Source: a bacterium
GTDB taxonomy: Bacteria > J088 > JAWLBW01
Direction of reading: 5' to 3'
Assembly: GCA_041690355.1 (NCBI GenBank)
Contig: JAWLHK010000020.1
Location: 1 to 64,000, forward strand
Length of the DNA stretch: 64,000 nucleotides
This document shows, in pieces, positions 1-64,000 of the stretch. Numbering within the stretch: position 1 is the first letter of the stretch; every line of letters starts with the position of its first letter. The position numbers and the translations under genes are program-made. The notes below the pieces were generated by a model. The model was not told the origin of the DNA, did not search any database, and worked only from the letters and a program-made list of their open reading frames with translations.

Positions 1-1421
1 CCGGCGAGATCTACCGGCCCTTCGTGACGCGTAACTACTTCCTCAATTCCGTGCCCGACAATCCGGTCTTTGCGCTTGCACGGGGCTATCATGCCAGGCT
101 CGAGGCATCGAACGTCATGCGCCGGAAGGCGTACGAGCTTCCCATGCCCGACGCGGTCGCCCGGTTGAAGGATGCATTCCGCCGGCCCACAAAGGGTTCG
201 ATGACTGCGGGCGCATCGGAGAGCTTTTCCGGCGAGGTAAGTGCCGCGGCCGAGGCGAAGTCCATTCGCCTGCTGCGCCGCCCTCGGCACGTCGTCCTGA
301 TTCTCGAGGAGAGCTTTTCGGCGTGGCCCCTCGATGAAACGGAACTCGGTTTCGGGAACGCCGTGGCGCCCCACATGAACCGGCTCCGGAAGGGCGGAAT
401 CGAATTCACGCGCCACATTCCGGCCCCCGACGGCACCTTGCGCAACCTGCACGAAATTCTGCTCTCGGCGTACAGCGAGGAGGCGCCGGGGGGAGGGGAC
501 CCCAACGCCCGGATTGCGGCGGTAAGCAGCCTGCCCCTGGCCATGGACGCCCTGGGATACAACCCGGTCTTTTTCTACGGCGGATGCTATGACTGGGGCC
601 AACTCTACCGGACGTTACCCGCCATCGGCTTTCGGGAACTCCGAGCCGGAATTGCCGCGCCCGACGACTTCATCTACGCGCTCGGGATGAGCGACGGGGA
701 ACTGTTCGACCTCGTTCGCGCCCATCTGCAGGAGGCCAGGACCGACCAGTTCATCGTCGTCCTGACGACCACGAATCATCCGCCCTACGAGGTGCCCGCC
801 GATTTTCGCGGGCGCTCCTTCTATCTGCCGAAAGCCTACCGGAACCGGTATCGCGACCTTGAGCAGGTGCACAAACGGTTCCGCTCGTACCAATATGCTG
901 ATCACGCCCTGGGCGAGTTCATGCGCGAGAGCCGGTCTGACGGTTGGTTCGAGGACACGCTCTTCGTGATTACCGGCGACCACGGCTTCATCGGGCTGCT
1001 CACGCCGTCACCGGCCGACGAGATCGCCGAGCGCCGCGTGCCCCTGGTCCTTTACGGTCCGCAGCTGCTTCCGGTGTCGGGCAGGAGATATGACCACATG
1101 ACGACCCATCGCGACCTGCTGCCGACGCTCGTCGAGTTGACCGGCGGCGCCCTTTCTTCGTCCTATGGGAAGTCGCTTTTCGACGATTCGACCCCCGAAT
1201 CGGCGGCGGTCGTCGACTTTGCCTGTGAAAATGGGTTCTGCTTTTTTCGCGACGCCCTTTGGCAGGTTGACGAACGCCTTCACCTGAAACCTGTCGCACT
1301 CTCCGGTGATGCGGACGACAGGTACAGGCGCTTGCGGGCGAAGTCAGGCGACCTCGTCGATGCATCGCTCCGGATCACATATGGGCAGCTCGGTCCAGAG
1401 GATGCCGCAGGTACGCCGTGA
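1..1421 (+). CDS. LTA synthase / sulfatase-family protein (5'-truncated by window edge)
   Basis: Frame is open to the window start; motifs HVVLILEES, LTTTNHPPY, YADHALG and VITGDHG are typical of LtaS-like alkaline-phosphatase-superfamily domains. Confidence 0.85.
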   Translation, partial: GEIYRPFVTRNYFLNSVPDNPVFALARGYHARLEASNVMRRKAYELPMPDAVARLKDAFRRPTKGSMTAGASESFSGEVSAAAEAKSIRLLRRPRHVVLILEESFSAWPLDETELGFGNAVAPHMNRLRKGGIEFTRHIPAPDGTLRNLHEILLSAYSEEAPGGGDPNARIAAVSSLPLAMDALGYNPVFFYGGCYDWGQLYRTLPAIGFRELRAGIAAPDDFIYALGMSDGELFDLVRAHLQEARTDQFIVVLTTTNHPPYEVPADFRGRSFYLPKAYRNRYRDLEQVHKRFRSYQYADHALGEFMRESRSDGWFEDTLFVITGDHGFIGLLTPSPADEIAERRVPLVLYGPQLLPVSGRRYDHMTTHRDLLPTLVELTGGALSSSYGKSLFDDSTPESAAVVDFACENGFCFFRDALWQVDERLHLKPVALSGDADDRYRRLRAKSGDLVDASLRITYGQLGPEDAAGTP

Positions 1422-2008
1422 GCCCGCAGGTTCTCTACGCCGCACTCGTCTTCGTCAGCGGTTTCGCCGCGCTCCTCTACGAGCTCACGTGGCAGCGGGT
1501 ACTGCACGCGGTCTTCGGCACCGGCAGTGAATCTTTCGCGGCGGTGGCGGGCGCGTTCATGCTCGGCCTCGGCCTCGGGGCGCTCCTCGGGGGAAGGTGG
1601 GCCTCGCGGAATCCCAGGCGTCTGCTCGTGGCCTTCGCGGTCTGCGAGCTGTCCATTGCCTTCTTTGCGGCCCTGAGCATTGGCCTCTTGGGGCATCCGC
1701 TCGCGCTCTCCTCGGCGCCATTGACGGCGATCCTTTTCTCCACTGCCGTGCTCCTGCCGCCGACGATGTGCATGGGGGCGTCGCTGCCGCTGCTGGCGAC
1801 GTATGCGGTACGCTTCGACAAGCTCGCCGCGCCGGCAGTGGCGCGGTTCTACGTCGCGAACACGCTGGGCGCGTCGGTCGGGAGCCTCGTCTGCGTAACG
1901 CTGTTGTTCGGCGCGCTCGGTCTGCGCGGGACGCTTCTTGCGGCCATGGCGGGTAACGTAGTCGTCGCCCTGGGGGCGTTCGCGCTCAAACGGGAGACGG
2001 CGGCATGA
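1418..2008 (+). CDS. Membrane protein, N-terminal module of fused MFS/spermidine-synthase-like family
   Basis: SGFAALLYELTWQR, FMLGLGLG, LLPPTMCMGASLP and YVANTLGA motifs; hydrophobic; GTGA overlap with upstream gene. Confidence 0.8.
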   Translation: MSPQVLYAALVFVSGFAALLYELTWQRVLHAVFGTGSESFAAVAGAFMLGLGLGALLGGRWASRNPRRLLVAFAVCELSIAFFAALSIGLLGHPLALSSAPLTAILFSTAVLLPPTMCMGASLPLLATYAVRFDKLAAPAVARFYVANTLGASVGSLVCVTLLFGALGLRGTLLAAMAGNVVVALGAFALKRETAA

Positions 2009-3504
2009 GGCGCCTCTCGTTTCCCCTCGTGGCTGCCGGAACGGGATTCGTGGGGATGTCGCTGCAGATCCTCTGGTTCCGTGGGCTCGACATCGCCTTC
2101 CAGGGGCGGCCGCAGACGCTCGGCTACTTCCTGTCCGCGTTTCTTGCCGGGCTGGCCGTCGGGTCGTGGGTCGCCTTCGAACACACCGCGGAAAAGAGGA
2201 AACGGACGGCTGCCGATCTGCGACTGACGCTCGCAGCCTCGCTGCTCGCTGTCGGCGTCATCGGGTACCTCACGCTTCCGCTCACGGGTCTGGCGGTGCG
2301 TTCGATTCCGCAGGGACGGTTCTTCGGGCTGGCCTTCGTCTTTCTCGGCGCGGCCGCACAGGGACTCGCCCTGCCGCTTCTGGTGGCGCTCGGCAAAGCC
2401 TTGTCCGGCGAAGAGGACGCGACGCTCATCACCCGCGTTTACGTGGCGAACCTGGCGGGCGCGACGCTGGGCCCGCTGGTCACCGGCTTTCTGTTGCTCG
2501 ACGTCTGGCCGGTCGCGGTGGCCGCCTTCGCGCTGGCGTCGCTCTCTCTGCTGTTGGCCTGCTTCGTATACCCTTCCGCGCGCGCGTGGCTCGGCGCCGC
2601 GGCGGCCCTTGCCGCGATGACGCTCGGTCACGGTGCGCTGTACGCGGATCTGTATCCTCGCCTCATGCACGGCAACACGGTCGACGACGCGGCGCCCGCG
2701 GTGATCGTCGAGAACCGATCGGGGGTCATCGTCGTGAGCGAGAGCGGCGTCGTCTACGGCGGCGGAGCTTACGACGGCCGCATCAATACGGCCCTGGATA
2801 CCGGGCGGAATCGGAACGGAATCGATCGCGCCTACATGGCGCTGCGTTTTGCTCCGCACGCGAAGCGGGTCCTCGAAGTCGGCGCTTCGGGGGGATCCTG
2901 GGCGCAGGTGCTCGTCAATGCGCCTGGCGTCGAGTCGCTTACGTCGGTTGAAATCAATCCGGGGTACGCCAGGATCATCCGGGGGCATGACGAAGTGAAG
3001 AGCCTGCTCGAGAACCCCCGATACAGTCTGGTCTTTGCCGATGCGCGCACGTGGCTGGCCACCCATCCCGAGGAGCGCTTCGATCTCATCGTCATGAACA
3101 CGACCTTCCACTGGCGAAGCTACACGACGCAGCTGCTGTCGCGTGAAATGATGGAGCTCTTCAAGAGCCGCCTTACGCCCGGCGGCGTGCTCTACCTGAA
3201 CACCACGGGCAGCGAAGCCGTGTACCGGACGGTGGCCACGGCATTCGCCTTCACGGCCACCTACGCCAATTTCATCGCCGCCAGCCGGCAACCGTTCCCC
3301 GCCGACCCCGACGGATTTTCCCGCCTGCTTGCCGGATGGAGAATTGATGGCGCACCAGTTCTCGGCGGCACCTTCGCGTCGCAGCAGGACGGAGTCTGGG
3401 GTCATCAACCGATCGCCGGCGACCGGGAGAGCCTGCTTGTCCGCTACGGCACCGCGCCGCTGATTACCGATGACAACATGGCGGTGGAGTTCTCCGCGCG
3501 CTGA
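2005..3504 (+). CDS. Membrane-anchored spermidine-synthase-like SAM-dependent transferase
   Basis: TM N-half, then RVLEVGASGG, VEINP, DAR..L, FDLIV, LTPGG and the C-terminal LITDD motif; ATGA overlap. Confidence 0.85.
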   Translation: MRRLSFPLVAAGTGFVGMSLQILWFRGLDIAFQGRPQTLGYFLSAFLAGLAVGSWVAFEHTAEKRKRTAADLRLTLAASLLAVGVIGYLTLPLTGLAVRSIPQGRFFGLAFVFLGAAAQGLALPLLVALGKALSGEEDATLITRVYVANLAGATLGPLVTGFLLLDVWPVAVAAFALASLSLLLACFVYPSARAWLGAAAALAAMTLGHGALYADLYPRLMHGNTVDDAAPAVIVENRSGVIVVSESGVVYGGGAYDGRINTALDTGRNRNGIDRAYMALRFAPHAKRVLEVGASGGSWAQVLVNAPGVESLTSVEINPGYARIIRGHDEVKSLLENPRYSLVFADARTWLATHPEERFDLIVMNTTFHWRSYTTQLLSREMMELFKSRLTPGGVLYLNTTGSEAVYRTVATAFAFTATYANFIAASRQPFPADPDGFSRLLAGWRIDGAPVLGGTFASQQDGVWGHQPIAGDRESLLVRYGTAPLITDDNMAVEFSAR

Positions 3505-3601
3505 ACGGCTGCGTCGTGGTTCCGTGGATTACGCGGTACCGAGCAACACGCGGAGTATTGCAGAGGTTTGCCAAGCGTTCCGCTTCCCGGTACAGTTTCC
3601 C

Positions 3602-3781
3602 ATGGCCTGGACAGCGAGCGCTTCCCGATACCACTACGACCCCGCCGGGCGGTTGGTCGCGGTCGATCGCAACGGGCAGCCGCTGGCGACGTATACGTAC
3701 GACGACCCCGACACCGGTCTCGTCCGGTTTGGGGCGAGGGATTATCACCCGTATATCGGTCGGTGAACGGCGAAGGACCCT
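3602..3781 (+). pseudogene. RHS/YD-repeat protein remnant
   Basis: YHYDPAGRL...YTYD joined directly to the RHS core motif DTGLVRFGARDY..GR*TAKDP; the expected Trp codon is TGA (3764-3766). Confidence 0.8.
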
Positions 3782-3879
3782 CGCTCGGCCCCTGATGTGC
3801 GCTAGTCTTGCCGTCCTGTATCGGCACGTTCGGGTCTTCGCGCCTGCCCTACAGGGAGGTAGGCAGACTGCGACTATGG

Positions 3880-4716
3880 CTACTCACTACTGCTGACAGG
3901 ATCGGGAAAAGCCGCCCTTAACTCGGCCTGGATGACTCGGCGCGAACTTACTGTAGCCTCACAGATATCGACACCTTTGCACCCGATAACTTCAGCCTCG
4001 GTGAGGAGAATGTCTATTACCAGAACGCCAGTGCTGGTAGGCCCCGTAGGAGGAAGCGTAAACGTAAGAATCCCATCTGAATAGAAGAGGTCTATGTCAT
4101 AGTTACTTGTCGACGCTTTAAATATCGGGGTCGCTTGCAGGTCGCCGTCCTTGTAAAAAGACGCGTACGCTTCCCCGACTTCCTCATCATCTGGACTTAG
4201 TTGAATGGCAACTTCTTCGTTCCACCGGAGCACGGCTTCGCCGGCTAGATTTGCCGAACGCGGTACTATCATATCGCGGATAACGACCTCCGCCCCCACC
4301 TCACCATCATCGATCTTGACAATTCCGTTGGTGCTCCCCGTTGGTAACTCCTCTAGTTCGCGCTGATAAAAGGGAAATCCGCAAGTCCCGCCTCGCCCGA
4401 ACATCGAATTCGTACCAGATAGTTCGAGCCCGTTGAAAGTCACCCTCGTTTCCGACGGCAAGGCGAAGCATTCGGCTGGATCAGCCCCGACTGTTACCTG
4501 GATGATGTGTGGGTAACCAGGAGTAGAATTTGGCATAAGCGCGACGGTAATGACCGAGTCCTGAAGCGCAGCAAGAGTTTTTACATCCGTAGCGTCAGAA
4601 CAGCCGACTTTGCATAAAAACACAAACCAGAGGCTACTCCGAACCATCTTTGGTAAACCCCTCAACTTCTTCATGGAGGATTGCTCGCTCACGACTCTCC
4701 AGTTTTCCGCTTCCAT
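3880..4716 (-). CDS. Hypothetical exported protein / possible lipoprotein, low GC
   Basis: 278-aa ORF, visibly more AT-rich than flanks; hydrophobic stretch ending in VGC (alternative start 4647). Confidence 0.6.
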   Translation of the reverse strand: MEAENWRVVSEQSSMKKLRGLPKMVRSSLWFVFLCKVGCSDATDVKTLAALQDSVITVALMPNSTPGYPHIIQVTVGADPAECFALPSETRVTFNGLELSGTNSMFGRGGTCGFPFYQRELEELPTGSTNGIVKIDDGEVGAEVVIRDMIVPRSANLAGEAVLRWNEEVAIQLSPDDEEVGEAYASFYKDGDLQATPIFKASTSNYDIDLFYSDGILTFTLPPTGPTSTGVLVIDILLTEAEVIGCKGVDICEATVSSRRVIQAELRAAFPDPVSSSE

Positions 4717-4823
4717 GTTTGGCTTCCGATTCTCCCATTTACCTTGGGTAGGTGTCTAGGGAATCGGGGGAAGTCCACCATGCACTCTGTTCGCTTCGCT
4801 TAGACTCGAACAGGTCAAGCTAT

Positions 4824-4924
4824 CCCCCCTCACCGCCGGAAGCGCCGGATGGGCCAGCCGCGGCGGCGCGCCTCGCGGGCGAGCAGGGGGTCGGGGTTCA
4901 CGGCCACGGGGTGGCCGACCGCTT
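4824..4924. repeat. 101-bp direct repeat copy of the HAD gene 3' end (partner 5713..5813)
   Basis: Identical to 5713..5813 except for one base (gggccagc vs ggtccagc); includes the HAD stop codon. Confidence 0.95.
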
Positions 4925-5033
4925 TTAGCCACATCTTAGCAGGAGCTCCCCAGGTTGACCCCTGCAAGGGTCGGGGCTTGTCCTGCATTGGTTTCGCTTG
5001 TTGAAGCTGGGATAAGGGCGGTAGAATCAGTCC

Positions 5034-5324
5034 ATGGGCACGCATGATCTTTTACGGACAGAGCGAGAGCGAATTCGCCAGATCGCTGCCAAATATGGGG
5101 CGCACAACGTACGTGTGTTCGGCTCTTTTGCCCGAGGCGAGGCCACCAGCGAAAGCGATCTCGACCTGCTCGTAGAGTTCGAACCCAACCGGAGCCTGCT
5201 GGATATCAGTGGACTTAAAATCGAACTGGAGGAGCTGCTGAAAAGAAAAGTCGACATCGTGGAGCCCCAGGCTCTCCACTGGGTTATCCGAGACGAAGTG
5301 ATGGAGCAAGCGGTTCCGTTGTGA
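5034..5324 (+). CDS. MNT (minimal nucleotidyltransferase) antitoxin
   Basis: VFGSFARGE...SDLDLLV (GSx10DxD) and KVDIV motifs; 96 aa. Confidence 0.93.
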   Translation: MGTHDLLRTERERIRQIAAKYGAHNVRVFGSFARGEATSESDLDLLVEFEPNRSLLDISGLKIELEELLKRKVDIVEPQALHWVIRDEVMEQAVPL

Positions 5325-5674
5325 AGTCGGATAAGCTGTATCTCGTTCACATCGCAGAAAGTATCCGACGAGTTGAGATATTCACCGCCGAAGGCGAGAA
5401 GGCGTTTTTTGCTGATATCCGAACGCAAGACGCCGTGCTTCGCAACCTTCAGGTGCTGAGCGAATCTACGAAGCGGTTGTCACCCGAAGTCACCGCTCGA
5501 TTTCCGCACATTGACTGGAAAGGGATTGCGGGCTTCCGCAACGTCCTGGTGCATGACTACCTCGGACTTCGCCTTGATAGGGTGTGGGAAGTCATCCGCA
5601 ACGAGATACCACCACTCAAGGCCGTGATCGACGAGCTCCTCGCCGAGCTGGGCGTCTCTCTGGATAACAAGTAG
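5321..5674 (+). CDS. HEPN/HepT-like (DUF86) RNase toxin
   Basis: QDAVLRNL, W..IAGFRNVLVHDY (Rx4H HEPN motif); GTGA overlap with MNT. Confidence 0.93.
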   Translation: MKSDKLYLVHIAESIRRVEIFTAEGEKAFFADIRTQDAVLRNLQVLSESTKRLSPEVTARFPHIDWKGIAGFRNVLVHDYLGLRLDRVWEVIRNEIPPLKAVIDELLAELGVSLDNK

Positions 5675-5718
5675 CAAGACGCTTTCGCGCTCTTTCCCGG
5701 GACGGCGGTACCCCCCCC

Positions 5719-6387
5719 TCACCGCCGGAAGCGCCGGATGGTCCAGCCGCGGCGGCGCGCCTCGCGGGCGAGCAGGGGGTCGGGGTTCACGGCCACGGGG
5801 TGGCCGACCGCTTCGAGCATCGGCAGGTCGGTGATGCTGTCGGTATAAAAGACGGCGTCGCGCAGGTCGGCCGCTTCGCCGGCCGCTTCGCGAAGGTAGG
5901 CCCGTGCATGTTCCACCTTGCCGGCGCCGTAGCAGAGCGGGGGCTCGATGGCGCCGGTGAGCAGGCCGTCGGCGAGCGTGAGGCGCGTGCCGAGATAGTG
6001 GTGCAGCTTGAGATGGGCGGCGATGGGCATGCACGCATAGACGGTGCTCGCCGTCAGCAGCACGAGATGATCCCCCTGGGCGCGGTGCTCTTCGACCAGC
6101 GCGATCCCCTCTTCATAAAAAGCGTCGCGGACGAATTCGTCGAACCACTCCTGGCTCGCGCCGAGCACCTGCTCTTCGGGGACGCCCGCGTAGCGGCCGA
6201 GAAAGCTGGCGGTCACGTCTTCGATGCGGATGCGGTTCATCCGGTAGAGCAGCGTGTAGTAGAGCCCCCGGGCGAGATCGGTCCAGCCCAGCTCGCCGCG
6301 CTTGATCTGGAAGCGGATGAACAGATTGGCGCTGTTCCCCTTGAGCAGGGTGTGATCGAGGTCGAAGAAAACGTGTCGCATCCGCAA
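5719..6387 (-). CDS. HAD-IB family hydrolase (SerB-like)
   Basis: FFDLDHTL, LLTAS, GAGK and YTDSITDLPML...VNPD motifs. Confidence 0.9.
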   Translation of the reverse strand: MRMRHVFFDLDHTLLKGNSANLFIRFQIKRGELGWTDLARGLYYTLLYRMNRIRIEDVTASFLGRYAGVPEEQVLGASQEWFDEFVRDAFYEEGIALVEEHRAQGDHLVLLTASTVYACMPIAAHLKLHHYLGTRLTLADGLLTGAIEPPLCYGAGKVEHARAYLREAAGEAADLRDAVFYTDSITDLPMLEAVGHPVAVNPDPLLAREARRRGWTIRRFRR

Positions 6388-6437
6388 CCAAGTGTACAGA
6401 ATGCGCCCGGGGTTCGCACCCGGTTTGGCCCGCGGCG

Positions 6438-6878
6438 TCAGCGGGCGGCCGGCACGGGCTGCACGAGCGGGGGGATGGTCACGCGATTCTTCTCGGGCGC
6501 GAGCCGCACCGGGTGCCCCGGCGTGAGTCCGAGTTCGGCCGCGCGACCGGCCCGGAGCTCGAGCACGTGGCTCACCGGCGTCTTCGAGCGGTAGTTGGGG
6601 CAGGGCGTCTCGGGGCAGGGGGGCACCGCGGCCGCGACGTGATCGACGGTGCCGTCGGGACGCAGAAAGACGATGTCGATCGGGTAGGTCACGTCCTTCA
6701 TCCAGAAGTTGGCGATCTCGAGATCGTCGAGGATGAAGAGCATCCCCTGGTCGTCGCGCAACGCCGGATGCCCCTGCAGGCCGCGCCGCAGCTCCGCGGG
6801 GGTGCGCATGACCTCGACTTCGAGGTGCGTGACCTCGCCCGCGAGCGTGAGCAGCAGACTCAGAACGGCAATCCGCAT
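6438..6878 (-). CDS. DUF192 family exported protein
   Basis: GL...GMLF, FWMKD...PIDIVF and VLELRAG motifs; signal-like N-terminus. Confidence 0.88.
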   Translation of the reverse strand: MRIAVLSLLLTLAGEVTHLEVEVMRTPAELRRGLQGHPALRDDQGMLFILDDLEIANFWMKDVTYPIDIVFLRPDGTVDHVAAAVPPCPETPCPNYRSKTPVSHVLELRAGRAAELGLTPGHPVRLAPEKNRVTIPPLVQPVPAAR

Positions 6879-6886
6879 GGGGGCCG

Positions 6887-7294
6887 TCAGTTGGGGAGCG
6901 AGCGGCGGGGGAGCAGTTCGGCGACGACGCTGCGCAGCCGCTCGGGATCGAACGGCTTCTCGAGAAAGGCGGTCGCCCCCATCTCCATGGCTTTCTCTTC
7001 GTACCGCTCGCGGGAGAGCGCCGTGAGCACGACGATGGGGGTGCTGGGGAAGATGGTGCGAATCAGCTTGGTCAGCTCGAGCCCGTTCATCCCCGGCAGG
7101 TGCAGATCGATGAGAAAGAGGGCGGGCTCGCGTACGAGATGCTCGATGGCCTCGCGGGCGCTCGCAGCCGGGAGAATTTCGGCGCGGTCGCCGAGAACGA
7201 CCTGTACGATTTCGCGGATGCTCGCTTCGTCTTCGATGCAGCAGATGGCTTGCACGTCCGGCCTTTGGTGTGACGTTTTTTTCCGTGGTGGCAA
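6887..7294 (-). CDS. Single-domain response regulator
   Basis: IEDE, IDLHLPGMNG, VLTA and FLEKPF receiver motifs. Confidence 0.88.
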   Translation of the reverse strand: MPPRKKTSHQRPDVQAICCIEDEASIREIVQVVLGDRAEILPAASAREAIEHLVREPALFLIDLHLPGMNGLELTKLIRTIFPSTPIVVLTALSRERYEEKAMEMGATAFLEKPFDPERLRSVVAELLPRRSLPN

Positions 7295-7377
7295 ACTGTC
7301 ATCACTATACTTTCTTTCGCGGAATCATCAAGGGGAAACGGGGAAAAACAGTGTTATAATTCGGGAGCTTTTTCAAC

Positions 7378-8217
7378 ATGCGCATCGGAGCCCATGAGAG
7401 TATCGCCGGCGGGGTGCACGAGGCTCTGCTTCGTGCCGAGCGGGATCGTTGCGAAGCGATACAGATTTTCAGCAAGAACGGAAGCCAGTGGCGCGCGAAG
7501 CCGCTTCCGCAGGACGAGATCGCGGCTTTCCGGCGCGAGAGCGAGCGCCTGGGCCTCCTGATCCTCGTCCACACGAGTTACCTCATCAACCTCGGCGGCG
7601 CAGGCGAGGTGCTCGCGAAGAGCATCCCCGCGTTCGGTATCGAGATGGAGCGCTGCGAGCAACTCGGCATTCCGTTTCTCGTGCTCCATCCCGGGGCGCA
7701 TCTGGGGGCGGGCGAAGCGGATTGCCTGCCGCGGATCGCCGGTCACCTTCGCGCGGCGATCGATGGAACCCGCGGGTACGGCGTGCGCATCCTGCTCGAG
7801 AACACGGCAGGGCAGGGGACCACGGTGGGCTATCGCTTCGAGCACCTGCGGACGCTGCTCGATGCCATCGGGCGGCCGGAGCGCACGGGTGTCTGTTTCG
7901 ATACGCAGCACGCGTTTGCCGCCGGTTACGATCTGCGCACGGCAGCTGCCTGTGCCGCGACGATGGACGAGTTCGACAGAATCGTCGGCCTTGAGCATCT
8001 TCATGCCTTCCACCTCAACGATTCGCTGAAGGGGATCGGGAGCCGCGTGGACCGCCATGCGCGCATCGGGAGTGGAGCGTTGGGGACCGAAGCGTTCCGC
8101 GCGCTGTTCGCGGATGCGCGTTTCCGCGACACGCCGGGAATTCTCGAGGTTCCGCCCGGACCGGACAAGGAGTATCCTTTCCGCGACCAGATTGCCGCAG
8201 TCAGGCGGCTTGCTTGA
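7378..8217 (+). CDS. nfo: Endonuclease IV
   Basis: MRIGAHESIAGG, H.SYLINL, HPG, LLENTAGQG, CFDTQHAF, HLNDS and DRHA motifs. Confidence 0.95.
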   Translation: MRIGAHESIAGGVHEALLRAERDRCEAIQIFSKNGSQWRAKPLPQDEIAAFRRESERLGLLILVHTSYLINLGGAGEVLAKSIPAFGIEMERCEQLGIPFLVLHPGAHLGAGEADCLPRIAGHLRAAIDGTRGYGVRILLENTAGQGTTVGYRFEHLRTLLDAIGRPERTGVCFDTQHAFAAGYDLRTAAACAATMDEFDRIVGLEHLHAFHLNDSLKGIGSRVDRHARIGSGALGTEAFRALFADARFRDTPGILEVPPGPDKEYPFRDQIAAVRRLA

Positions 8218-8222
8218 GGGCG

Positions 8223-8278
8223 AAGTACCAAGTACCAAGTACCAAGTACCAAGTACCAAGTACCAAGTACCAAGCACC
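8223..8278. repeat. Heptamer tandem array (AAGTACC)x7 + AAGCACC
   Basis: Directly visible 5 bp after the nfo stop. Confidence 0.97.
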
Positions 8279-8369
8279 AAGAGCGCTGAGCGCTGAGCAG
8301 CAAGAGCTGAAACAAGAGCCGGGGACTCCGTCTGGGACATTTCCGCGTGGAGACCAAAGCAAGAACATT

Positions 8370-8754
8370 CCACGCGGAGGCGCGGAGTCGCGGAGAGGAA
8401 AGGACGCGGAAAGAGCGTTCGTTTCCTTTTCTCAAGGTGCGGGAGGAGCGACGCTCGTGGCCCAGCGCCTCCGCGTGGGAGAGGTCCTTCAGAGGTGATG
8501 TTACTGAACACGGCCTGCACGTGGCTCTGGCGCTCCACCGGCAGCGATGCAAGGTCTCGAAGGGAGCTCTGCTCGCCGACGCTCGCGGGAAGGGCAAGAA
8601 AAAAGAAAGAAGACTCACCGCTACCCAGGGCCCTGCCCTGGGCGATTGGCCTGCGCCCCTTCAGGGCGCTATGGAATCGGGCGGTCGCCCAGGTCCGTTC
8701 TTCCTGAAAAGAAAAGGTACTAGTTTCTCTCCGCGTCTCCGCGCCTCCGCGTGG
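8370..8754. repeat. 28-bp inverted repeat pair built of CGCGGAGN octamers (8370..8397 / 8727..8754)
   Basis: ccacgcggaggcgcggagtcgcggagag matches the reverse complement of 8727..8754 with 1 mismatch. Confidence 0.9.
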
Positions 8755-8771
8755 GAGAGGTCCTTCAGAGG
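8465..8771. repeat. 31-bp direct repeat (8465..8495 / 8741..8771)
   Basis: gcgcctccgcgtgggagaggtccttcagagg occurs twice. Confidence 0.92.
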
Positions 8772-8889
8772 CGATGCCGATGATCCTGGTCGGCACGCGC
8801 GCTGGCCTTCGACAGGCTCAGGGCGAACGGGAATCAAGTGACGCAAGCATCGAGCAGAAAGGTGGGGAATCCGGTACTTGCCGATAACC

Positions 8890-9088
8890 CGTCACTCGTC
8901 ACTCCGGAAAAGCGCCAAGCGCCGAGCACTGAGCGCCAATCAACAAGGCCGTGGTGATCTTCGTCCTTGCCGTAAACTCGTCACTCGTCACGGGGAAAGC
9001 GCCAAGCGCCGAGCACTGAGCGCCAATCAACAAGGCCGTGGCGATCTTCGTCCTTGCCGTAAACTCGTAACTCGTCACTCGTCACTCA
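8890..9088. repeat. ~87-bp tandem duplication with nested CTCGTCA and AGCGCCR heptamers
   Basis: 8909..8981 equals 8996..9068 with 1 mismatch; interspersed CTCGTCA units run up to the methyltransferase stop. Confidence 0.92.
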
Positions 9089-10078
9089 TGTTTTCATCGT
9101 CGTCGAGGGTTCTGCCTCGATCGGCAGCGTGAGCACGCGCGGGGGCGGCGGCCGGCCCATGCGGATGCGCACGGCCGGCGGCGAGGCACGGTGGTAGACG
9201 ATCGTCTCGCGATCCAGTTCTGCCCGCAGGACCCGCAGGACTTCGGCGGCCGACGTCAGCGTAGGTGCGCGCAGGAGAAGCAGATCGGCGAGCATGTTGT
9301 GGGCCAGGCGGCGCTGGCGCTCTTCGGCGTCGGACCGGCGCGGACCCGGATAGCGCATGGTGTGGAATCCGCGGAGCCACGCTTCGATCGCCGGCAGCGA
9401 GAACCGGCCGGCGAGGCGGCGCATCCAGCGCACCGGCCGGCGATCGGGAAGCTCGCCGAGCGGAAAGGCGATCGCGATGTCGCCGCCGACGCGCACGACG
9501 CGGCGGGCCTCGTCGAAAACCCCTTGGGGATCGGCCGTCGTCGCGAGCGTACCCACGAGCAGCAGCGCGTCGGCCCAGCCGGTGGCCAGGGGGAGGCGCC
9601 GCGGATTCGCCTGCGCGTAGCGCACGCCGGGCAGGTCGCCGAGAAGATCGCGGCAGATCTCAATGCGCTCGTCGGGTTCGAACAGGACCAGTTCGCGCGT
9701 GTAGCGGGCCAGCCACTCGGCGTGCCGGCCGCCGAGCGCGCCCAGGATGACGACCCGCTGCCCGGCAAGCTGCTCGGGCAGCCACCCGGTCAAACGGCGC
9801 AGCTCTTCGCGCGCGATGCGGGTGCCGCGGTAGGAGTCGAGCAGGTAGAGGCCGTAGCGCCGCAGCGGCCCGGCATCGAGGCCGGGCGGCGGGGCCTGGA
9901 AGCGCAGAATGCCGCCGCGGCGCGGGATGAAGTGGCCGCGCTCGCAGGCGGCGCCCCGCTCGCCCGAGGCGCGCGAGACGGCCTCGTGCAGGTTGGCGTG
10001 GCAGTGCGGGCAGAGAAAGATCTGCGTGTCGTCGCTGCGATGGATGTGGCGGATGCGGTCGGTCATGGGCGATTCCAC
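9086..10078 (-). CDS. Class I SAM-methyltransferase-like protein with N-terminal Zn-ribbon (Trm112-like)
   Basis: CPHC...CERGH..P...GILRF N-terminus; degenerate SAM motif ILGALGGR; LPL...D and RRVVRVGG. Confidence 0.7.
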   Translation of the reverse strand: MESPMTDRIRHIHRSDDTQIFLCPHCHANLHEAVSRASGERGAACERGHFIPRRGGILRFQAPPPGLDAGPLRRYGLYLLDSYRGTRIAREELRRLTGWLPEQLAGQRVVILGALGGRHAEWLARYTRELVLFEPDERIEICRDLLGDLPGVRYAQANPRRLPLATGWADALLLVGTLATTADPQGVFDEARRVVRVGGDIAIAFPLGELPDRRPVRWMRRLAGRFSLPAIEAWLRGFHTMRYPGPRRSDAEERQRRLAHNMLADLLLLRAPTLTSAAEVLRVLRAELDRETIVYHRASPPAVRIRMGRPPPPRVLTLPIEAEPSTTMKT

Positions 10079-10132
10079 TGACCATCACAGGGCAGGCCGC
10101 CTGCAATGTCAATGGGGTTCGCCGCGGTTCGC

Positions 10133-10927
10133 TCAGCTCGCGATCTTGAGGCCGCTCTCGTAGCCCAGGCGCCGCGAGAGCTGCTCGGCCGTCTGCAGAA
10201 GGAGCGGTATCAGGTCGCGCCGCATGCGTTCGTCCTGCAGGCGATAGGCCGGACCGGTCAGTTCGATGGCGGCGACGACGCGGCGGGTGTAGTCGCGCAC
10301 CGGCACGGCCACGCCGCGCACGTCGGCTTCGAATTCCTCATGGTCCAGGGCATACCCCTGCGACTCGACGCGCGAGAGCGCCTTGCGCAGCGCTTCGCCG
10401 TCGACGATCGTGTTCGGCGTGCGGGCCTCGAGGGTCTCGCCGAGATGGCGTTGCAGCTCTTCGTCGCTCAGCGGCGCGAGCAGCATCTTGCCCAGGGCCG
10501 TGGCGTGCGCCGGGGGGCACTGGCCCGTACGGCTGACGACGCGCACGCTCTGGGTCGACTCGAGCGTGTCGAGGTAGACCGTCGTGCCGTTCTTGAGCAC
10601 CCCGATGGCCACCGTCTCGCCGCAGGCGGAACGGAGCGTTTCAAGCGCCGGGCGGGCCTGCTGCATGATCCCCGAATGCCGCAGATAGGTCTGTCCGAGC
10701 TGCAGGGCCTTGACCCCGAGCCGGTAATTCTCGGTCGCCTTGTTCTGCTCGATGTACCCCTTGGTCTCCAGGGTCGCCAGCAGGCGGAAGACGTTGTTCT
10801 TGTGCAGGTTCAGGCGGTGGCTGAGTTCGGTCACGCCCAGCTCGTCGTCGGCCCCCTTGAACTCTTCGAGCAGGCTGAGGCTGTGCACGACGGACTGGAT
10901 CAGATAATTGGCTTTGGCTCTTTTCAC
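10133..10927 (-). CDS. IclR family transcriptional regulator
   Basis: IQSV..SL.LLE, LGVTELS..L.LHKNNVFRLLATL HTH, HATALGK, GYALD.EE; GTG start after GGAGG (ATG 10939 alternative). Confidence 0.92.
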   Translation of the reverse strand: MKRAKANYLIQSVVHSLSLLEEFKGADDELGVTELSHRLNLHKNNVFRLLATLETKGYIEQNKATENYRLGVKALQLGQTYLRHSGIMQQARPALETLRSACGETVAIGVLKNGTTVYLDTLESTQSVRVVSRTGQCPPAHATALGKMLLAPLSDEELQRHLGETLEARTPNTIVDGEALRKALSRVESQGYALDHEEFEADVRGVAVPVRDYTRRVVAAIELTGPAYRLQDERMRRDLIPLLLQTAEQLSRRLGYESGLKIAS

Positions 10928-10987
10928 GCGTTCCTCCATGCAGGCAGCGGTGCTCTCCCCCCAGCGGCCGTCCTGTCTATAACCCTG

Positions 10988-11016
10988 TTTATAACACGAT
11001 GCGTCATGCGCGTCAA
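10988..11016 (-). promoter_or_regulatory. Sigma70-type promoter for the IclR gene
   Basis: Minus strand TTGACG-17 bp-TATAAA with extended TG. Confidence 0.7.
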
Positions 11017-11282
11017 GACGTCTCTGTCCCTCGAGCGGTCTGCGGTCTGTGTGACAAGGTGCGTCAGAGGAAACATGTGTTACATCCAGCGTTTGCCATC
11101 CGGGACGTCCCCATTGTAAGGCTGCGTCATCGCGCCGTGAAGGCCTGCCGGGGCGCCACACGGGGCGCACGAGGTCACGGGGCAGAGTTCCTCCGGGGGG
11201 CGTCGGAGTAGAACCGTGTTACATCAGGGACCGAGGCTGGGGTAACCTACTGTTTCGGTTGCGAATTTCCGGCCGACCCGCT

Positions 11283-12089
11283 ATGCTGGCCTGTATTGGG
11301 GAGTTTCAGGCCTTGTCGATTGACGAACATACGCGTGAATCTGTCCTGGCTGCCGTCCAGGCGGGTGAAGCGCTCGAAAATCAGAAGCTCAAGGGGATCG
11401 ATCTCTCGGGTGCCGACCTGCAGAACGCGCGTTTTGCCGGAACGCACTTCCGCTACTCCGATCTCTCGCGGGCGAATCTGCGCGGGGCCGATCTGCGCGG
11501 CGCGAACCTGCGCCACGTCAATCTGAAAGGGGCCGACCTGTCGGGCGCCGACCTGCGCGAGGCCGACCTGAACCATGCCGACATCAGCGGGGCCGTGCTC
11601 ACGGGCGCGAACACCCGGGGCATGAAGGCCGGCGGCACGCGGGGACTCTCTACGCGCGTGTTCTTTACCCAGGCGGTCGTCGACCGGATTCTCGGCAAGG
11701 GGCACGGTGCGCTCGACGGCGAGGTGCTCGACATCGCGGCGCGCAAGGAGCGTTGGAGACTCGTGTCGGCCGTCCGCTTCATCGGGATTGAAGCCGGCGA
11801 CGACGTGCGCGGCATCCTGCACCGGGTGCTCACCGAAGAGGCCCTGCGCGAACAGGGGATCGATCTGTTGCGCTCGACGGCCGTCGACGAGAAGCATGAA
11901 GCCGTCTACATCGTCGAGGCCGGCTTTCTCGGCGAACCGCTCCACGCGACAGAGCCCGCGGCCGCCGACGGCTCGGGGGCGCCCGCTTCCGACGCGACCC
12001 CCGCCCCCGCGTTCGAAGGGGTGGAACAGAAGAAGTCGGATCAGGAGCTGATCAACGACTTTCTGCTGCGCCGGCTCACCTCTTCCTGA
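11283..12089 (+). CDS. Pentapeptide-repeat protein with uncharacterised C-terminal domain
   Basis: Multiple A(D/N)LxG repeats; start uncertain. Confidence 0.8.
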   Translation: MLACIGEFQALSIDEHTRESVLAAVQAGEALENQKLKGIDLSGADLQNARFAGTHFRYSDLSRANLRGADLRGANLRHVNLKGADLSGADLREADLNHADISGAVLTGANTRGMKAGGTRGLSTRVFFTQAVVDRILGKGHGALDGEVLDIAARKERWRLVSAVRFIGIEAGDDVRGILHRVLTEEALREQGIDLLRSTAVDEKHEAVYIVEAGFLGEPLHATEPAAADGSGAPASDATPAPAFEGVEQKKSDQELINDFLLRRLTSS

Positions 12090-12097
12090 GCGCTCCC

Positions 12098-12838
12098 GTG
12101 CGGCTTGCACTCCTGACAGACGTCCACAGTAATACCGAAGCGCTCGGCGCCGTGCTCGCCGATGTGCGCAAGCGCAACGTCGACGCCCTCATTCACCTGG
12201 GCGACGTCGTCGGTTACGGGGCCGAGCCGAACGAGTGCTGCGCCATTCTGCGGCGCGAAGCCCAGCTGTCGCTGCTGGGGAACCATGATGCCGTCGTCGT
12301 CGGCCGCATGGACAAGTCCTGGTTCGCCAGCCATGCCCGCGTCGCCGCCGAGTGGACGAGCGGCCTTCTCCTGCCCGAGCACGGCGAGTGGCTCGCCCGC
12401 GCCCCGTATACGTACCGGGAACGCGACTACCTCTTTTCGCACGGCTCGCCGGTCGCGCCCGAACAGTTCCGCTACGTGCTCAGCCGCGGCGAAGCCGAAG
12501 ACATCTTCGCCTGGTCGCGCGGGGCCGGGGTGCGGGTCGTCTTCGTGGGGCACGCGCATCAGTGCTTCGCCTTTCACGACGGAGCGGCCGAGGTCGTCGA
12601 GGTCGACGGCATCGAGCACACCGAACTCGACGTGAGCGCGGGGCGCTGGGTCATCAACGTGGGGAGCGTGGGGCAACCGCGCGACGGCGATCCGCGCGCC
12701 TGCTACGGCGTCGTCGATCTGGACGCCGGGCGCTACGAAGCCTACCGCATTCCTTATGATGTCGAAGCCGCCGCCGCCAAGATCCGGGCGGCCGGTCTCC
12801 CCGAAGTCCTCAGCGCCCGGCTCGCGCTGGGCCGGTAG
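12098..12838 (+). CDS. Metallophosphoesterase family protein
   Basis: DVHSN, LGDVVGYG, GNHD, HGSP, GHAH and NVGSVGQPRD motifs. Confidence 0.92.
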   Translation: MRLALLTDVHSNTEALGAVLADVRKRNVDALIHLGDVVGYGAEPNECCAILRREAQLSLLGNHDAVVVGRMDKSWFASHARVAAEWTSGLLLPEHGEWLARAPYTYRERDYLFSHGSPVAPEQFRYVLSRGEAEDIFAWSRGAGVRVVFVGHAHQCFAFHDGAAEVVEVDGIEHTELDVSAGRWVINVGSVGQPRDGDPRACYGVVDLDAGRYEAYRIPYDVEAAAAKIRAAGLPEVLSARLALGR

Positions 12839-12916
12839 GTACCGGGTCGTCAGGGCGACCCCTTTGACGGGGATCACTGACATGTGTTACAGTAGCGAGC
12901 ATTCTGGGAGAAGAAG

Positions 12917-13240
12917 ATGACCAGGTTTCCGATGTTCAAAGTGGGTCTTCTCGCCGTTGCCGTGTCGGTCTCGTTCGGCGCCCCTGCGGCCGTCGAGGCG
13001 CAGGATGCGCCGGCCATGCCGCCGGCCGCTGAGCCGGCCGCTCCGTCGGCCCCGGCCGCACCGGTCGCACGCGGAACGACGACCGACATTCTGCGCGCCG
13101 AGCGGGGCGAACCCGTCGACCGAAAGGTCACCGAAGAAAGTATCTACGGGCCCGGCGTCGAGAAGTGGACGTATTCCGGCGGAGTCATCGTCGTCGTTCA
13201 GGAAGGCATCGTGATCGACTCCTTCGTCGACCAGCAGTAA
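12917..13240 (+). CDS. Small secreted hypothetical protein
   Basis: Signal peptide (..AVEA/QD), Pro/Ala linker, RGEP...EKWTY motif; upstream TTGACG..TACAGT promoter-like element. Confidence 0.7.
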   Translation: MTRFPMFKVGLLAVAVSVSFGAPAAVEAQDAPAMPPAAEPAAPSAPAAPVARGTTTDILRAERGEPVDRKVTEESIYGPGVEKWTYSGGVIVVVQEGIVIDSFVDQQ

Positions 13241-13286
13241 TCGTCTCGCATCGTTTGTATTTCCACTCATTGGTTAGGTGACGTCG

Positions 13287-13529
13287 ATGAACAAACTCCT
13301 TTCCGTCCCCGACGCGAACCGCGGCGATCAGAACGCCGACGAAGAACTCTACTCGAAGCAGTTCCAGGTCGAGAACAAGATGTTCTATGTCGACCTGAAG
13401 GCGAACGGCAACGGAATGTATCTGAAGATCAGCGAAAAGAGCGGCGGGCGGCGTCACAACGTCTTTCTGCCTGCTCCGGGGCTCCTCGAGCTTCGTGACG
13501 CGATCGAAGAAGCGCTCAAGCGCATGTGA
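13287..13529 (+). CDS. PUR-family (PurA-like) ssDNA/RNA-binding protein
   Basis: LYSK...ENKMFYVDLKAN.NG.YLKISE.SGGRR..VFLP pattern. Confidence 0.8.
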   Translation: MNKLLSVPDANRGDQNADEELYSKQFQVENKMFYVDLKANGNGMYLKISEKSGGRRHNVFLPAPGLLELRDAIEEALKRM

Positions 13530-13553
13530 CCTTGCGGCGTCATCCGGTTCTGC

Positions 13554-13580
13554 AGACTCCCTCCGGGGAGTCTTTTTTTT
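13554..13580 (+). terminator. Rho-independent terminator
   Basis: agactccc-tcc-ggggagtct hairpin followed by a T run. Confidence 0.8.
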
Positions 13581-13593
13581 CGTGGGGATTGCC

Positions 13594-14721
13594 ATGACCG
13601 ACTCCGTCGAGACCGTCGACGTCAGCCTGCGCAAAGCGGTCGACGACAGCTACCGAATCACCGTCGGCCCCGCGCTGCTCGAGCGCGCCGCCGGTCTGCT
13701 TCAGGACCGGAAGCTGCCGAAGCGCGTGGCCATCGTCAGCGACACCGGCGTCTATCCGCTCTACGGGCAGACGCTGCGGCGGGCCCTCGAAGCGGGCGGG
13801 TACGAAGTTGCCGCCGAAGCCGTCTTCGAAGCGGGCGAAGCGAGCAAGACGCGCACGACCAAGGCGTGGATCGAGGATCGCCTGCTCGACGCCCGGCTGG
13901 GGCGCGACGCCTGGATCGCCGCGCTCGGCGGCGGCGTCGTCGGCGACATGGCCGGATTCGTCGCCGCGACCTATCTGCGCGGCATCCCCTTCGTCCAGTT
14001 CCCCACGACCCTGCTGGCCATGGTCGACAGCTCGGTCGGCGGCAAGACGGGTCTCGATACGCCCCACGGCAAGAACCTGGTCGGCGCGTTCTGGCAGCCC
14101 CGGGCGGTCATCGCCGACGTGGGTCTTCTCGGGAGCCTGCCGGCGGATCAGTTTCTCGCCGGCCTGGCAGAGTCGGTGAAGCACGCCGTCATCGCCGACG
14201 CCGAACTCTTCGCCTTCATGCGCGTCGAGTGGGAGCGCATTCTCGCCCGCGATCCGGGCGTGCTCCAGGTGCTCGTCGCCAGAAACTGCGCCATCAAGGC
14301 GCGCGTCGTCGAGCAGGATGAGCGCGAAGGTGATCTGCGCAAGATTCTCAACTACGGTCACACGCTCGGCCATGCGGTCGAGACGGCGGCGGACTATGCG
14401 GAGCTGCACGGCATGTGCGTCGCCCTCGGCATGATCTACGAGGGGCGCCTCGCCGAGCGCCTCGGGCTGTGGTCTTCGGGGGAACGGCAGGAGGTCGAAG
14501 CCTTTCTGCGCCAGGCCGGTTATCCGGCGGTCGACACCCTGGCTGCCGACAGCGAGATCCTGATCCGCCTCACGCAGGCCGACAAGAAGGCGCGCGAAGG
14601 CAAGGTCGAATACGTGCTGCCGCAGCGCCTCGGCGCCATGCACCGGGGCGAGCGCGGCTACGGCGTGCGCGTCGACGACGCCGAGGTGCTGGCCGTGCTG
14701 CGCGAGATACGCGGCCGCTGA
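13594..14721 (+). CDS. aroB: 3-dehydroquinate synthase
   Basis: GEASK, GGGVVGDMAGF, PTTLLAMVDSSVGGKTG, KNLVGAF and LNYGHTLGHA motifs. Confidence 0.95.
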   Translation: MTDSVETVDVSLRKAVDDSYRITVGPALLERAAGLLQDRKLPKRVAIVSDTGVYPLYGQTLRRALEAGGYEVAAEAVFEAGEASKTRTTKAWIEDRLLDARLGRDAWIAALGGGVVGDMAGFVAATYLRGIPFVQFPTTLLAMVDSSVGGKTGLDTPHGKNLVGAFWQPRAVIADVGLLGSLPADQFLAGLAESVKHAVIADAELFAFMRVEWERILARDPGVLQVLVARNCAIKARVVEQDEREGDLRKILNYGHTLGHAVETAADYAELHGMCVALGMIYEGRLAERLGLWSSGERQEVEAFLRQAGYPAVDTLAADSEILIRLTQADKKAREGKVEYVLPQRLGAMHRGERGYGVRVDDAEVLAVLREIRGR

Positions 14722-14798
14722 TCCGGTTGCCGCCCCCCGGTGCGGTTTGCTATGGTATTCCACCCCGGCATTCTTCTGCGGCCGGAGAGGGAGGACCC

Positions 14799-16775
14799 GT
14801 GGAATACCTGGTTACCGGCGCGACCGGCTTCATCGGCAAGCACCTTCTCGATCAGCTCGTGCGGCGCGAGGGGCGCATTCACGTGCTCGTGCGCCCCGCC
14901 TCGCACGAGAAGTTTCTGCGCCTGGCAGCTGAGCGCTGGGGCAGGGACGCGCAGCGCATCGCCCTCGTCAACGGCGACATCACGCTCCCGGGCTGCGGCG
15001 TCGCCGACGAAGACCTCAAGACGCTCGCCGGTGTCGGCCACATCTTTCATCTCGCCGCCGTCTACGACATGCAGGCCGATATGGAGACGTCGCGCCGGGC
15101 GAACGTCGACGGCTCGCGGCACGTCGTCGAACTGGCCAACCGGCTCGGCGGCGCGACGCTGCATTACGTGAGCTCCATCGCCGCGGCCGGCCGCTACCGG
15201 GGCGTGTTCCGCGAAGACATGTTCGACGAGGCCGAAGATCTCGCGCACCCCTACTTCGCCACCAAGCACGAGGGCGAAGGGGTGGCGCGCCGCGAATGCC
15301 GCGTGCCGCTGCGCATCTACCGCCCCGGCATCGTCATCGGTTCGTCGGTCACCGGCGAGGCCGACAAGATCGACGGACCCTACTACGCCTTCAAGATCAT
15401 CCAGAAGCTTCGCGGCGCGCTCCCCCCGTGGATGCCGCTTATCGGCATCGAAGGGGCCCGGCTGCAGATCGTGCCGGTCGATTTCGTGGCGCGCGCGCTC
15501 GATCACATCGCCCATCAGCCCGGGCTCGACGGGCGCTGTTTTCACCTCGTCGATCCGAAACCGCTTTCGCTCGGCGACACCTTGAACGTCTTCTGCCGCG
15601 CGGCGCATGCGCCGCGCGGCACCGCCCGCCTCGACAACCGCGGGCTCGACCTCTTCCCGCGCGGGCTTCTGCAGATGGCCGGTCGCGTGCCCGTCGTGCG
15701 CGGGATCCGGCGCGACATGCTCGACTTCTGGGGCATTCCCGAGAGCGTGCTCGAATTCGCCGACTGGCGCACGAAGTTCGACGCCCGCGAAGCCGAGGCG
15801 GCCCTGGCGGGGAGCGGCATTGCGTGTCCCCCGCTCAAGGACTACGCGTGGAAGATCTGGGACTACTGGGAGCGCCGCATGGATCCCGATCTGTTCCGCG
15901 AGCAGACGCTCGAGTCGGTGCTGCGCGGGCGAATCGTCGTCGTGACGGGTGCCAGCAGCGGTATCGGCGAAGAGCTCGCGCGCCGGGTCGCCGCCGCGGG
16001 CGCCACCCCGATTCTCGTCGCCCGCACGGCCGAGAAGCTGGCCGCCGTGCAGGCCGATATCGCCGCGGCGGGGGGCAAGGCGCTCGTCTATCCGTGCGAC
16101 CTCAGCGATGCCGAGGCCACGCGGGCGGTGGCCGAGAAGATTCTGGCCGAACAGGGGCGGGTCGACTACCTGATCAACAACGCGGGGCGGTCGATCCGCC
16201 GATCGATCGGCGAGTCGTACGACCGCTTTCACGACTTCGAGCGCACGATGCAGCTGAATTACTTCGGCTCGCTGCGTCTCATCCTCGGCTTTCTGCCGTC
16301 CATGCGCGAGCGCCGCTTCGGCCACATCATCAACATCTCGAGCATCGGCGTGCAGACCAACGCGCCGCGGTTCTCGGCTTACGTGGCCAGCAAGGCGGCG
16401 CTCGACAGCTTCAGCCGCAGCATCGCCAGCGAGGTGGTCAACGATCACGTGCACATCACGACCGTCTACATGCCGCTCGTGCGCACGCCGATGATTGCGC
16501 CGACGCGCATCTATGATTACTTTCCGGCCATCTCGCCGGCGCAGGCGGCCGACATGGTGCTCACGTCGGTGCTCACGCGGCAGAAGCGGGTGGCGACCCG
16601 GCTCGGCACCTTCGGCGAGGTCACCTACGCGGTCGCGCCGCGGGTGGTCGATTACGTGCTGGGATTCGGCTACCGGCTGTTTCCCGAGAGCACGCGCAAC
16701 GGAAAGGCCGAGGGGCGCCCGCTGCCGGCCGAGAGCGTCGCCTTTGCGCACCTGCTCAAGGGAATTCACTGGTAG
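14799..16775 (+). CDS. Two-domain fatty acyl-CoA reductase-like SDR
   Basis: N-terminal TGATGFIG/HLAA/Y.ATK reductase domain plus C-terminal SDR (TGASSGIG, NNAGRSIRR, YVASK); GTG start after GAGG. Confidence 0.85.
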   Translation: MEYLVTGATGFIGKHLLDQLVRREGRIHVLVRPASHEKFLRLAAERWGRDAQRIALVNGDITLPGCGVADEDLKTLAGVGHIFHLAAVYDMQADMETSRRANVDGSRHVVELANRLGGATLHYVSSIAAAGRYRGVFREDMFDEAEDLAHPYFATKHEGEGVARRECRVPLRIYRPGIVIGSSVTGEADKIDGPYYAFKIIQKLRGALPPWMPLIGIEGARLQIVPVDFVARALDHIAHQPGLDGRCFHLVDPKPLSLGDTLNVFCRAAHAPRGTARLDNRGLDLFPRGLLQMAGRVPVVRGIRRDMLDFWGIPESVLEFADWRTKFDAREAEAALAGSGIACPPLKDYAWKIWDYWERRMDPDLFREQTLESVLRGRIVVVTGASSGIGEELARRVAAAGATPILVARTAEKLAAVQADIAAAGGKALVYPCDLSDAEATRAVAEKILAEQGRVDYLINNAGRSIRRSIGESYDRFHDFERTMQLNYFGSLRLILGFLPSMRERRFGHIINISSIGVQTNAPRFSAYVASKAALDSFSRSIASEVVNDHVHITTVYMPLVRTPMIAPTRIYDYFPAISPAQAADMVLTSVLTRQKRVATRLGTFGEVTYAVAPRVVDYVLGFGYRLFPESTRNGKAEGRPLPAESVAFAHLLKGIHW

Positions 16776-16889
16776 CGTGCGGTCGGGCGGGCGGGGGTGA
16801 ACCCTCCCGCCGTCTGGTCTCTCGGGGGCGGCCGCTTTCGGATTGCCGGGCAGACTGATAAACTGACCCTCTTTCAGGCCCCGGGTTCC

Positions 16890-18548
16890 ATGCGCCAGTT
16901 GTTTTCGCTCTTTCTGCTCCCACTGCTTCTCGCGGCACCGGTCGCCGCGTCGGCCTCTGCCTTCGCCGCCGCTGCGCCCGAGGACGGCCCTCCCGCCGCC
17001 GACGCCGCGATGCCGAAGGTACCGGCCGCCGCCGAGACTCCCCCCGCGGCGATTCCCGCAGAAACTCCCGCGGAGACTCCCAAGGACGCTGCCAAGGAGC
17101 TCGGCAAGGATGCCAGCGTCGCTACCTACGAGCGCAAGAGCATCAGCTACCTGCGCACGGTGCGGCGCGCGAAGGTGCCCGACGAGTTCTACGCCGGCGT
17201 CGTGCGCGCCGTGCGCGAAAGCGTCGAACTGCCGCGCTTCGATTACAACGACATCAGCCACCTCGAGGCCCTGACGCCGCAGGAGGCCGCCGCGGCCGTG
17301 CGCGAGTACCTCGACGCCGTCAAGGTCGAGCGCGCCCGGGAGCAGGGCGAGTACGACCTGCGGTTCAAGGACGTCGTGATCACCGGCGCCGACCTGCGCC
17401 GCATCGCCGATTCGGCCTATCTCTACCAGCCGTCGGTCGATCGCTTCTCGCTGCAACGCAAGCGCATCGTGCAGTACGTGAACGGGAAACAGGTGGTCAG
17501 CCTGCGCTGGGTCGCCGCCGTGTCGGTTTCGGTGCGCTTCTACCGGGTCGATTTTGCCCGGGGCCGCGCCGTCGAGTTCAAGGTGCTGCGCGCATCGGGT
17601 GACGGTTCGGCGGGGGTCGGCTACGGTATCAGCCACAATCAGGCCCGGCGCGAAGCCGTGGCCGGCGCCCTCGGCTCGATAGCCACCGTCCTGCGCCGCG
17701 ACGTGCGCGCCGTCGAAGAGTTCAAGCTGCTGACCCCCGTCAGCGCGGCCGGATTCAACGGCGTCACGTTTGCGCTCACGCGCCGCGAGGGGCTCGCGCT
17801 CGATCAGGGCTTCTGGGTCTACGACTATTTCACCGACGGCCGCCGCCAGAAAGCCGGCTACGTCAAGGTGCGCCGGGTAGGCGACGGCGAGAAGCGTCTC
17901 GACTCCGACGCCGAGAACATCGCCGTCAGCAACGGCTGGCGGCTCGAAGAGGGGCAGCTGCTCGAAGAGAATCCCCAGATCGGCGTCACCCTGCTGGTCG
18001 ACGGCGGCGTGCAGCGCTACCGCCTGCAGGACGCGCCGGCCCTGGGGGTCGGCGACGCGACGACGGGCATCAAGGCCCGCATCGAGGCCGGCTACAGCCT
18101 GGCCCAGGCGACCCGCGTCTCGGAACTCTACGGCACCCTGGGGCTGCACTTTCTGGCCGGGGGCGGGTTCACGGAAGTCGGCGGCGAACTGGGCCTCGAC
18201 AAGCGGCTCTACTTCCGCCGTCTCGTGCTCGTGCCGGGCGCCCGTCTCGGCTACCTGAAGTCCTATTTCGACTTTCCCGGCGCCACGGCCCCCGAAATCG
18301 ATCCGTGGGCGACCTATACGGCGAGCAGCTTCGGCGTGACGCCGCGCCTCGGGGTCGAGTTCTTTCTGTCTCCCGCGTTCTCCATCGGAGCGCGCGCGGG
18401 GTATCGCGCCTATACGACGCAGACGCAGTTCGAGCTGTCTTCGGATGACGAGGAGAGCGACACGGCGCCGCTCGATCTGGGCGCCTACGGTTTCCAATAC
18501 GATCCCTCGGGCCTCGAACTCTACGGCGGTATCGCCGTGAGCTTCTGA
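16890..18548 (+). CDS. Exported protein with probable C-terminal beta-barrel
   Basis: Signal peptide, Pro-rich linker, alternating beta-strand pattern, C-terminal ...GIAVSF. Confidence 0.7.
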   Translation: MRQLFSLFLLPLLLAAPVAASASAFAAAAPEDGPPAADAAMPKVPAAAETPPAAIPAETPAETPKDAAKELGKDASVATYERKSISYLRTVRRAKVPDEFYAGVVRAVRESVELPRFDYNDISHLEALTPQEAAAAVREYLDAVKVERAREQGEYDLRFKDVVITGADLRRIADSAYLYQPSVDRFSLQRKRIVQYVNGKQVVSLRWVAAVSVSVRFYRVDFARGRAVEFKVLRASGDGSAGVGYGISHNQARREAVAGALGSIATVLRRDVRAVEEFKLLTPVSAAGFNGVTFALTRREGLALDQGFWVYDYFTDGRRQKAGYVKVRRVGDGEKRLDSDAENIAVSNGWRLEEGQLLEENPQIGVTLLVDGGVQRYRLQDAPALGVGDATTGIKARIEAGYSLAQATRVSELYGTLGLHFLAGGGFTEVGGELGLDKRLYFRRLVLVPGARLGYLKSYFDFPGATAPEIDPWATYTASSFGVTPRLGVEFFLSPAFSIGARAGYRAYTTQTQFELSSDDEESDTAPLDLGAYGFQYDPSGLELYGGIAVSF

Positions 18549-18618
18549 GGGCCGGGATTTTTCTTTTTCAACCCGGTACGAGCGGGTACAATATCCAATT
18601 ACCCGCGTGGAGTGGACG

Positions 18619-19806
18619 ATGAACATGAACAAGGTTCGTTGGTTTGGGGCGTTGCTGCTCGTGCTCGCCCTGGTTCCCGCCTGCGGCAACAAGTCGGTGC
18701 GTCCGACGTCCTGGCAGGCTGAAGTCGTCGAAAGCCTCGACGGCAATCGGGTGCGCGTCAATGCCATCGGCGTGGGCGACGATACCGACGAGGCGAAGCT
18801 CGACGGCTTTCGCGCCGCCGTGAACCGCGTCGCCCAGGATCTCGTCCAGAGCCAGGAAGAGCGTTTCGGCTGGGAGGCAAGCTCCGACGAAGTGTTCGGC
18901 AAGGCCGGCCAGTACATCGAAAGCTACAAGATCAAGAGCCGCCGTAAGGAAGGGGACATCGACGTCAAGCTCACGCTCGACCTCGTCGTCAACCGCAAGC
19001 GGCTCAACGACGATCTGGTGGCCATGGGCGTGCTCAAGGCGCAGCGCGAGCTGCTCAGCGACCTGAAGAACCCGAGCATCGTCGTCATTGCCGAAGATGC
19101 GGTGAAGACCAAGGCCTGGCGCCGGCTGGCGACCGACCATGTGACCGGCTACCTGACGACCCGCAAGTTCGAAGTGCTCGACGAAGGGCAGGTCACGAAG
19201 CTGCAGGGCATGTCGGCCGATACCCGCGCGGCCGTGGGCACGGCCCCCGACGCCGTGGCGCAGATCGCGCTGCAGCTCGGCGGCGACATCTACATCGTTT
19301 ACGACGTGAAGGTCGATCGGGCCAAGGTGGGCCGCGACGGCACGGTGAAGGCCTCGGCCAGCGCACGTGCGTTCGAGACGACCACCGCCCGCAGCATCGG
19401 CAGCGCGACCGGCTTTTCGCGCGAGTACGCGGCGACGGCCGGCAGCGATGAGAAGGCCGTGGCCGAGGCCCTCAGCGACGCCATCGACCGCGTGCTCGTC
19501 AATGTCATGGATTACTGGAAGGACGACGCCATCAAGGGCTTCCAGTTCCTCATCGAAGTGCGCGGCGATTTCAAGGGCGACGGCGGCGAAAAGATCCGCC
19601 GCGACATCTACCGGATCGTGAAGGAGACGGCGCCCGAGTTCAAGGAGAACCTGGCGACCGATCGTTCGCTGAACTACCGCGTCTGGTACAAGGGCTCCAA
19701 TACCGACCTGCTCTTTGCGCTGCAGGACCGCTTCGAAAGCGCGACCGGCCGCAAACTGAAGTCGGTTTCGCAGAACCGCAAACTCATTCAGCTGGAAGTG
19801 CAATAA
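18619..19806 (+). CDS. Lipoprotein, CsgG/FlgT-like (DUF6175-like)
   Basis: Lipobox LVPAC; LPP20/FlgT-like N-terminus and CsgG-like alpha/beta middle, by recognition only. Confidence 0.6.
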   Translation: MNMNKVRWFGALLLVLALVPACGNKSVRPTSWQAEVVESLDGNRVRVNAIGVGDDTDEAKLDGFRAAVNRVAQDLVQSQEERFGWEASSDEVFGKAGQYIESYKIKSRRKEGDIDVKLTLDLVVNRKRLNDDLVAMGVLKAQRELLSDLKNPSIVVIAEDAVKTKAWRRLATDHVTGYLTTRKFEVLDEGQVTKLQGMSADTRAAVGTAPDAVAQIALQLGGDIYIVYDVKVDRAKVGRDGTVKASASARAFETTTARSIGSATGFSREYAATAGSDEKAVAEALSDAIDRVLVNVMDYWKDDAIKGFQFLIEVRGDFKGDGGEKIRRDIYRIVKETAPEFKENLATDRSLNYRVWYKGSNTDLLFALQDRFESATGRKLKSVSQNRKLIQLEVQ

Positions 19807-19807
19807 C

Positions 19808-20872
19808 GTGTCTGATTCGACCGAATCTCCGCGTCTGCGGACGACCTATCGCGACGCCGGCGTCGACATCGACGCCGGCGACCGCTTCGTGCAGGACATC
19901 AAACCGCTCGTCAAGGGGACGCATCGCCCCGAGGTCATGAGCGGACTCGGCGGGTTCGGCGCGCTGTTCAGGTTCAACGCCTCGAAGTACGAAAACCCGG
20001 TCCTGGTCTCGACCACCGACGGCGTGGGCACCAAGCTCAAGGTCGCCTTCGCCATGGACAAGCACGACACGATCGGCATCGATCTGGTCGCCATGAACGT
20101 GAACGACCTGATCGTGCAGGGGGCCGAGCCCCTCTTCTTTCTCGACTATCTGGCCTGCGGCAGCCTGAAGACGATTCAGCCCGTGAAGATCGTCGAGGGT
20201 ATCGTGGCCGGCTGCAAGGAGGCCAACTGCGCGCTCGTCGGCGGCGAGACGGCCGAAATGCCGGGCATGTACACCGATGGGGAATACGATCTGGCGGGGT
20301 TCGCGGTCGGCGCCGTCGATCGGGATCGCATCATCGATCACAGCCAGGTCAAGAAGGGGCACGTGCTCATCGGCGTGTCGTCGAGCGGCCTGCACAGCAA
20401 CGGCTACAGCCTCGCGCGCAAGGTTTTTCTCCAGGATCATGGCCTGCAGCTCGACAAGCGCGTCGACGAATTCGGCCGTACGCTGGGCGAGCAGCTGCTT
20501 GAGCCGACGCGCATCTACGTGCGCGCCCTGCAGTCGATCGTGAAGGATCTTCCGATTCACGCAGTCGCGCACATCACGGGCGGCGGCATCGAAAACATCC
20601 CCCGCGTCCTGCCGGCCGGAACCCGGGCGGTCATCCAGCACGGATCGTGGGAGTGGCCGCCGGTTTTTCAGCTTCTGCAGAAACTCGGCCGCATCGACCG
20701 CGCCGAAATGTACCGCACGTTCAACTGCGGCATCGGCCTCGTCATCATCGTTCCCGAGATCGACGTCGAGACGGTCGTCTCGCGCCTGCGCGGCGCGGGT
20801 GAGACCGCCTTCGTCATTGGCCGCGTCGAAGAACAGAAGGGAGACGCCGACCCGCGGGTCGCCGTCGTCTGA
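19808..20872 (+). CDS. purM: Phosphoribosylformylglycinamidine cyclo-ligase
   Basis: TYRDAGVDI, DGVGTK, GGETAEMPG, GLHSNGYS and HITGGG motifs. Confidence 0.97.
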   Translation: MSDSTESPRLRTTYRDAGVDIDAGDRFVQDIKPLVKGTHRPEVMSGLGGFGALFRFNASKYENPVLVSTTDGVGTKLKVAFAMDKHDTIGIDLVAMNVNDLIVQGAEPLFFLDYLACGSLKTIQPVKIVEGIVAGCKEANCALVGGETAEMPGMYTDGEYDLAGFAVGAVDRDRIIDHSQVKKGHVLIGVSSSGLHSNGYSLARKVFLQDHGLQLDKRVDEFGRTLGEQLLEPTRIYVRALQSIVKDLPIHAVAHITGGGIENIPRVLPAGTRAVIQHGSWEWPPVFQLLQKLGRIDRAEMYRTFNCGIGLVIIVPEIDVETVVSRLRGAGETAFVIGRVEEQKGDADPRVAVV

Positions 20873-20875
20873 GGA

Positions 20876-21520
20876 ATGTTCCGTCTGGCCGTACTCGGGA
20901 GCGGCACCGGAAGCAACTACCAGGCGATTCAGGATGCCGTCGGGCGCGGTGAGATTCCCGCCCAGGTTGTCGGCGTCTTCTGCAACGTCGCGGGGGCGGG
21001 CATCCTTGCGCGCGCCGAGGCGGCCGGCGTGCCGGCCCGCCTGATCCCCTCGCGCGGCATAGCGGCACCCGAGGCCCGGCAGCGCTACGACGCCGAGCTT
21101 GCCGAACGGATTGCGGACCTCGAAGTCGACCTGGTCGTGCTCGCCGGCTGGATGCGCCTGCTTTCGGCCGAGTTCGTGGCCCGTTTTTCGGGCCGGCTCG
21201 TCAACATCCACCCCTCGCTTCTGCCGGCGTTTCCGGGGCTGCGCGTCCACGAGTCGGTGCTCGCCTACGGCTGCAAGGTCTCGGGCTGTACCGTGCATTT
21301 CGTCAGCGAAGAGATGGACGCCGGGCCGATCATCGCCCAGGCCTGCGTGCCCGTATTCCATTCCGACACGCCCGAAAGCCTTGCGAACCGGGTGCACGGG
21401 GCAGAACACAAGCTCTATCCCTGGGTCGTGCGCCAGATTGCCCTCGGCGCCGTGCGCCTGCGCGGGCGCGTGGTCGAAGTCGACGCCGAGCTCCCCCCCT
21501 TCTGTGTGCCGGCGTCATGA
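20876..21520 (+). CDS. purN: Phosphoribosylglycinamide formyltransferase
   Basis: SGTGSN, LAGWMR, NIHPSLLP and GCTVHFV..MDAGPII motifs. Confidence 0.96.
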   Translation: MFRLAVLGSGTGSNYQAIQDAVGRGEIPAQVVGVFCNVAGAGILARAEAAGVPARLIPSRGIAAPEARQRYDAELAERIADLEVDLVVLAGWMRLLSAEFVARFSGRLVNIHPSLLPAFPGLRVHESVLAYGCKVSGCTVHFVSEEMDAGPIIAQACVPVFHSDTPESLANRVHGAEHKLYPWVVRQIALGAVRLRGRVVEVDAELPPFCVPAS

Positions 21521-22668
21521 AGAAACAGTACGACAGCGTCGTCATCGGCGGCGGCGTGGCGGGCTATCTTCTCGCGGCCCTGGCCTCGACGCAGGGGCAC
21601 GTTCTCTTCTTCGAGAGCGAGCAGGAGCCGACGGATCCCCCCTGGACGAGCCCGATTCTGCCCGACGCACCGGGGAGCGCCTGGCATCGCGTGCGCGAAG
21701 CCCTGTCGCCCGCGGGGCTCGCGCCCGGCCGGTTCCGCTTCCAGCGTCTGAACGGCCGTGAACGCGACGACGGCTTTGAAACGCCGCCGCCCGAGCCCTT
21801 TCCCTTCGCCGAGTGGCTCACGGCCGAGCTCGCCGTGCCGCGCTGGTTCGACGTCGTGCGCGGCTGGTTCGCTTCGCCGCCGCCGGGCCCGGCGCTCGCC
21901 CCCACGTGGATGCGGCTGACGACCGGCGTTGAACCGGCCCAGTCGGCCGTCCGGCGCTATCTGGCCGCCACCGCCGCAGACTGGTCGGCGCCGGCAGGCG
22001 AACTGGTCGATCTGCTGCGCGTCCTGCGTGAGCGGGCGGCGCGCGAAGGTACCGAATTTCTCCCCGCCGGCCGGCTCGATGCCGTAATTCCCGGCGAGGG
22101 GGTGCGCGTCGAGGGGCTCGGCGCCACGCTGCGCTCGGCGCGCATGGCCGTCTGCGTCGACGTGGGCGAGTGGAGCCGCATCCCGGGGCTCGGCGCGCTG
22201 CCGCGCAAGGTGCTGCGCCGCGTGCGCCAGAACGGCGTGCGCGTGCGCGCGACCTGGACCTGCGCCGCCGAGGAACTGCCCGTGGGCCTCGCCGGACGCG
22301 GATGGTGGGCCGACGAGCCGCAGGCCTGGTACGACGTGACCGAGGGGGGGGGGCGCGCGACGCTGCGCGCCTGGACGATGGCCCCGTCGGGTCCCGACGT
22401 CGACGCGCCGGCGGTGGCCGCCGCCATGCACGCGGTGGTGCGCCGGTACGCGCCGTTCTTCAGCCCGAAGGCCGAAGAGGCCCAGGTGCTGGCGACGCCG
22501 GTTTACGGGTCAATCCACCGGAAAGGGCTGGGCGTGCCCGCCGAGTTGGCGGCCGGGTACGGCTATGCCGGCCCGCAGAGCTATCCCGGCTGGGGGGCCG
22601 AGGGCGAGATGGTCGCCGCCCTGCGCGTGAACCGGCGCTGGTATCCACCCGAATCGCCCGCGGCCTGA
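21517..22668 (+). CDS. Divergent FAD/NAD-binding oxidoreductase-like protein
   Basis: YDSVVIGGGVAG Rossmann start and C-terminal AGPQSYPG.G.EG; ATGA coupling to purN. Confidence 0.6.
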   Translation: MKKQYDSVVIGGGVAGYLLAALASTQGHVLFFESEQEPTDPPWTSPILPDAPGSAWHRVREALSPAGLAPGRFRFQRLNGRERDDGFETPPPEPFPFAEWLTAELAVPRWFDVVRGWFASPPPGPALAPTWMRLTTGVEPAQSAVRRYLAATAADWSAPAGELVDLLRVLRERAAREGTEFLPAGRLDAVIPGEGVRVEGLGATLRSARMAVCVDVGEWSRIPGLGALPRKVLRRVRQNGVRVRATWTCAAEELPVGLAGRGWWADEPQAWYDVTEGGGRATLRAWTMAPSGPDVDAPAVAAAMHAVVRRYAPFFSPKAEEAQVLATPVYGSIHRKGLGVPAELAAGYGYAGPQSYPGWGAEGEMVAALRVNRRWYPPESPAA

Positions 22669-22786
22669 CGCGGCTCTGCACGCTGGAGCGTTCCGCTGCG
22701 CAGTGTCCCGGCGCGCTACAAAATCGACCACGGCGCGCTCCTGCTATGGCGGCCTGCGATGGTCTTGTGATAGTAATGTAAGCCGA

Positions 22787-23755
22787 TTGCAAGAGGAACG
22801 TAACCAGCGGCCGCCTCTGCGCGGCAAAGGGGTGCTCGTCATCGACGACACGGATTCGATCCGTCGCCACGTCGTCGACTTTCTGCGCGGGCGCAACGTC
22901 TTTGACGATTATTTCGAGGCGAACGACGGCATCGTCGGCATCCGGATGCTGCTCGAGCACCATTCGCGCATCGACATCGTCATCACCGACCTCGAAATGC
23001 CGCGCATCGACGGTTTTCGCTTTCTGCAGCTGAAAGCCGAAACCCATCCGGCCTTCACCGAAATTCCGGTCATCATGCTCACGTCGCGCGGCGAGGTCGA
23101 GCGGCGCATCACCGGCCTCGAGCTCGGGGCGAGTGACTATCTCGTCAAGCCGGTCGACGATGCCGAGCTGCTCGCGCGGGTGCGCGTCCAGCTGCGCATC
23201 AAGCAGCTGCAGGACGAGCTGCGCAGCCGGAACGAAGAGCTCGAGCGCATCAGCAACACCGACTCGCTCACCGGCCTCTTCAACCGGCGCCACTTCACGC
23301 ACATCTTCGAGACCGAGTTTCAGCGGTCTTCGCGCCACGCCGATGATCTGTCGTTCGTCATGATCGACATCGATCACTTCAAGGCCGTCAACGACACCCA
23401 CGGCCACCAGGTGGGCGACGAGGTGCTGCGCCACGTGGCTGCGGTGCTGCAGCGGGGGCTGCGCAGCGGCGACGTGCTGGCCCGCTACGGCGGCGAAGAG
23501 TTCGCGCTGCTGCTCCCCCAGACCTCGCCCGAGGGCGGTTTTGCGGCGGCCGAGCGTTACCGCAAGCTCGTGCAGGCGAGCCCCGCCCCCCACGTCGGCC
23601 AGCTCACCGTCAGCATGGGCATCAGCTCGAGCCAGCTGCCGGGCGTGACGAGCGTCGACGAACTGATGCGCACGGCCGACCAGGCGCTGTACAAGGCCAA
23701 GGGGCTCGGGCGCAACCGGTCGGTACTCTACGCCCGGGTCGAACAAGCCTCCTGA
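22787..23755 (+). CDS. Response regulator-diguanylate cyclase (REC-GGDEF)
   Basis: REC (IDD, TDLEMP, KP); TDSLTGLFNRR, DIDHFK, RSGD I-site, GGEEF; start uncertain. Confidence 0.93.
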   Translation: MQEERNQRPPLRGKGVLVIDDTDSIRRHVVDFLRGRNVFDDYFEANDGIVGIRMLLEHHSRIDIVITDLEMPRIDGFRFLQLKAETHPAFTEIPVIMLTSRGEVERRITGLELGASDYLVKPVDDAELLARVRVQLRIKQLQDELRSRNEELERISNTDSLTGLFNRRHFTHIFETEFQRSSRHADDLSFVMIDIDHFKAVNDTHGHQVGDEVLRHVAAVLQRGLRSGDVLARYGGEEFALLLPQTSPEGGFAAAERYRKLVQASPAPHVGQLTVSMGISSSQLPGVTSVDELMRTADQALYKAKGLGRNRSVLYARVEQAS

Positions 23756-23868
23756 AACCGGCCGTCCGCACGGCGGCCCCCTTTCGTTTTGCGCGCCTGC
23801 CCTCGGTTCGCTGCCGGGGGCGTTTCACCGTGCGTGTTTGCCGGCAATCCGATACAATATCAGGCTTT

Positions 23869-23953
23869 GCGAGAGTGGCGGAACTGGCAGACGCACTGGA
23901 TTTAGGTTCCAGCGGGGCGACCCGTGGGGGTTCAAGTCCCCCCTCTCGCACCA
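23869..23953 (+). tRNA. tRNA-Leu(TAG)
   Basis: GCGAGAG acceptor, CTGGA-TTTAGGT-TCCAG anticodon arm, long variable arm, GTTCAA, CCA end. Confidence 0.96.
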
Positions 23954-24113
23954 GGGTTGTGATCGGTCGATTTTGACTGCAGGAAGGCACGAGGACGCGC
24001 CCGACGCCACGCGCGCGGTTCGACCGGCTTCCGGCAGAGCGTTTCGTGGCGCCCCCGCCTCCCGAGTGAGGGGGCGTATGCTATAATCCTCAACAGTTTT
24101 CCCCGAGTTAGCC

Positions 24114-25421
24114 GTGTCAGAACTGAATGTATCCGTTGAAGATCTGAGCCCCGTCCAGAAGCGCATCCAGGTAACGGTGCCCGCGCCCCTGGTCGATAAG
24201 GCCTTTGAAACCGTGGTGAGCAAGCTGCAGCGAAACGCCCGCATCAAGGGCTTTCGACCCGGCAAGGTGCCCCGCAACGTCGTCGAGAAGATGTACGGCC
24301 ATGACATTCAGCACGAAGTCGCGAATCAGGTCGTGAACGACACCTACTTCGACGTCCTGCGCCAGCACGACATCCGGGCGGTCGACAACCCGCGTGTCGA
24401 GAACGATCACGCCCACCGGGGGAGCGAATTCAAGTACACCGCGACGGTCGAGGTGCTGGCGCCCGTGGAGCTGAAGACCTACAAGGGGCTCAAGCTGCAG
24501 AAGCCCAAGGCCGAGGCGACCGATGCGCAGGTGCAGCAGACGATCGACCAGCTGCTGGATTCCCGGGCGAAGCTCGAAGAGGTGACCGAGCCGCGCGAGA
24601 TCCAGGAAGGCGATTACGCGGTCATCGATCTGAAGACGACCGAAGACGGCAAGCCGATCGCCAAGCTGTCGGCCGACGGGTTCACGATTCCCGTCGGTTC
24701 GAAGATGGTCTTTCCCGAGCTCGATACGGCCCTCATCGGCCGCAAGCCCGGCGAAGAGGGGAGCGTCGACGTCCTGATGCCCGACGACGCGGCCGACAAG
24801 AGCCTGGCCGGCAAGAAGCTGGTGCTTTCGTTCGCCGTGAAGTCACTGAAGGCGCGCGTGCGCCCCGAGCTCACCGATGAATACGCGAAGGAGCTCGGCG
24901 ACTTCCAGACCGTCGACGACCTGCGCAAGCGGGTGCGCGAAGATCTGGAGCGCCACCTGGCGGATTATTCGGAACGGGCCGTGCGCGAAGACGCGCTGAC
25001 GAAGCTGATCGAGGCGAACCCGATCGAGGTCTCGCAGGGGCTCGTCAACCGCGAGACGCAGGAGCTCATGCAGCGCGCCGCCCACGATTACGAGCAGCGC
25101 GGCATCGATGCCTCGCGCCTCGACCAGAACCGCATGTGGGATGAACTGCGCCCGACCGCCGAGCGCCGGATTCGCACCGAGCTGCTGCTCGACGCGATCG
25201 CCGACAAGGAGAACCTCCAGGTCGACGACGCCGTCATCGAGCGCTACTACGAGCGCGAAGCGGCCCGCTCGGGCGCGACGCTGGAGACGGTGCGCCAGGC
25301 CCACCAGCACCTGAAAGAGCAGCTCGGCGACCGGCTGCGGCTCGACGAGGCTTTGCAGCTCGTCATCCGCGAGGCCAAGGTCGAAGAAGTCGAGACGCCG
25401 AGCGACGCCCTCGAGGGGTAA
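24114..25421 (+). CDS. tig: Trigger factor
   Basis: GFRPGKVP motif; tRNA-Leu-tig-clpP-clpX context. Confidence 0.95.
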   Translation: MSELNVSVEDLSPVQKRIQVTVPAPLVDKAFETVVSKLQRNARIKGFRPGKVPRNVVEKMYGHDIQHEVANQVVNDTYFDVLRQHDIRAVDNPRVENDHAHRGSEFKYTATVEVLAPVELKTYKGLKLQKPKAEATDAQVQQTIDQLLDSRAKLEEVTEPREIQEGDYAVIDLKTTEDGKPIAKLSADGFTIPVGSKMVFPELDTALIGRKPGEEGSVDVLMPDDAADKSLAGKKLVLSFAVKSLKARVRPELTDEYAKELGDFQTVDDLRKRVREDLERHLADYSERAVREDALTKLIEANPIEVSQGLVNRETQELMQRAAHDYEQRGIDASRLDQNRMWDELRPTAERRIRTELLLDAIADKENLQVDDAVIERYYEREAARSGATLETVRQAHQHLKEQLGDRLRLDEALQLVIREAKVEEVETPSDALEG

Positions 25422-25536
25422 GGCCTGTGTGCGTCGGCGGCCGGAGAGGGGCACTCCGGAGGGCCCCTCGATCGCCGGTTGCCCAGGACCGGGATGTTCG
25501 TGTTCGACCTGAATGTTCGTAATGAGGAGTAGCGGC

Positions 25537-26172
25537 ATGTACAACCAACTCGTCCCCATGGTCATCGAGCAGACGCACCGCGGCGAACGCGCCTACGATA
25601 TCTTTTCGCGCCTGCTGAAAGAGCGGATCATTTTCATCGGCACGCAGGTCGAAGACACGATGGCCAATCTGATCATCGCGCAGCTTCTCTTTCTCGAAGC
25701 CGAAGATCCCGACAAGGAGATCCACATCTATCTGAACAGCCCGGGCGGCGTCATCACGGCCGGCATGGCGATCTACGACACCATGCAGTACGTGAAGTGC
25801 CCTATCTCGACGCTCTGCATGGGGCAGGCGGCGAGCATGGGGGCGGTGCTGCTGGCCGCGGGCTCGAAGGGCAAGCGCTATGCGCTCCCCAACAGCCGCA
25901 TCATGATTCACCAGCCGCTGGGGGGCTATCAGGGGCAGGCGACCGATATCGAGATCCACGCGAAAGAGGTCCTGCGCATGCGCCAGGATCTCAACCGCAT
26001 CCTCGGTTTCCACACCGGTCAGAAGGCCGACAAGATCGAACGCGATACCGAGCGCGACTACTTCATGACCGCCGAAGAGGCGAAGGCGTACGGATTGATC
26101 GACGAGGTCGTCACCCGCGGTAAAGTGCCTCCGGAGCTGGGGGGCGGCAAGGAAAAGGGCGGTAAAAGCTAA
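25537..26172 (+). CDS. clpP: ATP-dependent Clp protease proteolytic subunit
   Basis: [25 protein letters not shown] and IMIHQP motifs. Confidence 0.97.
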
Positions 26173-26276
26173 CGCGCTGCGGCGTGGAACTTGGCCCCCG
26201 GGCCCGATATAATGTCTACGGACAACGATACAAGGCTCCTTCGGGGGCCTTTGTTTCGCCTGCTACGGAGACTGGT

Positions 26277-27530
<1,254 letters not shown>

Positions 27531-27614
27531 CCGCCCGCCGCAATGCCGGCCGGAACTTTCGGTTGTCGCGCTGCGTCGTTCTTGGTACACTGATCTCTTT
27601 CGTACGGAGCCCCC

Positions 27615-27800
27615 ATGGGTATCGGAACTACTGAACTTCTCATCATCCTGGCCATCGTGCTGCTGATCTTCGGCGCCGGCAAGCTGCCGCAGCTCGGCGC
27701 GGGCCTCGGCAAGGGGATTCAGAATTTCAAGAAGGCCGCGCGCGGAGACGACGGCGAAGCGGCCGCCAAGACCGAAGCCGCCGAAGACAAAAAGGCCTGA
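27615..27800 (+). CDS. tatA: Twin-arginine translocase TatA/E
   Basis: [29 protein letters not shown] pattern. Confidence 0.93.
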
Positions 27801-27856
27801 ACCCAGGCCGGCCCGGGCGTCTCCACTCCGTTCCACATAGCCGGAATTTCGAAACC

Positions 27857-27931
27857 GGCGGCATAGCTCAGGGGTAGAGCAGGCGTCTCATAAGCGCCTT
27901 GTCGGTGGTTCAATTCCACCTGCCGCCACCA
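27857..27931 (+). tRNA. tRNA with CAT anticodon (elongator Met or Ile2)
   Basis: GGCGGCA acceptor (paired 1-72, so not initiator), GGCGT-CTCATAA-GCGCC anticodon arm, CCA end. Confidence 0.93.
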
Positions 27932-27936
27932 AATGG

Positions 27937-27970
27937 ACGGGTGTCCCTCATCGGGGGCACCCGTTTTTCT
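27937..27970 (+). terminator. Rho-independent terminator after tRNA(CAT)
   Basis: acgggtgtccc...ggggcacccgt hairpin followed by a T run. Confidence 0.8.
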
Positions 27971-28314
27971 TTACGCGCCGGGAGAAATCTGAAACCCGCG
28001 CTTGCACCTGCGTATCCGCTCCGAGTCCCGGGCGCAGGCTGACGGTAAGTCAGTGCTTGATTCCGGATGGATGGCTCAAGGTAGCCTGGGACGGAAGTCC
28101 CGGGAAATGGGTCGGGTCGGTGAATTTAGCGGGCCCGGAAGCGCCGGAAGCGGCGCGGGCGAGCCGTCTTCAGGGTACTCTCTGTGCAAGAAGCTTCGCC
28201 CGCGGGATGCGGAGCCACGTTCATGCGAAGGATGTGGGGGATCATCGGCCCCGAGGGGGAGGGCTCCTGGGAGCCCGACGGTTCCGCTCTTGTCGGGTCG
28301 TTCTTGTTTCCCGG

Positions 28315-28335
28315 CGTCCGACGTCCGGCGTCCGA
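28315..28335. repeat. Heptamer array (CGTCCGR)x3
   Basis: cgtccga cgtccgg cgtccga, 3 bp from the stop of the minus-strand gene. Confidence 0.65.
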
Positions 28336-28338
28336 AGA

Positions 28339-30417
28339 CTACATGTAAGCCAGCCCGAGGCTGAACTGCAGGTAGTGCCCCTCGAGGCGGTTGCTCGAAC
28401 CGAAGAAGCCGTACTCTGACGTATAGAGCGTGATCGGAAAGCGGTAACCGATCGACAGCTCGAGCGGAAGCTTCAGCCACCCCTCGGGCAGGGCCGTGAT
28501 GCCGACGCTGGGGCCGAGTCCCATGAAGAAGACGCGGTCGGGCGAAAGGCCGTCGAGGCCCGCGTAGACGAACGGTTCGAGATCGATGAGGAACCGCGCC
28601 GCCCAGCGCCAGTGGAACCCGTAGGAAAAATCGGCCGAGAACTGCTTACGGTCTTCGACGACGCCGAAGCGGTTGCGTCGCTCGGTGCGCCCGTCGGTAG
28701 AACGCACGCCGATGCGGTAGCTGGTCAACCAGGTGGCCCACGAGCCCAGTTCCTGGTAGAAAGCGACGTCGAGCCCGATCTGATTGCCGAGCCCGGCCAA
28801 ATCGGTCGCTACCTTGACGGCCAGCGACTCGTAGGCGAAAAGCGGCGGGGGCACTGGTAGAGAGCCCGTGTGCAGACGCCAGGGAAGGGGACGCGTCGAT
28901 TCGTGCCCCGCGACTCGTGTCGGCCCGAGCGGCAGATGGCGGCAGACGAAGGCCGTCGCGCCGGAGGGGGCCGGACACGGGTTCTCTTCGGGCTCCTTCA
29001 TGATGCCGCCCGCACCCCAATCGATCAGGCTGGCCGCGACGGCGGCCACGACCAGCCCGCGCTGATGGCGAATCAGGCAATCGGTCACTTCGTCGGGGCG
29101 CGCGGTGTCGCCGGTCGCGAGGCGGCTCCAGTCGCAGTCGGGCGCGCCGGTGAGCGCGGGCCCGAGCAGATAGGTATCGCCGAAAGCGACGAAGGGAAAG
29201 TCGCCGGCCGCCGTCTGCAGTATCGCGGTGACCCCTTCGCGGCTGTCGTAGTCGTGATCGTGGCGGCGCTCGCCCAGACTGCGGCGTGAGAGCACGGGGC
29301 GCATGTGCCCGCTCGACAGGCCGTCTTCGAGAAAGTGCAGGCCGCTCCCCTCGAACACGAGCCCCATGACCGCCGTGACCACCCGGTCGAGCATGGCCTG
29401 GCTGCCCGGCGAGCCGGCGTCGGCCCCGAAGCTTGCCAGGAGATCGGCGACGGGGTGCAGGCGGTGCGGCTCGGCCCGTTCGGCCCACGCGAGCAGCCGC
29501 AGGCGCACCCGCTCGCGCAGCAGGCGGCAACCCTCGGTCTGCAGCATCGTCTCTTCCAGATCACTCCACGCCACCTCGCTGAATGCCGGGAGTCCTTCGG
29601 CGAAATCGGCCAGCTGCGCTCCTTGAAAACCGATGGCCGACGCGCAGGAGCGGCGCGAGATCTCGAGGCCCGCGCTGTGGTACCCCAGCCACGCGCCGTA
29701 GGCGTGGTCGGCGAAGTGATGGGTGTCGCGGAGAACGAGATCGAGAAAGTGCGGGTTGTCGAAGCTGTAGGCGCCCGACGGATCGGACGGCCCCGCGACG
29801 ACCGCACTGCGCGCCAGCGGCGTGAGCAGCGGCCCGGGCACGCGGGCCGGCGTCACGGCGGTCGCCGAAAAGTAGGCGGCGACGTCGGCGTCGACGCGGC
29901 CCCAGTCGACGTCGGGATCGGTCTCGCAGGCGTCCTCGGCCACGTCGCCGACGATACCGTCGGCCCCTTCGGGCTCGGCCGCGAGCCAGCGAAAAACCTG
30001 TTCGATGAGGCCGTCCTTCTGGTGCACCGTGCCGGGAAGTCCGCGTACGGGACCGAAACGGGACACGTGGTCGGGCAGCGCCGCAAAATCACCCAGGGAT
30101 ATGGCGACCTGATCCTTGTCTTCTTCGGGCAGCCGGTTCAGGGTCGCCTCGACCCGCTTGTAGCCGCCGGCGCAGTAGGGGCGCGTCCAGCGCGCGGGGC
30201 AGGCGAGGGCGAGAGCCAGATACCGCGAGGCAAGCGAGGCGTCCTCGGGCCGCGCCTCCATCTCGGCCGCCAGGGCGTCCTGGGCAGGCGCGCAGGCCCG
30301 GTCGGTGAAGAAGCTGTGCTCGAGGTAGTGAAAGGCGCGCGCCTCGTCGGCAGACCGGAGCAGAAAAGCGGCCGTGAAGAGGACGATGAGCGGCAGATGG
30401 CGGGTTCGCAGAAGCAT
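28339..30417 (-). CDS. Secreted protein, putative Zn-dependent phospholipase C/P1-like domain plus beta-rich C-terminus
   Basis: Signal peptide then FHYLEH; DTHHF; LHFLEDGLSSGH; HDHD; beta-strand-like tail. Confidence 0.55.
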   Translation of the reverse strand: MLLRTRHLPLIVLFTAAFLLRSADEARAFHYLEHSFFTDRACAPAQDALAAEMEARPEDASLASRYLALALACPARWTRPYCAGGYKRVEATLNRLPEEDKDQVAISLGDFAALPDHVSRFGPVRGLPGTVHQKDGLIEQVFRWLAAEPEGADGIVGDVAEDACETDPDVDWGRVDADVAAYFSATAVTPARVPGPLLTPLARSAVVAGPSDPSGAYSFDNPHFLDLVLRDTHHFADHAYGAWLGYHSAGLEISRRSCASAIGFQGAQLADFAEGLPAFSEVAWSDLEETMLQTEGCRLLRERVRLRLLAWAERAEPHRLHPVADLLASFGADAGSPGSQAMLDRVVTAVMGLVFEGSGLHFLEDGLSSGHMRPVLSRRSLGERRHDHDYDSREGVTAILQTAAGDFPFVAFGDTYLLGPALTGAPDCDWSRLATGDTARPDEVTDCLIRHQRGLVVAAVAASLIDWGAGGIMKEPEENPCPAPSGATAFVCRHLPLGPTRVAGHESTRPLPWRLHTGSLPVPPPLFAYESLAVKVATDLAGLGNQIGLDVAFYQELGSWATWLTSYRIGVRSTDGRTERRNRFGVVEDRKQFSADFSYGFHWRWAARFLIDLEPFVYAGLDGLSPDRVFFMGLGPSVGITALPEGWLKLPLELSIGYRFPITLYTSEYGFFGSSNRLEGHYLQFSLGLAYM

Positions 30418-30640
30418 GATAGTCACGGATGGGGCGTCCGGAACGTCCGGGCGGCTGCGCGTCCACCTACCATTGTGGGCCCGAAGCGCCCGGCGCGACA
30501 GGTGTCCATGCCGTAGAGCGGTCGGCCCGGGCATTGTATCAGAATTTGACCTGCCGGGAGCGACCCGATAAGATGGCGGGAAACTGCTTTCTGCCCGACG
30601 GCCCGTTCTGCCGGGGGCATCCCACCCGATGAGGAGACGC

Positions 30641-31546
30641 ATGATGCGCAAGATTCTGCTGGTGGCCGGCCTGGTTCCGGCCCTGACCGCCTGTTCTCTG
30701 TTTGCGACCAAGCGCGATGCGGGGTTCGAGCAGCTCGACGCCCCGGCCGCCGAGGCCACCGACGAAGGCCGTCTCTCTGAAACCCTGAGCGCCGCCGACG
30801 AAAAGTGGGCCGGGCGCCAGGATCGCGCGACCCTCGAAGCGGCAATCAAGCTGTACGAAGAGGCCCTCGGCTACACGAATGACGGCGTCAAGCGCCGCGA
30901 GATCATGGAGCGCATCGCCCGCGGCACCTACTTTCTCGCCGACGGCCTGACGCGTAACGACCCGGCGAAACAGAAGGAACTCTACAACCTGGCCACCACC
31001 TGGGGCGAGCGCTGCATGGCTATCGATCCGCAGTTCAAGGCCAAGGTCGACGCCGGCGAACGCACCGAAGAGGCGGTCAAGGTTCTCGGCAAGGAGTATG
31101 CCGGGTGCGTCTACTGGGCGGCTTCGGGCCTGGGCAAGTGGGCCAAGATGGAAGGTTTCGCGACGCAGGTCAGCAACAAGGACCGCATCAAGAACTTCGT
31201 CGAAGTCGTGACCGAAAAGGATCGCAACTACTTCTACGGCGGTCCGGATCGCTACTGGGGCGCCTACTACTCGATCATTCCGGGGTTCATGGGCAAGGAT
31301 CTGACCAAGAGCGCCGAGTATTTCGAGGCGTCGATGAAGATCTCGCCCGACTACCTGGGCACCAAGGTCCTCATGGCCGACACCCTGGCCAATCAGAAGG
31401 ACGACCGTCAGCTGTTCGAGACGCTGCTGAAGGCGGTCATCGAGGCCGACCCCGCCGCCAACGCCGAAATCGAACCCGAGAACCGCATCGAGCAGGAGAA
31501 GGCGCGCGAGCTGCTCAGCCGCATCGACGAGCTCTATCCGCAGTAA
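30641..31546 (+). CDS. TRAP-T TatT-component-like TPR lipoprotein
   Basis: Lipobox LTAC; YFYGGPDRYWGAYY..P.F.G.D..KS.EYF and EPENRIEQEKA motifs. Confidence 0.75.
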   Translation: MMRKILLVAGLVPALTACSLFATKRDAGFEQLDAPAAEATDEGRLSETLSAADEKWAGRQDRATLEAAIKLYEEALGYTNDGVKRREIMERIARGTYFLADGLTRNDPAKQKELYNLATTWGERCMAIDPQFKAKVDAGERTEEAVKVLGKEYAGCVYWAASGLGKWAKMEGFATQVSNKDRIKNFVEVVTEKDRNYFYGGPDRYWGAYYSIIPGFMGKDLTKSAEYFEASMKISPDYLGTKVLMADTLANQKDDRQLFETLLKAVIEADPAANAEIEPENRIEQEKARELLSRIDELYPQ

Positions 31547-31570
31547 GCGGAAAACCGGAACGCGAAACGG

Positions 31571-31600
31571 ACGGCGGCCCTGGGGGTCGCCGTTTTTTTT
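31571..31600 (+). terminator. Rho-independent terminator
   Basis: acggcggccc-tgg-gggtcgccgt hairpin followed by a T run. Confidence 0.8.
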
Positions 31601-31676
31601 CGGGCCGAGTTTCCGCCTGCATAGGTCCCGAGCAAGGCCGCCGCTCAGGCGACCGAGGCCGCATTGAGTTGCGGTC

Positions 31677-31706
31677 TTGACGCATCCTTGCCTGCGCTGC
31701 TATTCT
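31677..31706 (+). promoter_or_regulatory. Sigma70-type promoter of rpsF operon
   Basis: TTGACG-18 bp-TATTCT with extended TG. Confidence 0.6.
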
Positions 31707-31741
31707 AAAAGGATTCACTTTGGGTCGAATTCCCGGCCCAA

Positions 31742-31781
31742 CTCCTTGCTCCCGAGAGGGGGCTGTTGCATCCGAAAGGAG
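31742..31781 (+). promoter_or_regulatory. Putative S6:S18 autoregulatory mRNA leader
   Basis: CTCCTT can pair with the SD AAGGAG; inner hairpin; unpaired CCG before the SD; directly upstream of rpsF. Confidence 0.65.
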
Positions 31782-31791
31782 AACCATCGAC

Positions 31792-32304
31792 ATGCGACGT
31801 TACGAAACTGTTTTTATTGCGGCCGATCAGACGCCCGACGACCAGGTGCGCGAGATTGCCGAGCGCAGCCGCGCCGTGGTCGAGCGCACCGGCGGCAAGC
31901 CGATCCGCACCGACTTCTGGGGTCGCCGGACGCTGTCCTACGAGATCCAGAAATCGCGCCGCGGCAACTACGTCCTGCTGGTCTACGCCGGCGGCGGCGA
32001 ATCGGTCGCCGAGCTCGAGCGCACGCTGCAGATCAACGAATCGATCATCCGTTTTCACACCATCAAGGTTGAAGACCAGGTCAATCCCGAAGCCATCGGG
32101 CCCGAAGAGTCCAAGCCGGCGCCGGCCGACATCTTCGCCGAATCCGCCGAGCGCGGCGATCGTGACCGCGATCGCGACCGTGACCGCGATCGTGACCGCG
32201 ACCGTGATCGCGACCGTGATCGCGACCGCGACCGCGCCCCGCGCGAAGAAGAAGAAGGCGAAGAGGAGTCCGAAGAATCGGCCGACGAAGGGAAGGGGGA
32301 ATAA
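31792..32304 (+). CDS. rpsF: 30S ribosomal protein S6 with (DR)n/acidic tail
   Basis: MRRYETVFI, WGRR.LSYEI.K and ELER.L.INE.IIR motifs. Confidence 0.96.
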   Translation: MRRYETVFIAADQTPDDQVREIAERSRAVVERTGGKPIRTDFWGRRTLSYEIQKSRRGNYVLLVYAGGGESVAELERTLQINESIIRFHTIKVEDQVNPEAIGPEESKPAPADIFAESAERGDRDRDRDRDRDRDRDRDRDRDRDRDRAPREEEEGEEESEESADEGKGE

Positions 32305-32307
32305 ACC

Positions 32308-32535
32308 ATGGCTATGATGAAATCCCGCAAGAAGGTCTGCCGTTTCTGCGCTGATCGCAAGCAGACGATTGACTACAAGGACGTGCGGCTGCTGATGAAC
32401 TTCATCACCGACCGCGGCAAGATCATTCCCCGCCGGATCTCGGGCAATTGCGCACTGCACCAGCGCGAAGTCCAGACGGCGATCAAGCGCGCCCGCGTGC
32501 TGGCGCTCGTCCCGTTCACCACGGTTGGTTTGTAA
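32308..32535 (+). CDS. rpsR: 30S ribosomal protein S18 (Zn-binding form)
   Basis: [24 protein letters not shown] and AIKRAR motifs. Confidence 0.97.
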
Positions 32536-32545
32536 GAGGTCGCCC

Positions 32546-33037
32546 ATGGAAATCATCCTTCTTGAAGACATCCCCAAGCTGGGACACATCGGCGACATCG
32601 TTCGCGTTCGCGACGGGTATGCCCGCAACTTCCTGATCCCGCGCCGCAAGGCCATGCTGGCCGACACGAACAACATCCGCGCCCTGGAGCACCAGAAGCG
32701 GGTGGCCTCGAAGAAGCTGGCCAAGGCCCGCGGCGGCGCCGAAGAACGGCGCGCGGCCATCGAGAAGCTCGAGCTGACCTTCACGCAGAAGGCCGGCGAG
32801 ACGGGTAAGCTCTTCGGTTCGGTCACGAACATCATGATCGCCGAAGAACTGGCGCGGCAGGGGGTCGAAATCGACCGCCACCTCATTCAGACCGAGCCCC
32901 TCAAGGCGACCGGGTCGTTCAAGGTGCCGGTCAAGCTGCACCGCGACGTCGTGGCCAACCTTCGCGTCGTCGTCGTCGGCGAGCAGACGGGCGAACAGCC
33001 CGCCCCTGCGGCGCCGGCCGCCGAGGCCGCCGAATAA
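32546..33037 (+). CDS. rplI: 50S ribosomal protein L9
   Basis: MEIILLED...LG..GD, GYARNFLIP and GKLFGSVT motifs. Confidence 0.97.
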   Translation: MEIILLEDIPKLGHIGDIVRVRDGYARNFLIPRRKAMLADTNNIRALEHQKRVASKKLAKARGGAEERRAAIEKLELTFTQKAGETGKLFGSVTNIMIAEELARQGVEIDRHLIQTEPLKATGSFKVPVKLHRDVVANLRVVVVGEQTGEQPAPAAPAAEAAE

Positions 33038-33062
33038 GCACGCAAACAAGCCTGCTCTTTCC

Positions 33063-33095
33063 AATGCCCTGTTTCGACAGGGCATTTCTATTTTC
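33063..33095 (+). terminator. Terminator after rplI
   Basis: aatgccctgt-ttcg-acagggcatt hairpin followed by a T-rich tail. Confidence 0.75.
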
Positions 33096-33141
33096 GGGCC
33101 CCGACTTCCGCCCGGGGGGCAAACCGTGCTAGGTTGGGGAG

Positions 33142-33615
33142 GTGGCGTCTTCAACACACCCATTGCACGGTTCCCCAGGTCGTACCGACGGATCCGCAGG
33201 GCGGTCCTCCTGGATGTCGGTCGCCTGCGGCTGCGGCGCGCGCATCCGGCTGCGGGTGCACGAGGTCGTCGATCTGAACGTGCCCCGCATGCGTGCCCGG
33301 CTCGAGGCGGGGCTGCTGCATAACGCACCCTGCCGCAGGTGCGGGCGGCGCGTCCAGGTCGAGAAGTGGTTTCTCTGCCGCGATCGGCGTCAGGGGCTGC
33401 TCATCCACGTCTTTCCCAGCGACTACCGGCTGCTGCACGCGCGCGTTCGCGCCCAGGTGCAGGCCCTGCACCGCCTGTGCGAGCTGGGCGAAAGCGCACG
33501 GACCGAGGTCGTATTCGGCTACGTCGAGCTGATGGCCGTCCTTCGGGGTGAAACGCTTCCGCCACCGCCGCCGACTGAGCCGTTCGATCCGGCGACCCCG
33601 CGCCAGGTGCACTGA
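33142..33615 (+). CDS. CpXC-like Zn-ribbon hypothetical protein
   Basis: CGCG ... L.AG.L...CRRCG pattern; start uncertain (ATG 33214 alternative). Confidence 0.55.
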   Translation: MASSTHPLHGSPGRTDGSAGRSSWMSVACGCGARIRLRVHEVVDLNVPRMRARLEAGLLHNAPCRRCGRRVQVEKWFLCRDRRQGLLIHVFPSDYRLLHARVRAQVQALHRLCELGESARTEVVFGYVELMAVLRGETLPPPPPTEPFDPATPRQVH

Positions 33616-33742
33616 GCCGTAACCGGTCGCGCCGCCGGTCGAGATTCCCGGGCCGCATTCTGGATTGGCGCCGACTTTCCCGGCGTGCTATGCTTTAGCT
33701 GGCCATTTCTTTCATGAGCATGATTTTGCAAGAGATTCGGGC

Positions 33743-35482
33743 ATGAGTCGCGTCATCGGAGTCGATCTCGGAACGACCTATTCGTGCGTTGCGGTGGTCG
33801 AGAACGGGAAGCCGAAGGTCATCCCCTCGCGCCACGGCGAGAACACGATCCCGTCCATCGTGGCCCATGACAGCAAGGGTAACCGGCTGGTGGGCGCCGC
33901 GGCCAAGCGCCAGAGCGTCACGAATCCCAAGGATACGATCTACGGCGCCAAGCGCCTCATCGGCCGCAGCTTTCAGAGCAACGTCGTCGAAACGATCAAG
34001 AACCGCTTCACCTACGATATTGTTGAAGGCGAAGGGCACGAAGCGGCGATCGAAGTGGCCGGCCACCACTACGAGCTGACCGACATCTCGGCCCAAATTC
34101 TCGAAGAGATCCGCAACGTCGCGCAGGATTACCTCGACGAAAAGATCACGCGGGTGGTCGTCTCGGTTCCCGCCTACTTCAACAACAAGCAGCGCGAAGC
34201 CGTGCGCAAGGCAGGCGAGAAGGCCGGACTGCAGGTTCTGCGCATCATCAACGAGCCGACGGCCGCCGCGCTCGCTTACGGCTTCGGCAAGAAGCTGAAA
34301 GAGAAAATCTGCATCTACGACCTGGGCGGCGGCACGTTCGACGTCACGGTGCTCGAGCTGTTTGAAGATGTCTACGAAGTCATCGCCGTCGGAGGAGATT
34401 CCTTTCTGGGCGGTCTCGATTTCGACGAAACGCTCGCCGGCTATCTCATCGACGAGTTCAAGAAGGCCGAAGGGGTCGACCTCTCGGCTGATCGGCTTGC
34501 CGTGCAGCGAGTGCGCGATGCGGCCGAAAAGGCCAAGCGCGACCTTTCGACGGCGGGCGAAACGATGGTAAGCCTGCCCTTCATCACGATGGTCAACGGG
34601 CAGAGCAAGAATCTCGAAGTGCGCGTTTCGCGCGAGAAGTTCGAAGAGCTCACCAAGCCTCTGCTCGACCGCACGATGGACATCCTGCGCCAGACGATGG
34701 CTGAGCGCAATCTGAAGCCGACTGATGTCTCCGACGTCGTGCTCGTGGGCGGGCAGACGCGCATGCCGGCGGTGGCGCGCCGCATCGAAGAGCTGTTCGG
34801 CAAGCCGGCCCGCAAAGGCGTCCATCCCGACGAGGTGGTCGCGCTCGGGGCGGCCATTCTGGCGAACGCCCTCGAAAGCGGCCAGAATCCGGTTACCCTG
34901 GTCGACGTGACGCCGGCGAGCATCGGCATCGGCATGGCCGGCGGCAAATTCAAGAAGATCATCGGCAAGAACACGGCCATCCCGTGCGAACGCACGTACA
35001 CGCTTGCGACCAGCCGTGAGAACCAGCCGGCCATGCGCATCCGGGTCTTCCAGGGCGAAGATCCGATGGCGACCGCCAACGAATATCTCGGCGAATTCGT
35101 CTTCTCGGGTCTGCGCAACGGTGCTGCCGGCAGCGTCAAGGTCGAGGTCAAGTTCAAGCTCGACAACGACTGCCTGCTGCACGTTTCGGCCCGCGACCCC
35201 GACACGGGTACCGAGATGACGCATACCTTCTCGACCGAAGCCGCCGAGAGCCGCGAAACCTACCGCGCCGACAAAGTCGTCTCGTCCCAGGGGGAGGCAC
35301 CCACGCCGCAGGGGACCGCCACGGCTACGGCGACGCGACCGGCTGCAGCTCCGGCGCAGACCCGTCCGGCTGCTCCGCCTCCGGCGAAGCCCGCCGCCCG
35401 GCCGGCCGTCATCACCGCCAAGGCCCCCGAGCCCGAGAAGAAACCGGGCTTTCTGGCGCGCCTGTTCGGCAAGAAGGGCTGA
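33743..35482 (+). CDS. Hsp70/DnaK-family paralog
   Basis: IGVDLGTT, VPAYFN, IINEPTAAALAYG, DLGGGTFDV, LVGGQTR and beta substrate-binding domain; no helical lid. Confidence 0.93.
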   Translation: MSRVIGVDLGTTYSCVAVVENGKPKVIPSRHGENTIPSIVAHDSKGNRLVGAAAKRQSVTNPKDTIYGAKRLIGRSFQSNVVETIKNRFTYDIVEGEGHEAAIEVAGHHYELTDISAQILEEIRNVAQDYLDEKITRVVVSVPAYFNNKQREAVRKAGEKAGLQVLRIINEPTAAALAYGFGKKLKEKICIYDLGGGTFDVTVLELFEDVYEVIAVGGDSFLGGLDFDETLAGYLIDEFKKAEGVDLSADRLAVQRVRDAAEKAKRDLSTAGETMVSLPFITMVNGQSKNLEVRVSREKFEELTKPLLDRTMDILRQTMAERNLKPTDVSDVVLVGGQTRMPAVARRIEELFGKPARKGVHPDEVVALGAAILANALESGQNPVTLVDVTPASIGIGMAGGKFKKIIGKNTAIPCERTYTLATSRENQPAMRIRVFQGEDPMATANEYLGEFVFSGLRNGAAGSVKVEVKFKLDNDCLLHVSARDPDTGTEMTHTFSTEAAESRETYRADKVVSSQGEAPTPQGTATATATRPAAAPAQTRPAAPPPAKPAARPAVITAKAPEPEKKPGFLARLFGKKG

Positions 35483-35494
35483 TCCCGACGCGCC

Positions 35495-37114
35495 ATGCGT
35501 TTGTGTTCTGCCCCGCTGCGCTTTCAGGCCTGCGCGGCTTTCCTGGTCTCGATTTTCCTTCTTCTGGCGCCTGCCCGAGCGGTCGCGGCTGCGGGCTTCG
35601 ACGAGCAGGCCTGGCGCCTGCTGACGGTCAGCGATCCGCTGCAGGCCGTCGACCAGATGCGCGCGCGCATCCAGGAGCACTCGCTCACCCCTGCTGAGCG
35701 GGCCCGCGCCCATGTGCTGCTCGGGGCGCTGCTCGGCGAACAGCTCGGCGATCTGGCGGGGGGCGCCGACCACTACCGCAAAGCGCTCATGCTCGAGCCG
35801 TCGAGCGCTGACAGCGCCGACGTGCGCTATGCGCTGGCGCTTCTGCTCATCTCGTCGGGACAGTACGGCGAAGCGCGCAGAGAGCTCGCCTACCTGCTCA
35901 AGCAGATGCCGAACCACCCCCAGGCGTTTTCTATCCGGGCGACCCTGAGCGACCTCGAGGGGCGAAGCGATCGGCCGCAGGCCCCACGACCGGTCTCCCC
36001 GCTTCCCGAGAAGAAGCTGCTCCCCGGCCTGGGCACGGCGACGCCGGTCGCTTCGCCGCCCCAGACTTCGCGGGAGCCCTCGGTTCGAGTGCTCGTGCAT
36101 CGTGCCCCCTCGCTGCGCATCGCGAGCGAAGGCAGCCTGTTTCTGTATGACGCCTCCGGAAAGCTGCTGACGCGACAGGCGCCGCCGCTGCACTGCGCGA
36201 CCGCTGGCGCCGGGGTACGGTGCGGCGAACATGCCGCGGCGGCCCTCCAGATCATTCCCGCGCGCGGACGGCACTTGACCCTGAACGGCAAGGGGTACCG
36301 CGGCGTGCTCGTCCTGCACGCCGAGGCGCAGAAGCTGATCGCCGTGAACCGGCTTCCGGTCGAGCGCTATCTTTATGGCGTGCTTCCGCGCGAGGTGCCG
36401 CACGACTGGCCGATCGAAGCGCTCAAGGCGCAGGCCGTGGCCGCGCGCACCTACGCCTACAGCCAGATGCAGCGGGCGAACGGCCTCCCCTACGACGTCG
36501 AAGCCACGGTCATGAGCCAGGTCTACGGCGGCCTCGACGGCGAACAGCCTGCAACGAGCCGCGCGGTCGATGAAACGGCGAACGAGATCCTGACGTGGAA
36601 CGGGCAGAGCGTCATTGCCTACTTTCACAGCCACAGCGGCGGCCGTACGGAAGATCCGGCCAACGTGTGGGGGGCGAGTCTCCCCTATCTCGTCAGCCGC
36701 GACGACCCGTACAGCCTGCAAGGTGATCCGATGCGCTGGCAGGCCCGGTTCCACTGGCGTGACGTCCGCGCAAGGCTCGAACGCGCTTATCCGCATATCG
36801 GCAGGCTGCGGGGCATCGCCGTTGGCGCCCGTGCAGGCAAGCGGGCGGTCAAAATGAAGCTCGTCGGCACCCGGAGTTCCGAAATGATTTCGGCCAACCG
36901 TCTGCGCATCCTGCTCGGTCCGGCCGTGCTCAAGAGCACCGCCTTTGAAATGAAGCGCAATGATCGCCAGGTCGTGTTCAGCGGCACCGGATACGGTCAC
37001 GGCGTCGGGTTGAGCCAGTGGGGTGCCTATGCCATGGCCTCGGCGGGCAAAGGGTACCGTGAGATTTTGAGTTTCTATTACCACGGTGTTACCATACAGC
37101 CGGGCTCCCGTTGA
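35495..37114 (+). CDS. SpoIID/LytB-domain protein with N-terminal TPR
   Basis: Signal peptide, TPR-like helices, YLYGV..E.P..W..EALKAQAVAARTY, QVY and GYGHGVGLSQWGA motifs. Confidence 0.92.
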   Translation: MRLCSAPLRFQACAAFLVSIFLLLAPARAVAAAGFDEQAWRLLTVSDPLQAVDQMRARIQEHSLTPAERARAHVLLGALLGEQLGDLAGGADHYRKALMLEPSSADSADVRYALALLLISSGQYGEARRELAYLLKQMPNHPQAFSIRATLSDLEGRSDRPQAPRPVSPLPEKKLLPGLGTATPVASPPQTSREPSVRVLVHRAPSLRIASEGSLFLYDASGKLLTRQAPPLHCATAGAGVRCGEHAAAALQIIPARGRHLTLNGKGYRGVLVLHAEAQKLIAVNRLPVERYLYGVLPREVPHDWPIEALKAQAVAARTYAYSQMQRANGLPYDVEATVMSQVYGGLDGEQPATSRAVDETANEILTWNGQSVIAYFHSHSGGRTEDPANVWGASLPYLVSRDDPYSLQGDPMRWQARFHWRDVRARLERAYPHIGRLRGIAVGARAGKRAVKMKLVGTRSSEMISANRLRILLGPAVLKSTAFEMKRNDRQVVFSGTGYGHGVGLSQWGAYAMASAGKGYREILSFYYHGVTIQPGSR

Positions 37115-37187
37115 ATCGGCAGACGGGCCCGGCACGGCAGCCGGCGGGCAGAGGGTTCGGCGGCCCACCTTACACGGCAGTTCTCGG

Positions 37188-37481
37188 ATGGAAACTCACT
37201 GCGCGGCTTGCGGAAAGCCGATTACCGTTGATCTCCCCGTGGGGCGGCGCGACGAATGCCGGCACTGCGCGGGCGATCTGCATGCCTGCATCCAGTGCGC
37301 AAGTTTCGATGCACGCGGCGGTATCTGCAGAGAGCCCCATGCCGAGCCGCAGCGGGATCGGCAGGCCGCCAATGCCTGCGAGTGGTTCCGCTTTGCGGGA
37401 TCGAAGGTGGCGGGCGCGGCCGGACCTTCGAAAGAAGAGCTGCGAGCGGCCGCCGAAGCGCTGTTCCGCAAGAAGCCGTGA
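37188..37481 (+). CDS. Small Cys-rich hypothetical protein
   Basis: CAAC, C.HC, C.QC, CRE and ANACEWF pattern. Confidence 0.75.
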   Translation: METHCAACGKPITVDLPVGRRDECRHCAGDLHACIQCASFDARGGICREPHAEPQRDRQAANACEWFRFAGSKVAGAAGPSKEELRAAAEALFRKKP

Positions 37482-37507
37482 ACCCGGAGCCTACGTTGAG
37501 GACCGAC

Positions 37508-38284
37508 GTGAACAAAGAAGTGTTGATTGAGCGCCGCAATGCGGTTTCCATTCTTACCTTGAACCGCCCCGACGCGTACAATGCGCTCGGCATCTCGATC
37601 GCAGAGCAGTTTGCCAACGCGATCATTGACGAGGGAACCGATCCGGATGTGCGCGTGCTGGTCGTGACTGGCGCCGGCAAGGCCTTTTCGGGCGGCGGCG
37701 ACATCAAGGGCATGCAGGAGTACATGAGCGGCGACCCGGTCCTCTTCTTCAAGCGCCTGGTCATGTACCTGAATGCGGCCATCCTCGAGATGACGCGCCT
37801 CGAGAAGCCGATTCTCGGGGCCATCAACGGTATTGCCGCCGGAGCGGGCCTCAGCGTGGCCCTCTGCTGCGACATGCTCTTTGCCGCTGAAAGCGCCCGC
37901 TTCGACGCCGCCTATCACCGTGCCGGGGTCGTTCCCGACGGCGCGGCTTCGTTTCTGCTGCCGCGCACGCTGGGCTATCACCGGGCCATCGAGCTGATTT
38001 TCAGCGACCGGGCCCTCTCGGCACAGGAGGCGCTCGACTGGGGATTGATCAACCGCGTCGTGCCCGATACCGAACTCATGCCGCATGTGCTGGCGTTTGC
38101 TGAAAAGCTGGCCTCGGGCCCGATGACCGCGCTGGGGACGGCGAAGCGCCTCTTTCTCGAAGGCATGCAGAATACGCTGGAGTCGACCCTGGAGATTGAG
38201 CGCCAGGCGATTGCCGCGCGCGGGCGCACCGAAGAGTTCCGCCAGGCGGTGTCGCGGTTCATGAGCCGGGGGCGAAAAGACTGA
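37508..38284 (+). CDS. Enoyl-CoA hydratase/isomerase (PaaG-like)
   Basis: LNRPDAYNAL, AFSGGGD, AINGIAAGAG and GVVPDG motifs. Confidence 0.92.
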   Translation: MNKEVLIERRNAVSILTLNRPDAYNALGISIAEQFANAIIDEGTDPDVRVLVVTGAGKAFSGGGDIKGMQEYMSGDPVLFFKRLVMYLNAAILEMTRLEKPILGAINGIAAGAGLSVALCCDMLFAAESARFDAAYHRAGVVPDGAASFLLPRTLGYHRAIELIFSDRALSAQEALDWGLINRVVPDTELMPHVLAFAEKLASGPMTALGTAKRLFLEGMQNTLESTLEIERQAIAARGRTEEFRQAVSRFMSRGRKD

Positions 38285-40038
38285 TGGATGCAGAGGTCCG
38301 GCGGCAACTTGATCTGCAGTCGCTGGGTCCCTTCGACCCGCGCGGTTTCGACCGGACCCTGCTCGACGACCGGGAACTGCGCGATTACCTGCCAGCCCTC
38401 CGGTTTCTGACCTACATCTTCATCTTCGGCTCGTCGCTCTGCCTCACGCTGCTGAGCATCTTCGGCCTGCTCGTGGCGCCGCTCTGGACGGTGCTCCTCA
38501 TTCCCCTGGGCTGCTGGAGCTATGTCACCATCGCCGCCCGCAGGATGCGCGACGAGCCGCGCCGCTTTCACGTTCACACCACGTTCGCGGCTGCCGTCAG
38601 CACGTTGCTCTTCGTGCCGTTCGCGCGCGAGCCGGTTTCGACGCTCATGGTCTTCGTCGAGCTGGCCTTTCTCGCCCATTGCCTCTTCGCCTCGACGCCG
38701 CGCATGGCGCTGCGCCTGTGGGTGCTCGTGCTCGCGTCGATCTTCGGCGTCCGCGTTGCGCAGACCCAGCTGGGCAGCCCGGTCGGCCTCGCGCCGTATC
38801 CGGTGAACTGGGCGGCCATGATGGGTGTCGGCTGGGTGCTCGTGGTCGGCTTTCTCGTCGTGTGGATGCTTACGTATTCCGTCTGGCAGCAGAAGCTGCG
38901 GGGGATGCAGGCGCAGGCCGAACTCGATCGCGCCTATCAGGATCTGCGCGCGCTCGAGCGTTCGCGCAGCGAATTCCTGAGCTCCATCACGCACGATCTG
39001 AAGACGCCGCTCGTTACGATACACGGTTATCTGGACCTCGCCCTGCGGCAGCAGATTGCGCCCGGTCTCGCCCAGGGGCTGCGGGTGGCGAAACGCAACG
39101 CGACCCGCCTGCAGCACCTGATTGAAGACCTGCTGCTGGCGGCGGATCCGCAATCGGCCCGCACCCGGCTGCGCTTCGAGCAGGTGTCGCTCGCCGAGGT
39201 CATCGAAGAAGAGCGGGCCAGCTTTCACAACCTGGCCGGCTCGAAACAGCTGCAGATCGTCATGCGCACCGAGGGGGCGCCGGTGGCGTGGGCCGATCGG
39301 CAGCGGGTCGGCCAGATTCTGGGGAACCTGCTCGACAATGCCATCCGTTTTTCGCCCGAGCGGGCGACGGTCGAAATCGGCGCCGCGCCCGACGGCCCCG
39401 GCGAGACGCGGATGTGGATTCAGGATGCCGGCCCGGGCATTCCCCCCGAGCACATCAAGCACCTCTTCGAAACGCACTACATTCGCGCCCAGGACGAGCG
39501 GGCGAAACCGGGGATGGGGATGGGCCTGGTCATCTGCCAGCGCCTTGCCACCGCCATGGGCGGACGCATCTCGGTCGAAAGCCGTCCGGGGCAGGGAACC
39601 CGCTTCGACATCGTTTTTCCCACGCGCGAACCGGGCCGCGTCGAAACGGCGCCGGCCGACCGGCGCCGGGCCCTGGTGCTCGACGACGAGAGCGACGTGC
39701 TCGAACTCGTCGCCTACCACCTGCGCACGGCGGGCTTTGATCCGGTTCTCATCCAGAACGGTACGGCCGCCCTGGAAAGGGCCATGCAGGAGGATTTCGA
39801 GCTCATCCTGCTCGACGTGAACGTGCCCGGCCTGACGGGGGTCGAGGTGTCGCGGCGGCAGCGCGAGGCGCGCCGTCAGGGCAAGATCCTGCTGTTTTCG
39901 GCGCTCATCCGCCACGACGCAGAACGCCTGCTGCTCGAAGCGCGCGCCGACGGTTTTCTCCCGAAACCATTCGGCTTCGAGCAGATCGCGCAGGTGCTCT
40001 CCGAAGCGGCCCAGGACGGCACTTCGGCCGTGAACTGA
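38284..40038 (+). CDS. Hybrid sensor histidine kinase/response regulator
   Basis: TM N-terminus, HDLKTPL H-box, NLLDNA, DAGPGI, GMGMGL and a C-terminal REC domain. Confidence 0.93.
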   Translation: MDAEVRRQLDLQSLGPFDPRGFDRTLLDDRELRDYLPALRFLTYIFIFGSSLCLTLLSIFGLLVAPLWTVLLIPLGCWSYVTIAARRMRDEPRRFHVHTTFAAAVSTLLFVPFAREPVSTLMVFVELAFLAHCLFASTPRMALRLWVLVLASIFGVRVAQTQLGSPVGLAPYPVNWAAMMGVGWVLVVGFLVVWMLTYSVWQQKLRGMQAQAELDRAYQDLRALERSRSEFLSSITHDLKTPLVTIHGYLDLALRQQIAPGLAQGLRVAKRNATRLQHLIEDLLLAADPQSARTRLRFEQVSLAEVIEEERASFHNLAGSKQLQIVMRTEGAPVAWADRQRVGQILGNLLDNAIRFSPERATVEIGAAPDGPGETRMWIQDAGPGIPPEHIKHLFETHYIRAQDERAKPGMGMGLVICQRLATAMGGRISVESRPGQGTRFDIVFPTREPGRVETAPADRRRALVLDDESDVLELVAYHLRTAGFDPVLIQNGTAALERAMQEDFELILLDVNVPGLTGVEVSRRQREARRQGKILLFSALIRHDAERLLLEARADGFLPKPFGFEQIAQVLSEAAQDGTSAVN

Positions 40039-40062
40039 CCCCGTTTTCCGGGCTTCGCGCTC

Positions 40063-40092
40063 TTGACACTCCAATCCCCGGCTTTCTACAAT
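40063..40092 (+). promoter_or_regulatory. Sigma70-type promoter of glyQ operon
   Basis: TTGACA-18 bp-TACAAT. Confidence 0.7.
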
Positions 40093-40148
40093 AAGGGATT
40101 CATGACCGAGCGCCCCGGCAGCGTTTTTTCTCCTCAGCCAGGACTCCA

Positions 40149-41027
40149 GTGACCTTTCAGCAGTTGATCCTCGCCCTGCAGACCTACTGGGCGAAACAGA
40201 ATTGCGTCATCCAGCAGCCGTACGACATGGAAGTCGGCGCCGGCACGTTTCACCCGGCGACCCTGCTGCGCGTGCTTGGCCCAGAACCGTGGAATGCGGC
40301 CTACGTGCAGCCCAGCCGCCGACCGACCGACGGACGTTACGGCGAGAATCCGAACCGGCTGCAGCACTACTACCAGTTCCAGGTCATCATGAAGCCGAGC
40401 CCGCTGAACATTCAGGAGCTCTACCTGAACAGCCTGCGCGCCTTCGGCATCGATCCATTGGAACATGACATCCGTTTCGTGCGCGACGACTGGGAGAGCC
40501 CCACGCTCGGCGCCTGGGGGCTCGGCTGGGAGGTCTGGCTCGACGGCATGGAGATCACCCAGTTTACCTACTTCCAGCAGGCGGGCGGCATCGATCTGAA
40601 ACCGGTCACGGTTGAAATTACGTACGGAGTCGAGCGCATCGCCATGTACCTGCAGGGGGTGAACTCGGTCTACGATCTCGTGTGGACTCCCGGCGTGACC
40701 TACGGCGATGTCTTTCACCAGAACGAAGTCGAAGGGTCGACCTTCAACTTTGAAATCGCCGACACCGCGCTGTACTTCCAGCTCTTCGACCAGTTCGAGC
40801 GCGAATGCAACCGCGTGCTCGATGCCGGCCTCGTGCTCCCGGCCTACGAGTACTGCCTCAAGTGCTCGCACTCCTTCAACATCCTCGATGCCCGCCGCGC
40901 CATTTCGGTTACCGAGAGGCAGCGGTTCATCGGCCGGGTGCGCGCGTTGGCCAAGCGCTGTGCCGAAGCTTACGTCGCCCAGCGCGAGCGGCTCGGCTTT
41001 CCGATGCTGAAAGATCGGGCGGCCTGA
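40149..41027 (+). CDS. glyQ: Glycine-tRNA ligase alpha subunit
   Basis: [32 protein letters not shown] and [14 protein letters not shown] motifs. Confidence 0.98.
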
Positions 41028-41036
41028 GGAGAATCC

Positions 41037-43142
41037 ATGCCCGAACTGCTTTTTGAAATCGGTTGCGAGGAAATCCCCGCCGATGCCGTCGCCGGCGCCA
41101 TCGCCGGTCTGCGCCAGCAGGCGCTCGAACGCTTTCAGTCGGCGCGGCTCGCGGTCGACCCGGCGTGCGTGCATGTCTGGTGCACTCCGCGCCGCCTGAC
41201 GCTCGCCGTCGAAGAGCTTCCCGCCGCGCAGCCGGCCGTTGAAGAAGAACTGACGGGCCCCCCGTGGAAGGTGGCCTTCGACGCCGAAGGCAAGCCGACC
41301 AAGGCGGCCGAATCCTTCGCCCAGCGCAATGGCGTGCCGGTCGCGAAGCTGCAGCGCATCGCGACCGACAAGGGCGACTATGTCGGCGTCCGGCGCAAGC
41401 TGAAGGCCGAGAAGACCGCGAAGCTGCTCCCCGGCCTGCTCGGGGAACTGATTCGTTCGGTTCCGTTTCCCAAATCGATGCGCTGGGGCGCTCACGATGA
41501 AACCTTCGTGCGCCCGGTGCATTGGCTGGTCGCCCTGTTCGACGGTCGCCGCATCCACGTCGAGTTCACGGGCATCCGCAGTGGAAACAAGACGCGCGGG
41601 CACCGCTTTCTCGCGCCGAAGTCTTTCGCGGTGTCGTCGATCGACGACTACCGGACGAAACTCGAGGCCGCCTTTGTCGTCGTCGATCAGGATGAGCGCA
41701 AGCGGCGAATCGCCGAGCAGGCTGCGGCGCGCGCGGCCGAGGCCGGCGGGCGGATCAAGGAGGCCCCCGAGCTGCTCGAGCAGGTGACGCATCTTGTGGA
41801 GTGGCCCAACGCCCTGCGGGGAACGATTGAGGAGCGGTTTCTCGAGATCCCCGCCGAAGTCATCAGCACGTCCATGGCCGATCACCAGCGCTACTTCTCG
41901 GTCGTCGCCCCCGACGCACGCCTGTTGCCGTTCTTCGTCACCATCAGCAACATGAAGACCGACGCGCACTCCGAGAAGATCATTCTCTCGGGGAACCAGC
42001 GTGTACTTGCCGCGCGTCTCTCCGACGCCGCTTTCTTCGTGCGTGAGGACCTCAAGCGTCCGCTCGCCGAACGCACGGTCGACCTGAAGACGATTACCTT
42101 CCAGGCGAAGCTCGGTTCCTCCTACGAGAAGTACGAGCGCTTCGCGAAGCTGGCCCGCGACTTCAATCTCCTTCTCCGCCGCGTCGACGAACCGGCGCTC
42201 GATAGGGCGGCGCTCCTGGCCAAGGCCGATCTTACGACGGGCATGGTGGGCGAATTTCCCGAGCTGCAGGGCGACATCGGCGCCGAATACGCCCGCCGTC
42301 AGGGCGAGCCGGCCGATGTCGCGCAGGCGGTTGCCGATCACTACCGGCCGCGCTTTGCCAGCGACGCGCTGCCGCAGGGCGACCTCGGCGCGCTGGTTGG
42401 CCTCGCCGATCGCATCGATACGGTCGTCGGCATCTTCGGCATCGGCCTCATGCCGACCGGTACGGCCGACCCGTTCGCGCTGCGCCGCAACGCGCTCGCG
42501 ATACTCAACATTCTGCTCGATCGCCGTTACGATCTGCACCTGAGCGCCATGGTCGATCTGGCCCTCGATCTGCTGGAACCGAAGCTGACGCGTGCGCGCG
42601 CCGACGTGCGCAACGACGTTCTCCAGTTCTTCCGCGGGCGCTACGAGAACCTGCTGCGCACGCAGGGGATGGCGCTCGACGAAATCGAGGCCGTACTCGC
42701 GCGCGGGTTCGACGACGCGGTCGACGCGCGCGACCGTATCGGCGCGCTGCACCGGTTCCGCCAGGACCCCGCCTTCGAGGCGCTCGCGACGGCATTCAAG
42801 CGGGCCGCGAACATCGTGCAGAAGGAGCTGGGCGGCCAGCCTGCGGCAGCGGTCGAGGCCGCGCTCTTCGAGCACGATGCCGAACGCGATCTGCTCGCGC
42901 GCCTCGACGCAGACCAGGGCGAGATTGCCCGGCTGTTCGCCGAACGAAAATATGAAGATGCCCTGCGGGTCGTGAGCGGCCTGCGGGAGCCCGTCGACCG
43001 GTTTTTTACGGACGTGCTGGTCGTCGCTCAGGACCCCCGGGTCAAGGCGAACCGCCTCGCGCTGCTGGCGAAGCTGCGCGGGCTGTTCGATTCCTTCGCC
43101 GATTTCACCCGCCTCGGGGGCGGAGCCGCGTCCGGCAGCTGA
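41037..43142 (+). CDS. glyS: Glycine-tRNA ligase beta subunit
   Basis: LLFEIGCEEIP, TPRRL, KSMRW, FVRPV, EFPELQG and DPFALRR motifs. Confidence 0.97.
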   Translation: MPELLFEIGCEEIPADAVAGAIAGLRQQALERFQSARLAVDPACVHVWCTPRRLTLAVEELPAAQPAVEEELTGPPWKVAFDAEGKPTKAAESFAQRNGVPVAKLQRIATDKGDYVGVRRKLKAEKTAKLLPGLLGELIRSVPFPKSMRWGAHDETFVRPVHWLVALFDGRRIHVEFTGIRSGNKTRGHRFLAPKSFAVSSIDDYRTKLEAAFVVVDQDERKRRIAEQAAARAAEAGGRIKEAPELLEQVTHLVEWPNALRGTIEERFLEIPAEVISTSMADHQRYFSVVAPDARLLPFFVTISNMKTDAHSEKIILSGNQRVLAARLSDAAFFVREDLKRPLAERTVDLKTITFQAKLGSSYEKYERFAKLARDFNLLLRRVDEPALDRAALLAKADLTTGMVGEFPELQGDIGAEYARRQGEPADVAQAVADHYRPRFASDALPQGDLGALVGLADRIDTVVGIFGIGLMPTGTADPFALRRNALAILNILLDRRYDLHLSAMVDLALDLLEPKLTRARADVRNDVLQFFRGRYENLLRTQGMALDEIEAVLARGFDDAVDARDRIGALHRFRQDPAFEALATAFKRAANIVQKELGGQPAAAVEAALFEHDAERDLLARLDADQGEIARLFAERKYEDALRVVSGLREPVDRFFTDVLVVAQDPRVKANRLALLAKLRGLFDSFADFTRLGGGAASGS

Positions 43143-43155
43143 AGGAGCAAGTACT

Positions 43156-46056
<2,901 letters not shown>

Positions 46057-46141
46057 TCCCGCGGGCGGACTTTTGGAACGGGCGTCTCCTGCCGGGGGCG
46101 TCCGTTTCTTTCTTTCACAACGCGCGCCTCTTCTCGGGGCC

Positions 46142-46768
46142 TCAGGGAGCCACGGTCGTCGGAGCGCCGCCGCCCGCGGCCCGGCGGAACTCGCGTGTCC
46201 ACGTGACCGCTTTCGGCAGGCGGTCGCTGCTGATCGAAACCTGAAGCGTGAGCGTGTTCCCGTCTTCAGACAAGTCGTAGACATTGCGCCGGACGCCGTC
46301 GCGGTTGCCGATGGCCTGCACGAGGCGGCCGTCGTCCCACGCGTGCGCGGCCTGAAAGGTCTCGCCCTCGGTGCGGTAATCCGTGGTTCCCCCGTCGAGT
46401 TCGTCGACGACCGGCGGACGCTCATCACACGTGACCGAAACCCGCGTGCCTTCAGCCGCGATGTCGAGCGCGCTGCAGGCCACGGCGATGTTCTGCAGCT
46501 TGCGGCGCGCGAACGGCCGCTTCAGAAAGAACATCTCGGCCACCGTCGCGTCAATGGCGCTGCCGATAATCGCCTGGGCCTCTTCGGGCGTGGCCGCCGA
46601 CGTCCAGCTTCCGGTCAGCCGTTCGAGCTCGGCGGGCACGTCCTGTGCCGGGGCCGGTGCCGCGAGAAACACCCAGGCGGCCGCCACGCAGGCCGTTGCC
46701 ATCCGCCGAAACGCGGGCGGCCAAAATGCACCTCGCGGTGCAGGGTCGGAGGTTCTCCTTCGGCGCAT
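46142..46768 (-). CDS. Hypothetical exported protein (lipocalin/FABP-like beta pattern)
   Basis: Signal-like segment ending APA/QD, LTGSW motif and beta-strand pattern; start uncertain (46702 alternative). Confidence 0.55.
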   Translation of the reverse strand: MRRRRTSDPAPRGAFWPPAFRRMATACVAAAWVFLAAPAPAQDVPAELERLTGSWTSAATPEEAQAIIGSAIDATVAEMFFLKRPFARRKLQNIAVACSALDIAAEGTRVSVTCDERPPVVDELDGGTTDYRTEGETFQAAHAWDDGRLVQAIGNRDGVRRNVYDLSEDGNTLTLQVSISSDRLPKAVTWTREFRRAAGGGAPTTVAP

Positions 46769-46933
46769 GGCTTCAGCATACGCCCGGGGAGACGCGCATG
46801 CGACGGCAGGGGGCGACCCGGCCGACGGCGGGGGAGCGGAGTGCCCGGGGGAGCCTGTCGGGAACCGGGGGGGAATTGTTACAATGATCGATTCCAATCC
46901 TACTTTTTTGCCCACCCAGGGAGCACAGCCGCA

Positions 46934-48604
46934 ATGAGCGACCAGAAAATCATCTTCTCCATGTCGAAGGTCTCGAAGGCCTATAAGGACAAGAAGGTCA
47001 TCGAAGACATCAGCCTTTCGTTCTTCTACGGCGCCAAGATCGGCGTACTTGGGTTGAACGGGGCGGGTAAATCGACGCTGCTGCGGATCATTGCCGGCGA
47101 AGACAAGCAGTACATGGGCGAGGTGAACGCCAGCAAAGGGGTGAGCTTCGGGATGCTGGCCCAGGAGCCGCAGCTCGACGAGTCCCGCACGGTCAAGCAA
47201 ATCGTGCGCGAAGGCGCCGCCGAAGTCGCCGAGCTGCTCGAGAAGTACGAGGCCGTCAGCGCGAAGTTCGCCGATCCCGATGCGGACTACGACAAACTCA
47301 TGGAAGAGCAGGGCAAGCTGCAGGACCGCATCGAGCAGCTGAATGGCTGGGATCTCGACAGCCGCCTCGAGCAGGCCATGGACGCGCTGCGTTGCCCCGA
47401 CGGCGACACGCCGATCAAGGTCTGCTCGGGCGGCGAGCGCCGCCGGGTCGCCCTGTGCCGCCTGCTGCTGCAGAAGCCCGACGTCCTGCTCCTCGACGAG
47501 CCGACGAACCATCTCGACGCCGAGTCGGTGGCCTGGCTCGAGAAGTTTCTCCAGGACTACGAGGGGACGGTCATCGCGGTCACGCACGATCGCTACTTTC
47601 TCGACAACGTCGCCGGCTGGATCCTCGAGCTCGACCGCGGCCGCGGTATTCCCTTCAAGGGCAACTATTCCGGCTGGCTCGAACAGAAGTCTGCGCGCCT
47701 GGCCGTCGAGGAGAAGCAGGAGTCGAAGCGGCAGAAGACGCTCGAACGCGAACTCGAGTGGATTCGCACGAATCCCAAGGGGCGCACGGTCAAGAGCAAG
47801 GCGCGCATCACTGCTTATGAGGAACTGCTGTCGGAACAGGCCGACAAGCGGCGCGAGGATCTGGAAATCTACATCCCGCCCGGCCCGCGTCTCGGCGACA
47901 ACGTGATTGCCTTCGACGACGTCGCGAAGTCGTTCGGCGATCGGCTGCTGTATGAGAATCTGAGTTTCCGCCTCCCGCCCGGCGGCATCGTCGGTATCAT
48001 CGGTCCGAACGGCGCCGGTAAGTCGACCCTTTTCCGCATGATCATCGGGCAGGAGAAGCCCGACGCCGGCACGATCTCCATCGGCGAAACGGTCAAGCTC
48101 GGCTACGTCGATCAGAATCGGCCGCTCGACCCCAAGAAGCGCATCTGGGAAGAAATCGGTGACGGCCAGGATACGGTCCGGCTCGGCAAGCAGGAAGTGA
48201 ACACCCGTTCCTACGTCGCGCGGTTCAACTTCACCGGCAGCGACCAGCAGAAGCTGACCACCGAGGTCTCGGGGGGCGAACGCAACCGCGTGCATCTCGC
48301 CAAGATGCTCAAGGAGGGGGCGAACGTGCTGCTGCTCGACGAACCGAGCAACGACCTCGACGTGAACACCCTGCGCGCGCTCGAAGAAGCGCTGTTGAAC
48401 TTCGCGGGCTGCGCCGTGGTCATCTCGCACGATCGCTGGTTTCTCGACCGTATCGCCACGCACATTCTCGCCTTCGAGGGTGACAGCGAGGTGGTCTGGT
48501 TCGAGGGCAACTATCAGGACTACGAAGCGGACCGCCGCCGCCGCCTCGGCGACAGGGCCGACCGGCCGCACCGCATCCAGTACAAGAAGCTCACGCGGAA
48601 TTGA
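46934..48604 (+). CDS. ettA: Energy-dependent translational throttle ABC-F ATPase
   Basis: SFFYGAKIGVLGLNGAGKST, two ABC domains, LERELEWIR and IPPGPRLG motifs. Confidence 0.96.
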   Translation: MSDQKIIFSMSKVSKAYKDKKVIEDISLSFFYGAKIGVLGLNGAGKSTLLRIIAGEDKQYMGEVNASKGVSFGMLAQEPQLDESRTVKQIVREGAAEVAELLEKYEAVSAKFADPDADYDKLMEEQGKLQDRIEQLNGWDLDSRLEQAMDALRCPDGDTPIKVCSGGERRRVALCRLLLQKPDVLLLDEPTNHLDAESVAWLEKFLQDYEGTVIAVTHDRYFLDNVAGWILELDRGRGIPFKGNYSGWLEQKSARLAVEEKQESKRQKTLERELEWIRTNPKGRTVKSKARITAYEELLSEQADKRREDLEIYIPPGPRLGDNVIAFDDVAKSFGDRLLYENLSFRLPPGGIVGIIGPNGAGKSTLFRMIIGQEKPDAGTISIGETVKLGYVDQNRPLDPKKRIWEEIGDGQDTVRLGKQEVNTRSYVARFNFTGSDQQKLTTEVSGGERNRVHLAKMLKEGANVLLLDEPSNDLDVNTLRALEEALLNFAGCAVVISHDRWFLDRIATHILAFEGDSEVVWFEGNYQDYEADRRRRLGDRADRPHRIQYKKLTRN

Positions 48605-49173
48605 CGATTTACGATTGACGATTGACGATTGACCGGCAAGAGCAGGAGTCGATTCTGCTCCAGTCGGTGCCCTCAGCCGACATCGGCTCGTCTTCGCCCG
48701 TGAGTGTCAGGGAGAGTTTTCGTTGCGGCGGGTCGTTCGGATGGAGGAGACCAGAATCGCGAAGAGCTGGTCGGCCTCTTCCTGGATGCCGCTCAGCCGT
48801 TCGTGAAGCTTTTCCAGATGCGGCCGGTCGCGCAGCAGTTCGAGCCAGTACCGGCATTCGTCGGCTTCCTCTTCGGCAATCTTGAGCTTCGCTATGAAAT
48901 CGGCCCTGGACCGTCCAAGGCAGGCGGCCCGGTAGTTTGCGCCGACCGATGTAGAGCATCGGATAAGCTGGTGCCCGATGACGCGCGTTGCTGCGCCCTC
49001 AGGAAGCGATTCCACAAAATCGATGACGGAATTGGCGAAGCGGCGCATCCGGCGCTTCATGGCGTCAGGGTTCATCCCTGCTACGCTAGTATAGTCGCGG
49101 CTTACCCGTCAACGAAAAAGCACTTATTTCCGATTTGAAAGTAATCGTCATTCGTCAATCGTAAATTGTCAAT
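48600..49173. mobile_element. Candidate 574-bp element: four-helix-bundle gene between 31-bp heptameric inverted repeats
   Basis: 48600..48630 matches the reverse complement of 49143..49173 at 29/31 positions; mobility is inferred only. Confidence 0.5.
48707..49075 (-). CDS. Four-helix-bundle protein (23S rRNA IVS protein / bAvd-like family)
   Basis: QLIRCSTSVGANYRAAC..RS.ADFIAKL.IAEEEADEC.YWLELL signature. Confidence 0.92.
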   Translation of the reverse strand: MNPDAMKRRMRRFANSVIDFVESLPEGAATRVIGHQLIRCSTSVGANYRAACLGRSRADFIAKLKIAEEEADECRYWLELLRDRPHLEKLHERLSGIQEEADQLFAILVSSIRTTRRNENSP

Positions 49174-49177
49174 CAGC

Positions 49178-49212
49178 AAAAAACCCAACTGCACAAGTTG
49201 CACAGTTGGGTT
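49178..49212 (-). terminator. Terminator after tRNA-Leu(GAG)
   Basis: aacccaactg...cagttgggtt hairpin with a T run on the minus strand. Confidence 0.8.
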
Positions 49213-49218
49213 CAAGTA

Positions 49219-49303
49219 TGGTGCCGAAGGCGGGATTCGAACCCGCACGGGTTTCCCCGCCACCCCCTCAAGATGGTGTGTCTGCCAGTTCCACCACTTC
49301 GGC
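49219..49303 (-). tRNA. tRNA-Leu(GAG)
   Basis: GCCGAAG acceptor, CCATC-TTGAGGG-GGTGG anticodon arm, long variable arm, CCA end; follows secG. Confidence 0.96.
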
Positions 49304-49329
49304 AAAGGGTCTGAGTCTTTTCGCGGACG

Positions 49330-49686
49330 TTACTGCGTTTCGTCGGTCAGCGGCTGGGCCACCGCTTCGTCGGCCGGCGCCGTCACCGGCGAACCCGGCT
49401 CTTCGGGCGCGACCTCGGACGGAACCGGTGCGCCCCCCATGATGCTCGTGGCGCCGCGGCCCGACATGTAGGCCAGCGAGAGCGACGTGAGGCCGAAGAT
49501 GATGGCCGCGGCCGTCGTCACCTTGCCCATGAAGCCGCCGGCGCCGGAGCTGCCGAACACCGTCGAGCTCGAACCGCCGCCGCCGAAGGCAAGCCCCATG
49601 CCGCCGCCCTTGCCGGGCTGCAGCAGCACCATCACTACGAGAACGATGGCGTCGATGACGTGAATGACTTTGAGAAACGTTTCCAT
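49330..49686 (-). CDS. secG: Preprotein translocase subunit SecG
   Basis: VLLQPGKG...FGGG...VFGS.G..FM.K.T pattern; tpiA-secG-tRNA-Leu synteny. Confidence 0.93.
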   Translation of the reverse strand: METFLKVIHVIDAIVLVVMVLLQPGKGGGMGLAFGGGGSSSTVFGSSGAGGFMGKVTTAAAIIFGLTSLSLAYMSGRGATSIMGGAPVPSEVAPEEPGSPVTAPADEAVAQPLTDETQ

Positions 49687-49764
49687 GAAATCAGCGAATC
49701 CTGTTTCTCTCCGGGGGTCCCTGAGAAAGGCTCGAAGGGAATGCAGAAGAGTGAAACGATTATC

Positions 49765-50532
49765 TTACCGGAAGTGCAGAAGCTTTGCAAATTTTCCGGC
49801 ATCGAGGCTGGCGCCCCCCACCAGAGCCCCGTCGACGTCCGGCTGCGCGAGCAGGATCGCGACGTTCTCCGGCGTGACCGAGCCGCCGTAGAGAATGCGT
49901 ACCGCCGCCAGCGTTTCGGCGCCGAACCGCAGTGCAAGGTGCGTGCGGATGAACGAGTGCACCTCCTGCGCCTGATCCGGGGTCGCCGTCTCGCCGGTGC
50001 CGATGGCCCAGACCGGTTCGTAGGCGAGCACGAGACGCGCTACGGCGGCCGCTTCAAGATCGGCGAGGGCGCCGTCGAGCTGGCGCGCGATCACGTCGAG
50101 TGTCTGATTGGATTTGCGGTCCTCGAGCCGCTCGCCGATGCAGACCACGGCCTGGAGGTCGGCCGCCAGCGCGGCTTTCAGCCGCTGATTCACGGTCGCG
50201 TCAGTCTCGCCGAAGTACTGGCGGCGCTCCGAGTGCCCGATGAGGGCCCCCGCGGCGCCGGCTTCCGTCAGCATGGCCGCCGATAACTCGCCGGTATAGG
50301 CGCCGTGGGTCGCCCAGTGCACGTTCTGTCCGTACACACGCACGCCGAGCGTCTGTCCCTCGGCCGCCGCATGCAGGGCGGTGGCCGGCGGGGCGATGCC
50401 GGCCTCGACATCGGCAGGCATTCCGGCAGAGCCGAGTTCGCGCGCCAGATCGGCGAAGAAAGACCGGGCCTCAGCCGCGGTCTTGTGCATTTTCCAGTTG
50501 CCGATGATGAGCGGCGTGCGGGATTCGTTCAT
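49765..50532 (-). CDS. tpiA: Triosephosphate isomerase
   Basis: [28 protein letters not shown] and VGGASL motifs. Confidence 0.98.
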
Positions 50533-50554
50533 GGAGTCTCCTCTGGCGCGCGGC

Positions 50555-51730
50555 TCAGCGCTGCAGGGCCTTGATGCCGGGCAGTTCGCGCCCTTCGAGA
50601 AATTCGAGGCTCGCGCCGCCGCCGGTCGAGACGTGCGCGATGCGATCGGCCAGGCCCGTCTGATTCAGCGCCGCGACGCTGTCGCCGCCGCCGACGACAT
50701 GAAAGGCGCTGCTGGCGGCCAGGGCGTCGGCGACGGCCCGCGTGCCCTGGGCGAAGGCGGGATTCTCGAAGAGCCCCATGGGCCCGTTCCAGAGAATCGT
50801 CTTCGCGTTCGCAACCCGCGCCTGGTAGAGGACCACCGATTGGGGGCCGATGTCGAAGCCCTTCTGCCCGTCGGGAATCGCGACCCCCGGCGTCGTCGCG
50901 GGGGGGGCGTCGGGTGCCGAGGCGATGATGTGATCGACGGGAAGGTGAATGGCGACCCCTTTCTCCTTCGCGGCCTTCAGAATCGCGAGGGCGTCGTCGA
51001 GCCGATCGTTCTCGACCAGCGAGTCGCCGACGGCGATCCCCTGCGCCTTGAGAAAAGTGTAGGCCATGGCGCCGCCGATGAGAAATTCGTCCACGACGCC
51101 GAGCAGGTGCCGGATGACCCCCATCTTGTCGGAGACCTTGGCGCCGCCGATGACGACGCAGAACGGCTTCTCCGGATTCGAGAGCAGGCGTCCCAGAGCG
51201 TCGACTTCCTTCTGCATGAGCAGGCCGGCGGCGACTTCGGGGATGCGCTCGGCTACCCCGACGGTCGAGACATGCGCCCGGTGAGCGGCCCCGAAGGCGT
51301 CATTCACGAAGACGTCGGCCAGTTTCGCCATCTGCTCGGCGAGCGCCGGATCGTTTTTTTCCTCGCCGGCATGAAAACGCGTGTTTTCGAGCAGGATCAC
51401 CTCGCCCGACGCGAGTTCGCCGGCCATCCGTTCGACCTCGGGGCCGACGCAGTCGGGGGCCAGGCGCACCGGTTTCCCGAGCAGTTCGCCCAGCCGGGCG
51501 GCCACGGGGGCCAGAGAGTACTTGTCGTTCCGGGTCCCTTTGGGCCGGCCCAGGTGCGACGCGACCAGCACGCGGGCCCCCTTCGCGAGGCAGAGCCGGA
51601 GGGTCGGGAGCGATTCGCGGATACGCGTGTCGTCGGTGATGCGGGTGCCTTCGAGCGGCACGTTCAGATCGGCGCGGAGCAGCACCCGCTTGCCGGCCAG
51701 ATCGAGGTCGTTGACGGAACGCAGGGCCAT
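50555..51730 (-). CDS. pgk: Phosphoglycerate kinase
   Basis: [30 protein letters not shown] and STGGGASLE motifs. Confidence 0.98.
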
Positions 51731-51806
51731 GCAGAACCTCGGCGGAACAGGAGGAGGAGAGGACCGGAAGAAAAGGGGGCAGAAGCCCCCTCGGAGTCCG
51801 GCGGAA

Positions 51807-52856
<1,050 letters not shown>

Positions 52857-53055
52857 TTATCGGTCCCGTCCGACCCGGTCAACGGAGGGGGCAACTGGGC
52901 AGACGGTTCCATCTCCGGCATTCGGCGTTGTCGGGTCGGGTGCGGCGACGCAAGGTGGGAGGAAGCGACGCAGTACTGCGCCGCGGGATGCGCGTATTTC
53001 ACCCGTTTCACAGGCACCCATTTTCGCCCGCATCGGGCAAGCGCAGGAGGATAAC

Positions 53056-53628
53056 ATGGACGAAAGACGCAACGATTTTGCAGGCCCCGGCAGCCCCGGC
53101 CGCACCCGCAGCGCCCCCGGCGCGCCGGGTGAGCCGCTGACGAATCAGGGCTTCGGAACGAAGCAGACCGGACGGCTGCGCGACAAGTTGACGGCGACCA
53201 CGGGCCGCTTCCGGCGTGAGACGCGGCGCGGTCTCGATCAGGCCGAAAACGGCGCCGAGCAGGTCGAGCAGTATGCGCGCAAGGTCGAAGACGTCATCCG
53301 CAAGACCGAGAGCCGGCTCGAGCAGCTCATCGACTCTGCCGAGCGGCTGATGGAGCGCGGCGCCCGGTACGGATCGAACGCCCGCAGCTGGGTGAATCAG
53401 CATCCGGAATATAAGGAGAGGGCAAACCAGGTTCTCTCCCGTGCCAGGCACGCTCGTGAACGGGCTCAGCAGAAGGGGGCGTCTCTGCGATCGGGGGGCG
53501 CCTCGGATCAGGGCAGCGCCCGTGGCGCGATCGACTACGTGCGCGAGAACCCGCTGCAGATCCTCGCCGCCGCGACGGCGGCCGGGGTGGTCGCCGGTGC
53601 GGTCGCGCGCAGTGTGATGAGGGGGTAA
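53056..53628 (+). CDS. Helical tail-anchored protein (YqjD/DUF883-like)
   Basis: Coiled helical body, C-terminal YVRENPL followed by a hydrophobic helix; GGAGG RBS. Confidence 0.65.
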   Translation: MDERRNDFAGPGSPGRTRSAPGAPGEPLTNQGFGTKQTGRLRDKLTATTGRFRRETRRGLDQAENGAEQVEQYARKVEDVIRKTESRLEQLIDSAERLMERGARYGSNARSWVNQHPEYKERANQVLSRARHARERAQQKGASLRSGGASDQGSARGAIDYVRENPLQILAAATAAGVVAGAVARSVMRG

Positions 53629-53630
53629 CC

Positions 53631-54176
53631 ATGGGAAGCTTTGACCGCACGCGGGCCGCAGCGCGCAATCTGCGGGACGATGCTCGCGGCAACGTCGACT
53701 CGGTTTCGGAGGACGTGCGCTCCGTACTGCGCGGCATGGCCGAGCGGGCCGGTATCGCCGAAGATGAGGCGCAGCGCATGGCGCGCGACCTCACGTCCTA
53801 TGGGCGCGACTGGGCCAACCTTGTCCGTGACGACATCAGCCGGGAGCTCAAGATCACCATCACGAACGCGCTCATGGTCGCCGGCGCCGGATTCGTGGCC
53901 GCAATCGGCTTTGTGCTCCTGAACTTCGGCGCTGTCTGGTCGATTGCCAATGTCGGCGGAAACGTCGGCATCTGGTTCTTCATCTTCGGCGGCGCGTGGC
54001 TCGTCATCGCTGCCGTGCTCGGGGCGACCGCCTACGCATGGCAGAAGAAGGCGACCCGCCGAGCGTCCCAGAAATTCAAGGAAGACGTCTCGGTCCCGCG
54101 CAGGCATGCCCGCGACGTCGTTCATCATCTTCAGGAGGTGCGGCGTGACTCGTCAGGAACGCATGGACACGCTTGA
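53631..54176 (+). CDS. Phage-holin-family/YqjE-like membrane protein
   Basis: LVRDDI..EL segment followed by two TM helices; typical position after a DUF883-like gene. Confidence 0.6.
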   Translation: MGSFDRTRAAARNLRDDARGNVDSVSEDVRSVLRGMAERAGIAEDEAQRMARDLTSYGRDWANLVRDDISRELKITITNALMVAGAGFVAAIGFVLLNFGAVWSIANVGGNVGIWFFIFGGAWLVIAAVLGATAYAWQKKATRRASQKFKEDVSVPRRHARDVVHHLQEVRRDSSGTHGHA

Positions 54177-54516
54177 ACGGGAAAACTCCCAGCTTCAACG
54201 CGATCTGGAACATCTCATCGGTGTGGCCGACAACGCCCGTAAGGCGCTGCGCGATCGGCTGCGGGTCATGCGCGAGGCCGTGGCCCAGGATGTGAAGCAG
54301 GCATCGAAGGAGCTGGCCTCCGATTCGCGCGCCGTCGCCGGCCAGGCCGTGAGCGATACTTCGGCCGCGGCAAAAGACGCCGTCGTACGGGGCGCGCGAA
54401 CCGCCGCCGACAAGGTCGACCCGCGCCATGTCGCCGAGCGCCAGCCGGTGCTCGGGGTCGCGCTGGCCCTCGGGGCCGGATTCGCGGTCGGTATGGCGCT
54501 GCGCCGCGCCGTCTGA
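54145..54516 (+). CDS. Tail-anchored hypothetical protein
   Basis: GTG after AGGAGG; C-terminal QP.LGVALALGAGFAVG helix. Confidence 0.6.
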   Translation: MTRQERMDTLERENSQLQRDLEHLIGVADNARKALRDRLRVMREAVAQDVKQASKELASDSRAVAGQAVSDTSAAAKDAVVRGARTAADKVDPRHVAERQPVLGVALALGAGFAVGMALRRAV

Positions 54517-54574
54517 GTCTGGAAATCATCAGCGGGCGGAGATCGGCACTCCCGGTCTGCGCCCGCTTTTTTCG

Positions 54575-55234
54575 TCAGGAACGAGGCGGCAGCGGCCCGG
54601 TGCGCAGGAAGCGCTGTTCGAAACGGGGGGTCGTCACGGCGGGTATCAGGAAGCGGGCATCCGGGTCCAACCCCGCCTGTTGCAGAAGATTGCCCTCGGC
54701 GCCGAACAGCTCAGTAAAGTCGTGCCCCGGCCATTGAGCGCGCTCGGGGGGCCCCGCCGTGAAGTTGAGTTCGCAGTCGGTGTCGATGTCGGCCTCGCCG
54801 CCGGCGTCGCGGATCTTGAGCCCGTGCACCCGGCAGTAGAACGGACGCGCGGCGTACAGGGAACAACTTCGGTCTTCGCCGAGCACCGGGCAGGCCACCA
54901 GGCCCAGCGTCTCGAGAATCCGGTCGACTTCATCTTCCTCCAACGCGTCGACGCGAAACGGATAGGCCCACCCCGGTCGCAGGCGGGCGATCTCGGCGAG
55001 CAGCCGTTCAGCGCGATCGGCAATGGCGGTACGCAAGGGGCCGGGCGCGCGCAACCACGCTTCATGCAGGAGCAGGGCGTCGAGCACCCCGATGTCGAAC
55101 AGGCCGTGGCAGCACAGCGCGCAGCCGCGGCGGCACTGGACGGCGTCGCCGAACGCCGCCCGGGAACTCTCGGTGAGGCCCTCGAGTCGCGACAGCAGCT
55201 GTTGATATTGCCCGGCGGTTTCGGATTCGTTCAC
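54575..55234 (-). CDS. YkgJ-family (CxxCxxCC) Zn/Fe-chelating protein
   Basis: CRRGCALCC, CPVL...CSLYAARPFYCR.HG; start uncertain. Confidence 0.82.
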   Translation of the reverse strand: MNESETAGQYQQLLSRLEGLTESSRAAFGDAVQCRRGCALCCHGLFDIGVLDALLLHEAWLRAPGPLRTAIADRAERLLAEIARLRPGWAYPFRVDALEEDEVDRILETLGLVACPVLGEDRSCSLYAARPFYCRVHGLKIRDAGGEADIDTDCELNFTAGPPERAQWPGHDFTELFGAEGNLLQQAGLDPDARFLIPAVTTPRFEQRFLRTGPLPPRS

Positions 55235-55367
55235 GGTGTTCTCGCAGATTTCGCAACTGTACTCGCCACGGGTATCCGGAGGGCAGCCGGATTTGCGTGC
55301 GATAGCGTAAATGGTATGATAACTCGATTTTTGCGGAAATCCCTTCCGCGAATCCAGGAGGAGAGAG

Positions 55368-55799
55368 ATGAACCGTAAAGAGTTGGTCGCCGAGGTTGCC
55401 AAGCGCACCGAAGTGGCGATGAGCCAGATCAACCACACGCTTGATCACGTTCTCGATGCCATCTCCGAAGCGCTGACGGGCGGCCGCGACGTGGCGCTCA
55501 AGGGTTTCGGCACGTTCTCGGTCTCGAAGCGCGCTGCTCGCGTTGGCCGCAATCCCCAGACCGGCGCCACCATCAAGATCGGCGCCAGCAAGAGCCCGAA
55601 GTTCAAGCCCTCGTCGCAGCTGAAGCAGGCCGTCAAGGCCGGCAAGGTTGCCAAGAAGGCCGCGCCGGCCAAGAAGGCTTCGAAGCCTGCCGCCAAGAAG
55701 GCTGCACCGAAGAAGGCCGCTGCCAAGCCGGCCGCCAAGAAGGTTGCCAAGAAGGCCCCCGCCAAGAAGGCGCCGGCCAAGAAGGCTGCCAAGAAGTAA
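55368..55799 (+). CDS. HU-family DNA-binding protein with PAKK-rich tail
   Basis: MNRKEL, GFGTF, R.GRNPQTG, PKFKP and (P/A)AKK repeats. Confidence 0.95.
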   Translation: MNRKELVAEVAKRTEVAMSQINHTLDHVLDAISEALTGGRDVALKGFGTFSVSKRAARVGRNPQTGATIKIGASKSPKFKPSSQLKQAVKAGKVAKKAAPAKKASKPAAKKAAPKKAAAKPAAKKVAKKAPAKKAPAKKAAKK

Positions 55800-55820
55800 C
55801 TCTTGGAGTTTCGCATTTTC

Positions 55821-55850
55821 GAAAAGCCGGCCGCGAGCCGGCTTTTCTTT
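55821..55850 (+). terminator. Terminator after HU gene
   Basis: gaaaagccggc-cgcga-gccggcttttc hairpin followed by Ts. Confidence 0.8.
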
Positions 55851-55918
55851 TGGTGCGCCCGGCAAGGGGGGCGATGCGCCTTGCTGAGCGGAACCCTCAG
55901 GGTTAAAATGCTCGTCTC

Positions 55919-56968
55919 ATGATCAGCATTGCCGTAGACACGATGGGGGGCGACCACGGGCCCGCCGATTTCGTGGATGCCGTCGCCGCCGCGAGCATCA
56001 ACCTCAACGTCGAGTTTCTGCTCGTCGGTCACGAACGCACCCTCACGGCGCTGCTCTCCGAACGCGAACACAACCCCGAGCGCATCGCCGTCTACCACGC
56101 GCCCGATGCCGTGGGCCAGTATGAAGACGCCGGCCGGGCCGTCGCGGCGAAACCCGACGCAAGCATCGCCATTGCGGCGCGCCTGGTTCGTGAAGGGCTC
56201 GCCCAGACCCTGGTGACGGCCGGCAACCCGCGCGCCATACTGCTTACGGCCGACCGCAGTTTTGCGCGCATCGCAGGGGTCGGCAACGTCGCCCTTGCCT
56301 CGGTGTTTCCCACCGAGACCCGCCGCGGCGAAAAAGAAGACCCGTTCTCGCTGATTCTCGATACGGGGGCCGCCCCGCGAGCGACCGCGCACGATCTGGT
56401 CGCCTATGCGGTCATGGGCGGCGCCTATGCATCGGTCGTGTCCAGAAACCTGCGTCCGCGCGTGGGCCTGCTCAGCAACGGCACCGAAGAAGAGGCCGAA
56501 CTGACGCCCGAAATCCGCGAGGCGTCGGCCGCTCTGCGCGAGCATCCCGGCGTGCATTACATCGGCCCCATCGACGCCATGGACATCCCGCGCGGGACGG
56601 CGGATATCGTCGTCTGTTCCGGCTTTACCGGCAGCATCGCCACCAAGCTGCTCGAGGGGGTGCACGAGACCGTGCTCAGCCTCGCCCGCTACGCCTACAA
56701 GGAGCGGGCCATGAAGCGGGCCGCGCTCGTCATGCTGCAGGGGGGCGTCTCGCAGCTCAAGCAGCTCACCGATTGGGAGCAGTACGGCGGCGCGCCGATA
56801 CTCGGCTTCGAATATCCCATCATCCGCGCGCACGGCCGCTCGCATGCCCGCGCCCTGCACAACGCCATCAAGATCGCCGCCAAGGTCGCCGGAAGCGATC
56901 TGATCGCGCGCATCCGCACGGGGCTGGCCGCCTGCCCGCCCGACGCCGGCGACGGAGCCTCATCGTGA
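55919..56968 (+). CDS. plsX: PlsX-like phosphate acyltransferase (divergent)
   Basis: IAVDTMGGDHGP, LILDTGA, VGLLSNGTE, GFTG and YGGAPILG...AHGRS motifs. Confidence 0.75.
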   Translation: MISIAVDTMGGDHGPADFVDAVAAASINLNVEFLLVGHERTLTALLSEREHNPERIAVYHAPDAVGQYEDAGRAVAAKPDASIAIAARLVREGLAQTLVTAGNPRAILLTADRSFARIAGVGNVALASVFPTETRRGEKEDPFSLILDTGAAPRATAHDLVAYAVMGGAYASVVSRNLRPRVGLLSNGTEEEAELTPEIREASAALREHPGVHYIGPIDAMDIPRGTADIVVCSGFTGSIATKLLEGVHETVLSLARYAYKERAMKRAALVMLQGGVSQLKQLTDWEQYGGAPILGFEYPIIRAHGRSHARALHNAIKIAAKVAGSDLIARIRTGLAACPPDAGDGASS

Positions 56969-58011
56969 GCATCCGGCGAGTCTACCGCTGGGATCTCGAC
57001 AAGACGTACCTGCGCACCGATTTCGATTCGGCGCTCGGCCTGCTGCGCGCCGCGTTCGAGGGGGCGCAGTCCAAACAGAACGTTCCCGGCACGGCGGGCC
57101 TGCTGCGTGAGCTGCGGCGCGCGGGGAGCGCAAGCGAAGTGAACCGGATCTACTTCATCAGCGGCAGTCCGCGGCAGATGCGTCCGGTGATCGAGCAGAA
57201 GCTGCGCATCGACGGCGTGCAGTGGGATGGTCTCGTCCTTAAACCGAACATCGAGAACATGCTGCGCGGCCGTCTGCGGGCCGTCAAGGAACAGATCGGC
57301 TACAAGCTGCCCGTCCTGCTCGAGTCGCGCGGCGGCATTGAGCCGCCGAGCCCCGAGATTCTGTTCGGCGACGACGCCGAGTGGGACGCTTTTATTTATT
57401 CCCTCTACGGCGATCTGATTGCCGGGCGCGTCGAGGGGGTCGATCTCGAGCGGACGCTGCAGCTCGCCCGCGTTTATCCCGATGCCCGGGCGCGCATCCT
57501 GCGGGCGCTCCACATGGTGCCGCCCTTCGATGCCGTGCGCCGGATCTTCATCAATCTTGACCGCCGGACCCCGCCGACGCACCTGGCTCCCTACGGGCGG
57601 CGGGTGGTCCCGATCTACAACTACTTTCAAGCGGCCCTCGTGCTCGGCGAGACGGGCGAGCTGACCCCCGAAGCGGTCATCCGCGTCGCGCTCGAAATGA
57701 TCCGCAAGCACGAGTACGAGGTCGAACAGCTTTCGAATTCGTATCAGGAGCTGTTGCGCCGGAGAACCATTTCCGGCGCCATCGGCGAGGCGCTTGCCGT
57801 CGCGCTTCGCGACTTCCAGACTCCACCCGGCATGCCGTCGGCCGAAGAGGTGCTCTTCAGCTTCCAGCGGCGAGTACGGGCGATCGCTCATTCGGGACGC
57901 ATGGCGCCGCCCGAAGACGAGCCGATCGACTATCCCACCCTGTTCGTGCGCGAGCAACGCCGCCATCACGAGGCGAAAGCGCGGCGCAAAGCCCCCTCGC
58001 TTTTCGAATGA
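56965..58011 (+). CDS. App1/lipin-like HAD phosphatase (putative phosphatidate phosphatase)
   Basis: WDLDKTY (DxDxT), FISGSP, GYK and LFGDDAE.D motifs; GTGA coupling to plsX. Confidence 0.7.
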   Translation: MSIRRVYRWDLDKTYLRTDFDSALGLLRAAFEGAQSKQNVPGTAGLLRELRRAGSASEVNRIYFISGSPRQMRPVIEQKLRIDGVQWDGLVLKPNIENMLRGRLRAVKEQIGYKLPVLLESRGGIEPPSPEILFGDDAEWDAFIYSLYGDLIAGRVEGVDLERTLQLARVYPDARARILRALHMVPPFDAVRRIFINLDRRTPPTHLAPYGRRVVPIYNYFQAALVLGETGELTPEAVIRVALEMIRKHEYEVEQLSNSYQELLRRRTISGAIGEALAVALRDFQTPPGMPSAEEVLFSFQRRVRAIAHSGRMAPPEDEPIDYPTLFVREQRRHHEAKARRKAPSLFE

Positions 58012-58057
58012 ACGCGGGTGGAGGGGGCGGCGGGTTCCGGGTACCATGAACGTTTTC

Positions 58058-58693
58058 ATGGCCGGATATTTCATCACCATCGAAGGGGGCGAAGGGGCGG
58101 GCAAGACCACCCTGCAGCATGCCCTCTCGCGCCGTCTCGAAGAGGCGGGGTTCACCGTGCTGACGACCCGCGAGCCGGGGGGCACGGCGCTCGGGGCGCG
58201 CCTGCGCGGCGAGCTCCTGAACGGGGGGGCGGTGGCGCCGACGGCCGAGCTGCTGCTCTATGCCGCCGATCGGGCCCAGCACGTCTCCGAGGTCATCGCC
58301 CCGGCCCTGGCGCGCGGTACCGTCGTGCTCTGCGATCGCTTCAGCGACTCGACGCTCGCCTACCAGGGCTTCGGCCGGGGGCTCGATGCGGCGCTCATCC
58401 GCCGGCTGAACCGCGTGGCCCAGCAGGGGGTTGCGCCGCAGTTGACCCTCTGGCTCGACCTTCCGGTCGCCAAAGGCCTCGCCCGCGTTAGCGGGCGGGG
58501 GGCGGGCCGCGACCGCTTCGAAACCGAAGCGCGCCGCTTTCACGAACGGGTGCGGCGGGGTTTCGCCGAGCTTGCCCGGCAGCATCCCCGACGGATCCTG
58601 CGCGTCGACGCCGACCAGGATCCCGCCGGGGTGCTCGAAGCCTGCTGGCAGATTGTTCTTCCCCGCGTGCGGAGGCGACATGCCCGGCTTTGA
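58058..58693 (+). CDS. tmk: Thymidylate kinase
   Basis: FITIEGGEGAGKTT, TREPGG, LLYAADRAQH and CDRF.DST.AYQG motifs. Confidence 0.97.
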   Translation: MAGYFITIEGGEGAGKTTLQHALSRRLEEAGFTVLTTREPGGTALGARLRGELLNGGAVAPTAELLLYAADRAQHVSEVIAPALARGTVVLCDRFSDSTLAYQGFGRGLDAALIRRLNRVAQQGVAPQLTLWLDLPVAKGLARVSGRGAGRDRFETEARRFHERVRRGFAELARQHPRRILRVDADQDPAGVLEACWQIVLPRVRRRHARL

Positions 58694-59669
58694 AGACGTG
58701 CTCGGACACCGCGACGTCAAGGATCGTCTCGGGCGCAGCGCGCGCCTCGAGCGGGTCGGCAGCGGCTATCTCTTTCTCGGACCCGCGGGGGTCGGCCGCC
58801 GCCTGACCGCCGTCGCATGGGCGGCCGTTCTCAACTGCGAGCAGCCGGGCGATCTGTATCCCTATGCCTGCGGGCAGTGCCGCCCGTGCCGGCTCATCGG
58901 CCAGCAGCAGCATCCGGACCTGATCCAGATCGCCGCCGAACCGAACAAGGATCTCAAGATCGAACAGATTCGCGAGGCCGTGCGCGAGGCCCACTTCAAA
59001 CCATACGAGGCGAAGAAGAAGGTCTTTCTCTTCGACAACGCCGATCACATGACCGACGGCGCGGCGAATGCGCTGCTGAAGACGCTCGAGGAGCCGTCGT
59101 CGACGCTGGTCCTCATCCTCATTGCCGAAAGCGAAGGCCGCCTGCTTCCCACGATCCGAAGCCGCTGCCAGATGGTGCGGTTCGGCGCGCTGGCGCTCGA
59201 CCTCGTGGCCGCCGAGCTGGTCAAGCGGGGAGCCAGCGAACAGAAGGCACGCCTGCTCGCTCACCAGTCGAGTGGCAGCCTGGGGCGCGCCATCGAGGCC
59301 CTGGAAGAGGGCGAGACGCAGGAGCAGCTGCGCACCGACCTCTTTCAGAAGCTGGGCGATCGGGAGTCAAACCCCATTCTCGGTTACCATCTGGCCGAGC
59401 GTTACAAGACGAACGACGAGCTCGGCCCCGTCTTCGCCTTTCTCAAGAGTTTCTACCGCGATGCCGTACTGCTGGCGAGCGGCGCCGATGTCCGGCGCAT
59501 CGCCAACGAAGACCAGTTCGAGCTCGTGCGTGCCGAAGCGCTGCGGCACTCGCCCGACGAACTGGCCGAGAAGTTCGCGGCCATCGAGGCGGCCGAACGG
59601 CGCATTTTCGACGTCCACGCGAACAAGCAGCTCGTGCTCGATCAGCTTTTCAATCTGCTCACGGCCTGA
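58680..59669 (+). CDS. holB: DNA polymerase III delta' subunit
   Basis: YLF.GP.GVG, C..C..C Zn motif, HPDL, ANALLKTLEEP and LPTIRSRCQ; follows tmk. Confidence 0.94.
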   Translation: MPGFEDVLGHRDVKDRLGRSARLERVGSGYLFLGPAGVGRRLTAVAWAAVLNCEQPGDLYPYACGQCRPCRLIGQQQHPDLIQIAAEPNKDLKIEQIREAVREAHFKPYEAKKKVFLFDNADHMTDGAANALLKTLEEPSSTLVLILIAESEGRLLPTIRSRCQMVRFGALALDLVAAELVKRGASEQKARLLAHQSSGSLGRAIEALEEGETQEQLRTDLFQKLGDRESNPILGYHLAERYKTNDELGPVFAFLKSFYRDAVLLASGADVRRIANEDQFELVRAEALRHSPDELAEKFAAIEAAERRIFDVHANKQLVLDQLFNLLTA

Positions 59670-59720
59670 AGGCCGTGGTGCGGAATCGATGAATGGAATC
59701 CGAAACACCCGGAGTGAACC

Positions 59721-60044
59721 ATGGCGAATGTGAGCGACGTGACCGAAGCCGATTTCCAGTCTGAAGTTCTTCAGGCGGGCACCCCTGTGCTCGTCGATTT
59801 CTGGGCCACCTGGTGCGCCCCCTGCAAGGCGATCGCCCCGATTCTCGATGAACTGGCGGGCGTCTACGGCGACAAGCTGCGCATCGTCAAGGTCAACGGC
59901 GACGAGAATCCGCGCATCATGACCCAGTACAACGTGCGCTCGCTGCCTACGGTGCTGCTCTTCAAGGGCGGACAGATCGTGGGGCAGCAGATCGGCGCGG
60001 CTCCGAAGTCCAAATTCGAGGCGCTGGTCAAACCGCACCTCTGA
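59721..60044 (+). CDS. trxA: Thioredoxin
   Basis: VLVDFWATWCAPCK and SLPT motifs. Confidence 0.95.
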   Translation: MANVSDVTEADFQSEVLQAGTPVLVDFWATWCAPCKAIAPILDELAGVYGDKLRIVKVNGDENPRIMTQYNVRSLPTVLLFKGGQIVGQQIGAAPKSKFEALVKPHL

Positions 60045-60251
60045 GTCGCCCCGGACACGCCCTCGCAGTCTGCGGACTGCGTCTGCACGGCCTTCGTCAA
60101 CCCGGCCGCGGCCGGTCGGCGCTCGCGAGCGCAGCGGCGGGCGCGTCCATCCTACAGTGGCGGGGAGAGTCGCGCGGCGCGACCGGGAGCGGCATGCCTT
60201 TTTACGCCCCTTCGCGCTGCGCCGGCAACCCGCATGGGAAGAGGTCGAGGG

Positions 60252-60626
60252 ATGGAGCCGATTGGACGCCGGCGCTGGGCCATAGCCGAGGGGTACATTC
60301 CCCGCGAAAGCCATGGTCCTGCTCCCGAAATGGAGAGCCATGAGACCGTCTGCATCCTGAATGCCGGCGAACGGGAGGCGCACGTCGCCGTCACCGTTTT
60401 CTATGCCGACCGCGATCCGGTCGCCTACCGGATCGTAGTGCCCGCCCGGCGCACCCGCCACGTGCGATTCAACAACCTAAACGATCCGGAGCCGATCCCC
60501 AGGGGGACCGATTTCGCGAGCGTCATCGAATCCGACGTCCCCATCGTCTGTCAGCACACGCGCCTCGACTCGCGGCAGGCCGAGAACGCGCTGCTTTCGA
60601 CGATGGCCTGGGCCGAATCGGGTTGA
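60252..60626 (+). CDS. ASRT (sensory rhodopsin transducer) family protein
   Basis: IG.R.WAI.EGYIP, SHE..C.LN, RRT.HVRFN.L and ESDVPIV.QHTRLDSRQ motifs. Confidence 0.88.
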   Translation: MEPIGRRRWAIAEGYIPRESHGPAPEMESHETVCILNAGEREAHVAVTVFYADRDPVAYRIVVPARRTRHVRFNNLNDPEPIPRGTDFASVIESDVPIVCQHTRLDSRQAENALLSTMAWAESG

Positions 60627-60641
60627 GGAGCGAGGCGACAC

Positions 60642-60716
60642 ATGGCCAGCCAGACCGTAGCAGACTTTCTGATCGAGGATGAGCGCTCTCGCAGTACGGC
60701 GAAGGGTGTTTCGTGA
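60642..60716 (+). pseudogene. N-terminal stub resembling a ThDP-dependent (pyruvate oxidase-like) enzyme
   Basis: RBS-like sequence then MASQTVADFLIE, followed by unrelated sequence and a stop after 24 codons. Confidence 0.45.
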
Positions 60717-60766
60717 CGAGTGGGGGACTCGGTAACCGGGTACTGGCCGCTGTATGAGGAGTGAGC

Positions 60767-61786
60767 ATGGCGCCGAAAAAACCTGAAGTCGTCATCGTCA
60801 CGGGGGCCTCGGCGGGCGTGGGCCGCGCCGTCGTCCGCGAATTCGGAAAGCACGGCGCCTATGTGGGGCTGATCGCCCGGGGGCGCGCCGGCCTCGAAGC
60901 CGCGCGGCGCGAAGTCGAAGACCTCGGCGGGCGCGCCGTGACCGCCTGCGCCGACGTGGCCGACTACGAGGCCCTGCGCCGGGCGGCCGAACGCATCGAG
61001 AAGCACTTCGGCGTACCCGATATCTGGATCAACTGCGCCATGTCGACGGTCTTCGGCGACGTGCGCGACGTCACGCCCGAGGAGTTTCGCCGTGTGACCG
61101 ACGTGACCTATCACGGCTACGTGTGGGGCACCAAAATCGCCCTCGAGCGCATGCGCCGGCGGGGGCGGGGGACGATTGTGCAGGTCGGATCGGCTCTGGC
61201 TTACCGCGGCATTCCTCTTCAGTCAGCCTATTGTGGTGCGAAGCACGCCATTCAGGGGTTCACCGAGTCGCTGCGGACCGAGCTGCGCTACCACGGCAGC
61301 CGAATTCACGTGACCAGCGTGCATCTGCCCGGGTTGAACACGCCGCAGTTCGACTGGCAGCGCAACAAGATGCGCTATCGAGCGCAGCCGGTGCCGCCGA
61401 TCTTTCAGCCCGAGGTGGCGGCCCGGGCAATCTACTGGGCGGCCCACCGGCGTCGCCGCGAAGTCTGGGTCGGCTGGCCCACGGTCAAAACGATCGTCGG
61501 TAACCGGACCGTACCCTGGTACGTCGAGTGGTACCTCGCGCGCAATGTCTATGACGGGCAGCAGACCGACGATCCGGCGCTCGACCGGCCCGACAACCTG
61601 TTCCGTCCGGTCGCCGGCGATCACGGCGCGCACGGCCGCTTCGACGACCGCTCGAAGCCGCGCAGCGTGCAGACCTGGTTCTCCCGGCACCGGCTGCTCG
61701 CCGGCGTCGGCGGCGTGGCGCTGCTTGCGGGGGCGGCCGGCGTGGCGGCGCGTGCGGGTGCGCGCGAGGCCATGAACATCGAGTGA
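60767..61786 (+). CDS. SDR family oxidoreductase
   Basis: TGASAGVG, VGS.LAYR.IPLQSAYCGAK and NTPQF motifs. Confidence 0.92.
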   Translation: MAPKKPEVVIVTGASAGVGRAVVREFGKHGAYVGLIARGRAGLEAARREVEDLGGRAVTACADVADYEALRRAAERIEKHFGVPDIWINCAMSTVFGDVRDVTPEEFRRVTDVTYHGYVWGTKIALERMRRRGRGTIVQVGSALAYRGIPLQSAYCGAKHAIQGFTESLRTELRYHGSRIHVTSVHLPGLNTPQFDWQRNKMRYRAQPVPPIFQPEVAARAIYWAAHRRRREVWVGWPTVKTIVGNRTVPWYVEWYLARNVYDGQQTDDPALDRPDNLFRPVAGDHGAHGRFDDRSKPRSVQTWFSRHRLLAGVGGVALLAGAAGVAARAGAREAMNIE

Positions 61787-61821
61787 ACCGCGTGCGGCGG
61801 CTACCGCCAAGGGAGGCGAAC

Positions 61822-62040
61822 ATGGAACCAATGGATTCGAAAGTCGAGAACACAGGGTTCGTGCGGCGTGCTGAGCAGAAGCTCGATGACGCCCTGCACG
61901 GGCCCCACCGGGGGCGCGTTCTGGCCGGTCTGGGGGCGCTCGGACTCTTCACCGCGTATCGCCTCGGACCCGGGCGCGTGATACGGTACGCACCGCTGGC
62001 GGTGAAGGGAATTCAGCGGATTCGGAAGGGAGGGGCCTGA
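61822..62040 (+). CDS. Small membrane-associated hypothetical protein
   Basis: GGAGG RBS, one hydrophobic segment, coupled to next gene. Confidence 0.55.
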   Translation: MEPMDSKVENTGFVRRAEQKLDDALHGPHRGRVLAGLGALGLFTAYRLGPGRVIRYAPLAVKGIQRIRKGGA

Positions 62041-62624
62041 TGCGCCCGGCCCGGCTCAGCGAAGAATTGCGGTTCAGCCACGAGCCCGTCCTGCGGCGCC
62101 GACGCGGCATCGCCCTGCTGACGCTGCTGTCGATGGGGGGCATGGCGGCGGTCAGCCTCTTTCAGCTCGGCATTCTGCGCGATCTCCCCGATGTGCGGGG
62201 CGACATCTTCGATGCCGAGAGCGTCGACGCCGCGCCGGAGGCATACGGCCGCCTGTCCATGCCCGACGGCGTGATCGGACTGGGGAGCTACGCGGTCACC
62301 CTGGCGCTGGCCGCGGCCGATGGAGAACGCAGGGTCGCACGCCGGCCATGGCTTCCGATTCTCCTGGGCGCGAAAACGGCTCTCGATGCCGTCGAGGCTG
62401 TGCGCCTCACGGTCGCCCAGTGGCGGGATCACCGGGCCTTCAGCCTGTACGGGCTGCTGGCGACGGGGGCGACGCTGACGGCGCTGCCGCTGGCGATTCC
62501 CGAAGCATGGGAAGGGCTGAAGCGGCTGACGCACCCGGGGCAGCGCAACGTGCTCCTGCGCAGCCGCGACTTCGATTTCAATCTGCCGCTCGCAGAGTCC
62601 GTCGGCTCGCATCAGGGGATGTAG
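62040..62624 (+). CDS. VKOR-like membrane protein lacking cysteines
   Basis: RRRR.I..L, FQLGI...LPD, D...V..A.EAY, PDG..G..SY and P.A.PEA pattern. Confidence 0.7.
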   Translation: MRPARLSEELRFSHEPVLRRRRGIALLTLLSMGGMAAVSLFQLGILRDLPDVRGDIFDAESVDAAPEAYGRLSMPDGVIGLGSYAVTLALAAADGERRVARRPWLPILLGAKTALDAVEAVRLTVAQWRDHRAFSLYGLLATGATLTALPLAIPEAWEGLKRLTHPGQRNVLLRSRDFDFNLPLAESVGSHQGM

Positions 62625-62731
62625 GCAGGAGCGCACGACATCGTGCGTCCCGGGCCGGCGTTCGCGAAGAGTGTGAGCACGGCAGCGAGGGCTGCGGCTG
62701 TCTCGCCGCGCGAAGCGGTTACAATGTCGGG

Positions 62732-63727
62732 ATGCGCGAAGCGACAACGGCACCGCTGATCTGGGCCCGCCTGCGGAATGGAGCGCTCGACTCGGGCGTG
62801 CAGGCGGCCTCCGGCCATTCCCCGGCCGCCACTGTGTACGGAACGGAGGATCGGTTTCTCGTCTACAGCTACACGAAGACGATTCTCGCCTGCGCCGCGC
62901 TTCGCCTGGCGGGCCGCGGAAGCCTGGGCCTCGAGGATCCGCTTTCACGCTGGATTCCCGATGCGCCGCATGCCGAGCGCATCCGCATCCGGCACATTCT
63001 GGCGCACACGAGCGGACTTCCCGACTACGGCGGGCTGGCCGAATATCACGCGGCCGTGCGCTCCGGTGAGGTTCCGTGGACGCGCGAGGAGTACTTCACG
63101 CGCACCCAGGCCGACCGGCTCCTTTTTCCTCCCGGCGCAGGCTGGGCCTACTCGAACCTCGGCTACCGGCTCGTGCGGGAGGTCGTCGACGCGGCGAGCG
63201 GCAAGGGTATCGACGACTTTCTTCGGGAAGAATTCTTCGCGCCGCTCGGCCTCGCGGCCACGGCCTGGGTGAACGACGACGACGGCCTGGCCGGCCTGGC
63301 CTTCGGGCCCAGCGCCTATCTGGGCGGCGACGCGGCCCCCCGCCAAGTGGCGGGCCATTACGCCGTTGGCTGGGTGGCGCACGGCGTCGTCGCTTCGACG
63401 GTCAGCGAGGCGGCCCGGTTTCACGCCGCGCTGCTTTCCGGCCAACTCCTCGCGCCCGACCTGCTGCACGAAATGATGGCGCTGCGGGTCGTCGCCGAGC
63501 CGATGGCGGGCCGCCCCTTCGGCAAGCCGGGCTACGGCCTCGGGCTCATGGGTGACGCGGTCGAGCCCCCCGGACCGTTCGGCCACACCGGCGGGGGACC
63601 GGGGGCGAGTGTGGCTGTCTACGGCCGGCCGGGGCCCCAGCCCCTCGTGGCCGCGGTGTTCACCCCGGGTGAGCTGACGGGGCCGGCCGAGAATCTGGCT
63701 TTCGAGCTGGTCGCGACGGCTTCCTGA
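62732..63727 (+). CDS. Serine hydrolase (beta-lactamase/PBP family)
   Basis: SYTK (SxxK), LAHTSGL, YSNLGY and GHTG motifs. Confidence 0.9.
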   Translation: MREATTAPLIWARLRNGALDSGVQAASGHSPAATVYGTEDRFLVYSYTKTILACAALRLAGRGSLGLEDPLSRWIPDAPHAERIRIRHILAHTSGLPDYGGLAEYHAAVRSGEVPWTREEYFTRTQADRLLFPPGAGWAYSNLGYRLVREVVDAASGKGIDDFLREEFFAPLGLAATAWVNDDDGLAGLAFGPSAYLGGDAAPRQVAGHYAVGWVAHGVVASTVSEAARFHAALLSGQLLAPDLLHEMMALRVVAEPMAGRPFGKPGYGLGLMGDAVEPPGPFGHTGGGPGASVAVYGRPGPQPLVAAVFTPGELTGPAENLAFELVATAS

Positions 63728-64000
63728 CGCGAAACTGGCCCGCTGCCCGGCCCGAAGGTACCATGCCTGCATGGGTGATCAAGCGGTTCCCCCGCGAAAA
63801 CAGGCTGCACGCGTTCAGCGTTTCCGCCGCCGGCTTCCTCTTTTCCGCGACGCCGCCGAACGCGTGCGTCCGGGCGATGGGGATGCCGTTGCGGCGGATA
63901 CCGCGGCCCGCCTCGTGCCGCTGCTCGCCCGCGTACCGGCCGAACCGGGGAACCCGCTCGAAGAGAACCTGGTCATCGCGGCCTGGTTTCTGGCCTTTTT

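Follow-up and report, generated by a model that had tools for sequence, protein, structure and literature searches.

A gene for a 122-residue four-helix-bundle protein of the PF05635 family is boxed by two inverted heptamer arrays in the window, the 64,000-nt stretch of bacterial DNA analysed here, and this array packaging is common to the family, beyond the window copy. The observations support the gene and its two arms as one unit, and they point to a gene-plus-repeat cassette, unrecognised so far, that is related to the spacers splitting some ribosomal RNAs and probably encodes the pentameric protein that reads its arms. The features of the locus are as follows.

46940..48604, plus strand: ettA-like ABC-F gene (open reading frame with profile match), convergent with the cassette
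48602..48604, plus strand: TGA stop codon of the ettA-like gene, within the first unit of the left arm
48600..48630, no strand assigned: left arm, the 3' arm for the four-helix gene (TRF and inverted-repeat search)
48631..48706, minus strand: trailer of 76 nt from the gene's stop codon to the 3' arm, GC 0.645 (from the sequence)
48707..49075, minus strand: four-helix-bundle gene, 122 aa (PF05635 / TIGR02436)
49076..49142, minus strand: AT-rich leader of 67 nt, GC 0.463, which includes TATACT (from the sequence)
49143..49173, no strand assigned: right arm, the 5' arm for the gene (TRF and inverted-repeat search)
49178..49212, minus strand: hairpin (15+15 nt, 49182-49212) with a T-run, read as the tRNA-Leu terminator (inverted-repeat search and sequence)
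49219..49303, minus strand: tRNA-Leu (GAG anticodon), oriented like the cassette and upstream of it

The inverted-repeat search aligned the two arms over 31 nt, with 29 of 31 positions (94%) complementary and 512 nt between them. TRF recovered both as period-7 arrays, with 4.9 copies of ATTGACG at 92% matches in 48600-48633 and 4.6 copies at 76% matches in 49143-49174. Read on the gene (minus) strand, the left arm consists of AATCGTC, AATCGTC, AATCGTA, AATCGTC and a final AAT, that is, five A-A-T cores spaced 7 nt apart, while the right arm reads ATTGACA, ATTTACG, ATTGACG, AATGACG and ATT, again five cores. The variant unit (spacer TAC) occupies an equal position in the two arms, confirming the description of matching heptamer arrays with a variant in register given by the initial annotation. 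Allowing up to three mismatches, the 31-mer was found at two sites in the window, both of them the arms (0 and 2 mismatches), and had no occurrence in 100 dinucleotide-preserving shuffles. Motif GATTGACGATT, with at most one mismatch, occurred seven times against 0.77 expected, always within the arms, and the cassette's own unit is thus found nowhere else in the window. The proposal that arrays elsewhere in the window are alike held for (GAGTGAC)n near 8890-9087, which belongs to the same G-A-x-T class, but not for most others (AAGTACC, GAGCGCT, AAGCGCC); the six open reading frames of the array-rich spacer 8001-9132 gave nothing meaningful against Pfam. In the predicted fold of the cassette, the arms pair in both the MFE and the centroid structures (z = -3.04), so that terminal inverted repeats capable of pairing in a long stem surround the open reading frame, as in an intervening sequence (IVS).

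The cassette is inserted tightly between its neighbours. The ettA-like frame ends at 48604, and the left arm, through its first unit, does provide the stop codon, as had been claimed. The product terminates in ...KKLTRN, and a TRN end was found in 10 of 120 EttA proteins among the matches listed, the window's own included; this is a natural EttA C-terminus. On the other side, the right arm had been described as abutting the tRNA-Leu terminator: the hairpin and its T-run are present, 4 nt from the end of the arm, but the hairpin was absent from the list produced by a consensus terminator scan of 48300-49800. An Rfam search of the whole window returned three tRNAs only and no rRNA, and the cassette, located between ettA and tRNA-Leu, is not inserted in a 23S rRNA helix as an IVS is. 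The statement that transposase and target duplication are lacking was borne out, since the 48 open reading frames of the window yielded no transposase, integrase or reverse transcriptase against Pfam and the flanks, read by eye, displayed no direct duplication at the arm edges. The cassette therefore bears neither of these hallmarks of an insertion sequence or MITE.

The sole cargo is the four-helix-bundle gene, as initially noted, with scores of 61 bits against PF05635 (cut-off 33.8) and 84.3 bits against TIGR02436 (cut-off 24). PF05635 was the only Pfam family above cut-off, and the protein does not qualify as an HUH/Y1 (IS200-like) transposase. A structure prediction with a pLDDT of 95.4 placed four helices at residues 3-22, 28-52, 57-82 and 85-120, and the protein is accordingly modelled as an up-down four-helix bundle. 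Foldseek matched this model to 2RLD (TM up to 0.81), followed by 2GSC and 4DWL, and to Avd and the Avd chains of the ribonucleoprotein of diversity-generating retroelements (DGRs) with TM values of 0.66-0.73; sequence identity is 34% to the stand-alone 2RLD protein and about 20% to Avd. The suggested kinship with IVS reading frames and Avd is thus upheld by both sequence and fold. The 2RLD structure comprises five chains, the matching chains in 2GSC and 4DWL reach E, and the available title of the Xcc0516 paper refers to 'five four-helix bundles'; by analogy with these solved relatives, we infer that the window protein would be a homopentamer. The frame is undamaged, and all 17 residues that are invariant in the family are retained. 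Its GC3 of 0.732, compared with 0.859 +/- 0.019 for 10 neighbouring genes, gives the gene a foreign look.

The TATACT hexamer noted as a -10-like box within the arms is present in the leader (AGTATA on the plus strand, 49088-49093), but a promoter scan of 48300-49800 gave it no support, with no sigma-70-like site, and the terminator scan of the same interval detected no terminator for the four-helix gene. Both tblastn and a profile search of six-frame open reading frames revealed a single family member in the window and no second copy. The PF05635/TIGR02436 family itself is very large, with 18,232 cluster representatives at E <= 0.001 and two unannotated matches in a phage collection. Solved structures exist for its members, which to our knowledge have no established role outside DGRs.

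To place the window copy among its relatives, 82 homologous genes were compared, taken from the window and 80 genome loci; these loci were the top hits of a single query (45-57% identity), and the set accordingly samples one subfamily. No close relative of the genome was found, the best four-helix homologue reaching 58% and the best EttA 80% among the matches listed. The initial annotation had proposed asking whether homologues generally carry flanking inverted period-7 arrays, and they do: TRF detected arrays on both sides of 65 of the 82 genes (69 on the 5' side and 76 on the 3' side), compared with 7 of 332 control open reading frames; the median array had 4.4 copies and spanned 31 nt. Among these best-match loci of one query, both-sided arrays were present in 15 of 16 named phyla. 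Arrays covered 13.1% of the 150-nt flanks versus 0.47% elsewhere in the same loci, an enrichment of about 28-fold. Of 75 elements, 60 had an own-arm complementarity score of at least 14, a level reached by none of the 75 after shuffling and by 85 of 441 comparisons across loci; in a wider plasmid set, only 8 of 12 members attained a score of 14. The end of the 5' arm lies 0-100 nt from the ATG, often less than 30 nt. Orientation relative to neighbouring genes was discarded as a hallmark, the strand being shared in 59/77 and 56/76 cases, which is not distinctive against control pairs (325/474). A seven-residue periodicity in protein tails, tried as a proxy for abutting arrays, appeared in 1 of 269 family proteins and proved useless.

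Comparison of the arrays defined the unit as G-A-W-T followed by three variable bases; of 75 5' arrays, 68 have the G, 73 the A and 72 the T. The GAWT strand was on the 5' side in a ratio of 66 to 5 and of 80 to 3. Five cores were the commonest count in both the 5' arm (35/77) and the 3' arm (38/77). Mapped on the protein tree, the heptamer class required 24 changes, compared with 35.4 +/- 1.7 after shuffling (0/1000 as low), and heptamer type therefore follows the protein tree. The window protein clusters with those of L012 and L044, which belong to two further phyla, and GATTGAC/GATTTAC units are common to the three. Phyla are mixed on this tree, the window grouping with Armatimonadota and Acidobacteriota, and another clade uniting Cyanobacteriota, Acidobacteriota and Myxococcota. 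At L058, two paralogues 1.9 kb apart differ in their heptamers, and within each paralogue the two arms carry matching units. The five-core count and the agreement between heptamer type and protein tree are the basis on which recognition of the arms by the protein is inferred. A mirrored order of units between arms was rejected as a general feature, since mirroring in 39 mixed-unit elements was 0.745 against 0.736 shuffled (p = 0.51); the idea that a shared variant unit means arms copied from each other consequently does not generalise.

In five Acidobacteriota species, the cassette occupies one syntenic site, between tRNA-SeC and the next gene. Arm edges are 0-4 nt from these two neighbours, G and A are invariant in the five 5' cores, and the core positions are kept in all five 3' cores, with variable spacers and leader; the cores of these cassettes are under purifying selection. 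Two of the five copies, L022 and L070, have weak arm complementarity (scores 9 and 11) and still conserve their cores. Together with the unmirrored unit order, these weak arms indicate that a perfect stem is not the conserved trait, which favours binding sites over stems. In Planktothrix, all three plasmids carry the cassette, leaving no empty allele among them, and the arrays differ between the three strains by whole units (+7, +21 nt). Both cases show long residence of the cassette.

Cassettes are inserted very tightly at gene ends and operon junctions. Of 12 plasmid loci inspected, 9 showed insertion-like contexts, at seven junctions: drmD/pglX, DUF1156/HEPN, helicase/methylase, RND adaptor/permease, hsdS/hsdR, fabH/hydrolase and upstream of cas1. 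Another cassette lies between cheA and cheB. The loci also contain inverted array pairs with no gene inside, with loops of 4-184 nt, two of which are in frame within CheA linkers (domain-checked). Arrays fell within long stop-free frames in 43 of 99 cases, a measure that is unreliable in GC-rich DNA. A 170-nt array-bearing segment beside a Nostoc four-helix gene recurs with 80-91% identity on eight other Nostoc/Tolypothrix plasmid records that do not contain the gene. Comparisons of the Planktothrix and Nostoc/Tolypothrix plasmids revealed no near-identical cassette copies at several sites. Solo arrays matched the cassette of their own locus at 6/7 or more positions in 25 of 98 cases and other cassettes in 162 of 970, a modest likeness.

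The nearest known relatives of this architecture are the IVS of 23S rRNA. The Leptospira IVS is such an intervening sequence bearing an open reading frame. Like the window cassette, 23S rRNA IVS encode a protein of the same family in a frame enclosed by stem-forming terminal inverted repeats, but they reside inside an rRNA gene, whereas the window cassette has a protein gene on one side and a tRNA gene on the other. According to the accessible text of PMC4990558, the Coxiella burnetii IVS has a 28-bp terminal stem, two to three tandem GACAGAT heptamers between this stem and the S23p start codon, and an RNase III cut at the start of the first repeat; the arms of the window cassette differ in being made wholly of five heptamers. 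In another phase, GACAGAT reads GATGACA. The accessible literature treats the IVS as an rRNA oddity and does not present it as one location of a more general cassette. Among the openly accessible articles searched, none connects the PF05635 family with flanking heptamer arrays, the Coxiella IVS excepted.

We therefore favour, with a confidence slightly short of even, a widespread compact cassette of the IVS type, in which a PF05635 gene is boxed by inverted arrays whose arms pair in RNA and are read by the gene's own pentamer. Three functional steps, namely processing, binding and persistence or movement, may be envisaged. Transcription through the cassette, here by read-through from tRNA-Leu, would let the arms pair in a stem of about 31 bp, which RNase III would cut, as it does in the IVS of Coxiella; host and cassette RNA would thus be separated, making the insertion tolerable. 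On an unpaired arm, each subunit of the homopentamer would read one of the five cores, which would bind every protein lineage to a repeat dialect of its own and would control stem formation or cassette upkeep. The unit would then persist as a selfish or domesticated passenger, gene and arms moving together between phyla and leaving or seeding gene-less hairpins, while its arrays would gain and lose units as a whole. As a perfect stem is not conserved, the RNase III step is weaker than the rest. The terminator hairpin between tRNA-Leu and the upstream arm counts against transcription of the arm by read-through, and the synteny in Acidobacteriota and on the three Planktothrix plasmids counts against frequent movement.

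A working analogy for the binding step is TRAP, a ring of 11 identical subunits that binds spaced triplets, the number of short motifs equalling the number of subunits and the spacers being free in sequence. The cassette shares a conserved motif count that would equal the subunit count, with free spacers between motifs. It differs in that TRAP has an unrelated fold, 11 subunits and triplets, and binding by the PF05635 protein is putative here.

Mobility of the cassette is putative, and DNA mobility of the REPIN-RAYT type is an unlikely reading of the same arms. These would act as terminal inverted binding sites in single-stranded or hairpin DNA, the pentamer, with or without host enzymes, would move or copy gene-bearing units and gene-less hairpins alike, and RNA pairing would be incidental. 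The position of the G-A-W-T strand 5' of the interior in both arms (66:5, 80:3) is the symmetry expected for ends bound by one protein. Core conservation despite the poor arm complementarity of L022 and L070, the gene-less pairs with loops of 4-184 nt, including the two in frame in CheA linkers, and the Nostoc segment found on eight other plasmid records without the four-helix gene also fit such an account. According to the accessible part of PMC3116915, each RAYT has its own flanking REP type, and RAYTs are inherited mainly vertically, with a degree of lateral transfer. The four-helix cassettes are similar in having a gene flanked by an inverted short repeat, one repeat type per protein lineage and a largely vertical inheritance with some lateral transfer. 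Gene-less doublets in the relatives' loci may correspond to the scattered REP doublets, although the unit of the window cassette is confined to its own arms and solo arrays are only modestly like the cassette of their locus. They differ in encoding a 120-aa four-helix bundle where a RAYT is an HUH/Y1 transposase, and in having a tandem heptamer array in place of a 16-20-nt palindromic REP. The protein has no known catalytic fold, however, and Avd, to which it is related, serves as an RNA-binding cofactor and does not act as a recombinase. Neither target duplication nor an empty site nor near-identical multi-site copies came to light in the window flanks and the plasmid comparisons, and both the long synteny in Acidobacteriota and the modest likeness of a cassette to the other arrays of its locus argue against DNA mobility. 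We know of no transposition intermediate for the four-helix cassette.

The arrays may conversely be mRNA or DNA operators through which the pentamer of an ordinary resident gene regulates itself, the gene being kept for the benefit of the cell and being neither selfish nor mobile. The five cores per arm, the conserved cores beside the start codon (0-100 nt, often less than 30 nt), the long vertical inheritance beside tRNA-SeC, the intact frame with its 17 invariant residues and the size of the family (18,232 representatives) are all consistent with this. Such a gene would nevertheless leave unexplained the gene-less hairpins, those in frame in CheA, the copies in rRNA helices and the scatter of sites within unrelated operons, and it sits poorly with a protein tree that mixes phyla and a GC3 atypical for this genome; we consider this explanation improbable. 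That the arrays are slippage-prone microsatellites or G-quadruplex repeats of AT-rich spacers, unrelated to the protein, is very improbable. Heptamer arrays of Xanthomonas and Nostoc are described in the accessible passages of PMC4692102 as over-represented simple repeats and were tested as quadruplex formers, and the Planktothrix arrays do vary by whole units between strains (+7, +21 nt). Coincidence is nonetheless contradicted by the flank enrichment (about 28-fold), by both-sided arrays in 65/82 homologues versus 7/332 controls, by core conservation and by the sharp peak at five cores, and most unit types (GATTGAC, GATTTTG, GAATGCG) contain no G-runs. A DGR remnant, in which an Avd gene outlived the loss of reverse transcriptase and of template and variable repeats, would account for the fold shared with Avd (TM 0.66-0.73). 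Avd also forms a pentamer and is part of an RNA-protein complex (4DWL; 8UB7, 8UBE, 8UBB, 8UB8). Yet no reverse transcriptase is found near the gene (48 window open reading frames against Pfam), PADLOC returned no match on the window, and a repeat search of 48400-49400 gave no long direct repeat. The protein is far closer to 2RLD (34%) than to Avd (20%), and the avd gene of phage BPP-1, the one prototype checked, has neither period-7 arrays nor an enclosing inverted repeat. A remnant origin of the window gene is contradicted by these results and is scarcely credible.

Returning to the IVS-type cassette, its architecture unites three loose ends, namely IVS reading frames, stand-alone four-helix genes and heptamer arrays. 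If true, it would represent a new mode of protein-repeat recognition, along with a new type of element, selfish or domesticated. For genome annotation, arrays supply stop codons, read-through of arrays gives false C-terminal tails, and cassettes within defence, chemotaxis and efflux operons have had their gene regarded as a component of the system.

A wider reading, more speculative and rather doubtful, is that PF05635 pentamers are the missing trans-acting partners of puzzling heptamer arrays (GGGAATC, TAACTGA, GGGGATT and the Geobacter 'global regulator' sites), the cassette being the autonomous member of a hairpin population. Each subunit would read one heptamer core on a single strand, so that five units would make one site, and the hairpins would colonise spacers, operon junctions, rRNA helices and linkers of coding genes. 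Such a partnership would resemble REPIN-RAYT systems but rest on a ring that binds RNA or ssDNA and is not an enzyme, and in it protein and dialect would co-evolve and cross phyla.

The STRR repeats of Calothrix are heptamer arrays, and TAACTGA arrays have been reported, in the parts of the sources available, in Beggiatoaceae, Cyanobacteria and Bacteroidetes. The accessible passages of PMC4692102 describe 186 GGGAATC arrays in Xanthomonas, mostly of four units with conserved G-A-x-T positions, 70 convergent pairs and an average distance of 28 nt from the upstream open reading frame, as well as Nostoc arrays of GGGGA(T/C)T units. In Geobacter metallireducens, eight site pairs were ascribed to an 'unidentified global regulator', and 15 of the 16 sites are five tandem heptanucleotides MTYCTGA (PMC2700814, available text). 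In another phase, MTYCTGA gives G-A-M-T. The explanations offered in the available parts of these heptamer-array papers are quadruplexes, slippage or 'unidentified' regulators. The four-helix-bundle family is not mentioned in PMC4679880 or PMC2700814, on a term search of the available text, or in the abstract, section 10 and passages of PMC4692102. A link between four-helix genes and these published repeat families is suggested by the shape of the unit and by two loci, L092 and L093, where TAACTGA-type units flank four-helix genes. Distant plasmid-borne relatives carry GGTCGGA, CAGTKAC/TAACTGG, TAACTGA or GATGAAG units, the GATGAAG arrays being those of the Chlorohelix plasmid relative.

In the window, a four-helix-bundle gene and two inverted heptamer arrays form a compact cassette.

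Features of the window cassette
48600-48630: left arm, the 3' arm for the gene; 31 nt, period-7 array by TRF, 4.9 copies
48707..49075, minus strand: four-helix-bundle ORF of 122 aa, the single ORF between the arms
49143-49173: right arm, the 5' arm for the gene; 31 nt, period-7 array by TRF, 4.6 copies

The repeat search found the arms complementary at 29 of 31 positions and separated by 512 nt, which bears out the two-arm anatomy proposed in the initial annotation. The arm 31-mer (up to three mismatches) has only two sites in the 64 kb, the arms themselves, and none in 100 shuffles; the unit motif does not occur elsewhere in the window. Read on the gene's strand, the right arm is ATTGACA ATTTACG ATTGACG AATGACG ATT; the left arm is complementary to it, and both have five cores (the conserved G-A-W-T part of the heptamer) and a G+C content of 32-35% against 65.8% in the window. 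The annotated sole cargo, a four-helix-bundle gene, was confirmed by its scores against PF05635 (61 bits, cut-off 33.8) and TIGR02436 (84.3 bits, cut-off 24) and by a confident four-helix-bundle model (pLDDT 95.4), whose nearest structures are 2RLD, then 2GSC and Avd (4DWL), the accessory protein of diversity-generating retroelements (DGR). Its GC3 is 0.732, compared with 0.859 +/- 0.019 in ten adjacent genes. The closest of 5.8 billion proteins is only 58% identical, so no near relative of the source genome was on hand.

Both neighbours are placed as first described: the TGA stop of the ettA-like gene falls within the first unit of the left arm, the encoded C-terminus being normal in length and wording, and 4 nt separate the right arm from the T-run belonging to the hairpin downstream of tRNA-Leu(GAG). 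The predicted fold of the cassette-spanning RNA has the arms paired. No promoter-like site was found around the cassette (48300-49800), the Rfam scan of the window gave no family for it and the PADLOC defence-system models gave no match. A Pfam scan of 48 window ORFs detected no transposase, integrase or reverse transcriptase, in line with the reported lack of a transposase.

A scan of GTDB species genomes, based on a 25-member alignment of the family, gave 80 loci that, as best matches to one query, sample one subfamily; tblastn located 82 four-helix genes in these loci and the window. Using home-made array detectors and ORF calls, the strict detector found period-7 arrays covering 13.1% of the 150-nt flanks versus 0.47% of the remaining locus sequence. 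Among 78 genes with sufficient flank, an array was present upstream of 50, downstream of 41 and on both sides of 32, compared with both sides in 7/332 control ORFs from the same loci. With TRF at low threshold, the counts rose to 69, 76 and 65 of the 82 genes, and the array-flanked homologues were distributed over 15 of 16 named phyla; the check suggested initially, that homologues carry flanking inverted arrays, thus gave a positive answer. Matched against the reverse-complemented downstream flank, the upstream flank scored at least 14 in 60/75 elements (controls: 0/75 after shuffling, 85/441 between loci). Interiors span 363-575 nt, with 0-143 nt between the end of the 5' arm and the ATG, and the 3' arm starts near the stop codon or ahead of it. 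The pattern is no artefact of metagenome assembly, since isolate plasmids from Planktothrix, Gloeocapsa, Chlorohelix, Nostoc, Euhalothece, Chondrinema, Monoglobus and others show the same packaging, with an arm score of at least 14 in 8 of 12 plasmid loci and arrays visible by eye in all 12.

Rotation of the units to a common phase revealed the consensus G-A-(T>A)-T-(G/T)-N-N, with G in 68, A in 73 and T in 72 of 75 upstream arrays, counts somewhat inflated by rotation to best fit. In the arms, it is the G-A-W-T strand that sits 5' of the interior (66:5 and 80:3), an arrangement that is symmetric under reverse complement and therefore uninformative on gene orientation. Median array length is 31 nt (TRF), and the cores per run peak sharply at five (35/77 upstream and 38/77 downstream arms). 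The solved relatives are five-chain assemblies, and the title of the Xcc0516 paper likewise speaks of five four-helix bundles. In 39 mixed-unit elements, the two arms of one element agree at 0.745 of spacer positions (the variable bases outside the core) versus 0.522 between elements. Their unit order is not common to both arms (0.745 versus 0.736 order-shuffled, p = 0.51), which undercuts the earlier reading of the mirrored variant unit as a sign of arm copying; the perfectly mirrored order in the window, at the high end of the range, is weak evidence for it.

One site conserved across species allowed old copies to be compared.

Five-species Acidobacteriota site
about 5840-6460 in comparison locus L017: cassette shared with L022, L029, L038 and L070

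Here, the 5' arm comes within 3-4 nt after tRNA-SeC, and 0-4 nt separate the end of the 3' arm from the ATG of the next gene. Coding identity falls to about two thirds, spacers vary and the leader is not alignable; G and A are invariant in all five 5' cores, and all five 3' cores keep their core positions. Arm complementarity is poor in two of the five copies (L022 and L070, scores 9 and 11). Because arms share unit types and not their order, and because pairing is weak in these two copies, what is conserved is a set of five cores per side in a dialect specific to the element, rather than any particular stem. The gene after the cassette is conserved at this site, its start codon abutting the 3' arm; its translation would begin at the base of the stem.

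Cassettes occupy very short gaps (median 82 nt from the end of the same-strand upstream ORF to the ATG), and the neighbour's stop codon often lies within the array, as in the window, L079 and Gloeocapsa. Gene orientation relative to neighbours was not distinctive against control pairs.

Annotated junctions carrying a cassette
drmD / pglX
DUF1156 gene / Swt1-type HEPN gene: L082 1960-2400 (cyanobacterial plasmid) and L085 530-1200 (Chloroflexota plasmid)
helicase / methylase
RND adaptor / permease
hsdS / hsdR
cheA / cheB

At the DUF1156/HEPN junction, the four-helix proteins of L082 and L085 share 71% identity, their HEPN neighbours only 50%, a difference that could stem from independent insertions into the same type of site or simply from a slower clock. 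One cassette between cmr3 and cmr2 is noted in an earlier paper (PMC3936711). In the drmD/pglX defence operon of Planktothrix plasmids (L081 2240-3030; also L083 and L084), the gene sits between two complete hairpins, each consisting of array, loop and inverted array.

Mapped onto an 80-protein tree, heptamer class required 24 changes versus 35.4 +/- 1.7 with shuffled labels (0/1000 as low), although the tree is poorly resolved and relatedness alone may cluster the labels. The window protein groups (SH-aLRT 85) with Armatimonadota and Acidobacteriota copies, all three using GATTGAC/GATTTAC, and one clade of GATTTTN users unites Cyanobacteriota, Acidobacteriota and Myxococcota. On a Planctomycetota contig, one paralogue has GATTTCG units and another, 1.9 kb away, AAATGAN units; in each case both of the gene's own arms match. 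Since paralogues within one genome differ in heptamer, a universal host factor appears unlikely as reader of the arms, the obvious candidate being the protein that the cassette itself encodes. Relatives at 30-45% identity have GGTCGGA, CAGTKAC/TAACTGG, TAACTGA or GATGAAG, the last resembling the heptamer of the Coxiella intervening sequence (IVS) of 23S rRNA. On the Chondrinema and Euhalothece plasmids (L092, L093), distant members lie between TAACTGA/TAACTGG/TCACTGG units, up to about 12 consecutively; the heptamer TAACTGA has been described, without an explanation, from Beggiatoaceae, Cyanobacteria and Bacteroidetes.

The same loci also contain gene-less pairs of inverted arrays, their loops measuring 4-184 nt. 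Two such heptamer hairpins, in L079 (3984-4140 and 5460-5559), form part of the reading frame within the linkers of a 755-aa CheA hybrid kinase, one between Hpt and dimerisation domain and one between CheW and receiver. Palindromic elements are known inside Rickettsia genes, and the L079 hairpins likewise lie inside a coding gene. A Nostoc flagelliforme plasmid (L095 830-1000) has, downstream of its four-helix gene, a stretch of about 170 nt that contains arrays and small internal hairpins; copies of it with 80-91% identity are present on 8 further Nostoc/Tolypothrix plasmid records with no four-helix gene annotated. Among three Planktothrix strains, the gene is near-identical and array lengths vary, by +7, +21 and about +10 nt, with swaps of whole units besides; whole repeat units account for almost all of the divergence between the strains.

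The anatomy of the cassette and its conservation are direct observations; as their explanation, we rank an IVS-type cassette first, tentatively and at somewhat less than even probability. The arms would pair in read-through RNA and RNase III would cut them, by analogy with Coxiella, where such cutting of the IVS was demonstrated (PMC4990558). A pentameric protein may read the five cores of an unpaired arm, and the cassette would persist as a passenger, having probably crossed between phyla. The weak complementarity of some old copies shifts weight from the stem towards putative binding sites.

That weakness also leaves some room for a DNA-level system resembling REPIN-RAYT (REP hairpin doublets plus their REP-associated tyrosine transposases), which we consider unlikely, and a purely autoregulatory device, to which we give the same low credence. 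Coincident microsatellites beside a small gene are highly improbable, being contradicted by the flank enrichment, the both-side counts against controls, the conserved cores and the five-core peak. A DGR remnant is more improbable still, given 48 window ORFs devoid of reverse transcriptase and the avd gene of phage BPP-1, the single DGR prototype checked, around which no period-7 array or inverted repeat was found.

Returning to the IVS-type explanation, several of its pieces are known. IVS ORFs have terminal repeats, and in Coxiella also heptamers (PMC4990558); for the window protein's family, the pentameric structures and Avd were already known. The accessible parts of other reports describe 186 heptamer arrays in Xanthomonas, mostly of four units and with 70 convergent pairs, no reader being assigned there (PMC4692102); TAACTGA arrays judged horizontally spread by a mechanism not evident, again with no reader assigned; and, in Geobacter, sites that occur in pairs, each with five heptanucleotides in tandem, and that were attributed to an unidentified regulator (PMC2700814). 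A search of openly accessible article texts returned no paper joining the PF05635 family to flanking arrays in general. The window element is accordingly classed here as an IVS-like cassette outside rRNA.

Other repeats were observed in the window. An 870-nt array-filled spacer (8218-9088) separates a convergent nfo-like gene (stop at 8217) from a methyltransferase gene (9086..10078, minus strand) and contains (AAGTACC)x8.4, (GAGCGCT)x2.6 and an 87-nt tandem x2.3 that includes (CGTCACT)2 and (AAGCGCC)-type units; six ORFs there gave no meaningful Pfam match. The methyltransferase stop codon lies within a minus-strand (GAGTGAC)-type run belonging to the same G-A-x-T/GAC class as the cassette arms. 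Inverted period-8 arrays at 8373-8395 (CGCGGAGG x2.9) and 8728-8752 (TCTCCGCG x3.1) lie 332 nt apart with no gene recognised between them, and their unit resembles the TCTCCGTS paired sites reported from Geobacter metallireducens (PMC2700814). Two direct copies of a segment of about 30 nt (CTCCGCGTGGGAGAGGTCCTTCAGAGG...) occur near 8470 and 8745. The long ribosomal protein S6 gene (31720-32304; 194 aa, Pfam domain 27-116) has a 12/18/30-nt tandem repeat (GACCGTGACCGC...) at its end (32156-32236), and an HU-type DNA-binding protein (55368-55799) has a C-terminal tail whose coding sequence consists of imperfect tandem repeats with many AAG/GCC codons (Lys/Ala), with TRF periods of 15-54 at 55650-55796.
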